NCBI GenBank assembly: GCA_963698025.1
Contig: OY969112.1
Location: 6,629,101-6,693,100, forward strand
Length of the DNA: 64,000 bases
Direction of reading: 5' to 3'
From: an uncultured Acidobacteriota bacterium
GTDB lineage: Bacteria; Acidobacteriota; Thermoanaerobaculia; Multivoradales; UBA5704
Shown: positions 1-64,000 of the stretch, piece after piece
Layout of the letters: every line of letters begins with the position of its first letter
How positions within the stretch are numbered: position 1 is the first letter of the stretch
Notes under the pieces: model-generated
Told to the model about the DNA's origin: nothing
The model's database searches: none
Seen by the model: only the letters and a program-made list of their open reading frames with translations
Made by a program: the position numbers and the translations under genes

Positions 1-753
1 TTGCGCCCGTAAAGCATTGGCCAGGAGGGCCGAGGCGTAGCCCCGGAGCTTATAGCGCGACCGGTCCTCTACGGGAACCAGTTCGGCTACTTGAACCGCA
101 AGCTTTCCAAGCTGGACCGCCAGGGCAGGATTGTTTGAAGCCTGTTGCTTGCTTTCAAGACAGAGATGCTCGCAGAGTGCCCAGCTCTGAAATTCCCTTG
201 CTTCGCGGACGAGAGCTTCCTGAAAGGAGAAGGGATATCTCTGCAATCGTTCCCAGAGGCCAGCGGCATGAGAGGAGTTCTCCGGAGAGAGCATGGTGAC
301 TCCACTCCCGGCGGCATTCATTGGGCCGCTCTTCTGGCATGAGCTCGCGGAGGAGCGATGTCGCACGAGCAAGGCGATGGCCCCGGTGAGCCGAGATACT
401 GCCTCTCCTGCTTGGGCGGTCATCGATGCGATCTGCTCCGAGAGGGCATCTGAGACCTCGGGGGGCACCGTATCGACCCTCTGCCGCGCTCCGGCAGAAC
501 CCCGGCTGAAACGGAGTGCGAGGAGAAAATCCCGTGCCCTGTCGAGATCCGAAAACCCATATTCCATTGAGGAGAGCATGCGCATCAGGCTTTTAAGCTC
601 CGGGAGCTTTTTTCCCGTCTCATACTGAGAGACCGAGCTCGCGGGGACGCCTGACACCCGTGCCAGTTCCGCCTGTGACCAGCCTCTCCCGGTTCTCAAT
701 AGCGCGAGAATCACCCCGAGGTCCGGATCGATATACGACGCGTCTTCTCCCAT
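1..753 (-). CDS. XRE-family HTH transcriptional regulator with a C-terminal helical (TPR-like) domain. The 5' end is complete and the 3' end is truncated by the window edge.
   Basis: ATG at 753-751 on the minus strand, preceded by a GGAGGA Shine-Dalgarno sequence. Translation: MGEDASYIDPDLGVILALLRTGRGWSQAELARVSGVPASSVSQYETGKK..., a classic HTH_XRE. Later residues (...EFQSWALCEHLCLESK...VPVEDRSRYKLRGYASALLANALRAQ) align with the 42173..43645 protein (EFRSWALCELICKESI...RRRLQGYAWAHVGNARRVRG), so the two are paralogs. The frame stays open to position 1, which is why the ORF track (which needs a stop) does not list it. Confidence 0.7.
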   Translation of the reverse strand, partial: MGEDASYIDPDLGVILALLRTGRGWSQAELARVSGVPASSVSQYETGKKLPELKSLMRMLSSMEYGFSDLDRARDFLLALRFSRGSAGARQRVDTVPPEVSDALSEQIASMTAQAGEAVSRLTGAIALLVRHRSSASSCQKSGPMNAAGSGVTMLSPENSSHAAGLWERLQRYPFSFQEALVREAREFQSWALCEHLCLESKQQASNNPALAVQLGKLAVQVAELVPVEDRSRYKLRGYASALLANALRAQ

Positions 754-1005
754 TCTTCCTCCAGAGCAGAGTGGAACCACCGCCCTCTATTTTCGTACAG
801 AGTGAACTCTTTCCTCAAGAAGGGCATGTGTCTTCGAGTTCCGAGTAGAACGATCTGTCCACAGGGTCATTCAGCCTTTGCCTTTGACGAAAGAATCTTC
901 TGCATTGGTGGATCGAGCGCCTCTCTTGCGCCACACTTCCCGCAGGAATCGGCTCGCCGGTGGCCATGGTGGCCCCGGCCCGCAGCCGTTCCAGAGAGGA
1001 ACGCT

Positions 1006-1296
1006 ATGACTCGTGCCCAGATCCGGTATACCGCCGTGCTGTTCCTAGTGCTTCTGGTTTCTGTGCCTCTTGTCTCGGCCGCCGCACCCATCGCCGTCAA
1101 TCGCCACGAGCAGGTCAAGTGGTTCCCCTCTGTTAAAGAAGGGATTGTCTCCAGGCTGTGGAGTCTCCTCGGCAGCTTCTGGGAAAAGGAGGGAAGCTCT
1201 TTGGACCCTGATGGCAAGCTTGTCGCCTACCCTGCCCATGGCAGTGCCGCGGACGAAGGATCGTCGCTTGATCCGAACAGCATGTTTAAGCCCTGA
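1006..1296 (+). CDS. Small secreted protein (97 aa) with a signal peptide and a conserved LWxxLxxFWxK...GSSLDP(D/N) motif. It is a paralog of 43702..44010.
   Basis: ATG at 1006 with an AGAGAGGA Shine-Dalgarno sequence 6 nt upstream. N-terminus MTRAQIRYTAVLFLVLLVSVPLVSAAA is a typical Sec signal with an AxA cleavage site. The mature part contains RLWSLLGSFWEKEGSSLDPDG and a second EGSSLDPN, encoded by different codons, so this is not a recent DNA duplication. It is divergent from the XRE regulator at 1..753. Confidence 0.55.
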   Translation: MTRAQIRYTAVLFLVLLVSVPLVSAAAPIAVNRHEQVKWFPSVKEGIVSRLWSLLGSFWEKEGSSLDPDGKLVAYPAHGSAADEGSSLDPNSMFKP

Positions 1297-1495
1297 AGAC
1301 CGACCGCTGGGGCGCCGGTCGCTTCCACGATGCGAGAGAGGAGAAGGCCGGCGCTCCGACGACTCCCCCGCACCACGATAGCGTTTGGTGAATCCTCCGT
1401 GCCTTTCAGTGAACCGCCGGTGCCGTGGTTTGACAGCAGAAAAGCCCTCTCTCTAGGCTGCCTTCATGGTTCCGGCGCGGAGGAAGTTCTGAACG

Positions 1496-2203
1496 ATGGA
1501 CACACTTGAGATTCCGATCCTGGAGACGGAACGGCTGCGGCTCAGGTCTTTCGGCAAAGGTGACATCGAAGACTACGCCGCGATGAACGCCGATCCTGAA
1601 GTCTTGCGGTATTTGGCAGGAGCTGGAGCCGAGCCGTGGGACCGGGGGCGGTCCTGGCGGCATCTGGCATTCCTCCTTGGACACTGGCAACTCGGGGATG
1701 CCGGAATGTGGGCGGTGGAGCACAGAGAGACCGGCGGCTTCATCGGGGTGGTCGGTTTCGCCGCGCCTGAAGGCTGGCCCGGCTTTGAGCTCGCATGGAC
1801 TCTGGCGCGTCGATGGTGGGGGCACGGCTACGCTACCGAGGGCGCACGGGCAGCTCTGGCCCATGCCTTCACCGTCTTGGAAAAGGCTCACGTCATCAGC
1901 CTCATCCATCCGGAGAATCGGGCTTCCATCCGGGTCGCCGAGCGGATTGGCGAAAGGCTGCAAGACCACATCCATCATCTCGGGCGGCAGATGCTCTGCT
2001 ACGGTATCGACCGGAAAACCTTTCTGACCGAGAGGGTGCCGGCCGCGTCACGGCTTCCGGCCCTTGGCATAGGTTCCACGCCTCGATCGAGCTCCCGTTC
2101 AGCGTCTCTCGTTGTTCCCGAGGGCTCCTTCAATGTCCGCTGTACTGCCGGAGTACTCGAACAGCCCGTCCGCCCGGCCCGCGTAGAGGACGCCGGGACG
2201 TAG
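1496..2203 (+). CDS. GNAT family N-acetyltransferase (RimJ/RimL-like)
   Basis: ILETERLRLRSF...ELAWTLARRWWGHGYATEGARAALAHAF, matching the Acetyltransf_3 pattern. The GNAT fold ends near position 2035; the last ~55 codons overlap the convergent gene 2099..4099, so the true 3' end is uncertain. Confidence 0.75.
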   Translation: MDTLEIPILETERLRLRSFGKGDIEDYAAMNADPEVLRYLAGAGAEPWDRGRSWRHLAFLLGHWQLGDAGMWAVEHRETGGFIGVVGFAAPEGWPGFELAWTLARRWWGHGYATEGARAALAHAFTVLEKAHVISLIHPENRASIRVAERIGERLQDHIHHLGRQMLCYGIDRKTFLTERVPAASRLPALGIGSTPRSSSRSASLVVPEGSFNVRCTAGVLEQPVRPARVEDAGT

Positions 2204-4099
2204 CGGATCGAGCGCCAGTGAGAAGACGGGTGTCTCTCCCAGGCCCCCGTTCATCGCGGTCCACAGCCCGCCCCCGTTTCGCGTGACGTAGACGCCCCGG
2301 GTCGTGGCGGCGTAGAGCGTGCCCGGGGTCTTCGGGTCCGGCAGGAGATGCCCCACGAAGACTCCGGCCGCCAGGCCTCCCGACGCGGGCTTCCACGTTG
2401 CCCCGCCATCGGAGCTCTTGAAGATCTTCCGCCCCTTTGGCACGTAGATCGACGCGTAGAGCGTCCCCGGTGAGAACGGGTCCACCGCGAGATCCTGGAT
2501 GCTGCCGCGCAGCCCGCTCGCGGTCCGTTTCCAGCTCACGCCGCCATTCGTGCTCTTGAACAGGTGACTGCCCCCCGCGTACACGGTCGCGGGGTTCACC
2601 GGGTCCACGGCCAGGGAGGTCAGAAAATCGAACGGGTCCAGGCCCGGTACCCGCGCCCGCCGCCATTGAGCGGCGCCATCCACGCTCCGGAAGATGACGA
2701 TGGGGATGCCGTTCGCGTCGGAGATCGGAAAGCTGGACCACCCGATGGCGTAGAGCGCGTCCGGATTGGAAGGGGCGAGGGTGAGAGTGAAGACGAACTC
2801 GAGAAACCGGAGCCCCAGGCTGGCCTTCTCCCAGGTCTGTCCGCCGTCACGGGTCTTCAGCACCCAGGCGTTGGTCGCCAGGTACCAGGTTCCCGGCCGG
2901 GAGGGATCGGCCACGATCGCGTTGGCGAGGGGAGAGTTGTTGGGATCTCCGAACGGCGAATTCCAGGTGGCACCGCCGTCCGTGCTGCGGAGCAGGAACT
3001 GAGGCGTGAGCCCCAGTGAAGCGCCAGGCTCCGGCCTGACGATGGTAAAGAGAACTCCTGGCGTGTGGGGGTCGGCCGCGACCGCCGTGATCCCGAGCTC
3101 CCGCAGGCCGTGATTGGCGACCGTCCAGGAGCTTCCGGAGTCGTCGCTGCGATAGACCCCGCCGGCTTCTGTCCCCACGTAGATCCGCCCCGGGGAGCGC
3201 CCGTCCACGGCCAGATCTCTCGCGCCGTAAACCGGCAGGACCGGGGTCCAGCTCGCTCCACCATCGGTGCTCCGAAAAACCCCGTAGGAGCGATCCAGCA
3301 CGTAGACCGTGCCGGACGCGGGATCGATCGCCAGTTTCTCCGCATCCAAGAACACCCCGGCCGGCCCCGTCCAGACCGAGGACCACGTCGCTCCTCGATC
3401 GACGCTCTTGAAGATTCCCCCGAAGCCCGCCGCCGCGTACAGGGTCGCCGGCTGGCGGGGATCGATCGCCAGCGCCTGAAGGGACTGATATCCGCCGTTC
3501 GGGTTCTCGAGGCCGGCGCGGGCCTCCACCCATGTGGCCCCGCCGTCGTCGCTGCGGAAGCCTCCGGCATAGACGACGCGGGCGTCCACCGGATCGACGG
3601 CCAGAACGGACGCGGGGCCCGCGAAGCTCGTCGCCGTCCAGCTTGCGCCCCCATCGGTGCTCTTGAGGATCTGCTGATCGCGCGCCGCGTAGAGAACGTC
3701 CGGCGAGGACGGTGAGATGCGGAACGCCAGGAAAGCGCCTGCGAGCACGGGTCCCGCCCAGTTGGCCCCGCCGTCGGTCGACTTGAACAGGCCGTTGAAG
3801 GTCGTCGCGTACAGGATCCCGGCCCGCGCCGGGTCGGCCGTCAGCTCTCCAACGAACGGCAGGAGCTTGCCGCGCGTGGACCAGCTCGCCGCGCCCGCCG
3901 AGCTTTCGACGATGGTCCCTTGAGCAGTGGCCGCATAGACGCTCCCCGCCTCCCCGGGCGAAACGGCCAGAGCCTGGATCGAAGCCCCCTCGGGGCCGAT
4001 GGACCGCCATTGCGCCGCGGGGGAGAAGGCGGGCAGGGCGAAGAGGAGCAGGACGGTCAGCGGTAGAACCTTGAAGACACGCGCGGGGCTCTGGCTCAT
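2099..4099 (-). CDS. Secreted BNR/Asp-box repeat beta-propeller protein (sialidase/Ycf48-like fold)
   Basis: More than 10 Asp-box motifs (STDGGASWT, STDGGATW, STDGGANW, SDDGGATW, SVDRGATW, and others). Start chosen at internal Met 69 of the ORF (MSQSPARVFKVLPLTVLLLFALPAFSPAAQ, a signal peptide) with a GGAGGA Shine-Dalgarno sequence upstream. The longer ORF-track start has no signal peptide. Confidence 0.8.
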   Translation of the reverse strand: MSQSPARVFKVLPLTVLLLFALPAFSPAAQWRSIGPEGASIQALAVSPGEAGSVYAATAQGTIVESSAGAASWSTRGKLLPFVGELTADPARAGILYATTFNGLFKSTDGGANWAGPVLAGAFLAFRISPSSPDVLYAARDQQILKSTDGGASWTATSFAGPASVLAVDPVDARVVYAGGFRSDDGGATWVEARAGLENPNGGYQSLQALAIDPRQPATLYAAAGFGGIFKSVDRGATWSSVWTGPAGVFLDAEKLAIDPASGTVYVLDRSYGVFRSTDGGASWTPVLPVYGARDLAVDGRSPGRIYVGTEAGGVYRSDDSGSSWTVANHGLRELGITAVAADPHTPGVLFTIVRPEPGASLGLTPQFLLRSTDGGATWNSPFGDPNNSPLANAIVADPSRPGTWYLATNAWVLKTRDGGQTWEKASLGLRFLEFVFTLTLAPSNPDALYAIGWSSFPISDANGIPIVIFRSVDGAAQWRRARVPGLDPFDFLTSLAVDPVNPATVYAGGSHLFKSTNGGVSWKRTASGLRGSIQDLAVDPFSPGTLYASIYVPKGRKIFKSSDGGATWKPASGGLAAGVFVGHLLPDPKTPGTLYAATTRGVYVTRNGGGLWTAMNGGLGETPVFSLALDPLRPGVLYAGRADGLFEYSGSTADIEGALGNNERR

Positions 4100-4366
4100 C
4101 GGTCCTCCGATCAGAGTGCAAGGATCAATCCTCTCACGTGGGAGTGACTCGCTGCCGCGATTCATTTCTCGACCGGTCCCGCCGGGGTTGGGCTGGTCAC
4201 TGGTCGCACTCTGCCTGGGAACCTCAAACGCCCCCCCACCCATCGTAGACGCCGTCGTGCAAGTCCGCTCGCGAAGCGAGGGCGGCCGTCCAGCCGCTTG
4301 CACCGGGAAGGACGGCTTTGCGTCCGTCTATAAATTGCAGGACCAGGGAATCCGGCCTGACCGTGA

Positions 4367-6322
4367 ATGGACGATCGCGCATCGCGCACTGGAGGTACCC
4401 CGATGGAGCAGACGACGGAGCCAGGGCCTGAGCAGAATTCCTCCGTGAACACCCAGAGCGGCATTGAGGTCGGCACCGCGGTGAGCGCCACGGCCGAACC
4501 GAACAAGGTCGAGAAGGTCATCGTGGCGGTGCATGGAATCGGAGACCAGTACAGCTACGCGACGATCCAGTCGGTCGTCAACCAGTTCTGCGGCTATTAC
4601 AACCAGCCGGCCGCGGTTCCGCTGGGCAACTTCCATAGCGGTCAGGCCGCGTACTCGATCCCGCCGCCTTATCCGCGGGAGCCGTTCGGGCGGTTGGCTT
4701 TCGCGGAAGTCTACTGGGCGCCGATCGCGCGCAACGTAACGAATGAAAAGTACACGCTCGAAGAGACGAAGAAATGGGCGCGCACCATCGTCGAGCGCCT
4801 GCGATTGCGCTGGTGCGTGGAGGGCAGGAAAGGGCATTGTCACGAGGCTGACTTCCGGTTGACCCAGCAGGTGCTCGGCGAGATGATCCAGACGATCGCG
4901 GTCGTCGATCGGATCTGCTTCCTGGCCGACAAGGCCGGCCTTTTCACCTTCGACCTCAAGAAGCTGCTCGACGACTATCTCGGCGACGTGCAGATCGTGG
5001 CTGAGTTCAAGAAACAGCGCGACGAGATCCTGACGGCGTTTGACGAGCTCCTGGACAAAATCGAGGTAGCGTTTCCGAACGCGGATATCTACCTCGTAAC
5101 GCACAGCGAGGGGACGGTCGTCGCCTTGCTCGGACTGCTGCAGGCGTTCCGCGAGCCGGAGCCGCCCCGCTGGACCGATAAAGTGCGGGGCCTCATGACG
5201 CTGGGCTCGCCGATCGACAAGCACCTGGCCCTCTGGCCCGAGCTCTTCGGCGACAACCCGCCGAGCGTGAAGGCGCTCGCGGACCGGAGTGATCCACAGC
5301 AGAAGATCGACTGGCGCAACTACTATGACTTCGGCGATCCGGTCGGCTTCAATCTCGACGGCATTCGCGAATGGCTCGGGGCGAACCAGTGGAACGGCGT
5401 GTTCGATTTCGACGACTCTCACGACATGGGATTCACGCGCTACCCCTTTCCCGGCAAAGCCCATGTGGATTACTGGACGGACAAGGAGGTATTCGGCCAC
5501 TTCATCTCAACGGTTGTCGAGGCCGAGCCGGTCGCGCCAGCCAAGGCAGTTGGATCAGAGCTCAAGAAGGCTTGGCCGAAGCCCCCTGATTTGACGGATA
5601 AAAAATGGCTCAGCTACATTTTGCCCTATGCGGGAGTGATCGCTCTGCTGTTCGTCGCCTCCTATATTCTTTACAAGGCGGTCACCGGGGCCATGGGTTA
5701 TACCGGCCCCCTGATCGATGGAAGAGTGCCGCGAGAGCTGGCCAAGAGTCTCATCTTGCAACAGACCGCGGGGCTTGCGGCGCTCTTGCTGGGCATCACC
5801 GTCGTGGCCCGCATCCCTCGTCTCACGCGCAGCACTTTTTGGCGGGCGATCTCGTTCGCCATCGCAGGGTTTGGGGCGATCGCGTACATGTGGAGCGTGC
5901 GCGATAACGAAAGGATCACGCTGAAGGGTTTCTCGCTACTCCCGGGTGCAGTCACGCTCACTCTAGCCATCCTGGTGGTATGCCTGGTCTACCTGGCGAG
6001 CATAAAGCGACCTTCCTGGGGTTTGACGCCGCTGATGGTGCTCGGGGCGATCGCGGTTGCGACCATGGTCGTTTCTCACCTCGTGAGAGCCCCTGAGCGC
6101 ACTCCTGGACCTTTCTGGCCGTTATTCCTGGCGACCGTGGCCTTCCTCTATCTGTGGTGGCTCGCGGCGCTGCTGTTCGACCTGGTTTTCGTCTGGCACC
6201 TGTACATCCGCCATTCGAGGCTGATGGTGCGGGTCAACGAGGTTTTGGGAAAATACAAGGACCGGGTCAGTCAGCCTTTGCCTCAGCCTGTACCAACGGT
6301 GGTGGGAGTGGGGTCAAAATAG
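4367..6322 (+). CDS. Membrane-anchored alpha/beta-hydrolase (lipase/esterase-like N-terminal domain fused to a C-terminal polytopic membrane domain)
   Basis: N-terminal VIVAVHGIGDQ ... LVTHSEGTVV (a nucleophile-elbow-like THSEG) ... GSPIDKH. C-terminal ~260 aa contains about 8 hydrophobic helices. An alternative start MEQTTEP at 4403 has a better Shine-Dalgarno sequence (GGAGGT). Confidence 0.65.
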   Translation: MDDRASRTGGTPMEQTTEPGPEQNSSVNTQSGIEVGTAVSATAEPNKVEKVIVAVHGIGDQYSYATIQSVVNQFCGYYNQPAAVPLGNFHSGQAAYSIPPPYPREPFGRLAFAEVYWAPIARNVTNEKYTLEETKKWARTIVERLRLRWCVEGRKGHCHEADFRLTQQVLGEMIQTIAVVDRICFLADKAGLFTFDLKKLLDDYLGDVQIVAEFKKQRDEILTAFDELLDKIEVAFPNADIYLVTHSEGTVVALLGLLQAFREPEPPRWTDKVRGLMTLGSPIDKHLALWPELFGDNPPSVKALADRSDPQQKIDWRNYYDFGDPVGFNLDGIREWLGANQWNGVFDFDDSHDMGFTRYPFPGKAHVDYWTDKEVFGHFISTVVEAEPVAPAKAVGSELKKAWPKPPDLTDKKWLSYILPYAGVIALLFVASYILYKAVTGAMGYTGPLIDGRVPRELAKSLILQQTAGLAALLLGITVVARIPRLTRSTFWRAISFAIAGFGAIAYMWSVRDNERITLKGFSLLPGAVTLTLAILVVCLVYLASIKRPSWGLTPLMVLGAIAVATMVVSHLVRAPERTPGPFWPLFLATVAFLYLWWLAALLFDLVFVWHLYIRHSRLMVRVNEVLGKYKDRVSQPLPQPVPTVVGVGSK

Positions 6323-6433
6323 ATAGGATGGGCTCGCATGGGGTTTGCATTGGAATCGGGTCCCACGGTCGCCCAGGCGCTTGGCGACCGCCTTCCCTGC
6401 GCGCGGTTTGGCTGAGGAGCGAGCCCACGGTCC

Positions 6434-6802
6434 ATGAAGAACATCCTCTTCGTCTGTAGCCAGAACGAGCTGCGCAGCCCGACGGCGGAGCGGGTGTTCT
6501 CCGGGCGGCGGGACATCGAGGTCGCCTCCGCGGGACTCAATCACGACGCGCCTCAGCCGGTGACGCCGGAGCTGCTCGAGTGGGCCGACCTCATCTTCGT
6601 GATGGAGAAGGCCCACTTGAGCCGGATGCGCCGGCGGTTCCGGAAACACCTCAACCGGCAGCGTCTCGTCTGCCTGGACATCCCGGACCTCTACGACTAC
6701 ATGGAGCCGGCCCTGGTAGAGTTGCTGGAGGCCAAGGTCCCGCGACACCTGGGGCTGTCGATCACCCGCGGGCGCGATCAGCCCTTCCGCCCCTTGGCAT
6801 AG
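6434..6802 (+). CDS. Low-molecular-weight phosphatase family protein (LMW-PTP/ArsC-like)
   Basis: N-terminal ILFVCSQNELRSPTAE matches the CX5R(S/T) P-loop signature of LMW phosphatases. Length is 122 aa. Confidence 0.6.
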   Translation: MKNILFVCSQNELRSPTAERVFSGRRDIEVASAGLNHDAPQPVTPELLEWADLIFVMEKAHLSRMRRRFRKHLNRQRLVCLDIPDLYDYMEPALVELLEAKVPRHLGLSITRGRDQPFRPLA

Positions 6803-7260
6803 ATGGCCTCGTGGAAAGGTTTCCCCGCCCGCACGAGGTGGACGGAGCCGAGGGCGGCCAGCCGGCTGAGCGCCACCGAGGCGGTACGGCCGGTGACCGG
6901 CCGGCGCAGGCGCTTCTTGAAGGTCTCGTTGACCTCTCCGGCCATGGCGGAAGGGGTGAACCTCTCGCCGTCCACTTTGCCCGCGATCACTCGGCCGATC
7001 ATCTTGCTGAAGGTCGCCGGCGGGGCGGACTCGTCCGCGCCTTCCACCTTGACCCGCCGCACGACCTCTCCCGCCGCCGTCGCCGCGGTCTTGAAGGCCT
7101 CGTAGCGCTGGCGGATGCTCTCGAGCTCGCCCGCCCGCAGGGCGCGCTGTTCCCGGTGGAAGACCTCCTGCTGGGCATGGAAGGCTTCCTGGCCTTCGAG
7201 TTGCCGGACCTGCGCTTCCAGATCCTTCAAGACCTGGGCAATAGAGAGATCGGAGCTCAT
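6778..7260 (-). CDS. Hypothetical protein (160 aa)
   Basis: Start at internal Met 39 of ORF 6778..7374 (MSSDLSIAQVLKDLEAQ...), preceded by a GGGAGGAAG Shine-Dalgarno sequence. Protein-like composition and no recognisable domain. Overlaps the 3' end of 6434..6802 by 25 nt (convergent). Confidence 0.45.
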   Translation of the reverse strand: MSSDLSIAQVLKDLEAQVRQLEGQEAFHAQQEVFHREQRALRAGELESIRQRYEAFKTAATAAGEVVRRVKVEGADESAPPATFSKMIGRVIAGKVDGERFTPSAMAGEVNETFKKRLRRPVTGRTASVALSRLAALGSVHLVRAGKPFHEAIYAKGRKG

Positions 7261-7548
7261 CGCTTCCTCCCGGCCGGTTTGCGAACATGCGTCATCGGAT
7301 TCAGGTCGCAACAGTACCTCGGCAGCGGGCCCTCCGTCCAGTCCGGCGGCTCCACTGGGCTGACGATGCGTCATATCTGCCGGCGGCGAGAAAGAATCCC
7401 GGTCCTTGGGAACGAGATGCCAAAAAAATGGCGCGACCTCTCTGGAATCGCTTCAAAGAACGGAACGATGCATCAAGCGACGCCGAGATGCGACAGTTTT
7501 CGCGGTAAGATGTATCAATCCTGGAGGTGTGACGTCAAATGAATCGGC

Positions 7549-7691
7549 GATGCGACATATCCGGCGGAGTTGCGCCGTATCCAGAGGAGATGAAGCGTCG
7601 CCGGTGGAGATGATGCGTAGTCGATTGGGTATGCGGCGCCGTCTAGAGACGATGCATCATCTCCCGGAGAGATGCGCCGTATCTCCGGGCG
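7549..7691. repeat. Tandem array of seven degenerate 20-21-bp direct repeats (approximately GATGCGNCGTATCNCCGGNGGA) upstream of fhs
   Basis: Units begin at 7549, 7569, 7589, 7609, 7630, 7651 and 7671: gatgcgacatatccggcgga, gttgcgccgtatccagagga, gatgaagcgtcgccggtggag, gatgatgcgtagtcgattgggt, tatgcggcgccgtctagagac, gatgcatcatctcccggagag, gatgcgccgtatctccgggcg. Related single copies lie at 7363 (gatgcgtcatatctgccggcgg), 7487 and 7728. Confidence 0.6.
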
Positions 7692-7867
7692 TCACGACAC
7701 CGTCCCGTTCTGTCGCTTCATACGCTGTTGCGTTGCATCATATCCAGGGGCTCTGCATCAGAGAGGCGAGCGCTGAATGAATCCGCGCTTGTCGAAACCG
7801 CCCGGATTGGCGATGATCCCCCTCTCACCGCACTTCCGCGAGACTTCCGCGAGGAGGGGAGCCGACC

Positions 7868-9535
7868 ATGGCGTCTGACATCGAAATCGCGCAGCAGGCC
7901 AAGCTCGAACGGATCACCACGGTCGCCGCGAAGCTGGGGATTCCCGAGGAGCACCTCGAACCCTACGGCCACACCAAGGCCAAGATCTCGCTGGAGTATC
8001 TGAACGGTCTCGCCGGCCGGCCGGACGGCAAGCTGATCCTGGTCACGGCGATGACGCCGACGCCGGCCGGCGAGGGGAAGACCACCACCACCGTCGGCCT
8101 CGGCGACGCCCTGAACCGCATCGGCAAGAAGGCGGCGATCTGCCTGCGCGAGCCGTCGCTCGGGCCGGTGTTCGGCATGAAGGGGGGCGCCGCCGGCGGC
8201 GGCTACGCGCAGGTGGTGCCGATGGAGGACATCAACCTCCACTTCACCGGCGACTTCAACGCCATCGCGCTGGCCAACAACCTGCTGGCGGCGATGCTGG
8301 ACAATCACATCCACCAGGGGGGCGAGCCGGCGATCGACGTCCGGCGCATCGCCTGGAAGCGGGTGATGGACATGAACGACCGGGCGCTGCGCGAGATCGT
8401 CGCCGGCCTCGGCGGCGTCGCCAACGGCTTTCCGCGCCAGGACGGCTTCGACATCGTGGTCGCCTCCGAGGTGATGGCGATCCTCTGCCTCGCCACCTCG
8501 CTGGCCGATCTCAAGGCCCGCCTGGGCAACGTCGTCGCCGCCTACACGCGCGACCGCCAGCCGGTGCGCGCCCGCGACCTCCAGACCCACGGCGCGATGG
8601 CCGTGCTGCTCAAGGACGCCATCAAGCCCAACCTGGTGCAGACGCTGGAGAACAACCCCGCCTTCATCCACGGCGGGCCGTTCGCCAACATCGCGCACGG
8701 CTGCAACTCGGTGACCGCCACCCGGGCGGCGCTGAAGCTCGCCGACTACGTGGTCACCGAGGCCGGCTTCGGCGCCGATCTGGGGGCCGAGAAGTTCGTC
8801 GACATCAAGTGCCGCAAGGCGGGGCTGAAGCCGTCCGGGGCGGTGATCGTCGCCACCGTCCGCGCGCTCAAGTACCACGGCGGCGTGGACCTGAAGAACC
8901 TCACCGAGGAGAACCTGGAGGCGCTGGAGAAGGGGATGGCCAACCTCGAGCGCCACATCGAGAACGTGCGGGATCACTACGGCATCCCCTGCGTGGTGGC
9001 GGTGAACCGCTTCAGCTCCGACACCGCCGCCGAATTCGAGCGGGTGCGGTCGCGGCTGGCGGAGAAAGGGGTCACCGCCGTGCTCGCCTCGCACTGGGCC
9101 GAGGGTGGGAAGGGCGCCGAGGACCTGGCGCGGGCCGTGGTCGAGCTCTGCGACCGCGCCCCGAGCGTCCGGTTCGTCTACGACGACGCCGACCCGCTCT
9201 GGGAGAAGATGGAGAAGATCGCCACGAAGGTCTACCGCGCCTCGGCCGTGACCGCGGACTCCAAGGTGCGCGAGCAGATCGCCCGTCTGCAGGCCGACTA
9301 CGGCCATTATCCCGTCTGCGTGGCCAAGACCCAGTACTCGTTCTCGACCGACCCCAGCCTGCGCGGCGCCCCCACGGGCCATACGATCAACGTGCGCGAG
9401 GTGCGCCTGTCGGCCGGCGCCGAATTCGTGGTGATGATCTGCGGCGACGTGATGACCATGCCCGGCCTGCCCAAGGTGCCCGCCGCCTGCCGCATCGACA
9501 TCGACGACGACGGCAGGGTGGTGGGGCTGTTCTGA
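7868..9535 (+). CDS. fhs: Formate--tetrahydrofolate ligase
   Basis: 555 aa. [45 protein letters not shown]...[21 protein letters not shown]... shows the P-loop and is collinear with FTHFS throughout. A GAGGAGGGGAG Shine-Dalgarno sequence is upstream. Confidence 0.95.
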
Positions 9536-9549
9536 GGGCCCGCCCGCCC

Positions 9550-10179
9550 TCAGTCCGCCCGCACCAGCGGCACGTCCACGAGGTGCTGCGAGAGGAACCA
9601 GACCTGGAGCTCGTTGGTCCGGATCACGTCGCTCACCAGGAGGTCGTTGGTGCCGTCGTCGTCGGACTCGTCGGCCTGGCCGGCCATCGAGCGCGACTCC
9701 TCCAGGAGGATCTCGTGGGCGTGCAGGAGCCGCGAGATCTGCACCGGAACCTCTTCCCGGCCGCGCGGGGGGCGCGGGATGATCGTCGTCTCCGCGATGT
9801 CGGGCGCCATCGCCAGGCTGACTCCGCCCAGCAGCTGAATGCGCTCCGCGATCTGGTCGACGAGCTCGTTCTGCTCCTCGTAATGCTTGTCGAAGAGGAG
9901 ATGGAGCTGGTAGAACGTGTGGCCCGCGACCTGCCAGTGATGCTTCTTGTAGAGATCCCGCAGCGTGATCGTATCCGCCAGAACCTGGTTCAGGTTCTCG
10001 ACGCTCTGGCGGCAGGCCGTCTCGCTCAGCGCGATCGGAAGCTTGACGATCGTGCCGAAGGGCTGGATCTCCATGGCCTTCTGGCCCACCAGCGGCCGGG
10101 CCCGGTCCATCACCTCGGGCTCCTTCGCCGCTCTCTTCGCGATCGTTTTCGAAGTCGTTTTCGCCGTCCCCTTAGCCAT
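9550..10179 (-). CDS. dps: Dps (DNA protection during starvation) ferritin-like protein with a Lys-rich N-terminal tail
   Basis: LYKKHHWQVAGHTFYQLHLLFDKHYEEQNELVDQIAERIQLLGG is the Dps ferroxidase-centre region. Start at internal Met (MAKGTAKTTSKTIAKRAAKE...) with an AGGAGGA Shine-Dalgarno sequence. The ORF-track N-terminal extension (391 aa) has no support. Confidence 0.85.
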   Translation of the reverse strand: MAKGTAKTTSKTIAKRAAKEPEVMDRARPLVGQKAMEIQPFGTIVKLPIALSETACRQSVENLNQVLADTITLRDLYKKHHWQVAGHTFYQLHLLFDKHYEEQNELVDQIAERIQLLGGVSLAMAPDIAETTIIPRPPRGREEVPVQISRLLHAHEILLEESRSMAGQADESDDDGTNDLLVSDVIRTNELQVWFLSQHLVDVPLVRAD

Positions 10180-10446
10180 CACCCATCCTCCTATCGGACC
10201 GGACCCGATCCGGCCGCGTTCAAAGTTTGTCGTTGCGTGATACCGGCAGCCCAGGGCACACGCCCTCCCGGGAAGCCGGCAAAAATAATCAGCACGAGGC
10301 ATGCCAACCCGGCAAGATTGTTCTGGATCCACCCATCCGGGAGAGAATCGGGCCGGACATCGCCGGGAGGGGGAGGAGAGACCATGGCCTGCCCGAGGTT
10401 CGCCGGCGCTGACGCGGTGGGGGCGGCGGAGTGACTCGAACCGGAC

Positions 10447-10821
10447 TTGCGGATCATGCTTGGACTGGAGTTTGCGACGGTGCGTATCGTTTGCACATCC
10501 TGCGGATGGCAACGTCCGCTGGGCTGTACCGGCGAGAAAAATGGCGTTCGCGCCGTCATCCGCATCCGCGATTGTCCCGACGCCTGCAACCTCTTGAGCG
10601 CACGAACACGATTCGTTCCGGCGGAACGAACGTTTCAGGAAATTGGCGAGCTCCTGCCAGGGTATCGAGACTTGCAGGAAGAGGCCTATGACAAGGGGCT
10701 GCTCAAGACCTTGGGCGAGCTCCAACCGCTCCTCATGGGAAAGCGTTGCCCACGTTGCAACGTGTCGGAGAAGCTGTCATTGAATCAGACTACATTCTTG
10801 GGGCGAGCACCCCGTTATTAG
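10447..10821 (+). CDS. Hypothetical Cys-rich small protein (possible zinc ribbon)
   Basis: TTG start in the ORF track; an ATG lies 9 nt downstream. Contains CTSCGW...C...C and CPRCNV pairs. Sits in a locally lower-GC stretch (10440-10960). No homology recognised. Confidence 0.3.
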   Translation: MRIMLGLEFATVRIVCTSCGWQRPLGCTGEKNGVRAVIRIRDCPDACNLLSARTRFVPAERTFQEIGELLPGYRDLQEEAYDKGLLKTLGELQPLLMGKRCPRCNVSEKLSLNQTTFLGRAPRY

Positions 10822-11194
10822 CCTGGAGACTGTCATCCAGCATGAACAATGATCTTTCTCTCGATGACCTCTGGAAATCCGTCCGCAGTGGATCTGTGTT
10901 CTTCGAGGAACTCCTGTCGCCCCTGACGGGGCTCTGGAGAGAATGAAAACGCGTCCTTCCCGGGGCTTACGCCGCCGGGCTACTTCCTGTCGCCCTCCGG
11001 GCTGGAGGCTGAGATGTGTATAGAGGGTGCGCTTCAGCGCCAGGTTGGCGGCCCCCCCAATCCCCATCCACCCTGAAGGGGTGGAACCCGACTCTCCGCT
11101 CATCCGAAAACTGTGCTGCAAGGGCATCCCCCCCTCGGGGCGAGGGGGGGAGCGGGAATGCCTACCTGGCGCTAAAGCACCAGGCTATTCAAAT

Positions 11195-11213
11195 TTCGCC
11201 CTTGCAGGGCGAA
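11195..11213 (-). terminator. Candidate intrinsic terminator downstream of the DUF1015 gene
   Basis: On the minus-strand RNA: UUCGCCC-UGCAA-GGGCGAA (7-bp stem) followed by AUUUGAAUAG, beginning 14 nt after the TAG stop at 11228. Confidence 0.3.
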
Positions 11214-11227
11214 GCCCCGGAGCGCGC

Positions 11228-12427
11228 CTACTCGACCTTCGAGTCGTGATCCGCCCAGACCAGGCCGGACATGACTTTCGGCAGGAACCGGGTCGACTTC
11301 GCCGGCAGCATCTGGCCGTCGGCGATCGCGGCGGCGAAGGCGGCGGGCTGCATGGGGGGGAGCCAGACGCCGGTGCCGAGCTCGCCGGCCTTCACCTGAT
11401 CCCAGAGCTCGTCGGGGTTCGCGCGGTAGACGACGGTGCCGTTCGTCGACGCCTCGGGCGGATGGCCGAGGGCGGAGAGGATCGTCTCCTGGAAGATCTC
11501 GACCGGCAGCTTGGTGGTGGAATGGAGATGCCAGATCTCGGGGTCGTGACCCTTCACCCAGACGCCGATCGCCGGCTGCCCGGCGGCGGCCACGGCGGCG
11601 GCGAATTCGCGGCCGTTCGCGCCGCGGAAGGTCTCCGTGGAGTCCGGCACGCCGGCCAGCTTGGCGAGATCGATCGGCTCCTTGAAGGCCCGATGGATCG
11701 GATCGATCGTCAGGGCGGGGGAGTCGAGGCTGGTGATCACGGTCAGCTTGGCGGCGGCGGCGGTGTCGGCCGCCGCGCCGTGCTCGCGGGCGAAGCGCTG
11801 GCCGACCTTGTAGCGATGGTGGCCGTCGGCGATGGCGGACGGCACGTCGAGCGCCTGGCGGTAGAGGGCGATGCGCGCCGGGTCGTCGATCCGGTAGAGG
11901 ACGTGGAAGTGGCCGTCGGCGTCGCGGTGGCGCACGAGGGGGGTGGCGCCCTGGAGATCCTCGTGGAGCAGGGCGTCGAGCCGGCCGCCGTCCTCGGAGA
12001 GGATGAGGGCGGGCTCGAGGTCGACCCGCATCGCCTCGAGCAGGGAGGTGCGGTCGGCGATCGCCTTCTCGAGCGTAGCCTCGTGCGGCCGGATGACCGC
12101 CGGATCCTCGTAGCGCACGAGGCCGAGGAGGCCCAGGCGCTCGCCGCCCCCCGCCAGCTCGATCACGTAGGGGTAGATCGCCGGCCTGGGGTCGCGCTCG
12201 ATGATCCCCTCCCGCAGCCAGCGATGGTGGAGAGCCGCGGCGAAGCGGTAGGGGTCTCCCCCCTCCGGGGCCACCGGCCGGGTCAGGTGGACGAACTGAT
12301 GCGGGGACTGGGTGTGGAACCGGTCCCGCGCGGAATCGTTGATCTGGTCATACGGCGGCGCGGCCAGCTCTCCGGCATCGCCCGCGTTTGGCGTGTAGTG
12401 CAGTCCTTCGAAAGCGTAGAGTCGCAT
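11228..12427 (-). CDS. DUF1015 family protein
   Basis: 399 aa. Conserved IADGHHRY motif and overall DUF1015-like layout. ATG preceded by a GGAGGAG Shine-Dalgarno sequence. Confidence 0.7.
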   Translation of the reverse strand: MRLYAFEGLHYTPNAGDAGELAAPPYDQINDSARDRFHTQSPHQFVHLTRPVAPEGGDPYRFAAALHHRWLREGIIERDPRPAIYPYVIELAGGGERLGLLGLVRYEDPAVIRPHEATLEKAIADRTSLLEAMRVDLEPALILSEDGGRLDALLHEDLQGATPLVRHRDADGHFHVLYRIDDPARIALYRQALDVPSAIADGHHRYKVGQRFAREHGAAADTAAAAKLTVITSLDSPALTIDPIHRAFKEPIDLAKLAGVPDSTETFRGANGREFAAAVAAAGQPAIGVWVKGHDPEIWHLHSTTKLPVEIFQETILSALGHPPEASTNGTVVYRANPDELWDQVKAGELGTGVWLPPMQPAAFAAAIADGQMLPAKSTRFLPKVMSGLVWADHDSKVE

Positions 12428-12512
12428 GGGTCTCCTCCGTCAGGCTGGGTATTGTAGCCGGCTTGCGTGTGCCGCCCGCCACCCCCGCCCGGGCATCAAT
12501 GCCCGGGCGGCC

Positions 12513-13244
12513 TCAGATCTCCCGCGCCAGCCACCGCGCCACCGCCATCCGCCTTTGGGTGTGGCGGACCTCGCGCAGGTAGGCGGGACTCTTGACGCCG
12601 GGGTGCCAGCTCTTGGGACGGGGGAGGCTGGCGGAGAGCTCGGCGGCTTGGCGGTCGGTGAGCCCCGCGGCGGACCGGCCGTAGTAGTGGCGGGCGGCGG
12701 CCTCGGCGCCGTAGATCCCCTCGCCGAATTCCGCCACGTTCAGGTAGATCTCCAGGATGCGTTGTTTCGAGAGCTCACCTTCCAACTGGTGGGTGAGGAT
12801 CGCCTCCTTGACCTTGCGCAGCGGGTTGTAGGAGCCGGAGAGCCAGAGGTTCTTGGCCACCTGCTGGGTGATGGTCGAGGCGCCGCGCGGGATCGACTTC
12901 TCCCGCCAGGCGTCCTGGAGGGCGGCCCGGATCTCGGCCTCGTCGAAGCCGTTGTGGGAGAAGAAGCGCATGTCTTCGTTGACCAGGACCGCCCGCTTGA
13001 GGCCCGCGGAGATCCGGGAGTAGGGCACCCAGGTCCACTGGACCTCCAGCTTCGGCCCGAGCAGCCCCCACCCTCGGTATTTCTCGATGAAGGCGGTGGA
13101 GCGCGGGTGCCCGTGGGCCAGAGCGGCGACGTCCGGCCAGGTAACGGCCTCCCAGGCGAGCCAGGCCGCGAGCAGGCCGAGGATCGCGAGGAGGAGACGG
13201 CGCCCGCGCCGGCGCCGGGATGGGGGGTAGGAGGGATCGGTCAC
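12513..13244 (-). CDS. mtgA: Monofunctional biosynthetic peptidoglycan transglycosylase
   Basis: Signal-anchor (RRRRGRRLLLAILGLLAAWLAW), then the GT51 motifs RFFSHNGFD and GASTITQQVAKN. GTG start. Confidence 0.85.
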   Translation of the reverse strand: MTDPSYPPSRRRRGRRLLLAILGLLAAWLAWEAVTWPDVAALAHGHPRSTAFIEKYRGWGLLGPKLEVQWTWVPYSRISAGLKRAVLVNEDMRFFSHNGFDEAEIRAALQDAWREKSIPRGASTITQQVAKNLWLSGSYNPLRKVKEAILTHQLEGELSKQRILEIYLNVAEFGEGIYGAEAAARHYYGRSAAGLTDRQAAELSASLPRPKSWHPGVKSPAYLREVRHTQRRMAVARWLAREI

Positions 13245-13338
13245 AGCCGGGTCATCCTATCGAAATGGAGGAAATGTGTGGAAATTGCGATATGCTTTGG
13301 CGGCATTGATACACGTCACCTTTCGACAAGGAGCCGCG

Positions 13339-16300
13339 ATGAAGAAGCAGATCCTGGGATTACATCTTGCCTTTCTCTTTCTGCTGTCCCTGGCGGCCCC
13401 CGGCGGTCTCGCCGCGGCGGGGCCGGCCTGCGACCGCTCGGGTTGCGGGTTCGCCACCTGCGCGACGCCCGCCGCGCCGGCGCCCTCGGACCGCTGGGGG
13501 GGCCTGCGACCGGTCAGCACCTATACGTCCTGCGGCCGGTTCGGGCCCGCCTTCTGCACGGATTCGAGCGCGTTTCTCGAACAGCAGCAGGCCTACTCGA
13601 GCTTCCCCTGGTTCATGTCGCTGGACACGGAGAATCAGTACCTCTTCATCGCCCTCTCGCACGGGCTCCAGGTCTGGGACGCGCACAGCGGGATCGCGCA
13701 GCCGCTCTCCCAGCTCTCGTTCCAGGCCTTCCCGGTCTGGAGCGGCAACCCGGAAGTGAAGTGGCCGCTCCAGGACGTGGACGCGCCGGCCAACGTGGAC
13801 GACGAGGTGGCGGTCGCCGGGGCATCGGGCATCGGCCTCGGCATCATCGACCTGGCGGACAAGAGCAACCCCAAGTTCCTCTACCAGAACTACAAGAAGG
13901 AGGGGAATCAGGTCTACGCCGCGACTCTCGGCGGCCGGCGCTATGCCTTCCTGGCGGCGACGGGCGGCGAGCCGACCGGCGGTCTCTACGCCTATGACAT
14001 GACCCTGGCGAAGTCCTACAGCTCCTGCGCCGAGGCGGTTCCCGCCGGCGGCGAGGCGGTCCACTGCCCGGGGGTCTTCCTGGGCCGGATCGGCGCCAAG
14101 ACGTCGGTGGGCTTCGTCGACGGCGTGGACCAGTTCGTGGTGGCGAGCGCGGGCTCCTCGCGCGGCCTGGAGATCTGGAACCTCGCCAATCCGACGAGCC
14201 CGCAGCTGATGATCTCGGCGCTGACCGACCGGACGGTCAACGGGGTCGCCCTCTGGAAGCAGGGGGGCGCCTACTACCTCGCCGCGCGGACCGCGGCGTT
14301 CGAGGCCGCCGCCGGACGGGAGGTGCACCGCCTGGCCATCTACAACGTCAGCTGTCTCGCGAGCTCCTGCTCGGGACTCGGCTCGCCGCTCTTCACGGGC
14401 GAGTTCGACGGCCAGGGGAACGAGCTCATCGACTATTCGGTCAGCAACGGCACCCCCTTCCTCTACCTGGGGACGGACAGCCGCTGCTTCACCGGCATCC
14501 AGCGTGAGTGGCTGCTCGACGTCACCAACCCCGCGGCGCCGCAGGACATCTCCCCCTTCAATTACTGGGGGTGGTACTACCGGACCGGACCGACCGGCTT
14601 CAACCTGGTCGCCCCCCGCTCGGGCAAGTTCGTGGGGAGCGTCTTCTATCGCGCGGCGCTGTCGCTCTTCGACTCCCACCAGCGCACCGGCACGACCGGC
14701 GGCGGCGGCTCGGCGATCGACATCGCCGGCCCCGACAACGGTCAGACCGGCGGCCTCTACTCGTTCACCGCCACGGCGACCGGCTGCACGCCGAACCCCA
14801 ACGGCTGGACCTGGAGCGTCGGCGACGGCGCGATCGTGGGGGCGGCCACCGGGCCGCAGGTCGCGGTGACCTGGTCGAACCCGGGGAACAAGCCGGTCTC
14901 GGCCACCAACTCCGCCTGCGGCAGCGCCCTCGGGTTGAAGGGGATCTCGATCTCGGGGACCGGCTCCCTGACCGCGAGCTTCACCTACTCGCCGAGCGCG
15001 CCGCAGCCCGGGCAGGTGGTCACCTTCGACGCCAGCTCCTCGGCGGGCGGCCCCACCCAGTACGCCTGGGACTTCGGCGACGGCACGACCGCCGTGGGCA
15101 AGATCGTCACCCACAGCTTCGCCAACGCCGGCGGCTATATCGTCCGGCTGACGGTGAGCCGCGCGGATTCCTCCGCCCAGGTCCAGCGGTCGGTGGCCGT
15201 GATCTCGAACGCGCCGCCGCCGCCCGACGCCTCGTTCCAGACCAGCGCCACGTGCGTCAATCAGTTCGGCTTCCTCCAGTGCCAGGCCAACGCCGGCGAC
15301 GTCGTGAGCTTCACCGCCAACGCCACGGGCGCGGTGACCTACGCCTGGGACTTCGGCGACGGCGGCACGGCCACGGGGCGCACGGCGACCCACGCCTGGG
15401 CTCAGGCCGGGAGCTATTCGGTCCATCTCACGGTGAGCAACGGCCCGACGACCAGCAGCACGAACAAGACCTTCCAGATCACCTCGACCGGAGGACCCGA
15501 CCCTGGTGACCCCGGCTCCCCCTCCCCCGTGCAGGGGGTGCTCCTCCCGTGGATCGCCGAGACCTCGGGAGCGCTGGTGCAGACCACCGGCCTCTACGTC
15601 TACAACCCGGGGATCTCGGCCGTCACCGTGACGATCGAGTTCCGCAAGCGCGGCCTGCCCGAGGCGAATCCGCCGCGGGCGAACCGCACGATCGCTCCCG
15701 GGGCGACCCTCTTCCTCGCGGACGTGATCAAGGATCTCTTCGGCCTGCAGAACGTGAGCGGCTACCTCTCGATCACCCCCCAGGGAACGGTCGACACCGC
15801 GCCCGTGGTGGCCTCGTTCAACACCACGATCCAGGGGGGCCTCCGGTTCGGCCAGACCGTGCCCGGGGTGACGCTGGGCGGCACCGTGCCGGCGACCCAG
15901 AACCTGGTGGGCCTGAGCGGGGACGCCGACCGGCTCTCCTACTTCGGCGTCACCAATCCCAACCCGGCGCCCGCAACCTATCGCGCGCGCTTCTTCAACG
16001 CCGCGGGAGTCCAGATCGCCGTGACCCCCGTGCTGACCGTGTCGGCCTTCGGCCAGAAGCAGTTCCAGGGGGCGGAGATCCAGGGGACCTACGGCGTCTC
16101 CGGCCATGACTACCGCGTCCAGGTGGAGACGGTCACGGGCGGCCCGCTCTACCCCTACGGCTCGGTCATCCGGCTGGCCACCAGCGATCCGTCCTTCCTG
16201 GAGGCGGGGATGACGCAGACCTCCCGGGTCTACCTGCTGGGATCGCTCTCCGCGCCGGGTCCCTTCGGCAGCCTCTGGCGGACCGACGCGGTGATCGGCA

Positions 16301-16923
16301 ACCCCGGCGCCACGGCGCTCCACGCGGACCTGTTCTTCACCGGCGTCGGCGTCTCCGCGCAGCCCACCGCGCCGGTGTCGCTCACCCTCCAGCCCGGAGA
16401 GACGCTGCGCCTCGTGGACGTCATCCACGGCAAGTGGAACCTCACCAACGCCATCGGCGTCCTGACGCTGGTCAGCCGCGAGCCCTCGGGCGCGCTGCCG
16501 ATCTTCCAGGGGGACAGCTACAACAACGCGCATCCGACCCAGCTCTTCGGGCAGTCGATCGCGGCCCAGGGGGACCTCGATGCGGCGGCGGAGGGGCACC
16601 AGGTGGTGCTCACCGGCCTGCGGCAGGACACCGCCTACCGGACCACCCTCTGGCTGTTCAACCCGTCGGCGAGCCAGGCGGGGCTCTATGACGTGATCTA
16701 CCGGGCGCTCGACGGCACCGTGCTCGGCCGCCTCAACGCGGTCGCGCTCGCTCCCGGCAGGGCCCGGCAGCTCAGCGCCAACCAGCACCCCATTCCGGCC
16801 GCCGGGGTGACGGGGGGCTTCACGGTGGAGGTGGTGGTGCGGGCCGGCAAGCTCCTCGCCGCGGGGCAGGTGGTCAACAACGCCACCAACGACCCGGCCT
16901 ACGTACAGGGTGCGGCGCGTTGA
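13339..16923 (+). CDS. Large secreted PKD-domain protein (about 1195 aa)
   Basis: Start at internal Met 22 (MKKQILGLHLAFLFLLSLAAPGGLAAAG, a signal peptide) with an AAGGAG Shine-Dalgarno sequence. Three PKD-like modules, including two classic YAWDFGDGTTA/YAWDFGDGGTA motifs, followed by about 440 aa of two roughly 200-aa C-terminal repeats. Confidence 0.75.
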   Translation: MKKQILGLHLAFLFLLSLAAPGGLAAAGPACDRSGCGFATCATPAAPAPSDRWGGLRPVSTYTSCGRFGPAFCTDSSAFLEQQQAYSSFPWFMSLDTENQYLFIALSHGLQVWDAHSGIAQPLSQLSFQAFPVWSGNPEVKWPLQDVDAPANVDDEVAVAGASGIGLGIIDLADKSNPKFLYQNYKKEGNQVYAATLGGRRYAFLAATGGEPTGGLYAYDMTLAKSYSSCAEAVPAGGEAVHCPGVFLGRIGAKTSVGFVDGVDQFVVASAGSSRGLEIWNLANPTSPQLMISALTDRTVNGVALWKQGGAYYLAARTAAFEAAAGREVHRLAIYNVSCLASSCSGLGSPLFTGEFDGQGNELIDYSVSNGTPFLYLGTDSRCFTGIQREWLLDVTNPAAPQDISPFNYWGWYYRTGPTGFNLVAPRSGKFVGSVFYRAALSLFDSHQRTGTTGGGGSAIDIAGPDNGQTGGLYSFTATATGCTPNPNGWTWSVGDGAIVGAATGPQVAVTWSNPGNKPVSATNSACGSALGLKGISISGTGSLTASFTYSPSAPQPGQVVTFDASSSAGGPTQYAWDFGDGTTAVGKIVTHSFANAGGYIVRLTVSRADSSAQVQRSVAVISNAPPPPDASFQTSATCVNQFGFLQCQANAGDVVSFTANATGAVTYAWDFGDGGTATGRTATHAWAQAGSYSVHLTVSNGPTTSSTNKTFQITSTGGPDPGDPGSPSPVQGVLLPWIAETSGALVQTTGLYVYNPGISAVTVTIEFRKRGLPEANPPRANRTIAPGATLFLADVIKDLFGLQNVSGYLSITPQGTVDTAPVVASFNTTIQGGLRFGQTVPGVTLGGTVPATQNLVGLSGDADRLSYFGVTNPNPAPATYRARFFNAAGVQIAVTPVLTVSAFGQKQFQGAEIQGTYGVSGHDYRVQVETVTGGPLYPYGSVIRLATSDPSFLEAGMTQTSRVYLLGSLSAPGPFGSLWRTDAVIGNPGATALHADLFFTGVGVSAQPTAPVSLTLQPGETLRLVDVIHGKWNLTNAIGVLTLVSREPSGALPIFQGDSYNNAHPTQLFGQSIAAQGDLDAAAEGHQVVLTGLRQDTAYRTTLWLFNPSASQAGLYDVIYRALDGTVLGRLNAVALAPGRARQLSANQHPIPAAGVTGGFTVEVVVRAGKLLAAGQVVNNATNDPAYVQGAAR

Positions 16924-17091
16924 AGCGGTAAACAAGCCTTGGGGGGGCCGGCTCGGTTTTCGAGAGGCCCCCCGGGTAACTTAGTGGTAAAATGCTATGA
17001 ATCGGAAGAGGCGGCCGCCGCGGTGTTTCCTCCACGGGCGAGACTCGGCGATCGGCGGCGCTCCGCAGCACCTCGAAAAAAAGGAGATCAG

Positions 17092-18876
17092 ATGGACAGA
17101 TTCTTCGCTCCCAGACGGCTCGCGCTGGCGGTAGGCCTCGGCGCTCTGCTGGCGTCGAGCGCCACCGGCTGGGCCGAGCCCCCGGCTTCCAGCGACGATC
17201 CGGCCGAGACGTTCGGCGTCCAGGGACCCGCGTCCCGCAAGCCCGTGCAGGCGGTGCGCCCCACGCCCGCGGAGAGGATGGGAGTCACCCTGGGCAATCT
17301 GCCGGAGGTCCGCCTCCCCGCCCTGGACACCGGTGCGCTGCTCAAGGAGGACGCCCTGGTGGAGCGCGGAGCGAGGATGAAGGCCCTTCGCTTCGGCGTC
17401 GGCCGCGGCGTCCAGGTCTCCGTGCAGGACGGCAACTGGTACGACGTCGCGGGCGGCGCCCGTCTGTGGGCGGCTGAGATCGCCTCGACCGACGCCCTCG
17501 GCCTCCGCCTCCACTTCAAGAACGTCCAGCTGCCGGACGGCGCCGAGCTGGCCATCTACGCGACCGGCACGAACGGCGTCGCCAAGAGCGGCTATTCGCG
17601 GTTCGATCCGGAACGACACGTGGAGTTCCACGAAGCCTCCGCGGCCGCGGGCAACGAGTTCTGGACCGGCTCGTTCTTCGGCGACCGGGTGCGCATCGAA
17701 TATCTGACTCCGGCTGGCGCCCCGGCCGAGCTGCCGTTCGCGGTGGACAGCCTGCAGCACTACTACCTCGATCCGGTGGCGAAGGTCGCCCGCAGCCTGG
17801 TGGGCGAGAAGGCGGCCGGCGCCTGCGAGAACGACGTGACCTGCTACCCCGAGTGGGCGGACGTGGCCCGGGGCGTCGCCAACATCGCCTTCGTCGACGG
17901 CGACGGCACCTTCTTCTGCTCCGGCCAGCTCCTCAACGACAATGCCCAGGACTTCACGCCTTACTTCCTGACCGCCAACCACTGCATCAGCAAGCCGGGT
18001 CCGGCGGCGTCGGCGGAGTTCTTCTGGTTCTACCAGACCTCGGCGTGCAACGGGAACCCGCCGTCGCTCGAGAGCGTTCCGCGGTCGGTCGGAGCGTCGC
18101 TGGTGTCGACCAACACCGTTTCCGACTACACGCTGTTGATGGTCCAGGGAGCGCTGCCGGACAACGTCTACTGGGTCGGCTGGACGGGGAAGGCCGTGCC
18201 CGACGGCACGGACGCGGTAGCCGTCCACCATCCGGCGATGGATTACAAGCGGATCAGCTTCGGCTTCAAGCAGAACAACTCCGCCTGCTACGGCTTCCAG
18301 GGCACGCGGGGGCTGCAGCTGGTGCGGACCACCTGGACCGACGGCGTGACCGAAGGGGGCTCTTCGGGCTCGGGGATCTACCGGGCCGACACCCAGCAGC
18401 TCTACGGCCAGCTCTTCTTCGGCCCCTCGTCCTGCAAGGCCGCCGATGAAAACCGCTGGGACTGCTACGGCGCGTTCACCACCACCTACACGAAGATCAA
18501 GAAGTTCCTGACCAGCGGCTCGGACGACAACTCGGAGCAGAACGATTCCTGCGCCAGGGCGAAGACGGTGAGGAACGGCAAGCTCAACGGCCGCATCGTC
18601 AAGGTGACCGATACCGACTGGTACAGGATCAGCGTGCCGAAGGGCAAGACCGTCACCGTCACCGTGAGCTTCAGCAACGGCAATGGCGACATCGACCTCG
18701 CGGGCTTCGGCAGCTGCTCCGGCGGCGACCCCGCCGCCAGCTCGACAGGAGACGGCGACTCCGAGACGATCTCGCTGACCAACGTGGGGAACAAGTCGAC
18801 CTTCGCCTACTGGCAGGTCTACCTGGGCTCCTCGACGCGCAACCTCTACAACATGTCGGTCTCGGTCCACAACTAG
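17092..18876 (+). CDS. Secreted trypsin-like (S1 family) serine peptidase with a C-terminal pre-peptidase (PPC) domain
   Basis: Start at internal Met 52 (MDRFFAPRRLALAVGLGALLASSATGWA, a signal peptide) with an AAGGAG Shine-Dalgarno sequence. FFCSGQLL...LTANHCI (His motif) and GGSSGSGIY (Ser motif). C-terminal CARAKTVRNGKLNGRIVKVTDTDWYRISV...GDIDL is PPC-like. Confidence 0.7.
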   Translation: MDRFFAPRRLALAVGLGALLASSATGWAEPPASSDDPAETFGVQGPASRKPVQAVRPTPAERMGVTLGNLPEVRLPALDTGALLKEDALVERGARMKALRFGVGRGVQVSVQDGNWYDVAGGARLWAAEIASTDALGLRLHFKNVQLPDGAELAIYATGTNGVAKSGYSRFDPERHVEFHEASAAAGNEFWTGSFFGDRVRIEYLTPAGAPAELPFAVDSLQHYYLDPVAKVARSLVGEKAAGACENDVTCYPEWADVARGVANIAFVDGDGTFFCSGQLLNDNAQDFTPYFLTANHCISKPGPAASAEFFWFYQTSACNGNPPSLESVPRSVGASLVSTNTVSDYTLLMVQGALPDNVYWVGWTGKAVPDGTDAVAVHHPAMDYKRISFGFKQNNSACYGFQGTRGLQLVRTTWTDGVTEGGSSGSGIYRADTQQLYGQLFFGPSSCKAADENRWDCYGAFTTTYTKIKKFLTSGSDDNSEQNDSCARAKTVRNGKLNGRIVKVTDTDWYRISVPKGKTVTVTVSFSNGNGDIDLAGFGSCSGGDPAASSTGDGDSETISLTNVGNKSTFAYWQVYLGSSTRNLYNMSVSVHN

Positions 18877-18924
18877 AACGGGACCTTTCACGCCGGGCCC
18901 GGAACGAGTCTCCGAGCCCGGCGC

Positions 18925-19989
18925 TTGCGCGCCCCACCCTCTCCCTTGCCGCCCATCTCCGTCCCCCTGCACGCTCCCGAGCTGGCGCCCGGCCTGTGGG
19001 TCCAGGGGCCGGAGGTATCGATTCGCGCCGCTCGCGGCCGCGTCGTGCTGGTGGACTTCTGGGAATCCACCTGCGTCAACTGCCTGCGCACGCTGCCATA
19101 TCTCAAGGCCTGGCACGAGCGCTACGCCGGCCGCGGGCTCGCGATCGTGGGCGTGCACACGCCGGAATTCGAGCTCTCCGCCGATCCCGCCCTGGTCGCG
19201 GCGGCCGTGCGGGACGAGGGGATCCCCTACTCCGTGCTGCTCGACGCCGGCCGTGCCACCTGGGACCGCTTCGCCAACCACTACTGGCCGGCCAAGTATC
19301 TGATCGACGCCCGCGGCTACCTGCGCTACGAACGGTTCGGCGAGGGGGCCTACGGCGAGACCGAGGACTGGATTCAGCGCCTGCTGCGTGAGGCCGGGGA
19401 CACGGGCGCGATGCCTGCCATCCTCGAGCCAGTGCGCGCCGAGGACCGGCCCGGGGCGGTCTGCCATCCGGCCACCCGCGAGACCCACGTCGGCTTCCAT
19501 CGCGGCCGGCTGCTGGCGGCCGAGGGGTACCGGCCGAGCGAGGAGGTGAGCCATCGCCAGCGCGAGGAGGGTCCGGCGCCGCCGGGGATGTTCGCCGTCC
19601 GTGGCCGCTGGCTCCACGAGGCCGAGTTCCTGGAGACCCGCGAGCCGGGAGCGGAGCTGGATCTGGTCTGCGACGCGGCCGGGGTAAACCTGGTGCTGGC
19701 GCCGGCGGGGGAGTTGGAGATCGAAGTGGATGGCGCCCCGGTCGCGACGGCGGAGCGTGGGGCCGACCTGGTGGAGCGCGACGGCCGCACCTTCGCCGTC
19801 TGGGAACGCGGACGGATGGTTCGTCTCGTCGACTCCGGCGTATTTCGCCGCCGGCGCCTGGTGCTGCGGTTTCCGCGGGTGGGGGTGCGGGCCTACGTGT
19901 TCAGCTTCTCGACGTGCGTGCCCTCATCACCCCGGCCCTCTTCTCCCGACCCGGGAGAAGAGGGGGGCTCTCCGTCGAAGGCTTCGTAG
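18925..19989 (+). CDS. Thioredoxin-fold (TlpA/redoxin-like) thiol-disulfide oxidoreductase with a C-terminal extension
   Basis: VVLVDFWESTCVNCLRTLPYL has the CxxC motif. TTG start in the ORF track, so the start is uncertain. The last ~25 codons run into the palindromic element at 19921-20059. Confidence 0.6.
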   Translation: MRAPPSPLPPISVPLHAPELAPGLWVQGPEVSIRAARGRVVLVDFWESTCVNCLRTLPYLKAWHERYAGRGLAIVGVHTPEFELSADPALVAAAVRDEGIPYSVLLDAGRATWDRFANHYWPAKYLIDARGYLRYERFGEGAYGETEDWIQRLLREAGDTGAMPAILEPVRAEDRPGAVCHPATRETHVGFHRGRLLAAEGYRPSEEVSHRQREEGPAPPGMFAVRGRWLHEAEFLETREPGAELDLVCDAAGVNLVLAPAGELEIEVDGAPVATAERGADLVERDGRTFAVWERGRMVRLVDSGVFRRRRLVLRFPRVGVRAYVFSFSTCVPSSPRPSSPDPGEEGGSPSKAS

Positions 19990-20059
19990 GAGCGCGTCTA
20001 CGTTTCTGTCTTGCTGGTCTCCCCTCTCCCGGGTCGGGAGAGGGGCCGGGGGTGAGGGT
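19921..20059. repeat. Composite palindromic (REP/MITE-like) element, copy A
   Basis: ccctcatcaccccggccctcttctcccg-acc-cgggagaagagggg ... cccctctcccgg-gtc-gggagaggggccgggggtgagggt. The outer arms tcaccccggccc / gggccgggggtga are inverted repeats. The 28-nt left end is identical to copy B at 51134. Confidence 0.6.
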
Positions 20060-20081
20060 CCGAGCGGGGGGGGCCAGCTCC

Positions 20082-20363
20082 CTACCCTTCGGCCATCCCC
20101 TCCCGATGCTCCGGGTGGTTCTTGAGGTAGCTCTGGATATACGGGCAGCTGGGCAGGAACTTGGCCCCCTGCCGCTTGATCTCCTCCAGCGCCCCGCCGA
20201 CCAGCTGCTCGGCGACGCCGTGGCCGCGCAGCTCCTCGGGGACGAAGGTGTGCAGGAGGTTGTAGACCCCGCCCGTCTTCTCGTACTCGATCACCGCCTC
20301 ACGGCCGTCCACGTCGGCGTAGAACTTGTTCGCCTTCTCGTCGTTCTTCACTTCCAGGCTCAT
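20082..20363 (-). CDS. Small GNAT-family acetyltransferase (YjdJ/Acetyltransf_CG type, 93 aa)
   Basis: KFYADVDGREAVIEYEKTGGVYNLLHTFVPEELRGHGVAEQLV...FLPSCPYIQSYLKNHPEH is collinear with the ~90-aa GNAT family. Confidence 0.75.
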   Translation of the reverse strand: MSLEVKNDEKANKFYADVDGREAVIEYEKTGGVYNLLHTFVPEELRGHGVAEQLVGGALEEIKRQGAKFLPSCPYIQSYLKNHPEHREGMAEG

Positions 20364-20412
20364 CGTTGCCTCCTCTCCGCCGCGAGAAGAGTATCGTAGA
20401 TCCCTCCGAGGC

Positions 20413-21396
20413 TCATCGCCGGCGCTCGCGGGCGCGGACGGCCGTATCGGAGAAGTCGCTGAACAGGCCGTCCACGCCGATGGAGAAGAACTGGCCGTAC
20501 TCCCGCTCCGGATCGCCCTCGTATTCCGCGGCGAGGAAGGAGCCGTCGCTGCGGAACGTCCACGGATGGACGAGGAGCCCGGCGCGGTGGGCGTCCTCGA
20601 CGAGCGAGGTGGGGGGGAGGAGCCGGCCGCCGGGACCCGCGGGGACGATCATGCGCTTGTTCGGGCCGATGCCGTCGGCGTAGGTGGCGATCTCCGCGAG
20701 CCCGGCCGGAGTGGCGAGATCGCGATACGTCCGGGAGTCGCCCGCGACGGTGAAATCCCACGGCTGACCCTCGGCCTCGAGGAGTTGGATCAATGGGAGA
20801 TCGGTCAGCTTCCGCAGCTCCCTCAGGTTTCCCACCTCGAAGGACTGGATGTAGACCGCCGCTGTCCGGCCACGGTACCCCTCATCCGCCAAAGCGCTGA
20901 GCAGCGGCTCTTCGAGCGGGATTCCGAGCGAGCGGAAGTAGCTGGGGTGCTTGGTCTCGGGGTAGACGCCGATCGTCCGTCCGGTCTCATCGCTCTTCCG
21001 GCGCGCGAGCTCGAGGACCTCGGCGAAGGTGGGCACCTCGAACCGATCATTGAAAGCCTGGTCGCGAAACGGCAGCCGCTCCCTGGCCCGCAGCGTCTTG
21101 ATCTCAGCGAGCGTGAAGTCCTCGGTAAACCAGCCGGCGACCTCGTGGCCGTCGATCTCTTTGACCGCCCTTCGCGCCGCGAATTCCTGACGGCCGGCGA
21201 CGTCGGTGGTCTCCGAGATCTCGTTCTCGTGGCGGGCGATCAGGACGCCGTCCTTCGTCGCGACCAGATCGGGCTCGATGAAGTCGGCGCCCATCCCGAT
21301 CGCCAGCTCGTACGACGCCAGCGTGTGCTCGGGCCGGTAGCCGCTGGCGCCGCGGTGGGCGATGACGATGGGATGAATGGCCGTGCTCACCTTCAA
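20413..21396 (-). CDS. Glycerophosphodiester phosphodiesterase (GlpQ/UgpQ family)
   Basis: IVIAHRGASGYRPEHTLASYELAI...EPDLV...E... ; GDPD domain throughout. TTG start. No signal peptide, which would favour a UgpQ-like protein. Confidence 0.85.
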   Translation of the reverse strand: MKVSTAIHPIVIAHRGASGYRPEHTLASYELAIGMGADFIEPDLVATKDGVLIARHENEISETTDVAGRQEFAARRAVKEIDGHEVAGWFTEDFTLAEIKTLRARERLPFRDQAFNDRFEVPTFAEVLELARRKSDETGRTIGVYPETKHPSYFRSLGIPLEEPLLSALADEGYRGRTAAVYIQSFEVGNLRELRKLTDLPLIQLLEAEGQPWDFTVAGDSRTYRDLATPAGLAEIATYADGIGPNKRMIVPAGPGGRLLPPTSLVEDAHRAGLLVHPWTFRSDGSFLAAEYEGDPEREYGQFFSIGVDGLFSDFSDTAVRARERRR

Positions 21397-21402
21397 GGCG
21401 GC

Positions 21403-21819
21403 TCAGAGAAGGAAATCTTCCAGGCTCTTGCCGACGATCAGGCCGGAGATGGGCTTGAAGTGGCGATCGTAAGTGAAGAGACCGAGGTCGTGACGGAGAG
21501 CAGAGGCGGCAATCCACATATCGTTGGTGGGGATAGGACGGCCCAGGCGTCTCAGCTCGATGTAGATCCTTGCGTAGTGCTCGGCGGTCCGCTCATCTAC
21601 GAGGAATCGCTGTACTCGGTTGGAAGAGCAGAATTCCTCGAACTGCTGCCGATTCCATGCTTCTCGCGTCCCGGCAGCAAACCCGCCGAGCAATTCTCCG
21701 GTGACGATGCTATCGAGTCCGATGAGTGGCGCGTGCTTGAGGATCTCCAGAGCCTCGGATCTACCCTGCTTGAACGCGGTATAGGCGTTGCTGTCGAGCA
21801 GGACGCTTTTCACCGCCAA
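21403..21819 (-). CDS. vapC: PIN-domain toxin VapC
   Basis: VLLDSNAYTAF...GELL...NDMWIAASA...TYDRHF carries the PIN acidic residues. Overlaps the upstream antitoxin gene by 10 nt. Confidence 0.75.
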   Translation of the reverse strand: MAVKSVLLDSNAYTAFKQGRSEALEILKHAPLIGLDSIVTGELLGGFAAGTREAWNRQQFEEFCSSNRVQRFLVDERTAEHYARIYIELRRLGRPIPTNDMWIAASALRHDLGLFTYDRHFKPISGLIVGKSLEDFLL

Positions 21820-22091
21820 AGCTCTTCGTCCACCTGCCTGAAACTCGCCGTCGCCTTATCGAATTCGGCGGCGTCCTCCTCGCTCCAGGTTCCCGCCAAG
21901 GCATCCAGATCGTGATGGACGGGGAGTTGCTCTTTCTTGAGCTCCAGATCGATTCCCCGATGAATCAGGTGGAGCACGATCTCTTCCCTGTCGATGCCAC
22001 GCTGAGACGCCTGCTCCTCAATCCACTCCGCGCTCGCGTCGTCAAGGTGATGAATGGTGATTGGGTCGTTCACAGTCACCTCCGGATTCAT
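21810..22091 (-). CDS. VapB/FitA-like ribbon-helix-helix antitoxin
   Basis: Start at internal Met 23 (MNPEVTVNDPITIHHLDDASAEWIEEQASQRGIDREEIVLHLI...), a beta-strand/helix RHH pattern. It sits immediately upstream of vapC and overlaps it. Confidence 0.6.
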   Translation of the reverse strand: MNPEVTVNDPITIHHLDDASAEWIEEQASQRGIDREEIVLHLIHRGIDLELKKEQLPVHHDLDALAGTWSEEDAAEFDKATASFRQVDEELWR

Positions 22092-22092
22092 G

Positions 22093-22695
22093 TTAGCAGA
22101 GCCCCGCCATCCGCTCGTAATCCTCCGGCGTATCGACGTCCTGCACCACCCCCGCATCCTCGACCTCGATCTCCAGCAACTCCGCCGCGTGCCGGTCCCG
22201 CAACTGCCTCAGGCCCACGTTCGGATCGAGCGTGTCGATCTCGGGGATCAGCGCCGGGGCGATCGCCAGCGGGTGGCCGTGCTTGCCGTGGAAGACGGGC
22301 TGGGCGATCGGCGCGCCGGATTCGCGCATGCGGCGGAGCAGCCCGGCGACCGTCCCGGCCTCCAGGTTGGGGAGATCGGCGGGGGAGACGAGGAGGATCG
22401 AGCCGCGCCGGGCCAGCTCCGCGGCTCCACCCAGCGCGGCGACCCCCTCACGGATGGTGGAGAGCATGCCGCGCTCCGGCTCGGGGTTCACCGCGCTCGC
22501 GATGCCGGCCCGTCTCGCCCAGCCCCGCAACTCCTCGTCCTTCGGAGCGGTCACCAGGACGATCTCGTCCACGCCGCCGCCGAGCAGGGCGTTCACCACG
22601 CCGGCCACCAGCGGGCCCGCCTTGAAAGGGAGCAGCAGCTTGGGCCGGCCCATCCGGCGCGAGGCGCCGGCGGCGGGGAGGACGGCGACCGTCAT
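22093..22695 (-). CDS. MobA/MocA-like molybdenum-cofactor nucleotidyltransferase (NTP_transf_3)
   Basis: MTVAVLPAAGASRRMGRPKLLLPF...VDEIVLV...RGMLSTIREG...LLVSPADLP. Start at ATG 22695, which overlaps the upstream GNAT stop by 4 nt. The ORF-track upstream extension to 23847 is rejected. Confidence 0.7.
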   Translation of the reverse strand: MTVAVLPAAGASRRMGRPKLLLPFKAGPLVAGVVNALLGGGVDEIVLVTAPKDEELRGWARRAGIASAVNPEPERGMLSTIREGVAALGGAAELARRGSILLVSPADLPNLEAGTVAGLLRRMRESGAPIAQPVFHGKHGHPLAIAPALIPEIDTLDPNVGLRQLRDRHAAELLEIEVEDAGVVQDVDTPEDYERMAGLC

Positions 22696-23255
22696 GGCTC
22701 GCGGCTCCAGGCGATCGCCCGGTAGGGAGAACCGTCGACGGGGAGCTCTCCGCGCGAGATCCCGTAGCGCGCGGCTTCGAGGCCGAGAAACTCGAACGTT
22801 CCCTCGAACCGCATGCCGATCTTTTCGAGCACGCGGCGGGAGGCGAGGTTGTCCACCTTGGCCGCCGCCATGATGGAGTCCAGCCCGAGCTGCTCGAAAC
22901 CGAAGCGCAGGCTGGCGCGGGCTCCTTCGGTGGCGAACCCCCGCCCCCACCAGGAACGGCCGAGGGCGTAGAAGACCTCGATCTCGGTTGAGTCGAGCCA
23001 ATAGCGCACGCCGCAGTGGCCGATGACCTCGTCGTCCTCCTTGTGCACCACGATCCAGGGACCGAAGCCGTGATGCTCCCAGGGTTCCATCAGGACGTGA
23101 TAGATCCGGGCGTCGAACGCTTCGCGGGGGACCGGCTGGCCGGACGGCAGAGCCCGCGTGACTTCCGGGTCCGCGAAGATCCGCTCGTAATAGACGTCGA
23201 GATCCTCCGGCTCCAGGGGGCGCAGATAGAGGCGCTCGGTTTCGACGTCGTACAT
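22692..23255 (-). CDS. GNAT family N-acetyltransferase
   Basis: ERLYLRPLEPEDLDVYYERIFADPEV...GHCGVRYW...ALGRSWWGRGFATEGARASLRFGFEQLGL... Confidence 0.8.
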   Translation of the reverse strand: MYDVETERLYLRPLEPEDLDVYYERIFADPEVTRALPSGQPVPREAFDARIYHVLMEPWEHHGFGPWIVVHKEDDEVIGHCGVRYWLDSTEIEVFYALGRSWWGRGFATEGARASLRFGFEQLGLDSIMAAAKVDNLASRRVLEKIGMRFEGTFEFLGLEAARYGISRGELPVDGSPYRAIAWSREP

Positions 23256-23273
23256 GAGCGTCTAGTCCGGCCT

Positions 23274-24932
23274 CTAGCCTGGCGATCGCCGGACCAGGAC
23301 GAGCGTCCGGTCGTCCGCGAAGGGGACGCCGCGGGCGAACTCCTCCATATCGCGCGTGAGGATTCCGGCCAGAGCCGTGCAGGCCTCGGCGCGGCCGCAC
23401 AGGCAGACCTCCCGGAGGCGGTCCAGGCCGTACTCGTTCGCCTCCGGATCGGCGGCCTCGACGAGCCCGTCGGTGTAGAGGACGAGGATGTCCCCGGGGC
23501 CGAGCGTCGTCTCGCCGGCTCTGTAGGTCGCCTGTGGGAGGAGGCCGAGGGGGACCCCCGTCGATCCCAGCTCCTCGGCCGTGCCCTCGGCGCGCAGGAC
23601 GAGCGGCGGGTTGTGGCCGGCGTTCGTGTAGCGCAGCCGGCCGGTGGCCGTCTCCAGGATGCCGAGGAACGCCGTGGCGTACTTCTCGGGGGGCGTGCGG
23701 CGGTAGAGCTGGCGCGAGAGGCGGGCGCAGATCTCGTCCGGCGGCAGGCCGTCCTCGATCGGACCGGCCGAGAGGGCCTGGAGGGAGACGGTGAGCAGGG
23801 AGGCGGCCATCCCCTTGCCGGAGACGTCGGCCACCATCAGCACGCATTCGCGACCCTCGCTACGGGTGACGACCTCGTAATAATCCCCCGAGACGCCGCG
23901 CGACGGGATGTTGCCGCCGTAGAGCTCCCAGCCGGGAACCTCCGGCAGGTGGTCGGGGAGGAGGGCCACCTGAATCCGTCGCGCGAGGGCGAGCTCCTCC
24001 TGGAGCCGGCGGCGTTCGGCAGCGTCCATCGCCAGGGCGAGATTGCGCAGATGGAGGGCCGCGACCGCGGCGAGCGAGACCAGGAGCTCCAGATCCTCTT
24101 CCGAGAACTGGCGGACGCCGGCCCGGGATTCGAGGACGATCAGGCCGAGCGACCCCTCCGGATCGAGAAGGGGAGCGGCGATCAGGCTGCGGATGCCGGA
24201 GAGGAGCATACTTTGGGCGGCGGAGAATCGCGCATCCGACTGGACGTCGAACACGATGGCGGCCATCCCCTTTTCGGCGACCTCGCGAACCAGGCTGCGC
24301 GAGAACGCGAGCCCCTCCGAGCCGCCAAGGGAGGAGCGGTTGGCGGCCGGCCGGTAGCCGCCGTCCTTCTCCTTGAGCAGGATGGCGCCGCGGTCGGGAC
24401 GGAGGTGGTCGAAAGCACGGTCGAGGATCAGCTCCAGCAGCTCCTCCAGGGTGAGCGAGCGGCCGAGCGCCTGATGGACCTCGTTGAGCAGCTTGAGACG
24501 TTCCGCGTAGCGCCGGAGATCGGCGGCGCTGGCGGCGGCCGGCGCGCTCTGCCGGTCGAGCAGGTCCGAGGCGCGGCGAAAGACCGTGCCGTCGAGAAAA
24601 TCGTCCTCGGGCTCCGGAGCCTTGGCCGGGGCGTCCGCCAGGACGGTGAGCACGCTGTTGGAGATCCTGACCACGTCCCCCGGCCGCACCTGAGTCGCCT
24701 GCTGGATCGCCTTGCCGTTGACGAGCGTCCCATTGCGCGACCCGAGATCCTCGACGAAGAGATCGGTACCCGTCCGGAAGAACCGCGAGTGCCGGCGCGA
24801 GAGGAAGGGATCAGCGAGCGTGAGGTCCGCGTCCAGGGCCCGGCCGACGACGAGGGCCTCGCCGCGCAGCGGGTAGTCGAAGGGAGCGCCTTCGGCGGGG
24901 GTGATTTGCAGGCGTAGGGTCGGGGTGTCCAC
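23274..24932 (-). CDS. FHA-GAF-PP2C (SpoIIE/RsbU-type) serine phosphatase
   Basis: N-terminal FHA (GRALDADLTLADPFLSRRHSRF...SRNGTLVNG), a central GAF domain, and a C-terminal PP2C (GVSGDYYEV...VADVSGKGMAASL...YTDGLVEA). Confidence 0.85.
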   Translation of the reverse strand: MDTPTLRLQITPAEGAPFDYPLRGEALVVGRALDADLTLADPFLSRRHSRFFRTGTDLFVEDLGSRNGTLVNGKAIQQATQVRPGDVVRISNSVLTVLADAPAKAPEPEDDFLDGTVFRRASDLLDRQSAPAAASAADLRRYAERLKLLNEVHQALGRSLTLEELLELILDRAFDHLRPDRGAILLKEKDGGYRPAANRSSLGGSEGLAFSRSLVREVAEKGMAAIVFDVQSDARFSAAQSMLLSGIRSLIAAPLLDPEGSLGLIVLESRAGVRQFSEEDLELLVSLAAVAALHLRNLALAMDAAERRRLQEELALARRIQVALLPDHLPEVPGWELYGGNIPSRGVSGDYYEVVTRSEGRECVLMVADVSGKGMAASLLTVSLQALSAGPIEDGLPPDEICARLSRQLYRRTPPEKYATAFLGILETATGRLRYTNAGHNPPLVLRAEGTAEELGSTGVPLGLLPQATYRAGETTLGPGDILVLYTDGLVEAADPEANEYGLDRLREVCLCGRAEACTALAGILTRDMEEFARGVPFADDRTLVLVRRSPG

Positions 24933-25031
24933 GGAGAGCCTCAGAGGGCCAGCGTATCAAAGCCGGGATGGGGGAGCCATCTTCCCTCTGGCATTGAGAG
25001 TGGGCTCTGCGGAAGGCCCAGCGGGCCGTCT

Positions 25032-25125
25032 TTCCTCAGCCCAGGGCATCGCCCTGGGATTGAATCCGATGGACCATGCCACGTGCCTCTTTAAAAATTC
25101 AGATGCGGCCTGAAGGGCCGCGCTG
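25032..25125. repeat. Dispersed hairpin-forming repeat, copy 1 (second copy at 32293..32364)
   Basis: Block i: ttcctcagcccagggcatcgccctggg, containing the hairpin cccaggg-catcg-ccctggg. Block ii: gatgcggcctgaagggccgcgctgg. Both blocks recur with the same order and spacing class at 32293-32364. Confidence 0.45.
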
Positions 25126-25263
25126 GCATGAAACCAAGGGACTGGTTATCGCGCCCCGTCAGGGCGCGGTGCGGTGTTACCTCCTCCTTGACCCAGCCCG
25201 TTGGGCTGGGCTGAGGGAGCCCGGGCCTTTGGCCCGGACGATGCCGTAACAGAGACCAGGAAT

Positions 25264-25470
25264 CTACAGCTCGAAAGGCTCACACCCCTCGAACGTGCCT
25301 CGCCGTCGAATGATCTCCTCGAGATTGGGGATCTGCTGCGACACCCTTGTTAGCTGATTCAGCCAATCCTCTCCTCTCTTGGGACGGTTCTCCCGCAGGG
25401 CACGGATATCCTCAGGCGTGGTCGGGATATCCCTTTCGAGATTGAGGAGGTCAGGTTTTCTCGAAGTCAT
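25264..25470 (-). CDS. Hypothetical small protein (68 aa) overlapping the 3' end of the nucleotidyltransferase gene
   Basis: ATG at 25470 overlaps the last 20 nt of 25451..25981 in another frame. MTSRKPDLLNLERDIPTTPEDIRALRENRPKRGEDWLNQ... Coding-like codon usage. Sits in a low-GC islet. Confidence 0.3.
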   Translation of the reverse strand: MTSRKPDLLNLERDIPTTPEDIRALRENRPKRGEDWLNQLTRVSQQIPNLEEIIRRRGTFEGCEPFEL

Positions 25471-25981
25471 CGAACCGGTCCCGCATGCCCTGTCGATCAA
25501 AGTAATCCCTGATCTGAAGGCGGTCAACTCCCGGCAGGTTCAAGAGAAACCGGACATCCGCCATGTCCTGGAACGCTCGCGCCGGATCGTTCTTCATCGC
25601 CGTGATCTTCAACGCAGCCAGATGCTCGGGCGTCGGCACGCGAATCTGAAGGCCACTCGGACCTGTCGTGGTCCTGCACGCGGCAAAGAGCTCCTGACTC
25701 GTTTCGCCACTTACGTAAACGAAATCGAGACTTCCCCAGAGTAGCAGGTCGGGATGGACATGGTTCGAATAACCGCTGGATCTGTGGAGCGTCTTATACC
25801 CATGAGATTCCAGGAACCGGATCAGATCGTCCTGGGCCGAGAATTCGACGATGAAGTCGAGATCCAGGGTCGTCCGTGGCAGTCCATAGGCAATGAGCGC
25901 CACGCCGCCGATCACGGCATAGCGGAATCCTTTTTCTTCAATAAAACCCGAGACGACGCCGAGGACGGTAGCGAAATCCAA
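25451..25981 (-). CDS. Minimal nucleotidyltransferase-fold protein (Pol-beta superfamily)
   Basis: AVIGGVALIAYGLPRTTLDLDFIV is the G[GS]x9-13DxD NTase motif. 176 aa. Lower GC than the flanks. Confidence 0.55.
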   Translation of the reverse strand: MDFATVLGVVSGFIEEKGFRYAVIGGVALIAYGLPRTTLDLDFIVEFSAQDDLIRFLESHGYKTLHRSSGYSNHVHPDLLLWGSLDFVYVSGETSQELFAACRTTTGPSGLQIRVPTPEHLAALKITAMKNDPARAFQDMADVRFLLNLPGVDRLQIRDYFDRQGMRDRFDDFEKT

Positions 25982-25994
25982 GAATAATCCTTCG

Positions 25995-27050
25995 CTATCC
26001 CACCACTGGCAACACCGTCCCCGCGTGCTTCGGCGCCAGCCGCCCGGGATCCAGCCCGGCGACGTCGCAGAGCGCCGCTTCCGTGTAGCGCTGGACCATG
26101 GTGCCGCGCCACTGGGTCTGGAAATCGGTGTTGTCCATTGGAGTCGCGACCTTGCGGGTGAGCTTCGCGGCCTGGGCGATCGTCTCGCGGTCGAGCTTCT
26201 TGCCGAGCAGGAAGTCGGCGCTCTCCTGGGCGGCCAGCGGCCGGGAGGAGACGGCCCCGAGATAGATCCTCGCCTTCTCGACCGTGCCGTCCGGCGCGGT
26301 CCAGATGGCGGCGGCGGCGGAGAGGACGGCGAAGTCGATCGAGCCGCGGCGGCGGAGCTTCCAGAAGGAAGAACGGCAGCGGCCGGCGGTGGCGTCGGCC
26401 GGGAGGTAGAGGCCGGTCAGGATCTCGTCCGGCCGCTTGGCGAGATACTGGATGCCGTCGTCCCGGTAGAGATCGTCGATCGGGATCACCCGCTCGCCGT
26501 CTTTCGAGACCAGCTTCACCTTCGCCCCCAGGGCGCAGGCCATCGGCGCGGAATCGGTGGCGGTGTGCGCCCAGCAGCGGGGGGAGCTGGTGGCCACCCA
26601 GCAGATCTCGCCTTCCGCCTTCATGCAGTAGTCGATCGAGCGGCGCCACTCCTCGGTCTGGTTGTAGTAGGTGCAGCGGGTGTCCACACAGAGGTTGCCG
26701 CCGATCGTCCCCATGTTGCGCAGCGGGGGAGAGGAGATCGACTGCACGGCCGCCGCGAAACCGGGATAGCGCTCGCGCACGGCCGGGTGGGCGACGACGT
26801 CGTTCAGCAGCGTCGTGGCGCCGATGTGGATTTCGCCGTTGACGTCGATCCCCGCGAGGCCCGGGATGCCCATCAGGCTCACCACGGTCGTCGCCTGCTG
26901 GTGGCGGCGCTTCATGTTGGGCCAGAGGTCCGTGCCGCCGGCGACCAGGCGGACGAGCTCGCCTTCCGCGGCCCCTTCGCCGGACAACACCGACGCCGCC
27001 TCGGCGAGCGTGCCGGCGTGGACGAAGTTGAATTGCGGCAGCCGCAGCAT
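25995..27050 (-). CDS. Xanthine dehydrogenase family FAD-binding (medium) subunit
   Basis: RLVAGGTDLWPNMKRR...GATTLLNDV...NMGTIGGNLC...; CO-dehydrogenase flavoprotein C-terminal domain. Start at internal Met (MLRLPQFNF...) with a Shine-Dalgarno sequence. The ORF-track extension to 27707 overlaps the large subunit gene and is rejected. Confidence 0.85.
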   Translation of the reverse strand: MLRLPQFNFVHAGTLAEAASVLSGEGAAEGELVRLVAGGTDLWPNMKRRHQQATTVVSLMGIPGLAGIDVNGEIHIGATTLLNDVVAHPAVRERYPGFAAAVQSISSPPLRNMGTIGGNLCVDTRCTYYNQTEEWRRSIDYCMKAEGEICWVATSSPRCWAHTATDSAPMACALGAKVKLVSKDGERVIPIDDLYRDDGIQYLAKRPDEILTGLYLPADATAGRCRSSFWKLRRRGSIDFAVLSAAAAIWTAPDGTVEKARIYLGAVSSRPLAAQESADFLLGKKLDRETIAQAAKLTRKVATPMDNTDFQTQWRGTMVQRYTEAALCDVAGLDPGRLAPKHAGTVLPVVG

Positions 27051-27052
27051 GG

Positions 27053-29638
27053 CTATTTGACCCCCTTCAAATCGGCCCCCTTCAGATCGGTCGTCAGCGC
27101 GGCCAGCTTCTTCTTCCGCAGCGCCTCTTCGCGGGTCATCATCGTGCCGGCGGACGAGCGCATGCCGGAGCGGAGCTTCTCGCGGTAGTCGTTGATGGCG
27201 GTGCCGTCCCCCCCCTGGTCGGGAGTGGGGACGTGGAGATCCTCGCCGAAGTCGACCTCCGGGAACCCCTTGGGGCCGAAACGCGGCTCGGCCCCCTTGC
27301 GCTTCGCCTCCAGCGCCTTCAGCACCATGTGCGGATGGATCGGCACCTGATCGACCCGCACGCCCACGGCATCGTAGATGGCGTTCGCCACCGCCGGCAT
27401 CACCGGCAGCAGCGGCCCCTGGCCCACCTCCTTGGCGCCGAAGGGGCCCTGCGGGTCCGGGTCCTCGATCAGATAGGTCGTCACCGGCGGCATGTCGTTG
27501 AAGGTCGGGCTCTTGTACTCCAGCACCGAGGGGTGCTTGTGCACCAGGGCCGAGGAGAGGTGCTTCGGCAGCCGCCGGAAGACCTGCTCCTCCATCATCA
27601 CCTCGCCGAGCCCCATGTAGACGCCCCCCTCGACCTGGCCCATCACCAGCACCGGGTTGAGCGAGCGGCCGACGTCGTGGGCCATCCAGACGTGGACCGG
27701 GTTCCACAGCCCGGTCTCGGGATCGACCTCCACCTCGATCACCGACGCCGAGTAGGAGTAGGCGGGGGAGGGGCCGACGCCGGCACCCCGATAGCGGCCG
27801 GGGGAGCGCGGCGGGATGTAGCTGCCGGTGGTGGCCATGGTGCCGAAGCGGGCCTCGGCGGCGATGACGGCGTCCTGGAAGCTGAGCCCCTTGTCGGGGT
27901 CCTGGGCGTCGAACACCCGGCGCTCGGCGAAGACCACGCGCGAGGTGGGGATCTCGAGCTGCTCGGAGACCGCCTTGGCGATCATCTCGCGTGCCCGTTC
28001 GGCCGCCTGCAAGGCGGCGTTGCCGACCATCAGGGTGACGCGCGAGGAGTAGCTGCCGAGATCGACCGGGGTCAGGTCGGTGTCCGCCACGCAGAGCCGG
28101 ATGTCGGCGAGCGCGACGCCGAGCACCTCGGCCACCACCGCGGCGAGGATCGAGTCCGACCCCTGGCCGATCTCCGATTCACCGCAGAAGACGGCGACGC
28201 CCCCCGAGCGGTCGAGCTTCAGCATCACGCCCGACTGCGGCATGTGGTTCCAGTAGATCGGCAATCCCGCGCCGCAGAGATAGGAGCCGCAGGCGAGGCC
28301 GAGGCCGCGCCCCTCGGGCAGCCGCCCCCAGCGCTCGCGGAAGCCGCTCCCCTCGACGACCGCCTCGATGCAGCGCCTCAGGCCCATCGAGCCGATCTTC
28401 AGCCAGTTGGCGGTGATCGAATCCGGCTCGGCCAGCATGTTCAGCCGCAGGTCCGCCGGGTTGATCCCCAACTTGATGGCGATCTTGTCGAGATGGACCT
28501 CGAAGCCGAAGCGCGGCTGCGGCGTGCCATGGCCGCGCTTGGGTCCGCACGGTGGCTTGTTGGTGAAGCAGCGCACGCCCTGGAACTCGTAGGCCGGCAT
28601 CTTGTAGGTCACCGTCTGGAGCGCGCCGGTGTAATAGGTCGAAGCCACGCCATAGCTGCCGTAGGCGCCGCCGTCGAGGGCGGTGCGCAGGCGCTGGGCG
28701 GTGATCGTGCCATCCTTTTTCACGCCGGTCCGCATCTGCATCAGCACGGGGTGGCGGCCGCGGTGGCAGTAGAAGACCTCCTCGCGGGTGAGGGTGATCT
28801 TGGCCGGCCGGCCGAGCTTGAGCGCCATCTTCGCCGCCACGATCTCGTGATTGAACGGATCGCTTTTCCCCCCGAAGCCGCCGCCGTTGGGGCATGCGAC
28901 CACGCGGACGCGCGAGGCCGGCAGGTCGAGCACCTTGGCGAGGGCGCGGTGGACGTAGTGCGGGGTCTGACTGGAGGAGTAGAGGGTCACCCGGTCGTCG
29001 TCCTCGGGCACGGCCACCGCGGCGTGCTGCTCCATCGGCAGGTGGGTGTTCCCCTCGTAATAGAAAGTATCCTCGAAGATCTCGTCCGCCGCTTCGAAAC
29101 CTTTTTCAACGTCGCCGAAGGTCATCGAGACGACCTTGTGGAGGTTGCCGCGGTCGCCGTAGTCGTGGATGCGCGGCTCGGGGGTGGCGAGCGCCTCCTC
29201 GATGGAGGAGATCGTGGTCAGCGGCTCGTACTCGACCTTCACCTTGAGCGCCGCCTCGTAGGCCGCGTCCTCGGTGATGGCGGCGACGGCGGCCACGGGA
29301 TCGCCGACGAAACGGACCTTGTCCGGGCAGAGCGCGTGCTCGTCCTGGGAGACGGGGAGGATGCCGAACGGGATCGGCGTCTCCTGGCCCGTGAGCGAGC
29401 CGAGGAACCCGGGGACCTTGACGGCCTCGGAGAAGTCGATCGTCTTGATCAGTGCATGCGGATGGGTGGAGCGCACCAGGCGGACGTAGCACATGCGCGG
29501 GAAGGCGAGGTCGTCCGCGAACTTGGTGGCGCCGGTCACCTTGGCGCGGCCGTCCACGCGGCGGAACGGCTTGCCGATGATGTTGGGCTCGCGCTGCGGC
29601 GCGTCCTCGGTCTCGGGTTTTCTGATCGGTTCAGCCAT
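27053..29638 (-). CDS. Xanthine dehydrogenase/aldehyde oxidase family molybdopterin-binding (large) subunit
   Basis: 861 aa. KVTGATKFADDLAFPRMCYVRLVRSTHPHA...; a/b-hammerhead plus MoCo-binding domains. No CODH-type VAYRCSFR motif was seen, so this is not a bona fide CO dehydrogenase. Confidence 0.9.
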   Translation of the reverse strand: MAEPIRKPETEDAPQREPNIIGKPFRRVDGRAKVTGATKFADDLAFPRMCYVRLVRSTHPHALIKTIDFSEAVKVPGFLGSLTGQETPIPFGILPVSQDEHALCPDKVRFVGDPVAAVAAITEDAAYEAALKVKVEYEPLTTISSIEEALATPEPRIHDYGDRGNLHKVVSMTFGDVEKGFEAADEIFEDTFYYEGNTHLPMEQHAAVAVPEDDDRVTLYSSSQTPHYVHRALAKVLDLPASRVRVVACPNGGGFGGKSDPFNHEIVAAKMALKLGRPAKITLTREEVFYCHRGRHPVLMQMRTGVKKDGTITAQRLRTALDGGAYGSYGVASTYYTGALQTVTYKMPAYEFQGVRCFTNKPPCGPKRGHGTPQPRFGFEVHLDKIAIKLGINPADLRLNMLAEPDSITANWLKIGSMGLRRCIEAVVEGSGFRERWGRLPEGRGLGLACGSYLCGAGLPIYWNHMPQSGVMLKLDRSGGVAVFCGESEIGQGSDSILAAVVAEVLGVALADIRLCVADTDLTPVDLGSYSSRVTLMVGNAALQAAERAREMIAKAVSEQLEIPTSRVVFAERRVFDAQDPDKGLSFQDAVIAAEARFGTMATTGSYIPPRSPGRYRGAGVGPSPAYSYSASVIEVEVDPETGLWNPVHVWMAHDVGRSLNPVLVMGQVEGGVYMGLGEVMMEEQVFRRLPKHLSSALVHKHPSVLEYKSPTFNDMPPVTTYLIEDPDPQGPFGAKEVGQGPLLPVMPAVANAIYDAVGVRVDQVPIHPHMVLKALEAKRKGAEPRFGPKGFPEVDFGEDLHVPTPDQGGDGTAINDYREKLRSGMRSSAGTMMTREEALRKKKLAALTTDLKGADLKGVK

Positions 29639-29650
29639 GGTGAATCCTTA

Positions 29651-30220
29651 TCATCTCTGCACGGGTCGCGGTCCGGGGCGATGCGCCGGATCCATGGGAT
29701 CGTCGGAGCCGTAGAACACCTCGCTCGGCGGCGTCCAGTCCTCGCCGCGCATCCTGGCGGCGGCCCATTCGATCCCTTCGAGAATCTTGTGATAGCCGGT
29801 GCAGCGGCAGAGATTGCCGGCGAGGGCCTCGCTCATCTCGCCGCGAGTGGGTTGCGGATTCTCGGCGAGCAGGGCCTTGGCGGCCATCAGGATGCCCGGC
29901 GTGCAGTAGCCGCACTGGGCGGCGCCGAGGTCGGCGAAGGCCGCCTGCAGCGGATGGAGATCGTTGCCGAGCTGCATCCCCTCGACCGTCTCGATCGACT
30001 TGCCGCGCGTCTCGGCGGCGAGGATCAGGCAGGAGAGCACGGGGCGGCCGTCCACCAGCACCGTGCAGGTGCCGCATTCGCCGAGCTCGCAGCCGTGCTT
30101 GGTGCCGGTGAGGGCACACTCCTCGCGCAGCACCTCGAGCAGCGTGTGATGGGTGGGGAAGACCACAGGGCGATCCTCGCCGTTGATCCGCAGCTTCAGG
30201 GTGGTCAGGTCGTCGTGCAT
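29651..30220 (-). CDS. (2Fe-2S)-binding (small) subunit of the molybdoenzyme
   Basis: [12 protein letters not shown]...[20 protein letters not shown]...AQCGYCTPG...NLCRCTGY has both [2Fe-2S] Cys clusters. Start at internal Met (MHDDLTT). Confidence 0.9.
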
Positions 30221-30269
30221 TCGTCCTCGATCCTCGTGATTCTCGCTTCGTCTCGATTCGCACCGTTGA

Positions 30270-30336
30270 GGGCGACCGCAGGTCGCCCCTACACCAGACG
30301 TCGGTCGGAGGTTGTAGGGGCGACCTGCGGTCGCCC
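30270..30336. repeat. REP-like element family 1, inverted pair (GGGCGACC-GCA-GGTCGCCC-CTACA)
   Basis: gagggcgaccgcaggtcgcccctaca (30270-30293) and its exact reverse complement tgtaggggcgacctgcggtcgccc (30313-30336), separated by 19 nt. Each unit is an 8-bp GC hairpin with a 3-nt loop. It overlaps the TetR gene 3' end. Confidence 0.7.
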
Positions 30337-30990
30337 ATCGGCGTTCGCCCCGCCTCCATCGTCGGATAACGCGATCTCCACCCCCGCCGCCAGCACCCCG
30401 CGCACCAGCAACTCGGCCTGCTCGCGGCCGATCTCGCGGGCGGTCTTGCGCCCCTCCGGCCGGAACCATTTCACGGTCCAGTTGACGGCTCCCAAGATGG
30501 CGAGCGCGCTCACCTTGGGATCGGTCGGCCGGAAGACGCCCGCCGCCATCCCCTCCTCGAGGAGGTCGCGGAAAGCGCGCTCGTACTCGTCGCGCCGCTC
30601 CTGCACCTCCCGCCGCCAGGTCTCGCCGAGCGCCTCCACCTCCAGGTGAGCGAGCGAGCCCGGGGTCCCCTCGTTCAGGCGGACGACGTGCTCCTCGATC
30701 AGCCGGAAGAGCTTGGCGTCGGCCCGCAGGGGAGCCTCCCGCACCCGCGCGGCGATCTCCAGCAGGCCCGTGAGGGCGTCCTCCTGGACGAAGGCGAGCA
30801 GCTCGTCTTTGTCCTTGAAGTAGTAGTAGAGGTTGCCGACCGCCATCCCCAACTCCGCCGCGATGTCGCGCATCCCGGTCGCCTGCAACCCCCGGCGGCG
30901 GAAGACTCGCGAGGCGGCGTCGAGGATCTCGCGCTTCCTTTCGAGGATCTTGTCGCGGGGTTCCGGCCGGGTGGCGGAGATTTGAACCAT
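30289..30990 (-). CDS. TetR/AcrR family transcriptional regulator
   Basis: ILDAASRVFRRRGLQATGMRDIAAELGMAVGNLYYYFKDKDELL is the TetR_N HTH. Confidence 0.8.
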   Translation of the reverse strand: MVQISATRPEPRDKILERKREILDAASRVFRRRGLQATGMRDIAAELGMAVGNLYYYFKDKDELLAFVQEDALTGLLEIAARVREAPLRADAKLFRLIEEHVVRLNEGTPGSLAHLEVEALGETWRREVQERRDEYERAFRDLLEEGMAAGVFRPTDPKVSALAILGAVNWTVKWFRPEGRKTAREIGREQAELLVRGVLAAGVEIALSDDGGGANADGRPQVAPTTSDRRLV

Positions 30991-31033
30991 GGTTCAAATT
31001 ATCCTGCGGCTGTCCCTTGTTGTCAAGGTTGGA

Positions 31034-31057
31034 GGGCGACCGCAGGTCGCCCCTACA
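31034..31057. repeat. REP-like element family 1, single copy
   Basis: gggcgaccgcaggtcgcccctacaccagatg is nearly identical over 35 nt to the 30270 copy. It lies in the divergent TetR / AI-2E-transporter intergenic region and directly abuts ATG 31062. Confidence 0.65.
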
Positions 31058-31061
31058 CCAG

Positions 31062-32171
31062 ATGTCCAACGTTCCCCTTTCCTCCATCCGGGATACGATC
31101 CCGGGCGTGAAACCAGGAGACGACACCACCATAAAGGCCCCCCTTGTCGCCGGGACCCGGCGCCGCCCAACGGTCACCGAGATCGCTTCCTGGATTCTCG
31201 CCGCCGTGGCGCTGATCCTGGTCCTCTATCTTCGCCTGCTGTCGGCGCTGCTGGGGGGGCTCGCGGTCTACGAGCTGGTGCACATCCTCGGCGGCAAGTT
31301 GCCTTTCCTGCGGGGGCGCCGGGGGGCCGGGAAGCGTTGGGCGGTTGCCATCCTGGCGGTGTTCGTGGTCGCCGCCCTGGTCCTGGCCGTCGTCGGCGTC
31401 ATCGCGTTCTTCCGGGGCAGCGGCGCTCCGGCGAGCCTCCCGGCGCTGCTCGGCCAGATGGCGGACATCCTCGAGACGTCCAAGGAGCATCTTCCCGTAT
31501 GGCTCGCCGCCGAGATCCCGGACAACACCGAGGATCTGAAGAATGAAGGGGTCACCTGGCTTCGCGAGCACGCCGGGCAGTTGCAGATGTTCGGAGCCCA
31601 GATCGGGCGCAGTTTCCTCCACGCGCTGATCGGCATGGTGATCGGCGCCCTGGTCTCGCTGAGCGAGGTGGCGGCGGCCGGATCTCGTGGACCCCTGGCC
31701 GCGGCCTTGACCGAGCGGACCCGCCGCCTGGGCGAAGTCTTCCGGCGCATCGTGTTCGCCCAGGTACGGATCTCGGCGCTCAATACCCTGCTCACCGCCC
31801 TCTACCTGACCGTGCTGCTCCCCCTGCTCGGCGTCCGGCTACCTCTGGTCAAGACGCTGATCGTCCTGACCTTCCTCGCCGGCCTGCTGCCGGTGATCGG
31901 CAACCTGATCTCGAACACAGTCATCGTGGTGGTCAGTCTGTCCTACTCCCTGGGCGCCGCGCTCGGCTCGCTGGTCTTCCTGATCGTGATCCACAAGCTC
32001 GAATACTTCCTCAACGCGAGGATCGTGGGGAGCCAGATCAAAGCCCGAGCCTGGGAGCTCCTGCTGGCCATGCTGGTCATGGAGTCCGCCTTCGGCATGG
32101 CGGGCCTGATCGCCGCGCCGATCTACTATGCCTATCTGAAAGAGGAGCTTTCTTCGCGGGGGTTGATCTGA
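31062..32171 (+). CDS. AI-2E family transporter (UPF0118/PerM-like)
   Basis: About 8 TM helices. C-terminal LIVIHKLEYFLNARIVGSQIKARAWELLLAMLVMESAFGMAGLIAAPIYYAYLKEEL matches the AI-2E signature region. Start moved to Met 16 because the ORF-track N-terminus is encoded by the REP element, so the start is uncertain. Confidence 0.7.
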   Translation: MSNVPLSSIRDTIPGVKPGDDTTIKAPLVAGTRRRPTVTEIASWILAAVALILVLYLRLLSALLGGLAVYELVHILGGKLPFLRGRRGAGKRWAVAILAVFVVAALVLAVVGVIAFFRGSGAPASLPALLGQMADILETSKEHLPVWLAAEIPDNTEDLKNEGVTWLREHAGQLQMFGAQIGRSFLHALIGMVIGALVSLSEVAAAGSRGPLAAALTERTRRLGEVFRRIVFAQVRISALNTLLTALYLTVLLPLLGVRLPLVKTLIVLTFLAGLLPVIGNLISNTVIVVVSLSYSLGAALGSLVFLIVIHKLEYFLNARIVGSQIKARAWELLLAMLVMESAFGMAGLIAAPIYYAYLKEELSSRGLI

Positions 32172-32292
32172 AGCCGAGGACTAACACACCATCAATCTTG
32201 AACTGACGGGTTCTTTATAGGTCGGCCCTATGTGCCGCCCCGGCGACATCACCGCATTACCGAGCGAACAATACCGGGCCAACGGCTCGGGC

Positions 32293-32364
32293 TTCCTCAG
32301 CCCAGGACACCGCCCTGGGTTCCGAGGGGATCCTGGAATGCGATGCGGCTGAAGGGTCGCGCTA
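32293..32364. repeat. Dispersed hairpin-forming repeat, copy 2 (see 25032..25125)
   Basis: cttcctcagcccaggacaccgccctggg ... gatgcggctgaagggtcgcgct. Confidence 0.45.
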
Positions 32365-32384
32365 ACCGGAGGCGGAGACGGCCG

Positions 32385-32465
32385 GCCGCCAGCGCTCCGG
32401 CCAGACCGATCCCGAGGCCGGTCAGCACCCAGCGGAACCCTTGCCTTACGACGACAGCCAGCACT
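32385..32465 (-). pseudogene. Remnant of an ADOP/FtsX permease C-terminal segment
   Basis: The minus-strand translation VLAVVVRQGFRWVLTGLGIGLAGALAA matches VLAVVVRQGFRWVLIGLAIGLVGALAA of the intact permease (encoded around 36380-36460). The 40-nt core cagcacccagcggaaccc(t/c)tgccttacgacgac(a/c)gccagcac has only 2 mismatches. There is no upstream ORF, and the frame then diverges into the repeat at 32293-32364. Confidence 0.4.
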
Positions 32466-32496
32466 TTAGTTGGCGCTCTTCCTATCGGCAGCCCTT

Positions 32497-35400
32497 TCAG
32501 GGGAGCGGAGAGTAGAGGAACACATCGCTCAGCGAGCCGTCTGGACCCCCGTTGAAATCTCCAGGCACCAGGTTCGAGGCGAGGCTGTCGAGGAGCACGA
32601 AGCCGCCGGTCCCGCTGAGCACGAGACCCGTGGAGTCTCTATTTCCCCCACCACCCGGCGGCCGGAACGAGCGGCTCACCAGGGTCATCGTCATCGTCAC
32701 CCGGTCATAAAGATAGATGTTGATGGGCGCGATCGGCGGGGAGCCGATGGCCGTGATGGGATCGGCCGTCAGGTTGGTAGCCTGGCTGGCGAACGCGATG
32801 TAGCGCCCGTCCGCCGCGATTCTGGGCCGCGAGCAGCTACCGTTCGCCTCCTCCCCCTGCGTGCCGGCGGACACGAGTTGCACCTGGCCCGAGATCCGGT
32901 CGAAGAGAAAGATGTTCCGGTGCTGCGCGCCGGGGGGGCGGGCAGCGTAGACGACGAAGCTCCCGTCGCCGCTGATCGCGGGGGGCTCCTCCCCGGAGAG
33001 CTCCGGGGTCGTGGAGGCGCCCGGAGCGTGGCTGACCCAGCGCGTCGTGCCGGCCAGGCGATCGTAGAGGTAGACGTCGATCGAGTGGAGGTCGCCGGCC
33101 TGCCCGGGCACCAGATCATGGAGGTAGCTCTGGAAGGCGACGAAGCGCCCGTCGGCGCTGATCTCCGCCGAGACGCCCAGGTGCGGGTACATCACGGTGG
33201 CATGGCTGATCAGGGCCGGCTTTCCGGTGACCCGGTCGTACAGGTAGAGCGCCCTGTCGCCGGGTTGGGTCGGCTGGACGCCGGTCAGCAGGTCGCGGGC
33301 CCGGCTCGAGATCACGACGGAACGGCCGTCGGCGCTGAGCGATTCGAAGAATGAATAGTGATCGCCCGGGCGGGCGGGGTGGCCTTCGGCATGAGAGAGC
33401 AGGGCGACGGTGCCGGCCGCGCGCTCGTAGGCGAAGACGTTGGTCACGTGGAATCCTGTGTCCACCTGCCCCGGCACCAGATCGAGCGCCAGGCTCTCGA
33501 ATGCGACGGTCGAGCCGTCCGCACTGATCCGCGCATAGGACACCTGACCGGTGGTGGTCACCGCGGAGTCGGCGGACCGGGAGACGAGCGTGGTCTCGCC
33601 GGTGACCCGGTCGAAGAGGAAGACGTCGAAGCCGGTGGCGTTTCCGCCTTCGGCCTGCCCCGGGACCAGATCGGTCGCCACGCTGAGATAGGCGACGAAA
33701 CGGCCATCCGCACTGATCGAGGGATCGGCGGACTTCCGGTTGCCGGCCTGCGCGGAGGAAGCGGCGGCATGGCTCACCAGGATGGTCTTCCGGAGCGTCC
33801 GGTCGTAGAGGAAGACGTCCGCCACACCGTTGGCGTCGCGGGCTCCGGGGACCAGCTGCGTCGAGCCGCTGACGAAGGCGGCGTAGCGCCCGTCCGCGCT
33901 GAGATCGCCGGCGCCGCTCCGGGCCTGCGGGGTCGCCGAGGGCAGGCCCGGGTCGCGGCGCGAGACCAGCTCCCGCTCCCCGGTGCTCCGCCCCCACAGG
34001 TAGATGTCCGTCGCCTGGTTGAGATCCCGCCGGTCTGGCGCCAGGTCGGTGGCCTGGCTGCTGAACGCGACCCAGCTTCCATCCGCGCTGAGCGCGCCCT
34101 CCAGCGAGTCGCCGTTGCCGCCGAGATCGCCGTCGGCGCCGGCGTGGCTGACCAGGACGGTCCGGTCGGAACCGCGGTCGTAGAGGAAAAAATTGGCTAC
34201 CGAGGGCGAGGCGGGATCGCCGGGACCGACGAGGTCCGGGGCCGCGCTCGAGAACAGGACCCGCTCGCCATCGGCGCTGAGGCCTGTCAGAACGGAGTAG
34301 TTCCCACCCTCCGTCAACGGCTGGCCGAAGGAGTGGCTGACCAGGCGGATGGCTCCCGAGGCCCGCTCCCACAAAAACACGTTGGTGGGGTACAGGGCGG
34401 GATCGGGGGGCTGCGCGGGCCTCTCTCCGGGCACCAGGTCCTCGGCCACGCTGTAGAAGGCCACCCGGCTCCCGTCGGCGCTGACATAAAAACCGAACGT
34501 GCCGCCGGCCGCCCGCGTTGGCGAGCCGGCCGCGTGGCTGATCAGGGTCACGGCTCCGGTCGGGCGGTGGAAGAGGAAGACGTTCGAGCCAGCCTCGCCG
34601 GTCTGGCCCGCCACCAGGTTCGAGGCGCTGCTCAGGAAGGCGATGTCGTCACCGTCGGCGCTGATCACCGCCGCCGCTCCGTCGAGCCCTGCGCCCGTCT
34701 TAGGCGAGCCGGCCGCGTGGCTGACCAGGACGTTCCGCTGGGTGATGCGGTCGTAGACGAAGGCGTTCACGAGGCCGGAGACCGGGGCAGTCTGGCCGGC
34801 GATCAGATCATCAGCGAAGCTGCCGAAGGCGACGTAGCGACCATCGGCACTGATCGTGGGGGAAAACGAGTCGCTATCGCTCACCTGCGTGGCGGTACCG
34901 GCCTTTCGGCTGACCAGCACCGTCTTCCCGGTGACCCTGTCGTAGAGAAACACGCCGTCGGCGGTACCGGTCTGCCCGTTGACCAGATCCGTTACGTCGC
35001 TGCTGAAGGCGACATAACGGCCGTCCGCGCTCACCGCCGGCTCGCCGCTGAAATCGCCGGAGCTCCGGGTGCTCAGTGAGCGGCTGACCAGGATCGTCGC
35101 TCCCGTGATCCGGTCGTAGAGAAAGACGTTGCTCCTCCCGGCGCGGAGCTTCCGCGGAACCAGGTCGGTGGCCTGGCTTACGAAGGCGATCCAGCGGCCG
35201 TCGGCGCTGATCACGGGGCGATTGCAGGCGTACTCGCAAGCCTGATCGCCGGCGGTCCGGTCCGAGCGCGCCGTGTGGCTCACCAGGGTGACGGTGCCGG
35301 AGATGCGGTCATACAGGAAGACATCGCCCCCCTGGTTGTCGTCGATCTGGCCCGGCGACAGGTTGGCCGCGGCGCTGAAGAAGACGGTCCAGCGGCCGTT

Positions 35401-35574
35401 GGCGCTCAGGGCCGCGCTCCCGCTCGCGCCCCCCACCGCATCCGAGGCCCGCCGGGGAGGGATCCTGCTCAGCAGATCGAGCTGGCCGGCGTGGGCGGTC
35501 GGCGGGACCCCGAGCAGCAGGGCCGTCAGGATGCCGAGGGGGATAATCGTTCGCATCGGGACGGCTCGCGGCAC
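32497..35574 (-). CDS. Secreted PD40/TolB-like WD40-like beta-propeller repeat protein (1025 aa, about 20 repeats)
   Basis: Recurrent units resemble ISADGR(Y/F)VAF.S.A.DLVPG...DVFLYDR.TG.T.LVS. GTG start with an AAGGAGG Shine-Dalgarno sequence. Signal peptide MPRAVPMRTIIPLGILTALLLGVPPTAHA. Confidence 0.8.
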   Translation of the reverse strand: MPRAVPMRTIIPLGILTALLLGVPPTAHAGQLDLLSRIPPRRASDAVGGASGSAALSANGRWTVFFSAAANLSPGQIDDNQGGDVFLYDRISGTVTLVSHTARSDRTAGDQACEYACNRPVISADGRWIAFVSQATDLVPRKLRAGRSNVFLYDRITGATILVSRSLSTRSSGDFSGEPAVSADGRYVAFSSDVTDLVNGQTGTADGVFLYDRVTGKTVLVSRKAGTATQVSDSDSFSPTISADGRYVAFGSFADDLIAGQTAPVSGLVNAFVYDRITQRNVLVSHAAGSPKTGAGLDGAAAVISADGDDIAFLSSASNLVAGQTGEAGSNVFLFHRPTGAVTLISHAAGSPTRAAGGTFGFYVSADGSRVAFYSVAEDLVPGERPAQPPDPALYPTNVFLWERASGAIRLVSHSFGQPLTEGGNYSVLTGLSADGERVLFSSAAPDLVGPGDPASPSVANFFLYDRGSDRTVLVSHAGADGDLGGNGDSLEGALSADGSWVAFSSQATDLAPDRRDLNQATDIYLWGRSTGERELVSRRDPGLPSATPQARSGAGDLSADGRYAAFVSGSTQLVPGARDANGVADVFLYDRTLRKTILVSHAAASSAQAGNRKSADPSISADGRFVAYLSVATDLVPGQAEGGNATGFDVFLFDRVTGETTLVSRSADSAVTTTGQVSYARISADGSTVAFESLALDLVPGQVDTGFHVTNVFAYERAAGTVALLSHAEGHPARPGDHYSFFESLSADGRSVVISSRARDLLTGVQPTQPGDRALYLYDRVTGKPALISHATVMYPHLGVSAEISADGRFVAFQSYLHDLVPGQAGDLHSIDVYLYDRLAGTTRWVSHAPGASTTPELSGEEPPAISGDGSFVVYAARPPGAQHRNIFLFDRISGQVQLVSAGTQGEEANGSCSRPRIAADGRYIAFASQATNLTADPITAIGSPPIAPINIYLYDRVTMTMTLVSRSFRPPGGGGNRDSTGLVLSGTGGFVLLDSLASNLVPGDFNGGPDGSLSDVFLYSPLP

Positions 35575-36202
35575 GGGACCTCCTTGTATCCGAAGGGAAG
35601 CTCAAGGCAAGGCGGCTTGCCAAGATCTTATATCCTACGCCCCGCGGAAGCTTAAGAACCGATTTTGTCGGTTTCCCGTTGAGGATCTGCGGGTGCTCTC
35701 CGCTCGCGATCGCCACAGCCACGAATTTCCGATCGCTGGGGTCGAATGCGGCGAGCTCTGGGTCCTCAGGAAATTCCTCGAAGCCTGCTCCCGAATCTCG
35801 ATCAGGGCACCGATGCAGGAGCTGACGCGTTCGATACCGGCTTGGCTCATCGCGGCGATCTCACCGAATTCATCGCCGAAGAAATACGGCACCCGGACGG
35901 CGCGCTGGGAGCAGGCCTTCTCCACGGACGGCGGCGCGACGTGGGAGACGAACTGGACGATGGACATGACGCGGATCGAAGATTGAGGACGACGATGCTA
36001 CGATTCTTCCTGACGTTGCTGCTCCCCCTGGCGCCCTTGACGGTCGACGCCGATCCGGCGCTCCTCGCGCGCTTCCAGGCGCTGGCGGAGGGGACCGCGC
36101 GCTCGATTTCCGCAACCGGCCTGCTTCGCGGCACGCCCGAGCTGGTGATTCTCGATCCCGCCAGCCGCTCCCGGCTGCGCTGGCTTTGAAGAGAGGAAAC
36201 CC

Positions 36203-38635
36203 TCACCCCTCCGCCCGCAAAGTAATCCCCGGCTCCACCCGCGTAGCCCTGCGGGCCGGCAGGTAGCAGGCTAACAAAGCGATCGCCCCCAGCAGGATAG
36301 GCGCCCCCAGGTAGTACAAGGGATCGAGGGCGCTCACCGCGAAGAGCAATCCCGTCAGGGCTCGCGAAAGCAGGAAGGCCGCGGCCAGCGCTCCCACCAG
36401 GCCGATTGCCAATCCGATCAGCACCCAGCGGAACCCCTGCCTTACGACGACCGCCAGCACCTGGGATCTCTGGGCGCCTAGCGCCATGCGGACGCCGATC
36501 TCCTGCCGGCGGGCCGAGACCGATTGCGCCACCAGGCCGTAGATCCCGAGCGCGCAGAGGAGCAGCGCCACGGCCGAGAAGCCGGTGAGCAGGCCCATGG
36601 TCATCCGGCGGCCGGCCAGGGAGTCGGCCACGATCCCCTCCAGCGTCTGCAGGTCGGCCACCGGCTGCTCGGGATCGAGGGCGCGCACCTCCCGGCGCAC
36701 GCTCGCGGCCACCTGCGCCGGCGGCAACGAGGTGCGCACCAGCAGGTTCATGAACGGCGTCGGCAGGTTGATCTGCTGGCCGGCCGGGAGGAAGAACTCG
36801 GCGTCCTTCGCGACGTCCGGTCCGAGCTGCTGGACGTCCTGGACCACCCCGATGATCTCCAGCTTGACCTTGCGGCTCCCCATGACGATCCGCTTGCCGA
36901 GCGGATCCTGGCCCGGGAAGTACTGGCGCGCCAGCGACTCGTTGACCACCGTGGTGAGCGGCGCGTCGACCGGAGTCGCCGGATCGAACTCTCTACCCTT
37001 CACCAGGCGCGTCTGCAGGGTGCGGAAGTAGCCGGGGCTCACCACCATCAGCCAGGCGATCGGCTGGTCGCGCACCTCCAGCGGCCGCCCCTCGACGGCG
37101 AACGGCGATTTCCCCGACCCCTGCACCGGCAGGAAGTCGGACATCGCCGCCGACCGCACCCCCGGCAGCGTCCGCACCCGCTCCAGGATCTGGGCAAAGA
37201 ACGCCCGCCGGTGCCCCTGGTCCGGGTACTTCGCCGTCGGCAGCGAGATCTGCAGCGCGAGCAGCCCCGAGGGATTAAAACCCAGATCCACGCGCGAGAG
37301 CTGGCGGAAGCTCTGGATCAGCAGCGTCGCCCCGATCAGCAGCACCAGGGAGAGGGCGACCTCGACGGCCACGAACACCCCCTGCGCCCGAGCCCGGCGC
37401 GGGCCTGCCGTCGAGCCCCGGGAGCTCTCCCGGAGCTGCGCCGTGGCCTCGGTGCGCAGGCTCTGCAACGCCGGAATCAGCGAGAAGAGCACGCCGGTCA
37501 GCAGCGACAGCAGCAGTGTGAAGACGAGCACCCGGAGATCGATCCCCACCTGGTCGGCGCGCGGCAGGTTGGCGGGGTGGAAGGCGACCAGCAGCCGCAG
37601 CCCGGCATACGCCAGCGCCAGGCCCGCCAGGCTGCCGAGCAGGGCGAGCGCCACCCCCTCGGCCAGCCGCTGGCGGAGCACGCGACCTGCGCTCGCGCCC
37701 AGGGCCATGCGAACCGCCACCTCCTTGCGCCGCGAGAGCCCCTGGGCCAACAGCAGGTTGGCTACGTCGGCACAGGCGATCAGCAGCACCAGGGCGACCG
37801 CCCCCAGCAGCAGGACGAGGGACGAGCGGACGTTGCCCACCAGCTGCTCGGTCATCGGCACCAGGTCCAGGCGGAAGCCGGTGTCCAGATTTCCCGGCAG
37901 CGCCTGGGCGTAGCGGGCGTTGATCCGCCGCACCTCGCCGCGCGCGGCCTCCAGCGCCACCCCCGGCTTCAGCCGCGCCGCCACGTCCAGGTATCCGGCG
38001 CCCAGCTCGATCGCGCGCTCCGGGAGCATCGAGATCTCCTGGGGGCGTGGCAGCCAGACCTGGATGTCGCGGAACGGGAAGTGGAGCACGTCGGGGAGGA
38101 CGCCGACGATCGTCCACGGCTTCCCTTCCAGCCGCACCGCCTTGCCGAGGATCGCCGGGTCGCCGCCGAAACGCTTGCGCCAGAGCCCTTCGCTCAGGAT
38201 CGCCACGTCGCCGCTCGCCTTCTCCTCCTCGGCCGGCGAGAAGCAGCGCCCCAGCAGTGGTTTCACCCCCCAGACCTCGCAGAACTCCTGGCTGATCCGC
38301 TCGCTGTGGAGGACCTCGGGATCGCCGCGCTCGGTGAGGTTGACGTCCTCCTGGTAGCAGGAGGTGACGGCGGCGAAGAGGCCGCTCTCGTGCAGCGCCC
38401 GGACCTTGGGCACCGACAGCCCGCTCTGGCTCAGGCCCTGCTCGGGCGAGCTGGCCCAGATCTGCACCAGGCGCTCGGGATGGGGGTAGGGGAGGGGGCG
38501 CAGCACCACCGTGTTGAGCAGGCTGAAGATGGCCGTGTTGGCGCCGATCCCCAGCCCCAGGGCGAGGACCGCGATCAGCGTGAAGCCGGGGCTCTGCCGC
38601 AGCCGGCGGAAGCCGTATTTCAGATCTCGCAGCAT
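36203..38635 (-). CDS. ABC-transporter permease, duplicated FtsX/MacB-type (ADOP family), 810 aa
   Basis: MLRDLKYGFRRLRQSPGFTLIAVLALGLGIGANTAIFSL... followed by two MacB_PCD plus FtsX modules. There is no adjacent ATPase gene, so it is an orphan permease. Confidence 0.85.
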   Translation of the reverse strand: MLRDLKYGFRRLRQSPGFTLIAVLALGLGIGANTAIFSLLNTVVLRPLPYPHPERLVQIWASSPEQGLSQSGLSVPKVRALHESGLFAAVTSCYQEDVNLTERGDPEVLHSERISQEFCEVWGVKPLLGRCFSPAEEEKASGDVAILSEGLWRKRFGGDPAILGKAVRLEGKPWTIVGVLPDVLHFPFRDIQVWLPRPQEISMLPERAIELGAGYLDVAARLKPGVALEAARGEVRRINARYAQALPGNLDTGFRLDLVPMTEQLVGNVRSSLVLLLGAVALVLLIACADVANLLLAQGLSRRKEVAVRMALGASAGRVLRQRLAEGVALALLGSLAGLALAYAGLRLLVAFHPANLPRADQVGIDLRVLVFTLLLSLLTGVLFSLIPALQSLRTEATAQLRESSRGSTAGPRRARAQGVFVAVEVALSLVLLIGATLLIQSFRQLSRVDLGFNPSGLLALQISLPTAKYPDQGHRRAFFAQILERVRTLPGVRSAAMSDFLPVQGSGKSPFAVEGRPLEVRDQPIAWLMVVSPGYFRTLQTRLVKGREFDPATPVDAPLTTVVNESLARQYFPGQDPLGKRIVMGSRKVKLEIIGVVQDVQQLGPDVAKDAEFFLPAGQQINLPTPFMNLLVRTSLPPAQVAASVRREVRALDPEQPVADLQTLEGIVADSLAGRRMTMGLLTGFSAVALLLCALGIYGLVAQSVSARRQEIGVRMALGAQRSQVLAVVVRQGFRWVLIGLAIGLVGALAAAFLLSRALTGLLFAVSALDPLYYLGAPILLGAIALLACYLPARRATRVEPGITLRAEG

Positions 38636-38663
38636 TCTTTCTCTTCTCCCGTGATCTCTCTCG

Positions 38664-38689
38664 CCGGGCGGGATTTCAATCCCGCGCGG
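38664..38689. repeat. Degenerate copy of the palindrome family CCCGGGATTGAAATCCCGGG
   Basis: ccgggcgggatttcaatcccgcgcgg (hairpin gcggga-tttcaa-tcccgc), in the divergent ADOP-permease / mgtE intergenic region. Confidence 0.4.
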
Positions 38690-38754
38690 CTGCGGTATGG
38701 TACGCCCTGCTCCCGGGCCGCTCCGGGAGCCGTCCGGGAGAGGAAGATCCGATC

Positions 38755-40068
38755 ATGGCCACGACCCACGTCAGCGCGGACGAGCTTCACGAAGCCTGGC
38801 GGCTGCTGTCGTCCGAGGAGCGTGTCGAGAGCTTCGGCTTCCTCTCCCCCGAGGAGGCCCAGGACTTCTTCCTCGACATGCGCGCCGCCGATCAGCTGAT
38901 GATCGTCCGCCAGTCGCCGCCGGCGATCCGCCGCTCGTGGCTCCGCCTGCTGGCGCCGGACGACGCCGCCGACCTTCTTCAGGGGGCGCGGCCGGAGGAG
39001 CGCTCCGATCTGCTGGCCCTGCTCGATCCGGCGACCCGCCGGGAGGTCAGCGCCCTGCTCGCCTACGAGGAGGACGACGCCGGCGGCCTGATGAGCCCCC
39101 GCTACGCCCGGCTGCGACCGGACATGACGGTCGACGAGGCGATCGGCTACCTGCGCATGCAGGCGCGCCAGAACGTGGAAACGATCAACTACGCCTATGT
39201 GCTCGACTCCCAGCAGCACCTGCTCGGCGTGCTGTCGCTGCGCGAGCTGTTCACCGCGCCCGGGGACCAGCGGGTCGCCGACGTGATGAAGACCGATCTC
39301 GTCACCGTTGCCGAGGACACCGACCAGGAGATCACCAGCCAGCTCTTCTCGCGCTGGGACCTGATCGCCGTGCCGGTGCTCGACGCCCAGGGGCGGATGA
39401 AGGGGATCGTCACCGTCGACGACATCGTCGACGTCGTCGAGCAGGAGGCCACCGAGGACATCCAGAAGATGGGCGGCTCCGAGGCCCTCGACGCCCCCTA
39501 CCTCCAGGTCGGCATGATGGAGATGCTGCGCAAGCGCGCCGGCTGGCTCTCGGCGCTCTTCCTGGGCGAGCTGCTGACGGCGACCGCCATGGGGTACTAC
39601 GAGAAGGAGATCGCCCGCGCCGCGGTGCTCGCGATCTTCATCCCGCTGATCATCAGCAGCGGCGGCAACTCGGGGTCGCAGGCGACGACGCTGATCATCC
39701 GCGCCCTGGCGCTCTCCGAAGTGCGGCTGCGCGACTGGTGGCGGGTGGTCCGCCGCGAGTTCGCCGCCGGGCTCGGCCTGGGAGCGATCCTGGGGGCGCT
39801 CGGCTTCACGCGGATCATGATCTGGCAGAAGGCGTTCGGCACCTACGGCCCGCACGGCACGCTGATCGCCTTCACGGTGGCGATGAGCCTCGTCGGGGTG
39901 GTCCTCTGGGGCACCCTGACCGGCTCCTCGCTCCCCTTCCTCCTGCGCCGTCTCGGCTTTGACCCCGCGAGCGCCTCGGCGCCGTTCGTGGCCACGCTGG
40001 TCGACGTCACCGGGCTCATCATCTACTTCTCGGTGGCGAGCCTGATCCTGCGGGGGACCCTCCTCTGA
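38755..40068 (+). CDS. mgtE: Magnesium transporter MgtE
   Basis: N-domain, a CBS pair (...VLDSQQHLLGVLSLRELF... / ...VLDAQGRMKGIVTVDDIVDVV), and a TM domain with the GGNSGSQ motif. Confidence 0.9.
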   Translation: MATTHVSADELHEAWRLLSSEERVESFGFLSPEEAQDFFLDMRAADQLMIVRQSPPAIRRSWLRLLAPDDAADLLQGARPEERSDLLALLDPATRREVSALLAYEEDDAGGLMSPRYARLRPDMTVDEAIGYLRMQARQNVETINYAYVLDSQQHLLGVLSLRELFTAPGDQRVADVMKTDLVTVAEDTDQEITSQLFSRWDLIAVPVLDAQGRMKGIVTVDDIVDVVEQEATEDIQKMGGSEALDAPYLQVGMMEMLRKRAGWLSALFLGELLTATAMGYYEKEIARAAVLAIFIPLIISSGGNSGSQATTLIIRALALSEVRLRDWWRVVRREFAAGLGLGAILGALGFTRIMIWQKAFGTYGPHGTLIAFTVAMSLVGVVLWGTLTGSSLPFLLRRLGFDPASASAPFVATLVDVTGLIIYFSVASLILRGTLL

Positions 40069-40103
40069 TCCGGCGCCAGCTGGTTTTCGTCCCATGGATT
40101 GGC

Positions 40104-41105
40104 GTGCTGCTGGCAGGCCTTCTGGGAGGATTGGCCGCCTGCGGGCCGGTGGCACCCAAGGGGAAGGCGCCGGCCGCCGCGGCGAAAGGGCGTACCGTGC
40201 CGCCGGTGGGGATCGAGCTGCAGCGGGGGCAGGACCCGCGGGAGCTGGTGCGGATCGAGACCCGCGACGTGGTGATCGGACCGGTCTCCGGGCCTCTGGA
40301 GCGGAAGTTCTTCGCCGATCCCCGGCGGTCGGACATCGCCTGGTACCTCCTGCGCACCTACGCTCCGTTCGAGATGAAGACGCCGGAAGGGGATCTCGCC
40401 TTCAACGGGCAGGGGAAGGTCAAGGCCGGTGCCACCGAGCAGCGGATGATCTTCGAGTGGACCCGCCAGTCGGCGGCCGAGGCGGCGGGTGGGAGGAGCG
40501 GCAGCGCCTACGGGCTGGCGTTCGCCTGGCACCAGGGGAACTCCTCGCTGGACTGCCAGGACGTGGTCGTCTACCTGACGGGCGAGGTGGCCGCCACCTC
40601 GTGCGGTTGGGACGGCGAGGTCCAGGGGCGCCTCGAGCCGGGAGCGCTCGGCCGGGTCTACGCCTGGTTCGACCGCCTGCAGCCGTTTCAGGGGGGAGGC
40701 GCCCAGACCGAGGAGAGCCTGCGCCCGGGCGCTCTCGAAACCAGGCTGGTCTTCGCCGGCAAGGGAAAGCATCCCGCCGCGGCCGGGGAGCAGGCGGAGA
40801 TCCAGTCCTTCGCCGCCGAGCTCTATTCGGAGCTGAACGCGAGGCGGTTAGGAGGAGCCCCCCCCGCGCCACCGCCGGCCGTGCCTCCGGGAACCAAACC
40901 CCCGCAGAAGCCCGCGCCCGTGCCTGTCGAAGCCCCGCCCGCCCGCCTCCTGCTGCCACCGGCGGCTCTCAATCCGAAGCCGGAGGAGATCGTTCTCCAG
41001 CTGCCCGAGAAGCCGCCGGCGCCGCCGCCGTCCGAGAGGCCGCCCAGGGAAGCCCCGCAGCGTCCCGCTCCGGCCGAGGCCGTCCAGCCGCCCGCGCAAC
41101 GGTAA
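40104..41105 (+). CDS. Lipoprotein with a Pro-rich C-terminal tail
   Basis: GTG start. MLLAGLLGGLAACGP has an L-A-A-C lipobox. The C-terminal 90 aa are Pro/Ala-rich (PPAPPPAVPPGTKPPQKPAPVPV...). Confidence 0.5.
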   Translation: MLLAGLLGGLAACGPVAPKGKAPAAAAKGRTVPPVGIELQRGQDPRELVRIETRDVVIGPVSGPLERKFFADPRRSDIAWYLLRTYAPFEMKTPEGDLAFNGQGKVKAGATEQRMIFEWTRQSAAEAAGGRSGSAYGLAFAWHQGNSSLDCQDVVVYLTGEVAATSCGWDGEVQGRLEPGALGRVYAWFDRLQPFQGGGAQTEESLRPGALETRLVFAGKGKHPAAAGEQAEIQSFAAELYSELNARRLGGAPPAPPPAVPPGTKPPQKPAPVPVEAPPARLLLPPAALNPKPEEIVLQLPEKPPAPPPSERPPREAPQRPAPAEAVQPPAQR

Positions 41106-41523
41106 GTTGGCGAGCCCGAGACCTCTCCAGCTGCCGTTGGTATATAGAACGGAGCGATTCTTATATAGAACAGCCATGCGGAATGGACTTCGTGCCTTCT
41201 CTCTATATACAAACCTCCCATTTCTATATAGGCAGGTCTCATCGAGACCTTAAAAGCACGCAAAATTTGCACAGAACCTCATCTCGGAACCTTACAAGCC
41301 CCCATTTTTTGATAGAAACAGACCAAATTCACAGCTTTATGGGGCGTGGAATCCTTGGCAGGACCCCTTTGTATATATAAAAGACCGATTTATATATAAG
41401 AACCAGCCACTGAGCTCATCCGAGGCCACCTGCGTATATATTTTTGGGTCATCTCTATATAGAAAGCACCTCTGGAGTCCTCCCAAAGAGGCGCGAAGTG
41501 GAGACGACGCTAGAGAAAGACGT
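41106..41523. repeat. AT-rich intergenic island (about 42% GC) with nine phased TATATAGAA-like motifs and a short perfect palindrome
   Basis: Motifs at 41140 (tatatagaac), 41161 (tatatagaac), 41203 (ctatatacaa), 41223 (tctatatagg), 41308 (ttgatagaaac), 41371 (tatatataaaag), 41391 (tatatataagaac), 41435 (tatatatttttg) and 41457 (tatatagaaag). Spacings are 21, 42-44, 20, 85, 63, 20, 44 and 22 bp, all multiples of about 21 bp. ggtctc-atc-gagacc lies at 41234-41248. The island sits between convergent gene ends. Confidence 0.6.
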
Positions 41524-41808
41524 TCATCGGCCCCCCGGCTCCCGTTTTTTCCGCGAGTAGGCCGCCGCAGCCAGGAGATCCCGTATGGCGGGGCCGATGC
41601 AGTCGGCGAGGACGCACTCGATCACCGCGCGGAGCTCCGTGGCGACATCGTTCTCCTCTTCGCTCTCCTCTTCCCGATCTCCGGTGGCCGGCGCCGGCAG
41701 GCTTCCGTGAAGCGTCCGCAATCGCTTCTCGATCTTTTTCAGGTCCTCGGCCACACCCTGTAGATTGTCCTGCACCGCGGCTTCCAGCTCCGAATCACCC
41801 TCGCTCAT
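41524..41808 (-). CDS. Small acidic hypothetical protein (94 aa)
   Basis: ATG with a GGAGGGAGG Shine-Dalgarno sequence. MSEGDSELEAAVQDNLQGVAEDLKKIEKRLRTLHG...REEESEEENDVATELRAVIECVLADC... Divergent from the XRE-TPR regulator. Confidence 0.5.
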   Translation of the reverse strand: MSEGDSELEAAVQDNLQGVAEDLKKIEKRLRTLHGSLPAPATGDREEESEEENDVATELRAVIECVLADCIGPAIRDLLAAAAYSRKKREPGGR

Positions 41809-42093
41809 CCGGCTTCGCCTCCCTCCAGAACCTCCGTTTCAAGAGAGGCTAAAGAGATGGCGCGATCTGCCGGAAGGCGCCGGCGGTCTCAGGCCGCCGG
41901 GCTCACAAATCAGGGCACAGGCGGGGTGATCCCCGGCGGAGTCATCCCCGGCGGGCCTCTTCTCCCAGCCGGACCCTGGGCAGCTGGGACCGAACGAACG
42001 AGGGGCGGGCCGCTCACGGGCGATCGCGGCAGGGGTAATGCCCAGCCGTGCCGGTTTCCCTTCAGGCGTATCGTACGGCGGCATCAAATGATC

Positions 42094-42152
42094 CCTTCAA
42101 CGTGTGGGGGTGTCACGCCATGGTCCTGGCTTACACTCTATATCGTTGAAGG
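42094..42152. promoter_or_regulatory. 9-bp inverted repeat (ccttcaacg ... cgttgaagg) 21 nt upstream of the XRE-TPR regulator start; a candidate operator
   Basis: Arms at 42094-42102 and 42144-42152 with a 41-bp spacer. The position is consistent with autoregulation. No -10/-35 assignment was attempted. Confidence 0.2.
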
Positions 42153-42172
42153 ACGACATCGGAGGGAGCTGC

Positions 42173-43645
42173 ATGGCGTCGAAGAAATTGTCGGATCTGA
42201 ACCTCGCGCTGACGGTGATGCGGTCCGCGCTGAGCTGGAATCAGGCGGAGCTGGCCCGGGTGGCCGGGCTGCCGCCCAATGCCGTCTCGGACTTCGAGCG
42301 TGGGAACCGGGCGTTCTCCCTCGAAAGGCTGGAGGAGCTGGCCAGCGTCATGGGGCTGCCGCCGGGGGCGGTCGACCAGGCCCGCATCTTCGTCCGTTCC
42401 ATGGGCCAGCAGGCCAGGGCTCCCGGCGATCCCGACGAGGACGCCGAAGCGGACCGCAGGCACGTGGAGCAGGTCGCCGCCCAGGCTGGGAACGTCACCA
42501 TGGAATTCGCTCGCACGCTGCTGAATTCCCTCACCGCCGAGGGCCGGGCCCTGGTGTTCCGCCGGCAGGCGCGGGTGCTCTGGCGGAGGATGCAGAGGCA
42601 CACGCCCTCCGAGCGGCGAGCGTTCGTCGAGGCGGATCCGGAATTCCGGAGCTGGGCTCTCTGCGAGCTGATCTGCAAGGAGAGCATCAAGGCGGCAGCC
42701 GACAATGCCGATCGCGCCGGCGAGCTCGCGGATCTGGCCCTGCTCATCGCAGACCTCGCGCCCCTCGAGGCGAGCTGGCGCCGGCGCCTCCAGGGCTACG
42801 CCTGGGCTCACGTCGGCAATGCCCGGCGGGTCCGGGGTGACCTGCCGGGCGCTGAAGAGGCCTTTTCCCGTGCAGGCGAGCTCTGGAAAACCGGCACGCA
42901 CGGTGATCCGGGGCTCCTCGATGAGGCCCAGGTGTTCAGCCTGGAAGCTTCCCTGCGCACGACTCAGGGGCGCTTGCCAGAAGCCGCGATCCTCCTCGAT
43001 CAGGCGCTCGCGCTTGCTCCCAGGAATCTCAGACCGAATCTGCTCCTTCAAAAGGCAAGGCTGCTGGAGTGGGCCGGGAGCTATGAGAGTGCCTTAACGA
43101 CGCTGGCGGAGGCGGCTCCTCTCATTACTCAACAGAACGAGCCGAGGCTACTCTTCATGCTACGGCACAACTATGCCTCGAACCTGACACATCTCGGGCG
43201 GTATGCGGAAGCCGAGGCGTTACTGCCCGAGATCCAGCCGCTGGCAGTCCGGCTCGATAACCAGCTTGACGGATTGCGAGTGCATTGGATGCGGGGGCGG
43301 ATCGAGGCTGGCCTGGGAAAGATGGATGACGCTCTCGTGGCGTTGTCCCAGGTACGGACAGAGTTCGCGGCCCGGGGCACCGCCTATGACGCCGCACTGA
43401 TTACGCTTGAGTTGGCCACACTCTATCTGGAGCAAGGGCGTACCTGGGAAGTCAAGACGCTCGCGCGCCAGATGACGCCGATTTTTCACACGCAAGGAGT
43501 TCATCGCGAGGCTTTAGCGGCTCTAAAGCTGTTCTGTGAAGCGGCCGAAAAGGAATTGGCCACTGTGGAATTAGCGCGACGAATGGTGGAGTACCTTTAT
43601 AGAGCTCGCCACAACCCGACACTCCGTTTTGGGGAGCGCCCATGA
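42173..43645 (+). CDS. XRE-family HTH transcriptional regulator with a long C-terminal TPR-like helical domain (490 aa)
   Basis: Start at internal Met 24 (MASKKLSDLNLALTVMRSALSWNQAELARVAGLPPNAVSDFERGN...) with a GGAGGGA Shine-Dalgarno sequence. The C-terminal 300 aa form repeated helical hairpins (…YESALTTLAEAAPL…LGRYAEAEALL…LGKMDDALVAL…YDAALITLELATLYLEQGRTWE…). Paralog of the partial gene at 1..753. Confidence 0.8.
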   Translation: MASKKLSDLNLALTVMRSALSWNQAELARVAGLPPNAVSDFERGNRAFSLERLEELASVMGLPPGAVDQARIFVRSMGQQARAPGDPDEDAEADRRHVEQVAAQAGNVTMEFARTLLNSLTAEGRALVFRRQARVLWRRMQRHTPSERRAFVEADPEFRSWALCELICKESIKAAADNADRAGELADLALLIADLAPLEASWRRRLQGYAWAHVGNARRVRGDLPGAEEAFSRAGELWKTGTHGDPGLLDEAQVFSLEASLRTTQGRLPEAAILLDQALALAPRNLRPNLLLQKARLLEWAGSYESALTTLAEAAPLITQQNEPRLLFMLRHNYASNLTHLGRYAEAEALLPEIQPLAVRLDNQLDGLRVHWMRGRIEAGLGKMDDALVALSQVRTEFAARGTAYDAALITLELATLYLEQGRTWEVKTLARQMTPIFHTQGVHREALAALKLFCEAAEKELATVELARRMVEYLYRARHNPTLRFGERP

Positions 43646-43701
43646 GACACCGGACCGGAGTGAGTACACGCCGGTCCAGTGGAGCTATAGGCGTACTCCG
43701 T

Positions 43702-44010
43702 TCAATGTCCGCTTACGCAACGGCCATTGGGATCGATCGACATCCCATTTTCGCAGGGCCCTGCGGAGCTACTGGTGGTGGGCTGGCTCGTGAGCAGGCC
43801 ATTCGGATCGGCACTGCCCCTGGCCTTGCTCCAGAAATTGGCGAGAGCTCCCCAAAGCTGCCCGAAAACTCCCCCCACCTCCTGGGCGACGGATGGGCCG
43901 GAGCGATGTGAGACACGGCTCCGGAGCTCGGAGGCGGAGACCCACGGGCTGACGAGGGTCAATCCCAGGACGAGAGCGACCACGGCACGGCGGAACGACA
44001 GACTGGACAT
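43702..44010 (-). CDS. Small secreted protein (102 aa), paralog of 1006..1296
   Basis: Start at internal Met 12 (MSSLSFRRAVVALVLGLTLVSPWVSAS, a signal peptide) with an AAAGGAG Shine-Dalgarno sequence. Mature region GQLWGALANFWSKARGSADPNG ... NGMSIDPNG aligns with RLWSLLGSFWEKEGSSLDPDG ... EGSSLDPN of the 1006..1296 product. It supersedes the opposite-strand ORF 43642..43911. Confidence 0.55.
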   Translation of the reverse strand: MSSLSFRRAVVALVLGLTLVSPWVSASELRSRVSHRSGPSVAQEVGGVFGQLWGALANFWSKARGSADPNGLLTSQPTTSSSAGPCENGMSIDPNGRCVSGH

Positions 44011-44151
44011 GACAGCGGCTCCTTTCGAGGCGGCTTCCACCACGGCCTTCAGGGCCGGGCCGGCGCCTCACCTGGGTATGTTGCCTCCAGACGTGCCGGA
44101 AAATCACCCCAAGAAGTGCATGAGGTATGCGTACCGAGGAGGAAAATCAGG

Positions 44152-44559
44152 ATGCCACGCCGGGACAACACCGAAGACGCGAAGGTCGTCGTCGCCTTTC
44201 TGCGCCTGCTCCGAGGCTGGACTCAGACGGAGTTGGCGGAGGCCGCGGGGCTCTCCGCCAGTGCCGTCAGCCGCTATGAGAGCGGGGACATCGTCCCCAG
44301 CCGCGAGGCACTGGAGGAGATCGCGGTGGCCACGGGCCTGCCGTTGCGGATGCTGGACCGGGTCTTCATCTGGGTCGGCGCGGCGCGAGCCGCCGTGGAG
44401 AGCGCGGCCGATCCGGGCGATCCGGACCGGCTGATCGCCGCCGCCGCGAGTGAGATGACGGCCGGGCTCACAGACCTCTTCGACTCCATCACGGCCAGGA
44501 TGCTCGCCGGCCTTCCGGACCTCGAAGCCGGCCCCTGGGGGAGGCGCTCCACGGTATAA
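44152..44559 (+). CDS. Short XRE-family HTH protein (135 aa); equals the N-terminal module of the XRE-TPR regulators and lacks the TPR-like domain
   Basis: Start at internal Met 13 with a GAGGAGGA Shine-Dalgarno sequence. LRGWTQTELAEAAGLSASAVSRYESGDIVPSREALEEIAVATGLPLRMLDRVFIWV...PGDPDR aligns with ELARVAGLPPNAVSDFERGNRAFSLERLEELASVMGLPPGAVDQARIFV...PGDPDED of the 42173 protein. Divergent from the secreted peptide gene, 141 bp away. Confidence 0.7.
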   Translation: MPRRDNTEDAKVVVAFLRLLRGWTQTELAEAAGLSASAVSRYESGDIVPSREALEEIAVATGLPLRMLDRVFIWVGAARAAVESAADPGDPDRLIAAAASEMTAGLTDLFDSITARMLAGLPDLEAGPWGRRSTV

Positions 44560-44641
44560 TGTCCGGCATTCGGATTTCCTGATGCCGGCGTCAGGCGCAC
44601 GTCTGCCTGGCGATGAATAAGCAGAATAGGAGAGAGAGACG

Positions 44642-45616
44642 ATGAGGCGTGCGGTATCTGCTCTGCTGGCGTTGGTAATGATCGCAAGCTGCGGCATCCT
44701 GTCCCCGGTCACGGCACAGACCAAGGCGGTTTCATCCGGCGTAACGATGACCAACGCCTATGATGCCTTTGGGCCGGAACGCAAGGGCCTGAAGCAGGAT
44801 TTTGGCTTCTCTTGCGTCGTGAGCTACAAGGGAAAATGGATCTTGTTCGACTCGGGGACCGACGCCAGGGTTTTCGAAAGCAATCTCAGGGCGCTGAAGA
44901 TCGATCTGCGGAAAATTGACATCGCCATCGTGTCGCATGGGCATTACGACCACATCGGCGGCTTCGATTACCTGCTGAGCGTCAACCCGAAGGTCAAGAT
45001 TTACCTCCCCAACGATTTTTTCTCTCTCGGCGCTCCCATCAAGTTTCCCTTTCGCGAGCCCGAGCTGGACGCGGCGAAGGCACTGCCTAAAGACGAGCAG
45101 TATTTTCGCGGCGAGCGCGTCGTCGAGGGCATGGTCACCGTGCCGACGGGCAGGTTCTGGAAGTCGAACGTGGAGTACGTCACCGAACCGAAGGAAGTGC
45201 TGCCCGGCGTTACCTTGATCCCGACGACCTCCAAGTTGATGGGAACGTTCATCAAATATCCTCCTTTTGGTGATGAGCATCCTCAGTTCATCGGCATGCC
45301 CGAGCTGTCGGTTTCATTTGCCACCGCCAAGGGCGAAATCATCCTGGCGGGCTGCTCGCACAGCACCATCGAGACGATCATTCAGGAGACCCAGAAAGTC
45401 CGGAAGGGAAAGATCTACCTGGTCGCCGGAGGGTTCCACCTCATCCCCTATGGCCGCGAGTACATCGAGGGCTTGGCGAAGCGCATGCGCGAGCAGTACG
45501 GTGTGGAGTCCGTCGCTCCGGCGCACTGCACCGGGCAGCTGGCGTTCTCGATTTTTCATCAGGTGTTTGGCGATAACTACAGAGTCTTTGGGCTCGGTAC
45601 GACGATTAACCTCTAG
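44642..45616 (+). CDS. Secreted MBL-fold metallo-hydrolase
   Basis: AGGAGAGAGAGA Shine-Dalgarno sequence. Signal peptide MRRAVSALLALVMIASCGILSPVTAQ. Contains SHGHYDHIGG (the HxHxDH motif). About 55% GC, lower than the surroundings. Confidence 0.8.
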   Translation: MRRAVSALLALVMIASCGILSPVTAQTKAVSSGVTMTNAYDAFGPERKGLKQDFGFSCVVSYKGKWILFDSGTDARVFESNLRALKIDLRKIDIAIVSHGHYDHIGGFDYLLSVNPKVKIYLPNDFFSLGAPIKFPFREPELDAAKALPKDEQYFRGERVVEGMVTVPTGRFWKSNVEYVTEPKEVLPGVTLIPTTSKLMGTFIKYPPFGDEHPQFIGMPELSVSFATAKGEIILAGCSHSTIETIIQETQKVRKGKIYLVAGGFHLIPYGREYIEGLAKRMREQYGVESVAPAHCTGQLAFSIFHQVFGDNYRVFGLGTTINL

Positions 45617-45641
45617 TTTTCTGGCAAGGGGCTGAATTCCC

Positions 45642-46133
45642 ATGGAAACACGGACGCGCCGCAACCCTGCTGTTTTCGCGATTCTTGTCGGCGGCTTCAT
45701 CGCCGGGGTGCTCGACATCACGTATGCGATCGTGTTCTCGGGCTTTCGCGGTGTTTCCGCCGTTCGCGTCCTCCAGTCCGTCGCCAGCGGCCTCCTGGGC
45801 TCGGCGGCCAGTGAGGGGGGGCTGTCCACGGCGGTGCTGGGGCTCTTCCTTCACTTCTTCATCGCCTTTTCGATCGCGGCCATCTTCTACGCCGCCAGCC
45901 GGCGGCTCCCTTTCCTCACTCGTCAGGCGGTCGTCTCGGGTCTCCTCTACGGCATCGTCGTCTATGGGGTCATGAACCTCGTCGTCCTTCCCCTGTCGGC
46001 GTACCCGCGCAAAATCACCTTCACGCCTCTGTACCTGACGATCAATCTGGTAGCTCACATGTTCTTCATCGGTCTTCCGATCGCTCTGGCCGCTCGCAGG
46101 GCCAACTCCCAAGCGTTCCAAGCGTCGACGTAG
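45642..46133 (+). CDS. Hypothetical 4-TM membrane protein
   Basis: Four hydrophobic helices (AVFAILVGGFIAGVL..., GLFLHFFIAFSIAAIFY..., LLYGIVVYGVMNLVVL..., INLVAHMFFIGLPIAL). Tightly linked downstream of the MBL gene. Confidence 0.5.
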   Translation: METRTRRNPAVFAILVGGFIAGVLDITYAIVFSGFRGVSAVRVLQSVASGLLGSAASEGGLSTAVLGLFLHFFIAFSIAAIFYAASRRLPFLTRQAVVSGLLYGIVVYGVMNLVVLPLSAYPRKITFTPLYLTINLVAHMFFIGLPIALAARRANSQAFQAST

Positions 46134-46145
46134 CCTTGCCGGTCC

Positions 46146-46634
46146 ATGAAGGCGCTCACGATGACGCAGCCCTGGGCCACGCTCGTCGCGATTGGCGAGA
46201 ACCGCATCGAGACGCGTAGCTGGCCGACGAAGCATCGCGGGCCGCTCGCCATCCACGCCGCGAAAGGCTTTCCGGCCGACGCCCGCGCGCTCTGCCGCCA
46301 GCCGCCGTTTCGCGAAGTGCTGGCGCGGCATGGCTACGCGGACGCCGCCGACCTCCCGACCGGCGCCGTCATCGCCCTCGTCCGTCTCGACGACGTCCTG
46401 GCATTCGACGACTCGACCCTCCTTGAGGTTCGAGAGCGGTCGGCCGCCGGGCTGCTCCCGGAGCACGAGGGGGACTTCGGCGACTTTTCGCCCGGACGCT
46501 ACGGGTTCGCGCTGAGCGACGTGCGGCGCCTCCGCGCGCCGATTCCCGTGCGCGGCATGCTGGGTCTCTGGGAGCTCCCCGCGGACGTCGAGGCCGCCGC
46601 GAGGGCGCAAGTCGCGGTCCGCTCGGAAACGTAG
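46146..46634 (+). CDS. ASCH (PUA-like) domain protein
   Basis: MKALTMTQPWATLVAIGENRIETRSW matches the start of the ASCH domain. Confidence 0.65.
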   Translation: MKALTMTQPWATLVAIGENRIETRSWPTKHRGPLAIHAAKGFPADARALCRQPPFREVLARHGYADAADLPTGAVIALVRLDDVLAFDDSTLLEVRERSAAGLLPEHEGDFGDFSPGRYGFALSDVRRLRAPIPVRGMLGLWELPADVEAAARAQVAVRSET

Positions 46635-46636
46635 GA

Positions 46637-47389
46637 ATGTCGATCATGCGGGTCGCTGCCATCTATGACATTCATGGGAATCTTCCCGCGCTGGAGGCCG
46701 TGCTCCAGGAGATTCGCCGAGCCGAGGTCGACCTCGTGGTGGTCGGTGGCGATGTGCTGCCGGGGCCGATGCCCCGTGAAACCCTCGCGTGTCTGCGGGA
46801 TCTCGAGGTGCCGGTGCGGTTGATCCACGGCAATGGCGACCGCGAGGTGCTTGCAGAGAGGGCAGGCACGGAAGTCTCCGTCCCGGAAAGCTATCGCGAG
46901 ACCTTGCGCTGGGTGGCGGAGCAGCTCGATCCGGAGCACGAGCGGTGGCTGGCCGGCTGGCCGGCGACGATCCGCGTCGAGATTCCCGGCTTGGGCGAGG
47001 TGCTGTTCTGCCATGCCACACCGCGGAACGACACGGAGATCTTTACCCGCTCGACGCCCGAGGACCGCGTTCTGCCGGCCTTCGCGGAAGTCGACGCACC
47101 CGTGGTCGTCTGCGGTCATACCCACATGCCGTTCGACCGCGTGATCGGGGGAGTCCGGGTGGTGAACGCCGGCAGTGTGGGAATGCCGTTCGGGGAACCC
47201 GGTGCCGATTGGCTCCTGCTCGGACCCGGCGTTCAGCCGCGGCATACGCCCTATGATCTCGAACGGGCCGCCGAGCGCATCCGGCGCACGAGCTATCCGC
47301 AAGCGGAAGAATTCGCGGCGCGCGACGTCCTGCAACCCCGATCCGAGGGAGAGATTCTCGAATTGTTCGCCAGGGTCGAAATCAGATAG
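46637..47389 (+). CDS. Metallophosphoesterase (calcineurin-like)
   Basis: AAIYDIHGN ... VVVGGDVL ... IHGNGD ... VVCGHTH motifs. Confidence 0.8.
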   Translation: MSIMRVAAIYDIHGNLPALEAVLQEIRRAEVDLVVVGGDVLPGPMPRETLACLRDLEVPVRLIHGNGDREVLAERAGTEVSVPESYRETLRWVAEQLDPEHERWLAGWPATIRVEIPGLGEVLFCHATPRNDTEIFTRSTPEDRVLPAFAEVDAPVVVCGHTHMPFDRVIGGVRVVNAGSVGMPFGEPGADWLLLGPGVQPRHTPYDLERAAERIRRTSYPQAEEFAARDVLQPRSEGEILELFARVEIR

Positions 47390-47392
47390 GAG

Positions 47393-49948
47393 CTACTTCG
47401 CCACCACGCCGCGGAAACCCTGTCCGATGAGGGCCGCGATGTCGGCCAGGACGAGGGGGAAGGCGAGGCCGCCCGGGCAGGCGAGGTAGCGCGGCTCCCA
47501 GACGGGATCGTATTTGTCCTTGTAGGCGCGCAGCCCCTGGAAGTTGTAGAAGTGCTCGCCGTGGCGATAGACCAGCGAGCCCAGCCTGCTCCAGAGGGGC
47601 GCGATCGACCGCGCCTCGAGCCCGGCCAGCGGCGCCATGCCGAGGTTGAACCAGCGGTACCCCTGCTTCGAGCCGTAGAGCATCAGCTCGATGAACAGGT
47701 AGTCCATCACCCCGAGCGGGGCGTCGGGCGTGTGGCGCATGAGGTCGATCGAGATCTCCTCGTTCTCGCCTCCCGGCCAGAGGTTGGCGAAGGCCACGAT
47801 CGCGCCCCCCTTGCGCACCAGGGCGAGCGGCAGGCGGCGCAGGTAGCCCTGGTCGAAGAAGCCGAGCGAGAACCCCTTCTCCCGCGTGTTCTTGGTGCGC
47901 AGCCAGTCCTGCGAGATCCGCTCGACGTCGGGCATCAGGGCCGGGATCTCCTCGGGCGGGACCACCTCGAAGGTGCACCCCTCGTCGCCGGCGCGGCGCC
48001 AGGCGTGGCGCAGCTTCTTGCGGTTCCGCCCCTCGATGGTGAAGCCGGTGAGCGGCACGCGCGCCTCCTCGCCCAGCTTGACCAGCGTCAGGCCGAGGTC
48101 GACGTAGAGGTGGAGCATCCGCTCGCTCACCTGGTAGAAGCAGGTCCAGCCGTCGTGCCGGTCCACCATCTCGCGGAACTTCCAGACCAGCTCGGCGCGA
48201 TCCTTTTCGGGTCCCACCGGCCCGCCCATCGCCACCCAGCTCCGACGCTCGACGCCGAACATCACGAAGGCGTTGCCGGCGTCGTTGAACAACAGCTCCT
48301 TGTCGCCGAGCAGGGCGAGGTAGGAGTAGGTGCGCGGCGCCAGGGCGGCGATGGCGGCGGCGCGGTCGATCTGCTCCTCGGTAGGCGGCGCCGGCTCGGG
48401 TCCCGCCGGCCGCATCAGGTGCCGGATGGCGATGCCGAGCGCCACCGCCGTCACCGCGATCGAGGCGCGCAGGAAGCGCGGCGCGTTGCCGAACAGGGTG
48501 AAGTGCCACCAGAGGTCGCGCGAGTAGTCGACGTGCTTGTAGGCGAAGAACCCGAGCCAGAGCGAGCCCAGGATGACGATGACGATGGCCACGCTCCAGC
48601 TCGGCGTGAACGGCTCGGCGGTGAGCGAGGTCTTGCGGTAGAAGTGGCGATGGCAGGGGATGAGCGCGGCGAGCATCAGCGCCAGGATCAGCGCCTCCTC
48701 CCAGTCGAGCCCCTTGGCGAGGGAGAAGACGATGCCGCTGCCGAGCATCAGCAGGGTGAGCTGGTAGGCGGCGTCGAGACGCCGCTGCAGGCCGATCGCC
48801 AGGAAGAGGAGCGCGACCCCGGCCAGGCTGCCGGCGAAGTGGGAGAACTCGATGACCGGCAGCGGCAGGATGTCGTCGAGCCAGGAGAGGCGGGAGTGGA
48901 CCTCCGGCGTGGCCCCCGAGATGAGCAGGATGGCACCGCCCAGGAAGGTGGTGACGGCGAGGATCTGCGGCACCACGTCCGGCGCCCGGCCGCCGAAGGC
49001 GCGGGCGATCTTGCCCACCTGCTCGCGCCGGCGCACGACCTCGTGGGCGCCCAGCGAGACGGCGGCGATCAGCAGCGGCATGAAGTAGTAGACGCCGCGG
49101 AAGGCGACCATCGCCGCCAGCAGGTCGGCGTGCGGCAGCTCCTGCGGCATCAGCAGCACCATCATCGTCTCGAACACCCCGAGCCCGCCGGGCACGTGGC
49201 TGAGCAGCCCCGCCACCTGGGCGAACAGGAAGATGCCGAGGAAGTGGAGGAAGGTGATGTTCCAGGAGGAGGGGAGAAGGGCGTAGAGCACCGTGCCGGC
49301 GAACGCCCAGTCGAGCGCGGCGACGGCGATCTGCGCCGCCGCCATCGGTGGGCGGGGGACGGCGAACTCCAGCCCCTTGAAGGTGAACGGCCGCCGGCGG
49401 ACGAACGAGGCGATGAGGAAGGCGGCGATCAGTCCGAGAAACAGCACGCCGACCGGCCGCGCGGTGGCCACCGGCAGGTGCAGCAGCGCCGGCACGGCGA
49501 CCGGATCGAGCAGGAAGGCGGTGCCGGAGAGCCCGATGAACCCCAGCCAGAAGGTGATGTAGCTGAACAGGACGACGCGGGTGATGTCGATCGCCGTCAT
49601 CCCCCACCCCGAGTAGAGGCGGGCGCGCAGGGGGGTGCCGGTGAACAGCGGCAGCCCGAGGGTGTTGCTGAAGGCGTAGCCGGTGAAGGAGGCGAGCGCG
49701 ACCTTCCAGTAGGCGATGCGCTTGCCGATGTAGCGCAGGGCGAGCGCGTCGTAGCAGGTGAGGGCGAGATAGCTCAGCACGGTGAAGGCTACCGCCATGA
49801 TCACCCGGTGCGCCGGCAGGTTGTGGAAGAAGAGGATGATGTCCTTGTAGCGGAAGTCGCGCAGCTCGCGGCGGAGCAGCCAGAGGGCCAGCGCGAAGAA
49901 GAACAGGCTGAGCAGCGAGGTGAGCTTCGAGAGCTGAATCTTCTTCAA
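47393..49948 (-). CDS. mprF: Bifunctional lysyl-phosphatidylglycerol flippase/synthase MprF
   Basis: 851 aa. N-terminal ~14-TM flippase domain plus a C-terminal DUF2156/LPG-synthase domain (…LGDKELLFNDAGNAFVMFGVERRSWVAMGGPVGP…HAWRRAGDEGCTFEV…). Confidence 0.9.
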   Translation of the reverse strand: MKKIQLSKLTSLLSLFFFALALWLLRRELRDFRYKDIILFFHNLPAHRVIMAVAFTVLSYLALTCYDALALRYIGKRIAYWKVALASFTGYAFSNTLGLPLFTGTPLRARLYSGWGMTAIDITRVVLFSYITFWLGFIGLSGTAFLLDPVAVPALLHLPVATARPVGVLFLGLIAAFLIASFVRRRPFTFKGLEFAVPRPPMAAAQIAVAALDWAFAGTVLYALLPSSWNITFLHFLGIFLFAQVAGLLSHVPGGLGVFETMMVLLMPQELPHADLLAAMVAFRGVYYFMPLLIAAVSLGAHEVVRRREQVGKIARAFGGRAPDVVPQILAVTTFLGGAILLISGATPEVHSRLSWLDDILPLPVIEFSHFAGSLAGVALLFLAIGLQRRLDAAYQLTLLMLGSGIVFSLAKGLDWEEALILALMLAALIPCHRHFYRKTSLTAEPFTPSWSVAIVIVILGSLWLGFFAYKHVDYSRDLWWHFTLFGNAPRFLRASIAVTAVALGIAIRHLMRPAGPEPAPPTEEQIDRAAAIAALAPRTYSYLALLGDKELLFNDAGNAFVMFGVERRSWVAMGGPVGPEKDRAELVWKFREMVDRHDGWTCFYQVSERMLHLYVDLGLTLVKLGEEARVPLTGFTIEGRNRKKLRHAWRRAGDEGCTFEVVPPEEIPALMPDVERISQDWLRTKNTREKGFSLGFFDQGYLRRLPLALVRKGGAIVAFANLWPGGENEEISIDLMRHTPDAPLGVMDYLFIELMLYGSKQGYRWFNLGMAPLAGLEARSIAPLWSRLGSLVYRHGEHFYNFQGLRAYKDKYDPVWEPRYLACPGGLAFPLVLADIAALIGQGFRGVVAK

Positions 49949-49949
49949 C

Positions 49950-51047
49950 CTAGAACCAGCCCTTCCGCTTGAAATAGAGCGCCAGCAATCCGCCGGTGAT
50001 CGCCATCAGCGTCAGCACGGCGGGGTAGCCGAAGTACCAGCCGAGCTCCGGCATGTTCATGGGGCTCGCCTGGCGGTCGAAGTTCATGCCGTAGACGCCG
50101 GCGATGAAGTTCAGGGGGATGAAGATGGTGGAGATGATGGTCAGCACCTTCATCACCTCGTTGAGGCGGTTGCTGGTGCTGGAGAGGTAGACGTCGAGCA
50201 GGCCGGCGGCGAGGTCGCGGTAGGTCTCGATCATGTCGATGACCTGGATGGCGTGGTCGTAGCTGTCGCGCAGGAAGACCCGGGTCTCCGGCCGGATCAG
50301 GTGCGCCTCTTCCCGCTGCAGGCTGCTGATCACCTCGCGCTCGGGCCAGGCGATGCGCCGCAGGTCGAGGAGGTCGCGCTTGATGCGGTGGACGTCCTGG
50401 AGCGTCGCGGGCTCCGGCTTGAGGACCACCTCGTCCTCCAGCTCCTCGATGCGCTCGCCGTAGCGTTCGAGGACGGGGAAGAACTCGTCCATCAGGGCGT
50501 CGACCAGGGCGTAGAGGAGATAGTCGGACCCGAGCCTGCGGATCTGCCCCCCCTTGTTCTGCCGGATGCGCTCGCGGACCTTCTCGAAGGAGTCCCCCGG
50601 CACCTCCTGGAGGGTGATGACGTAGTTGCCCGAGAGGAAGAAGCTGATCTGCTCGAGCTCGAGCTCCTCCTCCCGCAGCAGCAGCGACTTCATCACCAGG
50701 AAGTGGTAGGCGCCGTAGTCCTCGAGCTTGGGGCGCTGGCCGCAGTTGAGGACGTCCTCCAGCGCCAGCGGATGGAACTCGAAGAGCTTCCCGAGCCCCT
50801 CCAGGAACGGGACGTCGTTCAACCCCTCGACGTTGATCCAGGTGACGGTCGGGGTGTCGCGGTAGGGCTCGAGCTCCTCGACGCTCTTGATCTCCTTCTC
50901 GTCGAGGTGGTCGGGCCCGTAGTCGATGACGGTGACGCGGACGGGACCCGCCGCCTCCCTCTCGGACGCGCGCAGCGTCCCCGGCGCCGTCCCCGGAGGG
51001 TGGTACCGCGATCCAACTTTCATCCGTCTGCCCGCAACAACGGCCAT
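49950..51047 (-). CDS. corA: Magnesium/cobalt transporter CorA
   Basis: Two C-terminal TM helices with the YGMNF motif (FIAGVYGMNFDRQASPMNMPE). Met 9 (MKVGSRY, 51023) is an alternative start. Two bp upstream of mprF on the same strand. Confidence 0.9.
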   Translation of the reverse strand: MAVVAGRRMKVGSRYHPPGTAPGTLRASEREAAGPVRVTVIDYGPDHLDEKEIKSVEELEPYRDTPTVTWINVEGLNDVPFLEGLGKLFEFHPLALEDVLNCGQRPKLEDYGAYHFLVMKSLLLREEELELEQISFFLSGNYVITLQEVPGDSFEKVRERIRQNKGGQIRRLGSDYLLYALVDALMDEFFPVLERYGERIEELEDEVVLKPEPATLQDVHRIKRDLLDLRRIAWPEREVISSLQREEAHLIRPETRVFLRDSYDHAIQVIDMIETYRDLAAGLLDVYLSSTSNRLNEVMKVLTIISTIFIPLNFIAGVYGMNFDRQASPMNMPELGWYFGYPAVLTLMAITGGLLALYFKRKGWF

Positions 51048-51133
51048 ACCTCCTCCTTGTCGTCCGCCGGAGGGCGGGCGCGAGGGGGATTATGTCGCAG
51101 AGCCGGTCCTGGGGGCAGTGCCCCCCGCCCGGC

Positions 51134-51287
51134 CCTCATCACCCCGGCCCTCTTCTCCCGCCCCCTCCCGCCTCCCTCACCGGGAGAAGAGGGGAGACCC
51201 CTTCGGGGGTTTTTCTTTGGGCGGGGGTTCCCCTCTCCCGGTGAGGGAGGGTGGGAGGGGACGGGAGAGGGGCCAGGGGTGAGGGTT
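51134..51287. repeat. Composite palindromic (REP/MITE-like) element, copy B (the same family as 19921..20059)
   Basis: ccctcatcaccccggccctcttctcccg ... caccgggagaagagggg ... cccctctcccggtgaggg ... gagaggggccaggggtgagggt. The arms are shared with copy A and the interior differs. Confidence 0.6.
51196..51218 (+). terminator. Terminator-like hairpin inside the palindromic element (GACCCC-UUCG-GGGGU followed by UUUUUCUUU)
   Basis: A 5-6-bp GC stem with a UUCG tetraloop followed by a U-run on the plus strand. There is no annotated plus-strand gene upstream, so the target transcript is unknown. Confidence 0.3.
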
Positions 51288-52498
51288 TACGGGCAGCCAA
51301 CCCCGGACACGCTCGCCACCGCGGCGCAGGCGTCCACCTCGGCGACGGGGTCGGCGGCGATCGGGCGGGCGGTCTTGTGGAGGATCGCCGCGATCTCGGA
51401 CGGGGTGAGCTTCGGGTTCTTTTCGAGCAGCAGGGCGGCGATGCCCGAGACCTCGGCCGCGGCGGCCGAGCTGCCGGAGAAGAGGTCGTAGGTGCCGTGG
51501 GGCATGGTGGTCAGGATGTCCACCCCCGGCGCGGCCAGCGTGGCGAGGGAATGCCCGGCCGGCACGGAGGGGGGGCCGCTGAGGTCGTCGCTCCCCATGA
51601 CGCCGATCACCCCCTTGTAGCTGGCGGGGAAGTCCTGCGCGGCAGCGCCGCCGCCGCCGGCGGCCACCACCACGATCCCCTTGGCCAGGGCGTGGTCGAT
51701 CAGCTCGCCGAGCAACGGATCCGCGGGGCCGGACAGGCTGAAGTTGAGCACCTGGGCGCCGCGGGCGATGGCGTAGTCCACCGCCTTGGCCAGCGTATAG
51801 CTGTTGCACAGCGCCTGGCGCGCCCCCGGCGGCTGCTCCCAGCAGGCCTTGAGGGCGTAGATCTCCGCCTGTGGCGCGGCGCCGGCGATCCCCACGTCGT
51901 TGTTCGCCGTGGCCGCGATCACCCCGGCGACGGCGGTGCCGTGGATGTCGCTGGTGAAGCTGCGCTCCCCCCGGTCGACGAAGTTCTGCGCCTTTTTCAC
52001 CCGCTCCCGCAGGTCGGGATGATCGAAGTCGACGCCGGTGTCCACCACGGCGATCTTCACCCCCTTGCCGGTCGCCCAGCGGTGCGCCTGGTCGAGCCGG
52101 AGCGTCGTCGAGCCGTGCTGGAGGTTGGCGTACGGATCGCCCCCCTGCGTCCGGAAGGTCTCGACGGTCTGCGCGATGCGCACTCTGGGGTCCGAGGAGA
52201 GGCGGCGGACGATCTCGGGCGCCGAGCCGCCGGGCGGCACCTGGAAGACGACGCACTGCTCGCCGAGCGACTCCATCGTCCAGGCATAGACGAGGGTCAG
52301 GCGGTAGCGCTGCGCGAGCGCCGCGGTGTTCTGCTCCCAGATCACGGGCAGGGCCTTGGGGTAGGTCACCATCACCTGCCGGTCGGTCGGGGGCGGAACG
52401 GCTGCAGCGCGACCGCCGTCCGCGGCGGGGGCGCTGGCGCAACCGAGGACGAGGAGCAGGGCGCCGGCGAGCGCGGCGCCACGGAGCCGGCCGGTCAC
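51287..52498 (-). CDS. Secreted subtilisin-like S8 family serine peptidase
   Basis: VKIAVVDTGVDFDHPDL (Asp), HGTAVAGVIAA (His) and GSSAAAAEVSGIAALL (Ser). Signal peptide. Start overlaps the upstream anti-sigma gene by 4 nt. Confidence 0.85.
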   Translation of the reverse strand: MTGRLRGAALAGALLLVLGCASAPAADGGRAAAVPPPTDRQVMVTYPKALPVIWEQNTAALAQRYRLTLVYAWTMESLGEQCVVFQVPPGGSAPEIVRRLSSDPRVRIAQTVETFRTQGGDPYANLQHGSTTLRLDQAHRWATGKGVKIAVVDTGVDFDHPDLRERVKKAQNFVDRGERSFTSDIHGTAVAGVIAATANNDVGIAGAAPQAEIYALKACWEQPPGARQALCNSYTLAKAVDYAIARGAQVLNFSLSGPADPLLGELIDHALAKGIVVVAAGGGGAAAQDFPASYKGVIGVMGSDDLSGPPSVPAGHSLATLAAPGVDILTTMPHGTYDLFSGSSAAAAEVSGIAALLLEKNPKLTPSEIAAILHKTARPIAADPVAEVDACAAVASVSGVGCP

Positions 52499-53244
52499 CG
52501 GATGGCCTTCCCCGGATCCCCCATCGCCGGCTCGGCAAGCATCACCTGGGGCTCGGAGCGCAGGCGCGCCAGCACGACCCCGGCCGGATCGCCGGCCGGA
52601 ACCTCGATCGCTTGAACCTCGACCGTATAAGCGCCGAGCCGCGAGGGGCCGGCGATGATCTCCCCACGGATGCCGAGCAGGAGCCCGCGGATTTCCCGCT
52701 CCGTCGCCTGTGGCGAGAACATCACCCGCAGACGGAGGGTCGGCACCGGCGGCGCGGCCGGATCGGAGAGGGTGCGGTAGACGGCTCCGGCAGCCGGGGT
52801 GCCGGCGGCCGGCGCGGCGGGAGAGACCGGGCCGGCGCGCAGGGCGTCCCAGGCCAGGAATCCCACCAGCAGCACGATCACGGCCGCCTGCGCCACCAGG
52901 GCCCCGCGCAGCGGGCGGGGGGTCGCCTGGACGAGCGACCGGAAGGGTGCGAGGAGAGGCCAGCCGCCGGCCTGTTGCCGCTCCTCGCGCTCGCTCTCGT
53001 CGACGCGGGCGAGCATGCGCTGGAATTGGATGGGGTGGGGAGAGGGGGCCACCTCGCCGGCGCCGGCGATCTCCGCGGCCGTCCGCCGGCAGACCCGCTC
53101 CTCTTGCTGGCAGCGCGGGCAGGCCGCGAGGTGGGCCTCCACCCGTTCCCGCTCCTGCTGGGCGAGGCTGCCGTTGACGTACCAGGGGAGCAGCTCCCAG
53201 ACGCGCTGGTGGCTCCGCTCGCCGTGATCCTCCCGTTCTCGCAT
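52495..53244 (-). CDS. Zinc-finger (ZAS-type) anti-sigma factor, membrane-spanning
   Basis: HxxxCxxC motif (EAHLAACPRCQQE) in the N-terminal cytoplasmic domain, one TM helix (AVIVLLVGFLAWDAL), and a C-terminal extracytoplasmic domain. Lies between the ECF sigma factor and the S8 protease. Confidence 0.65.
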   Translation of the reverse strand: MREREDHGERSHQRVWELLPWYVNGSLAQQERERVEAHLAACPRCQQEERVCRRTAAEIAGAGEVAPSPHPIQFQRMLARVDESEREERQQAGGWPLLAPFRSLVQATPRPLRGALVAQAAVIVLLVGFLAWDALRAGPVSPAAPAAGTPAAGAVYRTLSDPAAPPVPTLRLRVMFSPQATEREIRGLLLGIRGEIIAGPSRLGAYTVEVQAIEVPAGDPAGVVLARLRSEPQVMLAEPAMGDPGKAIR

Positions 53245-53258
53245 GGTCTCAGGGTCTC

Positions 53259-53855
53259 CTAGCCCGCGAATCCCGAGACGCCCAGCTCCGGCAGCAGCGC
53301 CTTCAGGCGCCGGCGGGCGTGGAACATCCGGGTCTTCACCGTGTTCACCGGGCAGCCCACGATCTCCGCGATCTCGGAGTAGGCGAGCCCGTAATAATAG
53401 GTCAGCTCGACGACCGCCCGCTGGTCGGCCGAGAGGGAGCCGAGCGCCTGGCCCAGCACGCCCGCGAGCTCCCGCCGCGCCGCCAGGCTCTCGGGCTCGT
53501 CGCGGTCCACCGGCTCCGGGCGGTCCGGGTCGGAGTCCTGCTCCTCGGTCCGCCGGGCCAGCGCCTTGAGCGCCTTGTGGTAGGCGATGCCGAAGATCCA
53601 GGTCGAGAGGCGCGAGCGGCCGTCGAAGCTCGCGGCCCCCTTCCAGATGGCGAGCATGACGTCGTTGAGCACCTCTTCCACCAGCTCCGCCCGGCGGGTC
53701 ATCTTCAGCAGGTAGCCGAACAGGCGCCGGTAATAGAGATGGTAGAGCGCCTCGAAGGCCTTACGGTCCTTCGCGGCCACCTTCCGAAGCAGGGTCAGCT
53801 CGTCGGGCGAAGACATTGCGCTGAGTATGTTCCCAAACCGGGAGGGATGGTTCAA
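53259..53855 (-). CDS. RNA polymerase ECF-type sigma-70 factor
   Basis: The sigma-2 region (LLRKVAAKDRKAFEALYHLYYRRLFGYL...) and the sigma-4 HTH (LSADQRAVVELTYYYGLAYSEIAEIVGCPVNTVKTRMFHARRRL). TTG start at 53855; an alternative ATG at 53816. Confidence 0.85.
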   Translation of the reverse strand: MNHPSRFGNILSAMSSPDELTLLRKVAAKDRKAFEALYHLYYRRLFGYLLKMTRRAELVEEVLNDVMLAIWKGAASFDGRSRLSTWIFGIAYHKALKALARRTEEQDSDPDRPEPVDRDEPESLAARRELAGVLGQALGSLSADQRAVVELTYYYGLAYSEIAEIVGCPVNTVKTRMFHARRRLKALLPELGVSGFAG

Positions 53856-53882
53856 TCCGGGCGGCGTTCGCGGCCTTTCGCG

Positions 53883-53998
53883 CCCGGGATTGAAATCCCG
53901 GGCTACTCACGGCCGTCCCATCCGGGACTTCCCAAAACCCTTTGCCTCCGAAGCCCCGGGAGGGGCGACTGTCGGTAGCCCGGGATTTCAATCCCGGG
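53883..53998. repeat. Pair of inverted 25-nt elements (gcccgggattgaaatcccgggctac) flanking 76 bp; MITE-like, and each terminus is itself palindromic
   Basis: cccgggattgaaatcccggg at 53883-53902 and cccgggatttcaatcccggg at 53979-53998 (the exact reverse complement, including the flanking gc...ctac). Lies between the ECF sigma start and the cytochrome-like lipoprotein gene. Confidence 0.6.
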
Positions 53999-54077
53999 CC
54001 GCGAGGCGTCTCCAGAACCTTTTCCCCGCCCCCGGGAACCAACACCCCGCAGCCACACTTCCGGAGGAGAGCCCCGC

Positions 54078-54521
54078 ATGCGGCAGGACGGATCAGGACC
54101 TCGACGAGCTCACGGCCTTCTCGCCCTGCTCCTGCTCGCCGGCTGCGGCACGGTGAAGAGCCCCACCGAGCCGCCACTTCCGGCCGGAGGGGGCACGGCG
54201 CTCACCTTCACGCAGATCCAGGGGCAGATTTTCACGCCGGTCTGCGCCAAGGCCGGATGCCACGCCGCCGGCTCGGCGCCGTCCGGCCTGGTGCTGGACG
54301 CCGGCCAGAGCTACGGCAACCTGGTCGGCCACGCCGCCAGCGAGAACAGCGCGCTGGCCCGGGTCGCGCCAGGGAATCCGGACGCGAGCTACATCCTCCG
54401 GAAGCTCCGTGGCGATCCCGACATCACGGGGGAGCGGATGCCTCTCGGCGGCCCCTACCTCAGCGCCGACCAGATCGCGGGGATCGCGGCCTGGATCCGC
54501 GCCGGCGCTCCGAACAACTAG
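54078..54521 (+). CDS. Lipoprotein with a PSCyt1-like cytochrome c domain and an unusual CX4CH heme-binding-like motif
   Basis: LLALLLLAGCG lipobox. FTQIQGQIFTPVCAKAGCHAAG...GLVLD...VAPGNPDASYILRKL...MPLGG...QIAGIAAWIRAGAPNN follows the Planctomycete-type cytochrome c domain pattern, except CxxCH is replaced by C-AKAG-CH. Confidence 0.5.
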   Translation: MRQDGSGPRRAHGLLALLLLAGCGTVKSPTEPPLPAGGGTALTFTQIQGQIFTPVCAKAGCHAAGSAPSGLVLDAGQSYGNLVGHAASENSALARVAPGNPDASYILRKLRGDPDITGERMPLGGPYLSADQIAGIAAWIRAGAPNN

Positions 54522-54552
54522 GAAACCATTAGGAAAATCATTGGGAGAACGG

Positions 54553-55383
54553 ATGCGAACGATCGTCCCCACGGCCCTGCTGATCTCCCTGCTCCTCGCC
54601 GGTGGTCCCGCGGTGGCCCAGGGCGCCGGGCCGTACGAGCCCGTCCGCCGCGACCCGCTGGGCACGATCCTGATCGACGGCGCGACCCCGTATACGCTGG
54701 GGTCGCGGCGGCTGGAGGTGCTGTTCACCCACCGCTTCCAGCAGCCGGTCAACAACGGCGGCGACTCCCACAACCTCTGGGGGCTGGACAGCGGCGCCGA
54801 CGTCGGCATCGGCCTCGCCTGGGGAGCGACCGACCGTCTCGACCTCTCGCTCTACCGCGCCTCGTTCCAGGAGGACTTCGAGCTGGCCGGCAAGCTCCTC
54901 GTCTTCGAGCAGGCCCCCCGCCTGCCGTTGACCTTCGCCGTGCGCGCGGGAGCCGACCTCCTGAGACGGCCGGGAGTGGAAGACCGCAGCCGCCCCTTCG
55001 TCCAGATCCTGCTGGCCCGCAAGCTCGCCCCGGGGATCAACCTCCTCGTCTCCCCCTCCTGGGTGGGCGATACGCCGCGCCTGAAGAACGCCTTCAACGT
55101 TCCGCTCGGGCTCACCTTCCCGCTCCCGGGCGAGCAGCTGCTCGAGATCGAGTACATCCCCGCCAACCGGGACCTGAAAGACAGCCTCGACGCCTGGCAC
55201 GCCGCCCTCTCCAAGAAGGTGGGGGGGCACATCTTCGAGATCGTCCTCGGCAACTCGCGCGCCAGCACGGTCGACCAGATGCTGGGCGGCGACTCCGCCG
55301 CCGGCTTCGAGAAGCGGGACGTCCGCCTCGGCTTCAACATCATCCGCGATTTCAGCTTCGGCGGCGCTAGCATCCCGCACTAG
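54553..55383 (+). CDS. Hypothetical secreted protein (276 aa)
   Basis: Start at internal Met 49 (MRTIVPTALLISLLLAGGPAVAQGA, a signal peptide) with a GGGAGA Shine-Dalgarno sequence. No domain recognised. Confidence 0.5.
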   Translation: MRTIVPTALLISLLLAGGPAVAQGAGPYEPVRRDPLGTILIDGATPYTLGSRRLEVLFTHRFQQPVNNGGDSHNLWGLDSGADVGIGLAWGATDRLDLSLYRASFQEDFELAGKLLVFEQAPRLPLTFAVRAGADLLRRPGVEDRSRPFVQILLARKLAPGINLLVSPSWVGDTPRLKNAFNVPLGLTFPLPGEQLLEIEYIPANRDLKDSLDAWHAALSKKVGGHIFEIVLGNSRASTVDQMLGGDSAAGFEKRDVRLGFNIIRDFSFGGASIPH

Positions 55384-55398
55384 CGTCGACCGCTGAAA

Positions 55399-55479
55399 GG
55401 GCGACCGCAGGTCGCCCCTACAACCTCCGGCGGACCCTCAGCGTGAGGCCAAGGTTGTAGGGGCGACCTGCGGTCGCCC
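55399..55479. repeat. REP-like element family 1, inverted pair with a central small hairpin
   Basis: gggcgaccgcaggtcgcccctaca (55399-55422) ... cctcagcgtgagg ... tgtaggggcgacctgcggtcgccc (55456-55479). Same family as 30270-30336 and 31034. Confidence 0.7.
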
Positions 55480-55513
55480 TTCCCCGGCACACCTTTCGCA
55501 ATGCCCTCGCCGC

Positions 55514-56284
55514 ATGGCCGATCTCCGCCTGCGGGTGATGTCCTACAACGTCGGGGGGCATGGCGCGCGGTGGTCGCGGCGGCACGTGGAGCGCCTGGCG
55601 AAGACGATCTCCGAGGCCGGGCCCGACGTGGTGGGGCTGCAGGAGGTCCACCGCGGCACCCGGCAGTCCCGGCTCGAGGACCAGGCCGAGGCGCTCGGCC
55701 GCCTGACCGGGATGGCGGTCCACTTCGGCAAGAGCTTCGCCATGGACGGCGGCGGCGAGTTCGGCAACGCCGTGCTCACCCGCGGCGAGCTGCGCTCCGC
55801 GGTGATCCACCCGCTCCCCGGACCCGGCGAGCCGCGGACGCTCCTCCACACCCGCGTCGCGCTGGCGGGCTCCGAGATCCACTTCTACGTCACCCACCTC
55901 GCCGCCTGGGGGCGGTGGGGGAGAGCGGCACGGAGTGTGCAAATTGGAGGACTCGTCGAGCAGCTCAAGCAGTCTGAAGGACCCTTTGTCATGGTGGGGG
56001 ACCTGAACGCCCCTCCGAACGCCCCGGAGATCGGGACCCTGATGGCCGCCGAGCTGTTCCGGATGTGTGGCGACGACGTTGCATTTACCCATCGGTACAT
56101 GCGGCAGCGTATCGACTACATCTTCGCCGACCCCGGCTGGACGACCGCCTCGTATCAGGTGATCCGGCAGGGACCCTCGGATCACTGGCCCGTGCTGGTC
56201 GAGATGTGCCGGCAGGCCGGGAGCGAAGAGGCAGGAGCGCTGACCGGGAGGTCGAGAGATGAGTCTTCCGCCCCGCGGGAGTGA
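55514..56284 (+). CDS. Endonuclease/exonuclease/phosphatase (EEP) family protein
   Basis: LRVMSYNVGGHG ... VVGLQEV ... GEFGNAVLTR ... VGDLNAP ... GPSDHWPVLVEM has the EEP catalytic motifs. Confidence 0.8.
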   Translation: MADLRLRVMSYNVGGHGARWSRRHVERLAKTISEAGPDVVGLQEVHRGTRQSRLEDQAEALGRLTGMAVHFGKSFAMDGGGEFGNAVLTRGELRSAVIHPLPGPGEPRTLLHTRVALAGSEIHFYVTHLAAWGRWGRAARSVQIGGLVEQLKQSEGPFVMVGDLNAPPNAPEIGTLMAAELFRMCGDDVAFTHRYMRQRIDYIFADPGWTTASYQVIRQGPSDHWPVLVEMCRQAGSEEAGALTGRSRDESSAPRE

Positions 56285-57617
56285 TGAGAAGAAGTCCCGG
56301 AAAGCCGGGAAGGTGGCGAATTCCCGTCCGATGCGATGGGCGGCCCGCAAGATCGAGGTCTCGCATCTGGAGGTGGTCCTCTGCGCCTTCCTCGTGCTCT
56401 TCATGTTCCTCATGATCTGGTCGATCCTGCACGAGCGCCAGTCGCACGTGCGCGTGCCGGACATCGCCCGGTTCGAGGAGGCCCTGCCGTCGATCGCCAA
56501 CCTCGGCGGCTCGCCGATCCTGGCGGGCAACGCCGTCCGGCTGCTGCAGAACGGCGACGGCTTCTTCCCCCCCTTCCTGGCCGACGTCGCGGCGGCCCGC
56601 GCCAGCATCCACCTCGAGACCTACGTCTGGTGGCAGGGGGAGATCTGCGAGCGCGTCGCCCGGGCGCTCGCCGGCAAGGCGCGCCAGGGGGTCGAGGTCC
56701 GCGTCACCCTCGACGCCACCGGCTCCCACCGGGGGGACGACAAGCTGTTCGACATGATGAAAGACGCGGGGGTGAAGATCGCCCTCTATCACCCCTTCCG
56801 GCCGCGGGACCTCGGGCTGCTCAACAACCGCACCCACCGGAAGCTGGCCATCTTCGACGGCAAGGTGGCCTACGTCTTCGGCCACGGCATCGCCGAGGAG
56901 TGGACCGGCAACGGCCAGGACGCCAAGCACTGGCGCGACAGCGGCGCGCGCCTCGAGGGGCCGATCGTCAACAGCGTCCAGGCCGTCTTCGCCCAGAACT
57001 GGATCGACGAGACCGGCGAGGTGCTGGCGGGGGAGAAGTACTTTCCGCACCTCGCGGCCGCCGGAACGGTGCGCGCGCACATGGTGGCGAGCGCCCCGCG
57101 CGGCGGCGTCTCCGAGATGGAGCTGATCGACAAGCTGGCGATCGCCACGGCGCAGAAGGAGCTGATCATCTCGAACCCCTACTTCATCCCCGACCAGGAA
57201 CTGGTGGACCTGATCACCAACGCCGTCCAGCGCGGGGTGCGGGTACGCCTGATGATCCCCGGGCAGATCACCGACAGCGCGGTGGTCCGCCACGCCGGCC
57301 ACAAGCAGTTCCAGGCCCTGCTCGACAAAGGGGTGGAGATCTATGAGTTCGAGCCCACCCTCAGCCATCAGAAGATCATGATCATCGACGGCCTCTGGTC
57401 GTTCGTCGGCTCGACCAACTTCGACGACCGCTCGCTCGACACCAACGACGAGGCGAGCGTCGGCCTGATCGACCGCCAGGTCGCCGGCGAGCTCAAGGCG
57501 GCCTTCGAGGCCGACCTCGCGCGCTGCCAGCGGCTGGACGCCCGCACCTGGAGCCAGCGCTCCCTCTGGCACAAGTTCGAGGACAGCGCCTCGTACCTGC
57601 TCAACGAGCAACTCTGA
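56259..57617 (+). CDS. cls: Cardiolipin synthase (PLD superfamily), copy 1
   Basis: N-terminal TM helix, then two HKD motifs (THRKLAIFDG; SHQKIMIIDGLWSFVGSTNFDDRS). An alternative start at 56331 (MRWAARKIEV) avoids the 26-nt overlap with the EEP gene. Confidence 0.85.
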   Translation: MSLPPRGSDEKKSRKAGKVANSRPMRWAARKIEVSHLEVVLCAFLVLFMFLMIWSILHERQSHVRVPDIARFEEALPSIANLGGSPILAGNAVRLLQNGDGFFPPFLADVAAARASIHLETYVWWQGEICERVARALAGKARQGVEVRVTLDATGSHRGDDKLFDMMKDAGVKIALYHPFRPRDLGLLNNRTHRKLAIFDGKVAYVFGHGIAEEWTGNGQDAKHWRDSGARLEGPIVNSVQAVFAQNWIDETGEVLAGEKYFPHLAAAGTVRAHMVASAPRGGVSEMELIDKLAIATAQKELIISNPYFIPDQELVDLITNAVQRGVRVRLMIPGQITDSAVVRHAGHKQFQALLDKGVEIYEFEPTLSHQKIMIIDGLWSFVGSTNFDDRSLDTNDEASVGLIDRQVAGELKAAFEADLARCQRLDARTWSQRSLWHKFEDSASYLLNEQL

Positions 57618-57636
57618 GACCTGGACCGAATACGGC

Positions 57637-58905
57637 ATGATCGAAATCCATCTCTGGCTGTTCATCGCGCTGATCCTGGTCATCCTCTTGCTGGGGACGA
57701 TGCTGTGGAACAACCTGCGCGAGCGGAAGTTCCACCTCCGCGTGCCCGACCTCGACTGCTTCGAGCAGGCCCTCCCCTCGATCGCCGGCATGACCAAGGC
57801 CATTCTGATGGACGGCAACCGCGCCGAGATCGTCCAGAACGGCGAGCTCTTCACCGCGCTCCTCGAATCGATCGCCGCGGCCAAGGTGACGATCAACTTC
57901 GAGACCTACGTCTGGTGGACCGGCGACATCTGCGCCCAACTCGCGGAGGCCTTCGCCGCCCGGGCTCGCGATGGGCTCGAGGTGCGGGTGATGGTCGACG
58001 CCATGGGCGCGAAGAAGATGAAGCCCCGGCTGCGGAAGCTGATGACGGAGGCGGGGGTCACGCTGGTCCGCTACCATCCTCTCCGCCTGAAAGACATCGG
58101 CCAGCTCAACAAGCGCACCCACCGCAAGCTCGCCGTCTTCGACGGCATCACGGCCTACATCTGCGGCCACGGCGTGGCCAGCCAGTGGACCGGCAATGCC
58201 GAGGACAAAAGACACTGGCGCGACACCGGCGTGCGGCTCCACGGGCCGGTGGTCAACGCCGTGCAGTCGGTCTTCACTCAGCACTGGGTCGAGGAGACCG
58301 GCGAGGTGCTGGTGGGGGAGAAGTACTTCCCGGCCATCGAGCTGCAGGGGGAGCTGAAGATGCACGTCCTCGCCGGCGCCCCGCTCGGCGGCGTCTCCGA
58401 CCTCGAGCTGATGTTCAAGATGTCGCTCGCCACCGCGCAGAAAGAGATCGTGATCCAGAACCCCTACTTCATCGCCGACGAGCAGACGACGTCGCTCCTC
58501 AAGCGCGCGGTCAAGCGCGGGGTGGAGGTGAAGATCATGGTGCCCGGCCAGGTCACCGACAGCCCGATCGTCAACCACGCCGGCCACCGCCACTTCAGCG
58601 AGATGCTCAACGCCGGGGTGAGGATCTTCTGTTTCGAACGGACGATGATCCATCAGAAGATCATGATCATCGACGGTCTCTGGTCGCACGTCGGCTCGAC
58701 GAACCTCGACTCCCGCTCCTTCAACATCAACGAGGAGGCCGGCGTCGGCATCATCGACGAGGGGATCGCCGCCGAGCTCAAGGCCGCCTTCGAGAACGAC
58801 CTCGAGGACTGCCAGGAGATGAAGGCCGAGGCCTGGGACCACAAGTACCATCTCTGGCACCGGACGCTCGACCGCGCGTGCTACCTGCTCAGCGGCCAGC
58901 TCTGA
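57637..58905 (+). CDS. cls: Cardiolipin synthase (PLD superfamily), copy 2 (tandem paralog)
   Basis: MIEIHLWLFIALILVILLLG (TM helix), then HKD motifs (THRKLAVFDG; IHQKIMIIDGLWSHVGSTNLDSRS). Collinear with copy 1 throughout, at about 60% identity by eye. Confidence 0.9.
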   Translation: MIEIHLWLFIALILVILLLGTMLWNNLRERKFHLRVPDLDCFEQALPSIAGMTKAILMDGNRAEIVQNGELFTALLESIAAAKVTINFETYVWWTGDICAQLAEAFAARARDGLEVRVMVDAMGAKKMKPRLRKLMTEAGVTLVRYHPLRLKDIGQLNKRTHRKLAVFDGITAYICGHGVASQWTGNAEDKRHWRDTGVRLHGPVVNAVQSVFTQHWVEETGEVLVGEKYFPAIELQGELKMHVLAGAPLGGVSDLELMFKMSLATAQKEIVIQNPYFIADEQTTSLLKRAVKRGVEVKIMVPGQVTDSPIVNHAGHRHFSEMLNAGVRIFCFERTMIHQKIMIIDGLWSHVGSTNLDSRSFNINEEAGVGIIDEGIAAELKAAFENDLEDCQEMKAEAWDHKYHLWHRTLDRACYLLSGQL

Positions 58906-58942
58906 TGGCTTTGCCGCCGGCCGCCGGCTATCATGTGCCGCC

Positions 58943-59509
58943 ATGGCCTGGATCCGCACCGTCGCGCCGGGAGAAGCCACCGGCCTGCTGAAGCGCCTCT
59001 ACGGCGAGGCCGTGGCGCGGGCGGGGAAGGTGTTCAACGTCCTGCGCATCCAGAGCCTCCGGCCGGAGGTTCTGCGGGCGGGCATCGCCCTCTACAAGGA
59101 GCTGATGCACTCGCCGCGCAGCCCGTTGAGCCGGGCGCAGCGGGAGATGATCGCGGTCGCCGTCTCCCGCGCCAACGGCTGCCACTACTGAACCGGCTCG
59201 CATGCGGACGACCTCCGGGTAGAGGTCGCGGATCAGGGTGAAAGCGGGGAGGCGCTGGTGGCGGCGGTGAAAGACGATTACCGCCAGGCGGAGCTGACCG
59301 CCGCCGACCGCGCCATGCTCGACTTCGCCGTCAAGCTGGCCGGCGACCCCCGCGCGATGACCCGCGGCGACGTCGAGGCCCTGCGCGCCGCCGGCCTCAG
59401 CGATACGGCGATCCACGACGTGGTCCAGATCACCGGTTTCTTCTCCTACTACAACCGGCTTGCCGACGGGCTGGGGATCGACCCCGAGCCACCAGCGCCT
59501 GAAGGCTGA
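58943..59509 (+). CDS. Carboxymuconolactone decarboxylase/AhpD-like protein interrupted by a single in-frame TGA (59189-59191) at the second Cys of the CxxC motif. Candidate selenoprotein (Sec read-through); alternatively a nonsense pseudogene.
   Basis: ORFs 58943..59191 and 59258..59509 are in the same frame, separated only by the TGA. The joined translation is ...MIAVAVSRANGCHY[TGA]TGSHADDLRVEVADQGESGEALVAAVKDDYRQAELTAADRAMLDFAVKLAGDP..., i.e. NGC-HY-U-TGS-H against the family motif NGCxYCxxxH (AhpD Cys-x-x-Cys...His). Confidence 0.5.
59209..59228 (+). other. Candidate bacterial SECIS-like hairpin 17 nt downstream of the in-frame UGA
   Basis: CGACCUC-CGGGUA-GAGGUCG: a 7-bp stem with a 6-nt apical loop containing GGGU. 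The position (17 nt after UGA) is within the range reported for bacterial SECIS elements. Confidence 0.3.
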
Positions 59510-59635
59510 TCCGTCCGGCTGGGAGGACGGTAGTGGCCTGGATTGGACACAGGTCCCGTCGAGTCCCCCCGCGCCGGCCGCGGGAATGAATTTTGCGAAG
59601 GAAGGGGGAGTCACCTTTTACAAAAGGAGGGGTCG

Positions 59636-61234
59636 ATGCCGGTCTCGCTTCGTTCGGGTACCTCCAGCGTGCTGGCCTTCGCCTGCGCCCTGGCCTTCGT
59701 CCCTGGAGCTTTCGGACAGGTCAACCCGCCGGAGCCCCCGAGGATCGCCGCCGGTGAAGCGGTCAACGTCGAGGTCAAGATCGTCCCCTTCTATGCCGTC
59801 GACGCCAAGGGGGATCCCGTCTACGACCTCAAGCCCGAAGAGGTCGAGCTGCGGGTGGGAGGGGCGACCGTTCCGACCGAGTCCCTGGACCGCTACGCGC
59901 TCTCCCCCTCCGGGCGCGCCGGTGCTCAGGCGTCTCCGCTGACGCCGACCCCCTCGCGGACCGTCTTTTTCCTCTTCGACCTGGCGTTCTCTTCGCCCAC
60001 CGGCTTCAACACGGACAAGCGGCTCGCCGCCCGGCTGGTCCAGAGCTGGCCCACCGGCGACCGGCTCTTCCTGATCGTTCACGGCACCCGGGCGGGCATG
60101 GAACGGCGGCTGGGCCCGGTGCCGCCCGACGCCGCAGGGAAGAAGGAGCTCCTCGCCGCCATCGAGGCCCTCGAGCCGGAGATCAAGCGCGTCGAGCTGC
60201 AGGCAAATCCGACCGCCGATTTCGGCCCCCCTGCCGGGAAGAATCCGGAATACGTGATGTACTCCGCCTTCGACGGCATCCAGGGGACCATGCGCGGCGA
60301 GTACCACAACGTGGCTCGGGATCTCGCGAGCTCGCTCGGGGATTTCGCCTCCGAACTGCGCGGGATCTCCGGACCCAAGCTGCTGATGCTCTTCTCGCAG
60401 GGGGTGGACGACAGCCTCTACTTCAAGGGGGACGAGGCGAGCGGCAGCGAAGAGAGCGCCGCGATGGCCGAATGGCGCTCGCCGCCGCTGGTGGACCGGT
60501 TCCGGGATCCGCTCACCGCCATCGCCGAGTCGGGCACGGTGGCCCTGCTGGTCAACACCGACCGCGGCAAGAGGGCCGACGCCGACGCGGTCCTCCGCCA
60601 CATGGCGAAGACCACGGGCGGCCTGTACGTCGAGGGACGGGACCCGAGGGATCTCGAAAAGCGCATCGCCGGCTCGACCACGGCCTACTACGAGGCGGCC
60701 TTCCATCCCTCGGCTCTGCTGCTGCGGAAGACCCGCGCCGAGGTGGAAGTCGTCATTCGCCGGCCAGGGGTCCGGGCCTGGGCACCTGCCGCGGTAGCGA
60801 CGCGGGAGTCCTACCGGACGTTGAGCGCCTTCGAGAAGCGGCGGCTGGTGATCGACCTCGTCGCCGGTGGCGCCGAAGCCCAGCACGCCCACGGCTCGGT
60901 GCGGCTGAACGTCCAGGAGCTCGGCGGCAAGGTCGTCGGCCGGCAGGAGTCCGGGCAGTCCCGGCTGCATTTCCAGGCGGATTGGCCGGCGAGCCTCGCG
61001 GCCCGCCCGCTCGATCTCTACAACGTCCTGCTGGCGCCTCCCGAAGGGGGGAACAAGGGGAAGGTCCTCCGCTTCGACCGGCGGGAGGGGACCATGGCCG
61101 CCGAGCGCGGCGGGCTCGAAACCGCGCTGGAAGAAGGGCAGGGCGCCCTGGTCTGGGGGATTCTCGCCGTCGATCCCGAGACCGAGCAGGCCTGGGTCCG
61201 CCGGCTGATGCTCAGGGCCGGATCACCACCTTGA
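59636..61234 (+). CDS. Hypothetical secreted protein (possibly a VWA-like fold)
   Basis: Start at internal Met 32 (MPVSLRSGTSSVLAFACALAFVPGAFGQ, a signal peptide) with an AAGGAGGGG Shine-Dalgarno sequence. TVFFLFDLAFSSPTGF resembles a degenerate MIDAS-containing beta-strand. The domain call is weak. Confidence 0.45.
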   Translation: MPVSLRSGTSSVLAFACALAFVPGAFGQVNPPEPPRIAAGEAVNVEVKIVPFYAVDAKGDPVYDLKPEEVELRVGGATVPTESLDRYALSPSGRAGAQASPLTPTPSRTVFFLFDLAFSSPTGFNTDKRLAARLVQSWPTGDRLFLIVHGTRAGMERRLGPVPPDAAGKKELLAAIEALEPEIKRVELQANPTADFGPPAGKNPEYVMYSAFDGIQGTMRGEYHNVARDLASSLGDFASELRGISGPKLLMLFSQGVDDSLYFKGDEASGSEESAAMAEWRSPPLVDRFRDPLTAIAESGTVALLVNTDRGKRADADAVLRHMAKTTGGLYVEGRDPRDLEKRIAGSTTAYYEAAFHPSALLLRKTRAEVEVVIRRPGVRAWAPAAVATRESYRTLSAFEKRRLVIDLVAGGAEAQHAHGSVRLNVQELGGKVVGRQESGQSRLHFQADWPASLAARPLDLYNVLLAPPEGGNKGKVLRFDRREGTMAAERGGLETALEEGQGALVWGILAVDPETEQAWVRRLMLRAGSPP

Positions 61235-62270
61235 GCGCCTCCCGCCGCCGCATGCTGCGCAAAGCGGCTTCGAGCTCGGCCAAGGGGCGCTCGGCGGAGA
61301 GCAGGGCCTCGGGGTGGAGCGTGCCACCCGCCAGCAGGTCCAGCGCGCGCCGGAAGGTCGACGGGCGGTGGTGGTAGGCGCTCTTGACCGTGATCTCGGA
61401 GTAGTGGAGGCGGTGGGCGTCCAGCGGCACGGTGGTGCCGGGCGGGCAGCCGCCGAAGAGCTGGACGAGGCCGCCGGGGCGCACCGAGGCGAGGGCGTCC
61501 TGCCAAGCGGCGGGGGAGCCGGTCGCCTCGATCGCGATGTCGAAGCCGTCGCCGTTGCGCGAGCGGCGGCAGAGCCGGGCCGCCTCGCCGCCGTCGCGGC
61601 CGACCTGGACGGTGGCGTGCGCGCCGAGCGTCCGGCCGACCTCCAGGCGCCAGGGATTGGGGTCCGCCAGCACGATGTGGTGCTCGCCGGCGGCGGGAAA
61701 GTCGACGGGGGAGCTGGCGAGCACGTCCACGAACAGCAGGCCGATCGGGCCGCCGCCGTAGATCACCACCTCCGAGGCCCGCTCCAGCCCCGAGATCTCG
61801 AGGCCGTGCAGCACGCAGGCGAGCGGCTCGGCCAGCGCGGCGATCTCGAACGGCAGGGCGGCGGGCAGCCGGTAGGTGCTCACACTTGCGAAGCGGCGAG
61901 GGATGAGCAGGTACTCGGAGAAGGCGCCGTTCAGATACTGCAGACGCGAGCAGAGATTCTCCCGCCCGCGGGAGCACCATTCGCAGTCGCCGCACGGCGC
62001 GGAGTTGGCCACCACCACGCGGTCCCCCGGCCGCCATTCCTCGACGTCCATGCCGACAGAGGTGATGGTCCCCGCCATCTCGTGCCCGAACGGAGTCGGA
62101 GCCTTCAGCATGCGGGGGTGGCCGCCGCGCTGGAACACCTTGAGGTCGGTGCCGCAGGTGGTGGCGGCGCCGACGCGCAGCAGCAGCTCCCCCTCGCCCG
62201 GCTCCGGCACCGGCACCTCACGCAGCTCCAGCCGCTCCGGGCCGATCAGGAACGCGGTGGTCTGGGTCAC
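61212..62270 (-). CDS. Zn-dependent medium-chain alcohol dehydrogenase (MDR family)
   Basis: GAATTCGTDLKVFQRG...FGHEMAGTI...CGDCEWCSRGRENLC...VIYGGGPIGLL; catalytic and structural Zn ligands plus a Rossmann GxGxxG. Confidence 0.85.
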   Translation of the reverse strand: MTQTTAFLIGPERLELREVPVPEPGEGELLLRVGAATTCGTDLKVFQRGGHPRMLKAPTPFGHEMAGTITSVGMDVEEWRPGDRVVVANSAPCGDCEWCSRGRENLCSRLQYLNGAFSEYLLIPRRFASVSTYRLPAALPFEIAALAEPLACVLHGLEISGLERASEVVIYGGGPIGLLFVDVLASSPVDFPAAGEHHIVLADPNPWRLEVGRTLGAHATVQVGRDGGEAARLCRRSRNGDGFDIAIEATGSPAAWQDALASVRPGGLVQLFGGCPPGTTVPLDAHRLHYSEITVKSAYHHRPSTFRRALDLLAGGTLHPEALLSAERPLAELEAALRSMRRREALKVVIRP

Positions 62271-63361
62271 CGGCTTTCCTCATCCGCAATCAGATCCGGC
62301 ACCAGCAGCACCTTGAGGGCCCGCCGCTCGCGCGCCAGCTCGACGGCCTCCTCGAAGCGGGAGAGCGGCAGCCGGTGGGTCACCAGCGGGGAAGGGTCCA
62401 GCCGCCGGGAGACCAGCAGGCGGTAGACCTCGCGCTGATCGGCCAGCGTGCTCGAGTAGGTGCCGAGAAGCCGGCGCTCCCCCTTGAAGAAGGTGTTGAG
62501 ATCGAAGCCGGCCGGCTCGCTGGTTTCCGAGTGAGCGAAGAGCACCACGGCGCCGCCGGGGCGGGAGATCGCCAGCGCCGCCGCCAGCGGCTCCGCGCCG
62601 CCCACCGTGTCGAAAGTGGCGTCGGCGCCGAGGCCGGCCGAAAGCTCCGCCACCGCCGCGCGGGTCGCCTCGCCGGGCACCGCCGCCGCGTCGGCTCCCA
62701 GCCGGCGGGCGAGCGCGCGGCGGTCCTCCAGGGGATCGGAGACGGCGACCCGGAGGTCCGGATGGACGGCCTTGAGCACCAGCAGGTGAAGGAGGCCCAT
62801 GCTGCCGCCGCCCAGGATCGCGACGCAGCCGGGGCCGGGGGCCGTCTCGGCCAGGCGCGCCTGGCGGACGCCGCGCAGCACGCAGGCCGCCGGCTCCAGG
62901 AAGACGGCGGCCTCGTCGGAGAGGTGCGGGGGGAGGCCGAAGGCCGCCTGGCGGACGGCGCGCTCGCGCACCAGCACCCACTCGGAGAAGCCGCCCGGCA
63001 CCAGCAGGTTCTCGCGAAAGGCGGGGCAGTGCGGCTCGCCGCCACGCCGGCAGAGCCCACACTCGCCGCACGCCGCGTGATGGGGGACGGCGACGCGGTC
63101 GCCCGGCGCGAACCCCCGTACCCCTGGGCCGAGCGCCGCGACCGTGCCGACGATCTCGTGCCCGAGCACCGAGCCGGCGGCCGCCGTGCGATGGCTCAGC
63201 TTGAAGAGATCGGTGCCGCAGAGGCCGGCGCAGCGCAGGCGCAGCAGCATCTCGCCGGGCCCGGGCACGGGGCGCGGGCGGCTCTCGATCCGCACCGCGC
63301 CCGCTTCGCCGCAGGCGGCCACGGTCGTCGATTCGGTCGGCGCGGGGGCTATCGTCTTCAT
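62267..63361 (-). CDS. Zn-dependent medium-chain alcohol dehydrogenase (MDR family), tandem paralog
   Basis: CGTDLFKL...LGHEIVGTV...CGECGLCRRGGEPHC...AILGGGSMGLL. Overlaps the downstream paralog by 4 nt. Confidence 0.85.
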   Translation of the reverse strand: MKTIAPAPTESTTVAACGEAGAVRIESRPRPVPGPGEMLLRLRCAGLCGTDLFKLSHRTAAAGSVLGHEIVGTVAALGPGVRGFAPGDRVAVPHHAACGECGLCRRGGEPHCPAFRENLLVPGGFSEWVLVRERAVRQAAFGLPPHLSDEAAVFLEPAACVLRGVRQARLAETAPGPGCVAILGGGSMGLLHLLVLKAVHPDLRVAVSDPLEDRRALARRLGADAAAVPGEATRAAVAELSAGLGADATFDTVGGAEPLAAALAISRPGGAVVLFAHSETSEPAGFDLNTFFKGERRLLGTYSSTLADQREVYRLLVSRRLDPSPLVTHRLPLSRFEEAVELARERRALKVLLVPDLIADEESR

Positions 63362-63404
63362 ATTGATTCCTCGGGAGTCCCGAAGGCGGGTAAACTATAT
63401 CTCC

Positions 63405-64000
63405 ATGTCTTCAGGTCGCCGCGCCGTCCGCCGTCCACGCCGGGTCCAGGTCAATTTCTGGAGGCATGGGGATTCGACCCCTCACATCGGCTACACCACG
63501 AACATCTCGCTCACCGGGATGTTCGTCGCCACCAGCAGCCCGATGTCGACCGGCTCCCGGATCCGGGTCGAGGTGGTCGACCGCGATCGGGGGTTCGTGG
63601 TGGAGGGGGTCGTCGCCCACGCGCGGAAGTTGCAGGCGGCGCTCGCGCGGCTCAATCAGTCGGGGATGGGAGTGCGCTTCCTGACCGTGGAAGAGCTGGT
63701 GCGGGAGCTGATCCCGGCCGCCCTCGAAACCGAGGAGATCCCCCGCGACGTCACTCAGCCCTGGCCCGTGCCGGAGACCTCTCCGGAGCCGCCTGTGGAG
63801 CCCCCCGTGGAGCCGCTCATCCCGCCGCCCTCGCTCCCGCCGCCTCCCCCCCGCCCTCTGCCGCGCCGCCGAGGCCGGCTCCGCCGGCTCCAGCGCCGAG
63901 GCCGGATCGATCCGCGGCCCCGGTCGCCCCGTCCGGCGGCTCCTTCACCGTGCACTTCTCCGGTGTCGAGGAGTTCCTGGAAGTCTACCGGCGGGACATC
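63405..64000 (+). CDS. PilZ-domain protein, 5' complete and 3' truncated by the window edge
   Basis: ATG at 63405. MSSGRRAVRRPRRVQVNFWRHGDSTPHIGYTTNISLTGMFVATSSPMSTGSRIRVEVV has the RxxxR and N-x-S-x-x-G PilZ motifs. It is followed by a Pro-rich linker. At the very end a different frame (…SGGSFTVHFSGVEEFLEVYRRDI) looks more protein-like, so a frameshift or second module is possible. Not listed in the ORF track because there is no stop in the window. Confidence 0.5.
   Translation, partial: MSSGRRAVRRPRRVQVNFWRHGDSTPHIGYTTNISLTGMFVATSSPMSTGSRIRVEVVDRDRGFVVEGVVAHARKLQAALARLNQSGMGVRFLTVEELVRELIPAALETEEIPRDVTQPWPVPETSPEPPVEPPVEPLIPPPSLPPPPPRPLPRRRGRLRRLQRRGRIDPRPRSPRPAAPSPCTSPVSRSSWKSTGGT

Follow-up and report, generated by a model that had tools for sequence, protein, structure and literature searches.

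Does the repeated pairing of a regulator gene with a gene for a small secreted peptide, seen twice in one stretch of DNA from an uncultured Acidobacteriota bacterium, reflect a functional module, and what might such a module do? The stretch analysed here (64,000 nucleotides, hereafter the window) has a G+C content of 67.8% and contains an Acido-Lenti-1 RNA. A preliminary description of it took the pair at the left edge for a second copy of one lying farther inside, and regarded the recurrence of the pairing with a changed geometry as the mark of a module that had been duplicated and reshuffled, rather than of chance adjacency.

The left regulator gene, regL (1..753, minus strand), is open over 251 codons, starts with MGEDASYIDPDLGV and leaves the window at its left edge, which cuts off the rest. 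Its translation and Pfam domains (HTH_31, 5.7e-10; HTH_3, 9e-10) identify it as the N-terminal 251 residues of an XRE-HTH and TPR regulator. The strong Shine-Dalgarno sequence reported for it is GGAGG, 4 nt 5' of the ATG (reverse complement of 754-775), and the reported collinearity of these residues with the regulator at 42173..43645, here called regR, was recovered as 33% identity over 241 residues (E = 3e-31). On the other side of a gap of 252 bp (754..1005), divergent from regL as had been described, lies pepL (1006..1296, plus strand), which encodes a putative secreted precursor identical to the protein P0003. Its paralogy to the right-hand peptide was correctly recognized, although the product has 96 residues and not 97, the stop codon having been counted. 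Full-length regL was not found in the protein collection that we searched, where the other module proteins of the source genome are all present. A syntenic orthologue of regL comes from a locus (L005) that shares with the left edge of the window the regulator, the divergent peptide gene, a GNAT acetyltransferase and a BNR-repeat protein. This orthologue has 472 aa, is 65% identical to regL, carries HTH and TPR_12/TPR_MalT domains and aligns with regR from end to end at 41% identity. Because full-length regL was not found in that collection and the last core of pepL is atypical, with DPNS in place of DPNG, regL or the L module as a whole may be decaying or defective in the source genome.

The right locus is organized as had been described, with regR convergent with its peptide gene and a short HTH paralogue divergent from the latter. 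regR (42173..43645, plus strand) encodes 490 aa with Pfam matches to HTH_3 (3.1e-9), TPR_12, TPR_2 and TPR_19, and its AF2 model (pLDDT 89.8) places the HTH at residues 8-59, after which come a long helical linker and, up to residue 478, about eight TPR-like hairpins. The peptide gene pepR (43702..44010, minus strand), 56 bp from regR, encodes a putative secreted precursor of 102 aa that is identical to P0001. Divergent from pepR is hthR (44116..44559, plus strand), whose HTH (3.9e-14) is 40% identical to that of regL; in Pfam, the N-termini of regL, regR and hthR all belong to the XRE-family HTH_3/HTH_31 domains. Orthologues of hthR normally have 267-277 aa and match regulator residues 1-276, and the 147 aa encoded here share about 75% identity with the initial ~145 aa of two of them (L009, L010); the remainder is absent from the window in all frames and has been deleted. 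The fourth gene, orf94 (41524..41808, minus strand), is divergent from regR and encodes an acidic conserved protein of 94 aa that has no match in Pfam, PHROG or PADLOC. Homologues sit in the equivalent place in 42 related loci, and in L008-L010 they are called genes of 88-94 aa.

When the five proteins were compared with the window by tblastn, only these paralogues were recovered (E 4e-29, 3.5e-9 and 6e-9), and no further module copies were found in the 64 kb, the next-best matches having E >= 0.1. Elsewhere the pairing is close to universal. All ten peptide-seeded loci, which come from genomes and metagenomes other than this one (L001-L003 and L005-L011), have an adjacent HTH-TPR regulator, which one to three peptide genes directly adjoin. 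The regulator family comprises more than 1,017 clusters at 90% identity, and the 80 metagenome loci seeded with it include 63 in which a peptide HMM run on six-frame ORFs detects a peptide gene. The downstream flank is shorter than 400 bp in 16 of the 17 loci that have none, and a neighbouring peptide gene is thus present in 63 of the 64 informative loci. These counts uphold the claim that the pairing is a functional module. The preliminary description had named two findings that would speak against it, namely a left regulator without the TPR-like domain and many regulator paralogues away from peptide genes; since the regL orthologue has the TPRs and peptide association is nearly universal, neither is the case. 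A further locus (L004, from Spirochaetaceae), one of four from a genome scan with a narrower alignment, had neither a regulator nor a peptide-HMM match and was discarded as a false positive.

By geometry, the 63 peptide genes divide into 56 that are convergent and just 3' of the regulator, five that are divergent and upstream, one that is upstream on the same strand and one inside a composite match. The prevailing arrangement, which we call the R type, has orf94 divergent from the regulator, the regulator convergent with the peptide gene, and the peptide gene divergent from an HTH-only paralogue; it is found in the right locus of the window, in L008-L010 and in 56 metagenome loci. In the L type the regulator is divergent from one or more peptide genes, as in the left locus of the window, L005, L007, L001, L003, L011, L051, L073, L080 and L087. 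L-type loci often have an additional TPR-only paralogue, which adjoins the peptide genes in L001, L003 and L011, together with two or three tandem peptide genes. The two subtypes are widely diverged (regL/regR ~33-41% identity, pepL/pepR ~35%). The idea of a duplicated and reshuffled module therefore stands in its first half only: the module is duplicated, whereas the two geometries are two old subtypes, each conserved in other genomes, and no recent reshuffle took place in the source genome. This genome (7.05 Mb) has at least three modules, namely pepL/regL, P0001/P0341 (P0341 being regR) and a third one that consists of the peptide P0015, the regulator P0084 and the HTH-only protein P0066.

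All-against-all clustering of ORFs from 90 loci found only the regulator, its truncated paralogues, the peptide and orf94 to recur. No enzyme, exporter, protease or immunity gene is recurrent in these 90 related loci, and no oligopeptide permease was found to recur near the modules. The flanks outside the cassette consist of unrelated housekeeping genes, transposases or toxin-antitoxin genes that vary by locus. Co-divergence of regulators and peptides, which the preliminary description had proposed as a test, is borne out by the correlation of their distances (Mantel r = 0.51; none of 2,000 permutations as high), a result that is supportive and not decisive because linkage alone also gives correlation. 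The type of the peptide core, described below, tracks regulator clades, and core-type switches are seen between regulators only 20% apart (L059 vs L052).

The peptides belong to a family that has no Pfam or NCBIfam model. pepL and pepR are 35% identical over 91 residues (E = 3e-12), and a profile of the two, compared with 5.8 billion proteins, retrieved 58 relatives, of which the named ones are all from Thermoanaerobaculia/Acidobacteria MAGs. A HMMER search of 1.84 billion cluster representatives, with clusters defined at 50% identity, recovered 2,135 members at E <= 1e-3, of which 742 reach E <= 1e-10; most members are 95-150 aa long. All members consist of three parts: the Sec-type signal peptide, which ends in A-x-A, an amphipathic helix of the form LWxxLxxxWxK and two to five copies of a short core. 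The signal peptides, which were called by eye and by rule for pepL, pepR and the listed relatives, have an N-terminal R/K and a hydrophobic core of 12-18 residues followed by A-x-A (VSA|A, VSA|SE, ASA|SE). In pepL, the signal peptide covers residues ~1-25 (VSA|A), the amphipathic helix residues 42-62, and the cores are EGSSLDPDG and EGSSLDPNS; the AF2 model has helices at 3-25 and 42-62 and a disordered repeat region at 63-96. pepR has the same parts, namely a signal peptide (VSA|SE), an amphipathic helix, and the cores RGSADPNG and C-E-NGMSIDPNGRC. The repeat region, which AlphaFold leaves disordered, forms the C-terminal end of the precursor.

The core consensus is [D/K/E]-[N/E/A]-G-[C/S]-x-[L/I/V/A]-D-P-[N/D/S]-G-[R]-[C], or G-x-x-x-D-P-x-G in short, and in many relatives two cysteines flank each core. 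Among 767 repeats from 268 non-redundant precursors, the residues just ahead of D-P are much more alike within a precursor than between precursors (82% vs 42% identity at position -3, 70% vs 31% at -2 and 64% vs 31% at -1), whereas linker positions 4-8 residues off differ little (13-18% within, 9-13% between). The copies are therefore homogenised at the core only, and the core varies by locus, examples of its types being CSY, CIL, CHL, CGI-H, CTI, CQL, TSI, PNI and SSL. Such locus-specific homogenised residues resemble pherotypes. The G..DP.G scaffold, on the other hand, is near-invariant across very divergent modules, and dozens of copies are present in three giant proteins; the motif may therefore play a structural or chemical part of its own.

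A further feature common to the two copies lies in the 5' leaders of the peptide genes. The leader of pepL (945..992, plus strand) forms a long imperfect hairpin that has the palindrome GGCCATGGTGGCC (962-974) at its apex and is followed by the RBS GAGG at 996-999; its RNA folds with -37.5 kcal/mol (z = -2.56). The hairpin of the pepR leader (44026..44070, minus strand) has the outer stem GAGGCG/CGCCUC and the apical palindrome GGCCCTGAAGGCC (44044-44056), and the RBS GAAAGGAG comes after it. The preliminary description had proposed a comparison of the two intergenic regions for shared motifs, and both have the palindrome. Among the upstream regions of peptide genes (64, non-redundant), the RBS GAAAGGAG occurs at -14 to -7. 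The palindrome, as GGYC-N5-GRCC, has the fixed position -43 to -52 in 30 of them (background 0.078 per 160 nt), and 25 have a box CAYYATW between -80 and -71. The palindrome forms the tip of a longer hairpin, and the RBS closely follows the outer stem (GAGGCG...CGCCUC in the R type). The leaders (-70 to -10) fold better than dinucleotide shuffles (mean z -1.93 +/- 0.16) and differ in this respect from coding controls (mean z 0.00; Mann-Whitney p = 4e-14). Of this hairpin, RNAalifold recovered no more than the apical stem of 5 bp, in which four of the five pairs show compensatory changes, a pattern that fits an RNA hairpin or a DNA palindrome alike. No Rfam family matched the leader, and scans of both intergenic regions for sigma-70 promoters and intrinsic terminators found none. 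A TATATA-box island beside the R cassette was considered as a shared operator array and rejected, since none of the 91 related loci has it.

As to the class of the regulator, Pfam, NCBIfam and PHROGs gave no subfamily-specific match. NCBIfam matches to HipB, Y4mF and MqsA are limited to the HTH and lie below the cut-offs (e.g. 35.7 vs 71.65 bits), and no toxin-like gene lies beside the window modules; a toxin-antitoxin system was dropped from consideration for these reasons. A phage or defence function was dropped because PHROGs and PADLOC matched the HTH alone. The model of regR resembles NprR and Rap, two proteins of RRNPP/RRNPPA quorum sensing, but generic TPR proteins match equally well and APC subunits score as high, and a profile of 38 regulators compared with all PDB sequences retrieved only XRE HTH proteins and generic TPRs, and no RRNPP receptor. 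The fold is thus compatible with an RRNPP-like receptor and not diagnostic of one. The RRNPP signature consists of a small propeptide, a Sec-type signal, a receptor of 250-500 aa, TPRs in that receptor and direct adjacency of the two genes (PMC10075063). All five features are found here: regR has 490 aa and the regL orthologue 472 aa, both with TPRs, and pepL encodes 96 aa, while pepR (102 aa) is just over the propeptide limit of 10-100 aa; since the family is mostly 95-150 aa long, many of its propeptides exceed this limit. The host of RRNPP systems, a Firmicute or its mobile elements, is not the host here, the named homologues all being Thermoanaerobaculia/Acidobacteria MAGs. Because homology and host range were both compared and neither agrees, and because peptide binding by its regulator is putative, the module should not be classed as a member of the RRNPP family.

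With this reservation, we give nearly even chances to the view that the copies are peptide/receptor signalling modules, each of them self-contained and RRNPP-like by analogy, in a diderm phylum. The pre-pro-peptide of pepL or pepR would be exported by means of its Sec-type signal, and cleavage of the exported pro-region would release core-containing peptides, which would build up outside the cell and then re-enter it. There they would dock on the concave face of the TPRs and alter the DNA binding of the regulator, which in turn could set the transcription of the module itself and of further targets. The variable residues x1-x3 in [D/K/E]-x-G-x1-x2-x3-D-P-x-G would give each paralogous module its own specificity, and the invariant G..DP.G scaffold would be used for processing or for anchoring in the receptor. 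The structured leader with its fixed palindrome would be the likely control point of the peptide gene, acting either through its RNA or as an operator; orf94 may be an accessory modulator, as may the paralogues that have only the HTH or only the TPRs. Several observations speak for such signalling, among them the RRNPP signature, the adjacency of the two genes, the limitation of linked genes to the module families, the co-divergence, the homogenised and locus-specific cores, and the presence of at least three modules in a genome. The predicted disorder of the C-terminal repeats also fits. A precedent for several cores in one precursor is Rap-Phr, for which tandemly duplicated pheromones have been documented within a single propeptide (phage phi3T and phi105 Rap; PMC11343458). 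Other observations speak against it. In a diderm host the peptide must cross the outer membrane twice, and there is no linked permease; the Cys-bracketed cores suggest extracytoplasmic disulfide loops, a poor fit with the reducing cytoplasm; the scaffold is near-invariant and recurs in giant repeat proteins; the regulators lack detectable homology to RRNPP receptors by sequence; and co-divergence is also expected from plain linkage. More tentatively still, and with a confidence well below even, we propose that this is the first RRNPP-type system outside Firmicutes, in which a very large, pherotype-diversified family of HTH-TPR receptors and a family of multi-copy, often disulfide-looped G-x3-D-P-x-G pheromone precursors provide several private channels per genome in soil Thermoanaerobaculia.

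Alternatively, the HTH-TPR protein may be a dedicated local regulator of a secreted effector, with no feedback from the peptide, and its TPRs may sense another ligand or partner. The small protein would then be what the module is there to make, such as a peptide with metal-binding, surface-binding, adhesive or antimicrobial action. A scaffold common to all subtypes and reused in giant repeat proteins does suggest an intrinsic biochemical role, Cys-bracketed loops would suit a stable extracellular product, a conserved leader and palindrome precede the peptide gene, and the genes that flank the cassette are housekeeping ones with no relation to it. However, a plain effector needs no private regulator paralogue for each copy in nearly all loci, nor does this explanation predict several co-diverging pairs per genome or repeat residues that are homogenised yet locus-specific. 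We consider it rather unlikely on balance.

The repeated short cores in one precursor and their Cys-x-x-D-P-x-G-x-C units also invite comparison with multi-core RiPP precursors, and the predicted disorder of the repeat region agrees with this; the peptide would then be a RiPP or bacteriocin precursor, with its enzymes, exporter and immunity encoded elsewhere and the HTH-TPR protein as pathway regulator. This is improbable: across the 90 loci there is no recurrent gene for a modifying enzyme, an ABC exporter, a protease or immunity, the flanks vary between loci, and the signal peptide is of the ordinary Sec type and not the leader of a dedicated exporter. TPR proteins often bind extended segments of partner proteins, and the conserved accessory genes (orf94 in 42 loci, HTH-only, TPR-only) suggest protein-protein control, which raises the prospect that the TPRs bind the unexported precursor, orf94 or the truncated paralogues inside the cell and report export flux or envelope state rather than density. 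Such a partner switch leaves both the homogenised core copies within each precursor and their pherotype-like diversity unexplained, and we give it a low probability. Finally, chance adjacency or a meaningless segmental duplication in the source genome, for which a window with only two pairs, a small sample, might have left room, is scarcely credible given that the pairing is repeated in more than 70 independent loci, that the paralogues are old (33-41% identity) and that each geometry is conserved in other genomes.

If peptide/receptor signalling is indeed what these modules do, the consequences would reach beyond this genome. Gram-negative bacteria are thought to depend on small molecules for signalling. 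Genetically encoded peptide pheromones that are sensed by cytoplasmic TPR receptors are held to be a speciality of Firmicutes (PMC10075063, PMC9765709), and our literature searches returned nothing relevant on the motif or on RRNPP systems in Acidobacteriota/Thermoanaerobaculia. The family described here comprises over 1,000 clusters of regulators and some 2,000 of peptides within an abundant, little-studied soil phylum, with several co-diverging regulator/peptide pairs in one genome. As a signalling family it would extend RRNPP logic to diderms, pose the question of how peptides pass the outer membrane in both directions, and offer a handle on the social behaviour of Acidobacteriota through synthetic peptides and the conserved leader and palindrome. 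Even if the peptides are effectors, they constitute an undescribed, very large family of secreted peptides with dedicated regulators.

Among known systems, MalT domain III and the LGN-type TPR_12 sensor domains have neither the HTH-TPR fusion in the layout of the module nor a cognate secreted peptide gene, and the match to them shows only the fold of a generic peptide- or ligand-binding TPR array. Rap-Phr is similar in that its propeptides can hold several putative pheromone copies and in that the TPR-only paralogues of the module (L001, L003, L011) recall the HTH-less Rap. However, Rap works by protein-protein interaction and not by DNA binding, Phr propeptides have 38-60 aa and no cysteine loops, and the hosts are Firmicutes and their phages. 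NprR-NprX and PlcR-PapR of the Bacillus cereus group, which have HTH-bearing RRNPP/RRNPPA receptors, differ from the module in several respects. The module regulators have no detectable sequence homology to these receptors and carry a helical linker of about 90 residues between the HTH and the TPRs. The module precursor also exceeds theirs in length (96-150 aa) and includes an amphipathic helix and the conserved G..DP.G scaffold, frequently between cysteines; the two genes are usually convergent with a gap of 20-200 bp, and orf94 and the HTH-only and TPR-only paralogues are additional conserved components. What the module and these systems have in common is an N-terminal XRE-type HTH followed by a TPR superhelix in a cytoplasmic protein of 400-500 aa, and a neighbouring gene for a small Sec-exported propeptide, the candidate active part of which is near its C-terminus.

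A full-length version of regL (1-753), the HTH-TPR regulator of the left module, was not found in the protein collection, which does include all other module proteins of the 7.05-Mb source genome, namely the secreted precursors pepL and pepR, the right-hand regulator regR (entry P0341), and entries P0015, P0084 and P0066. In addition, the final core of pepL reads DPNS, where its orthologues have DPNG. The left module of the source genome may be a pseudogene or a decaying copy. Signs of turnover at modules are seen at related loci from other genomes and metagenomes: at L003, an inserted DDE transposase (7750-9144) separates the regulators from the peptide genes; at L002, a YhgA-like transposase (8926-10152) adjoins the locus; and at L005 (10376-10603) and L006, a degenerate second peptide copy is left with its signal peptide alone.

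In the right cassette, the HTH-only paralogue hthR (44116-44559) encodes 147 aa and is truncated relative to its orthologues of 267-277 aa, the portion missing here having been deleted. A gene for a secreted metallo-beta-lactamase-fold protein (44642-45616) starts 83 bp past the hthR stop. G+C at third codon positions is 0.76 in regR (42104-43645) and 0.77 in the metallo-beta-lactamase-fold gene, and most long genes of the window lie well above both, at 0.88-0.97. On the minus strand, orf94 (41524-41808) encodes a conserved acidic protein of 88-94 aa that occurs at 42 related loci, is divergent from the R-type regulator in every case and has no family match. At two of the related loci (L009 and L010), orf94 is followed by a TPR-only gene (392-395 aa), which is absent from the window. 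The unrelated neighbours of the cassette include genes for MgtE, an MprF-like LPG synthase, formate-tetrahydrofolate ligase, ferritin and a MacB_PCD/FtsX permease of 810 aa (36203-38635, minus strand).

Between the stops of a lipoprotein-like ORF and orf94 lies an AT-rich non-coding island of ~400 bp (41105-41500), in which every TATATA hexamer of the 64-kb window, 10 in total, is found. The hexamers make up ~8 boxes (YTATATAGAA / TCTATATA), some of them arranged as inverted pairs. Because a comparable cluster was present at none of the 91 related loci, the island is not part of the cassette. The sole Rfam match in the window is an Acido-Lenti-1 sRNA (RF01687; 53883-53929, plus strand). It scores 38 bits, where the gathering score is 37, and fits an origin in the Acidobacteriota.

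In the palindrome of peptide-gene leaders, the 5-nt loop is often ATGGA or ATGAA (for instance at L016, L023 and L066, and at 962-974 of the window). At L016, the loop ATG starts a 15-codon upstream ORF, the TGA of which overlaps the peptide start codon (ATGA). This ATG is not universal, since the loop in the pepR leader is CTGAA.

The core motif recurs in three giant secreted proteins, P0206 (783 aa), P0274 (669 aa) and P0315 (731 aa), in which dozens of x-[LIVM]-D-P-[ND]-G-[KR] units, spaced by ~10 residues, are followed by repeated VDEWDxEVVKR units. These proteins look like polyprotein-type precursors made of the core motif of the peptide family.

Follow-up and report, generated by a model that had tools for sequence, protein, structure and literature searches.

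In the TubR/tubC and ParR/parC systems, a small dimeric protein coats a tandem array of sites located upstream of its own operon. The coating protein forms a superhelical or ring-shaped filament, which also has an autoregulatory effect. Iteron origins, such as those of pPS10 RepA, F RepE, R6K pi and RK2 TrfA, contain direct repeats of 17–22 bp with a period of roughly two helical turns. The neighbouring gene encodes a winged-helix protein, and a separate operator is found at the promoter of that gene. There are 3–9 iterons, accompanied by DnaA boxes and an AT-rich element, and they are found on plasmids; the Rep proteins have two winged-helix domains and belong to a recognised Pfam family. Among tandem operators, ArgR uses ARG boxes of 18 bp separated by 2–3 bp, and the GlpR/DeoR proteins use tandem operators of 20 bp. 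In R388, stbS consists of ten 9-bp repeats with a period of 11 bp, and its protein StbA is an HTH protein of the winged-helix, PadR-like type (10.1101/2022.04.29.490116). StbA represses its own promoter, with one dimer per two repeats; a filament has been proposed, and there is no NTPase partner. The TubR system is summarised in the same paper (10.1101/2022.04.29.490116).

Here we describe a locus in an uncultured Acidobacteriota bacterium, found in a stretch of 64,000 nucleotides that was analysed as a whole (the window), where degenerate repeats of about 20 bp lie between a gene for a 160-aa protein and the fhs gene. Judged by analogy, this module of gene and array would work like the centromere and iteron systems without being a member of them. 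Like stbS, the array is directly upstream of the gene of the small protein that putatively binds and autoregulates through it, the protein has an HTH/winged-helix DNA-binding domain, and there is no partner NTPase. The stbDR repeats have an 11-bp period and number ten, on a conjugative plasmid, whereas the module is chromosomal, with 10 to 31 units at 19–21 bp. The domain order is also reversed relative to StbA, the coiled coil of the module's protein being N-terminal and the winged helix C-terminal. Sequence homology to StbA was not detected, and a tblastn search against plasmids (PLSDB) was empty. There is a resemblance, probably coincidental, between the stbDR consensus C/TTGCATCAT and the core of the unit at 7733 (GTTGCATCAT). 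Like a plasmid centromere, the locus has a tandem array upstream of a gene for a small predicted DNA-binding protein, but no ParA, ParM or TubZ is encoded next to it (the StbA type does not require one). The TubR/tubC and ParR/parC arrays have periods of 11–12 bp and 7–10 units, are invariably accompanied by the gene of a cytomotive NTPase (TubZ, ParM) and reside on plasmids or phages; the module has none of these features. With the iterons it shares the period, which is 20.35 bp in the window and 18.8–21.4 bp in 50 of 55 loci, but its protein has one winged helix and no Rep match, the locus is chromosomal, and there is no GC-skew switch. A centre-to-centre spacing of 20–21 bp is also found in the operators of ArgR and GlpR/DeoR, adjacent sites of which are bound cooperatively; these operators have 2–4 sites at target promoters and are uncoupled from the regulator's own gene, whereas the 10 to 31 sites of the module are always at the regulator gene. 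Arrays of 10–31 sites at the gene of the binding protein are so far known from plasmid centromeres and iteron origins, and a chromosomal version without a partner across a class of soil Acidobacteriota is not described in the literature searched. No prior description of the module was found in the searchable literature on DUF3253 (a domain to which part of its protein appears to be distantly related, see below), Thermoanaerobaculia repeats and similar architectures, and for DUF3253 itself this literature records neither a function nor a repeat array.

Extent and detection of the array

An earlier, sequence-only reading of this DNA described seven consecutive units from 7549 to 7691, with lengths of 20, 20, 20, 21, 21, 20 and 21 bp, and more isolated copies at 7363, 7487 and 7728. 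The seven units and their lengths are exact, and the isolated copies are also present, located here at 7365, 7487 and 7732. The array does not end with the seven units, which are part of a lattice of 18 sites from 7287 to 7761 (Table 1). Because the units are so degenerate, Tandem Repeats Finder missed the array at 7549–7691 even at a score of 30, and autocorrelation and a weight matrix were used instead. The self-identity of the array at lag 20 is 0.45–0.49 (z = 5.5–6.7; the maximum z over all lags in dinucleotide shuffles was 4.3). With windows of 225 bp, this is the highest lag-20 value in the whole 64 kb, and lag 20 at the array is the only top-ranked lag in the window that is not a multiple of 3. 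The weight matrix was made from ten units, with two isolated copies held out. All units inside the array score at least 12, the held-out copies score 18.6 (7365) and 17.9 (7732), and scores elsewhere in the window reach at most 15.0. Upstream, the array continues with units at 7467, 7487 and 7509, and further cores on the lattice flank it at 7449, 7693, 7714, 7733 and 7754. All 18 sites, including the gene-proximal cores at 7287, 7306 and 7366, can be placed on a single lattice with a period of 20.35 bp (R = 0.975), a fit that rests on a hand-picked list of sites; an uncurated set found in the window by regular expression gives R = 0.75 at 20.25 bp. The pattern [AT][TC]GCNNC[AG] occurs 26 times per kb in the main array and 2.7 times per kb in the whole window.

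Table 1. Coordinates of the array, its cores and the partner gene in the window
Feature	Position	Strand	Remarks
160-aa protein gene	6778..7260 including stop (ORF 6781–7260)	-	conserved partner of the array
Promoter-proximal core pair	7287..7313	+	ATGCGTCA at 7287, TCGCAACA at 7306, 19 bp apart
Isolated core ATGCGTCA (copy given as 7363 in the sequence-only reading)	7366..7373	+	lattice index 4
Main array	7449..7773	+	16 consecutive lattice positions, 15 with a recognisable core; weak near 7531
Main array core starts	7449, 7468, 7488, 7510, 7550, 7570, 7590, 7610	+	lattice positions
Main array core starts, continued	7631, 7652, 7672, 7693, 7714, 7733, 7754	+	lattice positions

It had also been stated that no believable ORF spans the array, which agrees with our results: the overlapping 124-aa ORF has no Pfam match, and it is not coding, because a period of 20–21 bp cannot be. 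A CRISPR array, with near-identical repeats of 23–50 bp and unique spacers of about the same length, had been rejected at the outset, and this was borne out as well, since the units are contiguous and degenerate, with a period of 19–21 bp and no spacers.

The divergent 160-aa gene and its protein

In the sequence-only reading, the hypothetical gene on the other strand was no more than a bystander. Across ortholog loci, this gene is in fact the conserved partner of the array. A single-sequence search with the 160-aa protein found 112 homologs, and a profile search found at least 737 clusters at 90% identity. The homologs are all 150–220 aa long, and where a source name is given it is always Thermoanaerobaculia or Acidobacteriota. 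Eight homologs with protein identities from 87% to 44%, in independent contexts, each have their own upstream array with a period of about 20 bp. Their upstream intergenic regions are unusually long, mostly 480–800 bp (242 bp as called in the locus labelled L088), and the neighbouring genes vary, including those for ferritin/Dps, LMW phosphatase, a haem-binding protein, a PEMT-family protein, RHS and others. A metagenome scan contributed 62 loci. Among the 59 ortholog loci with at least 300 bp upstream, which go down to 28% protein identity, the best upstream lag (range 8–45) was 19–21 or 38–42 bp in every case. Downstream control regions had their best lag in that set in only 12 of 39 cases, and in 9 of these the lag was 39 or 42, both divisible by three. 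The unit sequence of these recurring arrays is lineage-specific. The possibility had been raised that the same minisatellite occurs at many unrelated loci as a generic repeat; it does recur at many loci, but they are not unrelated, as a member of the same gene family always lies beside it. Since the arrays accompany the orthologs whatever the neighbours, the array goes with the 160-aa gene and not with fhs, and it almost certainly belongs to that gene functionally.

The two cores closest to the gene, at 7287 and 7306, share the 20.35-bp lattice with the distal array and are kept as a pair, 19–21 bp apart, in L082, L084, L087, L093 and L094. As a candidate operator, they may serve the autoregulation of the 160-aa gene. 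At the core at 7366, the TGC and C positions are invariant between the window and four aligned relatives (see below). A sigma-70-like promoter was not located in scans of the window, L092 and L089. Some smaller observations concern the surroundings of the gene. Between its ribosome-binding site and the proximal pair, L082, L084, L093 and L094 have a 73-nt GC-rich insert with hairpin potential (alignment A2, columns 21–93), which the window does not have. A gene for an LMW phosphotyrosine-phosphatase-like protein (6434–6802, plus strand) converges with the 160-aa gene (6778–7260, minus strand), with a 3' overlap of 25 bp. The three closest contexts have a dps/ferritin gene in the vicinity, and the distant ones do not. 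In L088, a called 865-aa gene (162–2759) runs into the array (about 2545–2790), and the 3' end of this gene call probably reaches too far or is spurious.

For the 160-aa protein, AlphaFold2 (based on an alignment of 42 sequences) predicts one long helix at residues 3–62, a disordered linker at about 63–83 and a single winged helix at 84–156, with a pLDDT of 84 that drops below 50 for residues 65–75. Foldseek matches to this model include Fur/PerR/Zur, MecI/BlaI, MarR, GntR, ArsR, PadR-like proteins, Orc1/Cdc6, RTP and PDB entry 2ns0 (E ≥ 0.018), the last of which we take to be the solved representative of DUF3253. Helix 3 of the winged helix is rich in arginine. The protein itself has no Pfam match at E ≤ 0.01. 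Of the 42 family members, 17 match PF11625 (DUF3253) at E ≤ 1 (best E = 5.5e-6), in the C-terminal domain only, and by these profile matches the C-terminal winged helix of about 75 residues appears to be distantly related to DUF3253. The protein together with three relatives gave no PADLOC and no NCBIfam match, no Rep family was found for it in Pfam or NCBIfam, and a profile search against PDB sequences returned designed helical repeats only. In the N-terminal helix, which has no Pfam match, H28, E32, H35 and Q38 are invariant and E25 is nearly so, giving two ExxH motifs one heptad apart. It is possible that these motifs form a metal site in the predicted coiled coil. In some homologs (P0103, P0108), extra QEAFHxx heptads are present. 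Residues of helix 3 and the variant of the unit or core change together between clades, a covariation that is confounded by phylogeny and was given little weight.

Shared core and spacing of the units

The core common to the clades is TGCnnCA. The 7-mers most often repeated across clades are variants of it and include TGCGTCA, TGCATCA, TGCGACA, TGCGGCA, ATGCCGC, TGCTGCA and TTGCGGT, and their modal spacing is 20 or 21 bp. Arrays consist of 10 to 31 units and cover 0.3–0.6 kb. As an example, L123 has 31 near-identical units of exactly 20 bp each (GTTGCGGTGCATCCCCAGAC), and L092 has 22 units (TTGCGACGRCTAAGATTnnn); the unit is 21 bp in L126 and 19 bp in L146. The 19-bp period (CTTGCGGTGAAGAAGnnnA) is seen in one ortholog clade with about 40% identity (L146, L142, L144, L149). 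When uncurated core positions are used, the best period (18.8–21.4 bp in the 50 loci mentioned above) has a median of 20.35 bp, and p ≤ 0.01 is reached in 39 of the 55 loci; hand-deduplicated positions give R = 0.8–0.99.

The window and its four relatives L082, L084, L093 and L094 (87–89% protein identity) were compared in a 5-way alignment. The arrays prove orthologous down to the single unit, with indels that comprise whole units of 20 or 40 bp. Invariant cells make up 67 of 90 in the core and 66 of 144 in the spacers (p = 2e-5). Within the units, a G, a C and a later C are invariant at 89–94% of sites, compared with 22% for the central base and 28–61% for the spacers. As read from this alignment, the contrast between core and spacer is what selection on a short recognition motif leaves behind. 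Of the degenerate 20-mer pattern proposed earlier, the conserved part is the first ~10 nt, (G)ATGCnnCA, and not the whole 20-mer.

The period differs by lineage (19, 20 or 21 bp), so that strict same-face phasing on the helix is not the constraint; at 20.35 bp, the sites rotate by about -22 degrees per unit. Since the period, at about two helical turns, is systematically under 21 bp, and 19 bp in one clade, the constraint looks like a fixed spacing of protomers. Many arrays have a super-period of 40–41 bp, which fits one dimer per two units. The 7-bp pseudo-palindrome of the core is too short for two conventional HTH half-sites. The phase coherence of the isolated sites could in part be a passive legacy of decay by substitution only, together with indels of whole units.

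Some cores inside the arrays are flipped, and the centres of 55 out of 84 of these lie within ±1 bp of the forward lattice, compared with about 12 expected for uniform positions. This result, which discriminates best between DNA and RNA, favours recognition of double-stranded DNA, because a flipped site is the same on duplex DNA and a different sequence in RNA.

Competing explanations and a proposed mechanism

The most likely explanation is that the repeats provide double-stranded DNA sites in a phase-locked lattice, one every ~20.35 bp over ~0.5 kb, for the 160-aa protein, which would bind the array as duplex DNA; we put the probability of this at about two in three. The observations behind it are that gene and array co-occur obligately, that the sites are phased, that the core is selectively conserved and that the lattice is independent of orientation. 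The sequence-only reading had proposed an array of protein-binding sites on the same face of the DNA, of the iteron or cooperative-repressor type. A protein-binding array is the reading favoured here as well, and it is the strict same-face arrangement that had to be given up.

A neutral, decaying minisatellite that is found in the intergenic region by chance would account for the strong degeneration of the units in the window, and growth and shrinkage by slippage of whole units is visible in the 20- and 40-bp indels and in the near-identical units of L123. Such a repeat would not, however, be expected to precede each of the orthologs tested (as low as 28% protein identity), nor would it keep its core while the spacers drift, with a free central base between fixed flanks, or differ in unit sequence between clades that nevertheless share the period and the TGCnnCA core. 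This explanation is effectively refuted. Even less probable is that the array controls fhs, as a 5' leader, riboswitch or operator array. Position alone speaks for such a role, the lattice ending ~95 bp 5' of the fhs start with its cores read on the fhs strand. The riboswitch or structured leader suggested for fhs in the sequence-only reading found no backing when the Rfam scan was run: there is no match to a ZTP, THF or glycine riboswitch at the array, Acido-Lenti-1 at 53883 is the sole match in the whole window at gathering thresholds, with no leader among the results, and the region 7200–7900 at E ≤ 10 gives only chance miRNA, snoRNA and Guanidine-III models (best E ≥ 0.25, far under threshold). 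Scans of 12 other arrays gave no Rfam match. In a comparison set of 80 fhs loci from other genomes (68–87% protein identity), none has a cluster of sites like the array upstream, with at most 3 scattered matrix matches per locus, and the closest of them (87% identity, in an Acidobacteriota MAG) differs completely from the window in the DNA upstream. Conversely, close relatives retain the orthologous array without fhs, the downstream neighbour being a ferritin/Dps or LMW phosphatase gene. The gene order in L082 is that of the window minus fhs, and in L084 ferritin and LMW phosphatase genes are found beyond the array, with a gene for a BNR-repeat protein past the partner gene. The framing of the array as part of the fhs upstream region thus does not hold, and control of fhs as its primary role is refuted; a secondary influence on fhs transcription, in this one lineage only, is conceivable. 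For annotation, this means that the region should not be read as an fhs leader.

Somewhat more probable, though still unlikely, is that the array acts as RNA, with a transcript of the repeat motif bound by the adjacent protein. The transcript could be a repeat RNA like a type III antitoxin, a CsrB-type sponge transcribed divergently, or a 5' leader, in that case a very long one, belonging to the 160-aa gene. Folding z-scores against shuffles are -3.8 for the plus-strand RNA of the window and -1.6 for the minus strand, but across eight arrays they range from -8.7 to +1.6 without a consistent strand preference (for instance +1.3/+1.5 in L089 and -1.9/-0.8 in L092). Arrays that fold strongly do so on both strands, as palindromic units predict, and a structured RNA was dropped as an explanation, given this inconsistency across loci and strands. 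A terminator-like hairpin between array and gene was found as one hit, within the shuffle expectation, and it is not conserved in the 5-way alignment. The GGA motif is not conserved there either and is missing from the units of most lineages. A CsrA sponge of the CsrB/RsmZ type, which would display many GGA motifs in the loops of hairpins and was suggested by GGAGAUG in the units, was therefore rejected for the missing GGA, the folding that is not conserved and the absence of an Rfam match. The repeat units of type III antitoxins are 34–45 nt long, compared with 19–21 nt here, and the protein is a winged helix and not a ToxN-like nuclease. In such systems the repeat RNA is on the strand of the toxin gene, with a terminator between the two, and the toxin is an endoribonuclease of the ToxN/AbiQ fold. 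A type III toxin-antitoxin system (ToxIN-like) was rejected on the fold of the protein, the lack of a PADLOC match, the hairpin and the flipped units. Flipped cores on the lattice make no sense for single-stranded recognition in any of these forms. Less probable again than an RNA is a cis-acting site for replication or segregation, such as origin iterons or a centromere, which would serve machinery encoded elsewhere; the adjacent protein would then act only as its initiator or adaptor, or be a regulator that has nothing to do with the array. The protein has one winged helix instead of the two of Rep proteins, and no Rep match in Pfam. A tblastn search of 72,556 plasmids and 50,697 phages came up without a homolog, and the contigs that contain the loci are chromosomal and reach 8.7 Mb. 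No gene of the ParA, ParM or TubZ type was found in the varied neighbourhoods, the GC skew has no switch at 7.5 kb, and neither an AT-rich unwinding element nor DnaA boxes were seen by eye. A replication origin was rejected on the GC skew, the missing Rep family and the lack of plasmid and phage homologs. Resemblances to DnaA boxes, sigma-54 sites and ARG boxes, noticed by eye, do not hold across lineages.

The best reading of the module, by analogy with the described systems, is that of a self-contained pair of protein and array, in which an autoregulatory operator would continue into a long nucleoprotein lattice. We infer the physical binding, its stoichiometry, the autoregulation and the cellular role from the features above, as follows. 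The long N-terminal helix would dimerise as a coiled coil, leaving two winged helices on flexible linkers of ~20 residues, and each of these would bind one 7-bp core in either orientation. One dimer would span two neighbouring units, and dimers would pack side by side at a fixed centre-to-centre distance into a continuous nucleoprotein filament over 0.3–0.6 kb. The gene-proximal sites at 7287 and 7306 would overlap the gene's own promoter region, leading to autoregulation. Through its invariant Glu/His pairs, the coiled coil may also bind metal or sense redox and in this way modulate assembly.

A more far-reaching suggestion, tentative and itself rather unlikely, is that gene and array form a so far undescribed chromosomal nucleoprotein organelle of Thermoanaerobaculia, in which a metal- or redox-responsive protein polymerises on a private lattice of 0.3–0.6 kb with 10 to 31 phased sites, in a switchable manner, without a partner NTPase and independently of plasmids. 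If this were true, the organelle could be a chromosomal anchor or centromere-like site, a roadblock to replication or transcription, or a device that buffers free protein by titration in cis. The analysis turns an anonymous minisatellite into a testable two-part module, consisting of an uncharacterised protein family, with no fewer than 737 clusters at 90% identity, and the cognate array of each member. The module provides a natural series of co-evolving protein–site pairs for the study of winged-helix specificity. It may also represent a new structure that organises the chromosome or acts in regulation, in a phylum where molecular genetics hardly exists.

Several minor observations concern fhs itself. 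An exact-sequence look-up of the window's Fhs protein returned no record. The nearest Fhs proteins after that of the Acidobacteriota MAG (87%) come from MAGs labelled Burkholderiales/Betaproteobacteria and from one Thermoanaerobaculia, at about 75–79%. Compared with L082 and L084, only the lineage of the window has fhs (7868–9535) between the array and the convergent dps/ferritin gene. As the relatives of Fhs are mostly labelled Burkholderiales/Betaproteobacteria and fhs is absent in L082, an insertion or horizontal transfer of fhs into the locus is suggested by these comparisons. Just 5' of the fhs ribosome-binding site, at 7832–7853, there is a perfect direct repeat of 2 x 11 bp (ACTTCCGCGAG ACTTCCGCGAG). 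It is not related to the 20-bp units and is missing upstream of the closest fhs homolog (L001). Finally, the Acido-Lenti-1 RNA (RF01687) at 53883–53929 on the plus strand matches at its gathering score, in support of an Acidobacteriota origin for the window. The same RNA is also found in L091, at 4002–4046 on the minus strand, ~0.5 kb downstream of that locus's 160-aa gene homolog.

Follow-up and report, generated by a model that had tools for sequence, protein, structure and literature searches.

An AT-rich intergenic island with TATATA boxes on a 21-bp lattice in an uncultured Acidobacteriota bacterium: a candidate array of protein-binding sites

What could an AT-rich and apparently non-coding island be for, when it lies between two convergent gene ends and repeats one short motif at regular distances? 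The question is raised by a locus in a 64-kb stretch of DNA from an uncultured Acidobacteriota bacterium, which was analysed at its full length (the window). The island (41106-41523) has 46.4% GC, with a 200-bp core of 40%, in a window of 67.8% GC, and it is the longest and the lowest-GC stretch of the 64 kb; the original prediction of an AT-rich patch therefore stands, although the value of about 42% GC then given was too low. Three identities had been proposed for it, namely a replication origin, clustered promoters of small RNAs and a cooperative binding array, and it had also been assigned to the neighbouring regulator/peptide locus. The explanation favoured here, which we hold with middling confidence, is that the island acts in cis, as a helically phased array of predicted sites for a sequence-specific DNA-binding protein encoded elsewhere, with a role as insulator or silencer. 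Protein binding is put forward with higher confidence than insulation.

On the left side the island is limited by a conserved lipoprotein-like gene (40104..41105, plus strand), which codes for 333 aa with a Pro-rich tail and stops at 41105, and on the right side by a gene for an acidic protein of 94 aa (41524..41808, minus strand), which stops at 41524 and is the first gene of a module of XRE-TPR regulator and secreted peptide. These convergent flanks are as they had been described. The 94-aa gene is not part of the array. A terminator-like hairpin with a T-rich tail behind it (41469..41489, minus strand) abuts the eighth box of the array and is likely to be the terminator of the 94-aa gene. 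No credible ORF exists inside the island, in agreement with the earlier claim, but only artefacts of 20-49 aa rich in "YI" and "LY". Besides, the island is carried by three independent metagenome assemblies (L001, L002 and L118), so it is not an assembly artefact.

A 21-bp lattice of TATATA boxes

The hexamer TATATA is found ten times in the 64-kb window, where 0.20 copies are expected, and all ten copies fall within 41141-41461. When TATATAGAA is searched with at most one mismatch, 12 of its 13 matches in the window are located in the island (0.51 expected). Eight boxes, starting at 41141, 41162, 41204, 41225, 41372, 41393, 41435 and 41456, all stand at phase 2 modulo 21, for which random placement gives p ~2e-9. 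An unbiased phased k-mer scan ranked this array first in the window, and no second phased array was found in the 64 kb. The original prediction had counted nine motifs with spacings near multiples of 21 bp: eight are boxes exactly on the lattice, the ninth is degenerate, and the coordinates were off by 1-2 bp, whereas the spacing proved to be sharper than claimed, being made of exact multiples of 21. The "several" exact copies of the core motif are reduced to two boxes reading TATATAGAAC.

The eight boxes form four sites of the type TATATA-N15-TATATA, some of them with near-perfect dyad arms, and the sites are grouped into two dyad units of 90 bp each. Site 1 (41141..41167) is made of boxes 1 and 2 at lattice positions 0 and 1, and site 2 (41204..41230) of boxes 3 and 4 at positions 3 and 4, with arms that are 91% complementary. 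Together, as an inverted pair with a gap of 36 bp, they constitute unit A (41134..41231). In the same way, site 3 (41372..41398; boxes 5 and 6, positions 11 and 12), whose 10-nt arms TATATATAAA/TTTATATATA are perfect, and site 4 (41435..41461; boxes 7 and 8, positions 14 and 15) are the inverted pair of unit B (41365..41466), again with a 36-bp gap. Unit B is a direct repeat of unit A at an offset of 231 bp (11 x 21), and the two units are at the same time inverted repeats with 75-76% complementarity.

The two clusters of four boxes flank an AT-rich centre of 135 bp. The degenerate ninth box, TTGATA(GAA), is found there at lattice position 8 (41309..41314), and it is overlapped by a match to the IHF consensus with one mismatch (41302..41314, minus strand), the only one in the window, which marks the midpoint of the array. 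Three half G-boxes on the plus strand are in register with the lattice: GGAAT at 41180..41184 (position 2), GGAAC at 41286..41290 (position 7) and GGAAT at 41348..41352 (position 10). The palindrome GGTCTC-ATC-GAGACC that had been pointed out at 41234..41248 is indeed present; nevertheless, it is probably incidental and not functional, because in the metagenome contig L001, which is about 98% identical, it is disrupted by a single G-to-A change at 41246.

Related arrays and the history of the locus

A four-box pattern was scanned over 185,579 species genomes, and the family described here was drawn from the matches listed. Most of these are either noise in AT-rich DNA or tandem repeats of 21 bp; in the set with 64-68% GC, the same architecture was recognised in other MAGs of Acidobacteriota/Thermoanaerobaculia. 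The listed members are L008 (six boxes, all at phase 8), L040 (nine, all at phase 16), L092 (twelve, all at phase 5, over a span of 357 bp), L110 (ten, of which nine are at phase 5) and L059 (four). A scan of metagenomes added L127 as its sole family member, with ten on-lattice boxes at phase 4, the other matches being AT-rich tandem repeats. The arrays of L008, L040, L092, L110 and L127 combine GC-rich spacers with a strict 21-bp lattice. The spacers are unrelated between copies, and what the copies have in common is limited to the lattice and to the box with the bases directly beside it. An alignment of 67 boxes gives the dyad consensus C-n-T-y-T-C-TATATA-G-A-r-a-n-G, with information up to +/-9 bp. 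Pairs of boxes 21 bp apart form 27-bp sites, and the distance from pair to pair is 63 or 84 bp.

The lattice is also occupied by other words. In the window, L008, L040, L092 and L110, GGAAC is centred at x.88 and GTTCC at x.12 lattice units, so that the full palindrome CGGAACGTTCCG is centred on the lattice points. L147 and L148, where the lipoprotein identity is 79% and 75%, respectively, have no TATATA in the same intergenic position; instead, they carry 14-15 CATTCCC/GGGAATG/GGGAAC motifs on a 10.5/21-bp lattice over more than 320 bp. Further 21-bp arrays made of other words are located in L003 (4090-4440) and in L059 (845-1480), the latter with GGGTTGCGACGC followed by CTATCGGCG, which appears as CTATCGGCG-N12 four times, that is, in a 9+12 format. 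Judging from these comparisons, the island is one member of a family of arrays in Thermoanaerobaculia (Acidobacteriota) that is apparently undescribed; full-text literature searches found no description of TATATA lattices of this kind.

The settings of the arrays are heterogeneous, since convergent, tandem and divergent intergenic regions are all represented. The L008 array lies behind namZ, that of L110 precedes a GlsB-like gene by about 490 bp and that of L059 lies ahead of tyrS, whereas others precede toxin-antitoxin operons. No Rep, Par, integrase or transposase gene stands directly beside any array examined.

In relation to the window itself, homologues of the 94-aa protein and of the lipoprotein are both found in MAGs of Thermoanaerobaculia (Acidobacteriota), and the lipoprotein-like gene is a core gene of this group. 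In L150 it converges directly on mprF/corA without any spacer. The gap between these genes contains an IS in L149, unrelated small genes in L147 and L148, and about 6.3 kb of accessory genes in the window. Comparison of these relatives indicates that insertions recur between the lipoprotein gene and mprF/corA, which makes the locus a hot spot, with the island at its core-side edge. L145, with 97% lipoprotein identity, lacks three blocks of the window (41172-41591, 41609-42028 and 42055-44548) and is otherwise equal to it, 17 and 26 nt being left in colinear order between the missing blocks; boxes 3-8 and the whole neighbouring module have been lost, and site 1 is intact.

Selection was evaluated by lattice-anchored comparison of the window with L118 and L002 on the side of unit B and with L145 and L146 on the side of unit A. 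No differences were found at 78 box positions, in contrast with 80 differences at 331 positions of non-box island DNA (Fisher p = 5e-9). Site 1 is kept in L145 and L146, and site 4 in L002 and L118. In L146 the spacer identity is only 44%, yet three boxes are retained together with the 15- and 36-bp spacer lengths. Since boxes and spacer lengths are kept while the spacers diverge to this extent, the comparison argues for selection and not for decay, and it indicates that both boxes and spacer lengths are under purifying selection.

Known systems and rival explanations

Some simple identities could be discarded. A cluster of promoters was rejected, as no sigma-70-like promoter was found in the window or in the L040, L092 and L127 arrays; related to this, no register of the box gives a conserved T at the last position of a -10 hexamer. 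Coding was also rejected: a TAT-ATA frame is open across several of the GC-rich arrays, but stops occur on both strands in the window, and a TATATA kept so strictly runs counter to codon bias. The array is not a CRISPR either, its conserved core being palindromic and of 6 bp (18 bp degenerate), with no cas gene among the annotated flanking genes. The sites of LytTR regulators such as AgrA and ComE, which are linked to peptide signalling, consist of 9-bp direct repeats with a 12-bp spacer. The repeat distance of the arrays is likewise 21 bp, and the four CTATCGGCG-N12 repeats of L059 are exactly 9+12; however, LytTR sites are pairs of direct repeats at promoters with another consensus, and no LytTR gene was found among the annotated genes around the island.

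The main rival to the favoured explanation is that the arrays serve as operators for RHH antitoxin-toxin complexes: on each TATATA-N15-TATATA site, toxin dimers would bridge two antitoxin dimers about two turns apart; in the window such complexes would bind in trans, or the island would be the remnant left after an operon was replaced by the XRE-TPR module. We regard this as unlikely, even if the position of several relatives speaks for it. In L040 and L092, the start codons of VapB(PF09957)-PIN (vapBC) operons follow the first box pair at 49 and 56 bp, respectively, and the L127 array, which abuts the stop of a Uma2 gene, is 76 bp upstream of the BrnT-BrnA(CopG/RHH) start codon; the vapBC operons of L040 and L092 are homologous, yet they stand in different neighbourhoods, so the operon and the array form a unit in two genomic contexts. 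A dyad overlapping the promoter upstream of an antitoxin gene, as toxin-antitoxin operators have, is found in these three loci and not in the window. Three of 6-7 independent arrays at toxin-antitoxin promoters looks like more than chance in a small sample, the census and the association being those of few loci among the matches listed, with the source genome seen within the 64-kb window. In addition, L089, a Gallionellales contig, has four 21-bp TATATA repeats 124 bp upstream of ccdA. The IR36 operator of FitAB reportedly has half-sites about 22 bp apart. In Rickettsia felis, VapBC2 has a near-palindromic operator of 27 bp, in which each half-site is centred on TATATA and binds one antitoxin dimer (PMC3326315). 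The sites of the island are also 27-bp dyads made of two internally palindromic boxes of TATATA type; however, the box centres are 21 bp apart in the arrays instead of about 14 bp, and there are 8-12 boxes instead of two, far above known operators. VapB homologues on plasmids reach only about 39% identity, and their operators were not informative. On the other side, the window has no toxin-antitoxin gene beside the array, no homologue of VapBC or BrnTA was found in its 64 kb, and the boxes are still selected in this lineage; moreover, three antitoxin families would need to read one box, and arrays are also found beside tyrS, namZ and glsB-like genes. Binding by the neighbouring regulators, XRE-TPR and/or the short XRE, would make the island a reservoir or operator bank of a quorum-sensing-like module, which is a poor candidate. 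This module comprises four genes, namely the 94-aa gene, a divergent XRE-TPR regulator of about 490 aa, a secreted protein of 102 aa and a second XRE of about 270 aa; the XRE-TPR gene of the window is located at 42174-43645 and the XRE gene at 44152-44559. The island abuts the module and was deleted together with it in L145, dyads of 12-18 bp would suit helix-turn-helix dimers, and an TCTATATCG element is found 25 bp upstream of the XRE-TPR start. On the other hand, this element is TCTCTATCA in L003 and L006, with no TATATA box there, and it agrees better with a -10 hexamer of the form TAnnnT than with an operator. The module is placed at different genomic sites in L002, L003, L005 and L006, and no array was found downstream of the 94-aa gene in L003/L004, L005 or L006; conversely, the arrays of L008, L040, L092, L110, L127 and L145 stand without the module. 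The earlier assignment of the island to the regulator/peptide locus is therefore abandoned, because array and module do not co-occur, site 1 outlasts both regulators in L145 and the promoter element differs.

A plasmid-type cis site, relic or active, has been considered too, either as an iteron origin or as a parC-like centromere with two phased clusters around an AT-rich centre, and its probability is quite low. The iterons of theta plasmids (P1, F, R6K, RK2) are phased at about 22 bp, and the island resembles them in its period of about two helical turns and its AT-rich centre; in parC of R1, two sets of five iterons flank the promoter, whereas parC of pSK41 has 20-bp repeats, and both are bound by ribbon-helix-helix adaptors. 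Two clusters of short phased repeats around a centre, here of 135 bp with an IHF-like site, an expected cooperative binding on one face and the non-coding, cis-acting nature are shared with these centromeres. The link of other arrays to toxin-antitoxin operons, as on plasmids, and the exchange of motifs on a conserved lattice, which recalls the diversification of incompatibility specificity, point in the same direction. Nevertheless, no rep, parA, parM, parR or parB gene was found within several kb of eight arrays, Pfam scans of the neighbours of the window, L008, L040, L092, L110 and L127 arrays returned no Rep, and no Rep gene stands beside the tandem TATATA repeats with a 21-bp period that occur in other phyla (L086, L089, L143, L026, L068), among which one is upstream of ccdA and one near an AbiEii-like ATPase gene. 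There is no DnaA box TTATCCACA with up to two mismatches at 41100-41530, no GC-skew switch in the 64-kb window and no blastn match to plasmids or phages, and scans of viruses with the pattern returned no contig above about 53% GC. Iterons are at least three direct repeats of 17-22 bp; the phasing here is exactly 21 bp, but the boxes are dyads conserved over 6-18 bp and occupy a lattice with empty positions. The replication origin of the original prediction was thus rejected, and so was a parC-type centromere, since both flanks are 3' ends of genes, with no promoter found and no partition operon; the flanking genes are core chromosomal genes, and the arrays are chromosomal and present at many loci. 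A neutral or selfish repeat, that is, a decaying tandem repeat, a MITE or a REP-like sequence gathering in intergenic hot spots without function for the host, is improbable. It would agree with the position between convergent genes in an insertion hot spot, with the inverted repeats of the units, with the other-word arrays of the related contigs L003 and L059, with the Y1 (IS200-like) transposase-like gene 3.2 kb from the L040 array and with the weak dyad covariation within sites. Like REP/BIME elements, the island is extragenic, lies between convergent genes and contains inverted pairs. However, REP copies share a whole palindrome of 20-40 nt, whereas the arrays share only the box of 6-18 bp and the spacing, and a recently mobile element would share more. 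No inverted repeats bound the island or the 3.5-kb indel, no target duplications bound the island, no RAYT-type gene is adjacent in the window, no second copy exists in the 64 kb, and the boxes keep their sequence and the spacers their length even where the latter fall to 44% identity; a MITE/REP-like repeat was discarded on these grounds. Non-coding RNA genes, or hairpins into which the inverted units might fold as single-stranded DNA, have a very small chance of being the answer. The complementarity of units A and B (75-76%) and the folding z-score of the minus strand (-2.5) would favour them, and pairing within the site dyads reaches 75.7% as compared with 70.5% in shuffles (0/500), a weak covariation beyond column composition. 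The plus strand has a z-score of only -1.0, no promoter or terminator was found for such a transcript, Rfam gave no match in 7 kb or, with lax thresholds, in 551 bp, and a scan for tRNA and tmRNA found none. When twelve 90-bp units were aligned, 40-60% of the positions outside the self-complementary boxes were unpaired whether the hairpin was modelled on the whole unit or on the single site, and in L118 the spacer of site 3 is altered at 7 of 15 positions while that of its would-be partner is unaltered. A strict period of 21 bp is meaningful for duplex DNA, and we know of no such meaning for RNA. A small or structured RNA gene was consequently dismissed, and with it the clustered sRNA promoters that had been proposed.

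A candidate phased binding array and its possible role

Out of the three options of the original prediction, the cooperative binding array is the one favoured, on account of the exact phasing, the dyad boxes, the conserved spacer lengths and the drifting spacers; dyad sites in helical register, conserved against a changing background, are what generic phased arrays of this type display, and binding is predicted from them. As every box is on one 21-bp lattice, bound proteins would face the same side of the helix over about 320 bp. Each 18-bp dyad box would be bound by a homodimer of the putative protein, and binding may be cooperative, through dimers of dimers and then complexes of higher order, so that the dimers on one face would coat or bridge the DNA to give a stable nucleoprotein block. 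Units A and B could possibly be brought together by a central bend at the IHF-like site (41302-41314), although this is a weak proposal. It should also be mentioned that the dyad covariation within sites could instead reflect an origin or a function based on hairpins.

The arrays occupy whole intergenic spaces at the edges of accessory DNA, which in the window means the space between the core lipoprotein gene and the variable 6-kb insert. Their location at such edges and at toxin-antitoxin operons suggests transcriptional insulation or silencing as the most likely effect. In the window no promoter faces the array, which makes a classical operator role impossible there, and the block would rather act as a barrier to read-through and convergent transcription between the lipoprotein and the 94-aa transcription units. 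Elsewhere, it may repress the adjacent accessory operon or control the promoter of toxin-antitoxin operons. The contexts of the arrays are heterogeneous, and no single regulatory logic has been established from them.

Xenogeneic silencers such as H-NS and Lsr2 have nucleation sites that prefer AT islands rich in TpA steps in GC-rich genomes. The island is an AT- and TpA-rich patch of this type, which borders on accessory DNA of lower GC in a genome of 68% GC, and by this analogy a silencing role is plausible. In contrast with the arrays, the known H-NS/Lsr2 sites have neither a strict lattice nor an 18-bp dyad consensus, and we know of no protein of the H-NS/Lsr2 type in Thermoanaerobaculia.

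A more speculative extension of the favoured explanation, drawn from few loci and doubtful, is that the 21-bp lattice works as a code in which interchangeable dyad words (TATATA, GGAACGTTCC, CATTCCC, CTATCGGCG and GGGTTGCGACGC) recruit one or a few oligomerising proteins, by which accessory DNA and toxin-antitoxin operons are marked and either insulated or silenced. One or few proteins would form one-sided filaments on words placed at fixed intervals of two turns, and at a given locus one word would in time replace another, the lattice being kept. If true, this would be a chromatin-like boundary system of a kind not described in bacteria.

If the arrays are selfish repeats, the finding is ordinary. 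If, on the contrary, a protein reads the lattice, the island would represent a new cis-regulatory or architectural element in an abundant and poorly studied soil phylum, and it would offer a handle for finding the nucleoid or boundary proteins of that phylum. Arrays of this type might explain the insulation of toxin-antitoxin operons and of small accessory modules in very GC-rich genomes. Besides, an exact 21-bp register kept over more than 300 bp in spite of spacer drift would be an unusually clean natural case of selection on helical phasing.

Internal symmetry of the array

The array of the island (window 41106-41523) consists of eight TATATA boxes on a 21-bp lattice, forming four TATATA-N15-TATATA sites. 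In the alignment of twelve 90-bp units, each of them an inverted pair of such sites, the inner flanks of individual sites are more self-complementary than predicted from column composition (0 of 500 shuffles), and only about half of the inner-flank positions pair. This self-complementarity might reflect an inverted duplication from which the sites arose, or an intermediate that forms a hairpin. The centre of the array is occupied by a degenerate ninth box (TTGATA, 41309-41314). Overlapping it, exactly at the array midpoint, is an IHF-like sequence (41302-41314, - strand); with at most one mismatch allowed, the IHF consensus WATCAANNNNTTR is matched nowhere else in the 64 kb. AT-rich DNA makes it more likely that a match of this kind arises by chance.

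Lattice arrays at the same locus and in other contigs

In two contigs of more distant relatives, L147 (7107-7431) and L148 (7162-7530), the position 3' of the lipoprotein gene, which in the window is that of the TATATA array, is taken by 14-15 CATTCCC/GGGAATG/GGGAAC motifs in a single 10.5/21-bp register, some of which form palindromes such as GGGGAATGATTCATTCCCC. The array of L148 is flanked by a 19-nt inverted repeat (7104-7122 and 7791-7809), whose arms, TTCAGTTGTCAAAGAGCCC and GGGATCTTTGACAACTGAA, are 95% complementary; the left copy is present in L147, where no partner was found within the 6900-7800 interval searched.

Lattices of 21 bp are also built from other motifs. Upstream of tyrS in contig L059 (845-1530) there are three distinct arrays in series: first GGGTTGCGACGC, present about 10 times in direct orientation and twice inverted; then CTATCGGCG, with inverted copies in addition to 4 direct ones in a 9+12-bp format; and finally four TATATA boxes. 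Contig L003, from a relative carrying the 94-aa module, contains a tandem array at 4090-4440, made of about 17 units of 21 bp with the pattern g-y-GTGACGCAA-n-TCCGCGGGTC, inside a 1.3-kb gap without genes. Long perfect 21-bp tandem repeats with TATATA occur in many contigs of Bacteroidota, Ignavibacteria and others (L011, L026, L068, L087, L104, L108 and L117 among them), often at contig ends. None of the five such contigs checked (L086, L089, L143, L026 and L068) has a Rep gene beside the repeat, which lies upstream of ccdA in L089 and has an AbiEii-like ATPase nearby in L068.

Two further contigs with arrays show other features. In L008, two sequences reach the gathering score for Acido-Lenti-1 RNA (RF01687), one on the - strand (6432-6477) and one on the + strand (6594-6639). 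They lie downstream of the TATATA array, at a distance of 190-350 bp, within a 1.4-kb stretch without a convincing gene. On the - strand of L040, 794-1252 encodes a tandem pair of peptides, each about 70 aa long and with the N-terminus MNKADVIRAWKDPLYRASL..., whose sequences are reminiscent of class II lanthipeptide precursors.

The adjacent four-gene module and its deletion

The island borders a conserved module of four genes (41524-44559). Its leftmost gene (41524-41808, - strand) encodes the 94-aa acidic protein, and the XRE-TPR regulator gene (42174-43645) diverges from it. The third gene (about 43702-44011, - strand) codes for a secreted protein of about 102 aa that carries a signal peptide, and the fourth (44152-44559) for the second XRE protein, a short one of 135 aa. 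Of the 267 residues of its homologue in L005, only 1-133 are covered by the alignment (75% identity); the C-terminal half is absent from the short protein. Since, in addition, homology to the module-less contig L145 picks up again at 44549, the right edge of the module is truncated in the window.

L145 belongs to a close relative (lipoprotein 97% identical), and its 3183-3500 segment corresponds to window 41055-44696 minus three blocks, with colinear remnants of 17 and 26 nt. L145 has lost boxes 3-8 and the entire regulator/peptide module by multi-step deletion; site 1 (boxes 1 and 2) is kept. The four genes are also found together in L002, L005 and L006, in differing neighbourhoods, and the module has the appearance of an acidobacterial regulator/peptide system of the RRNPP type.
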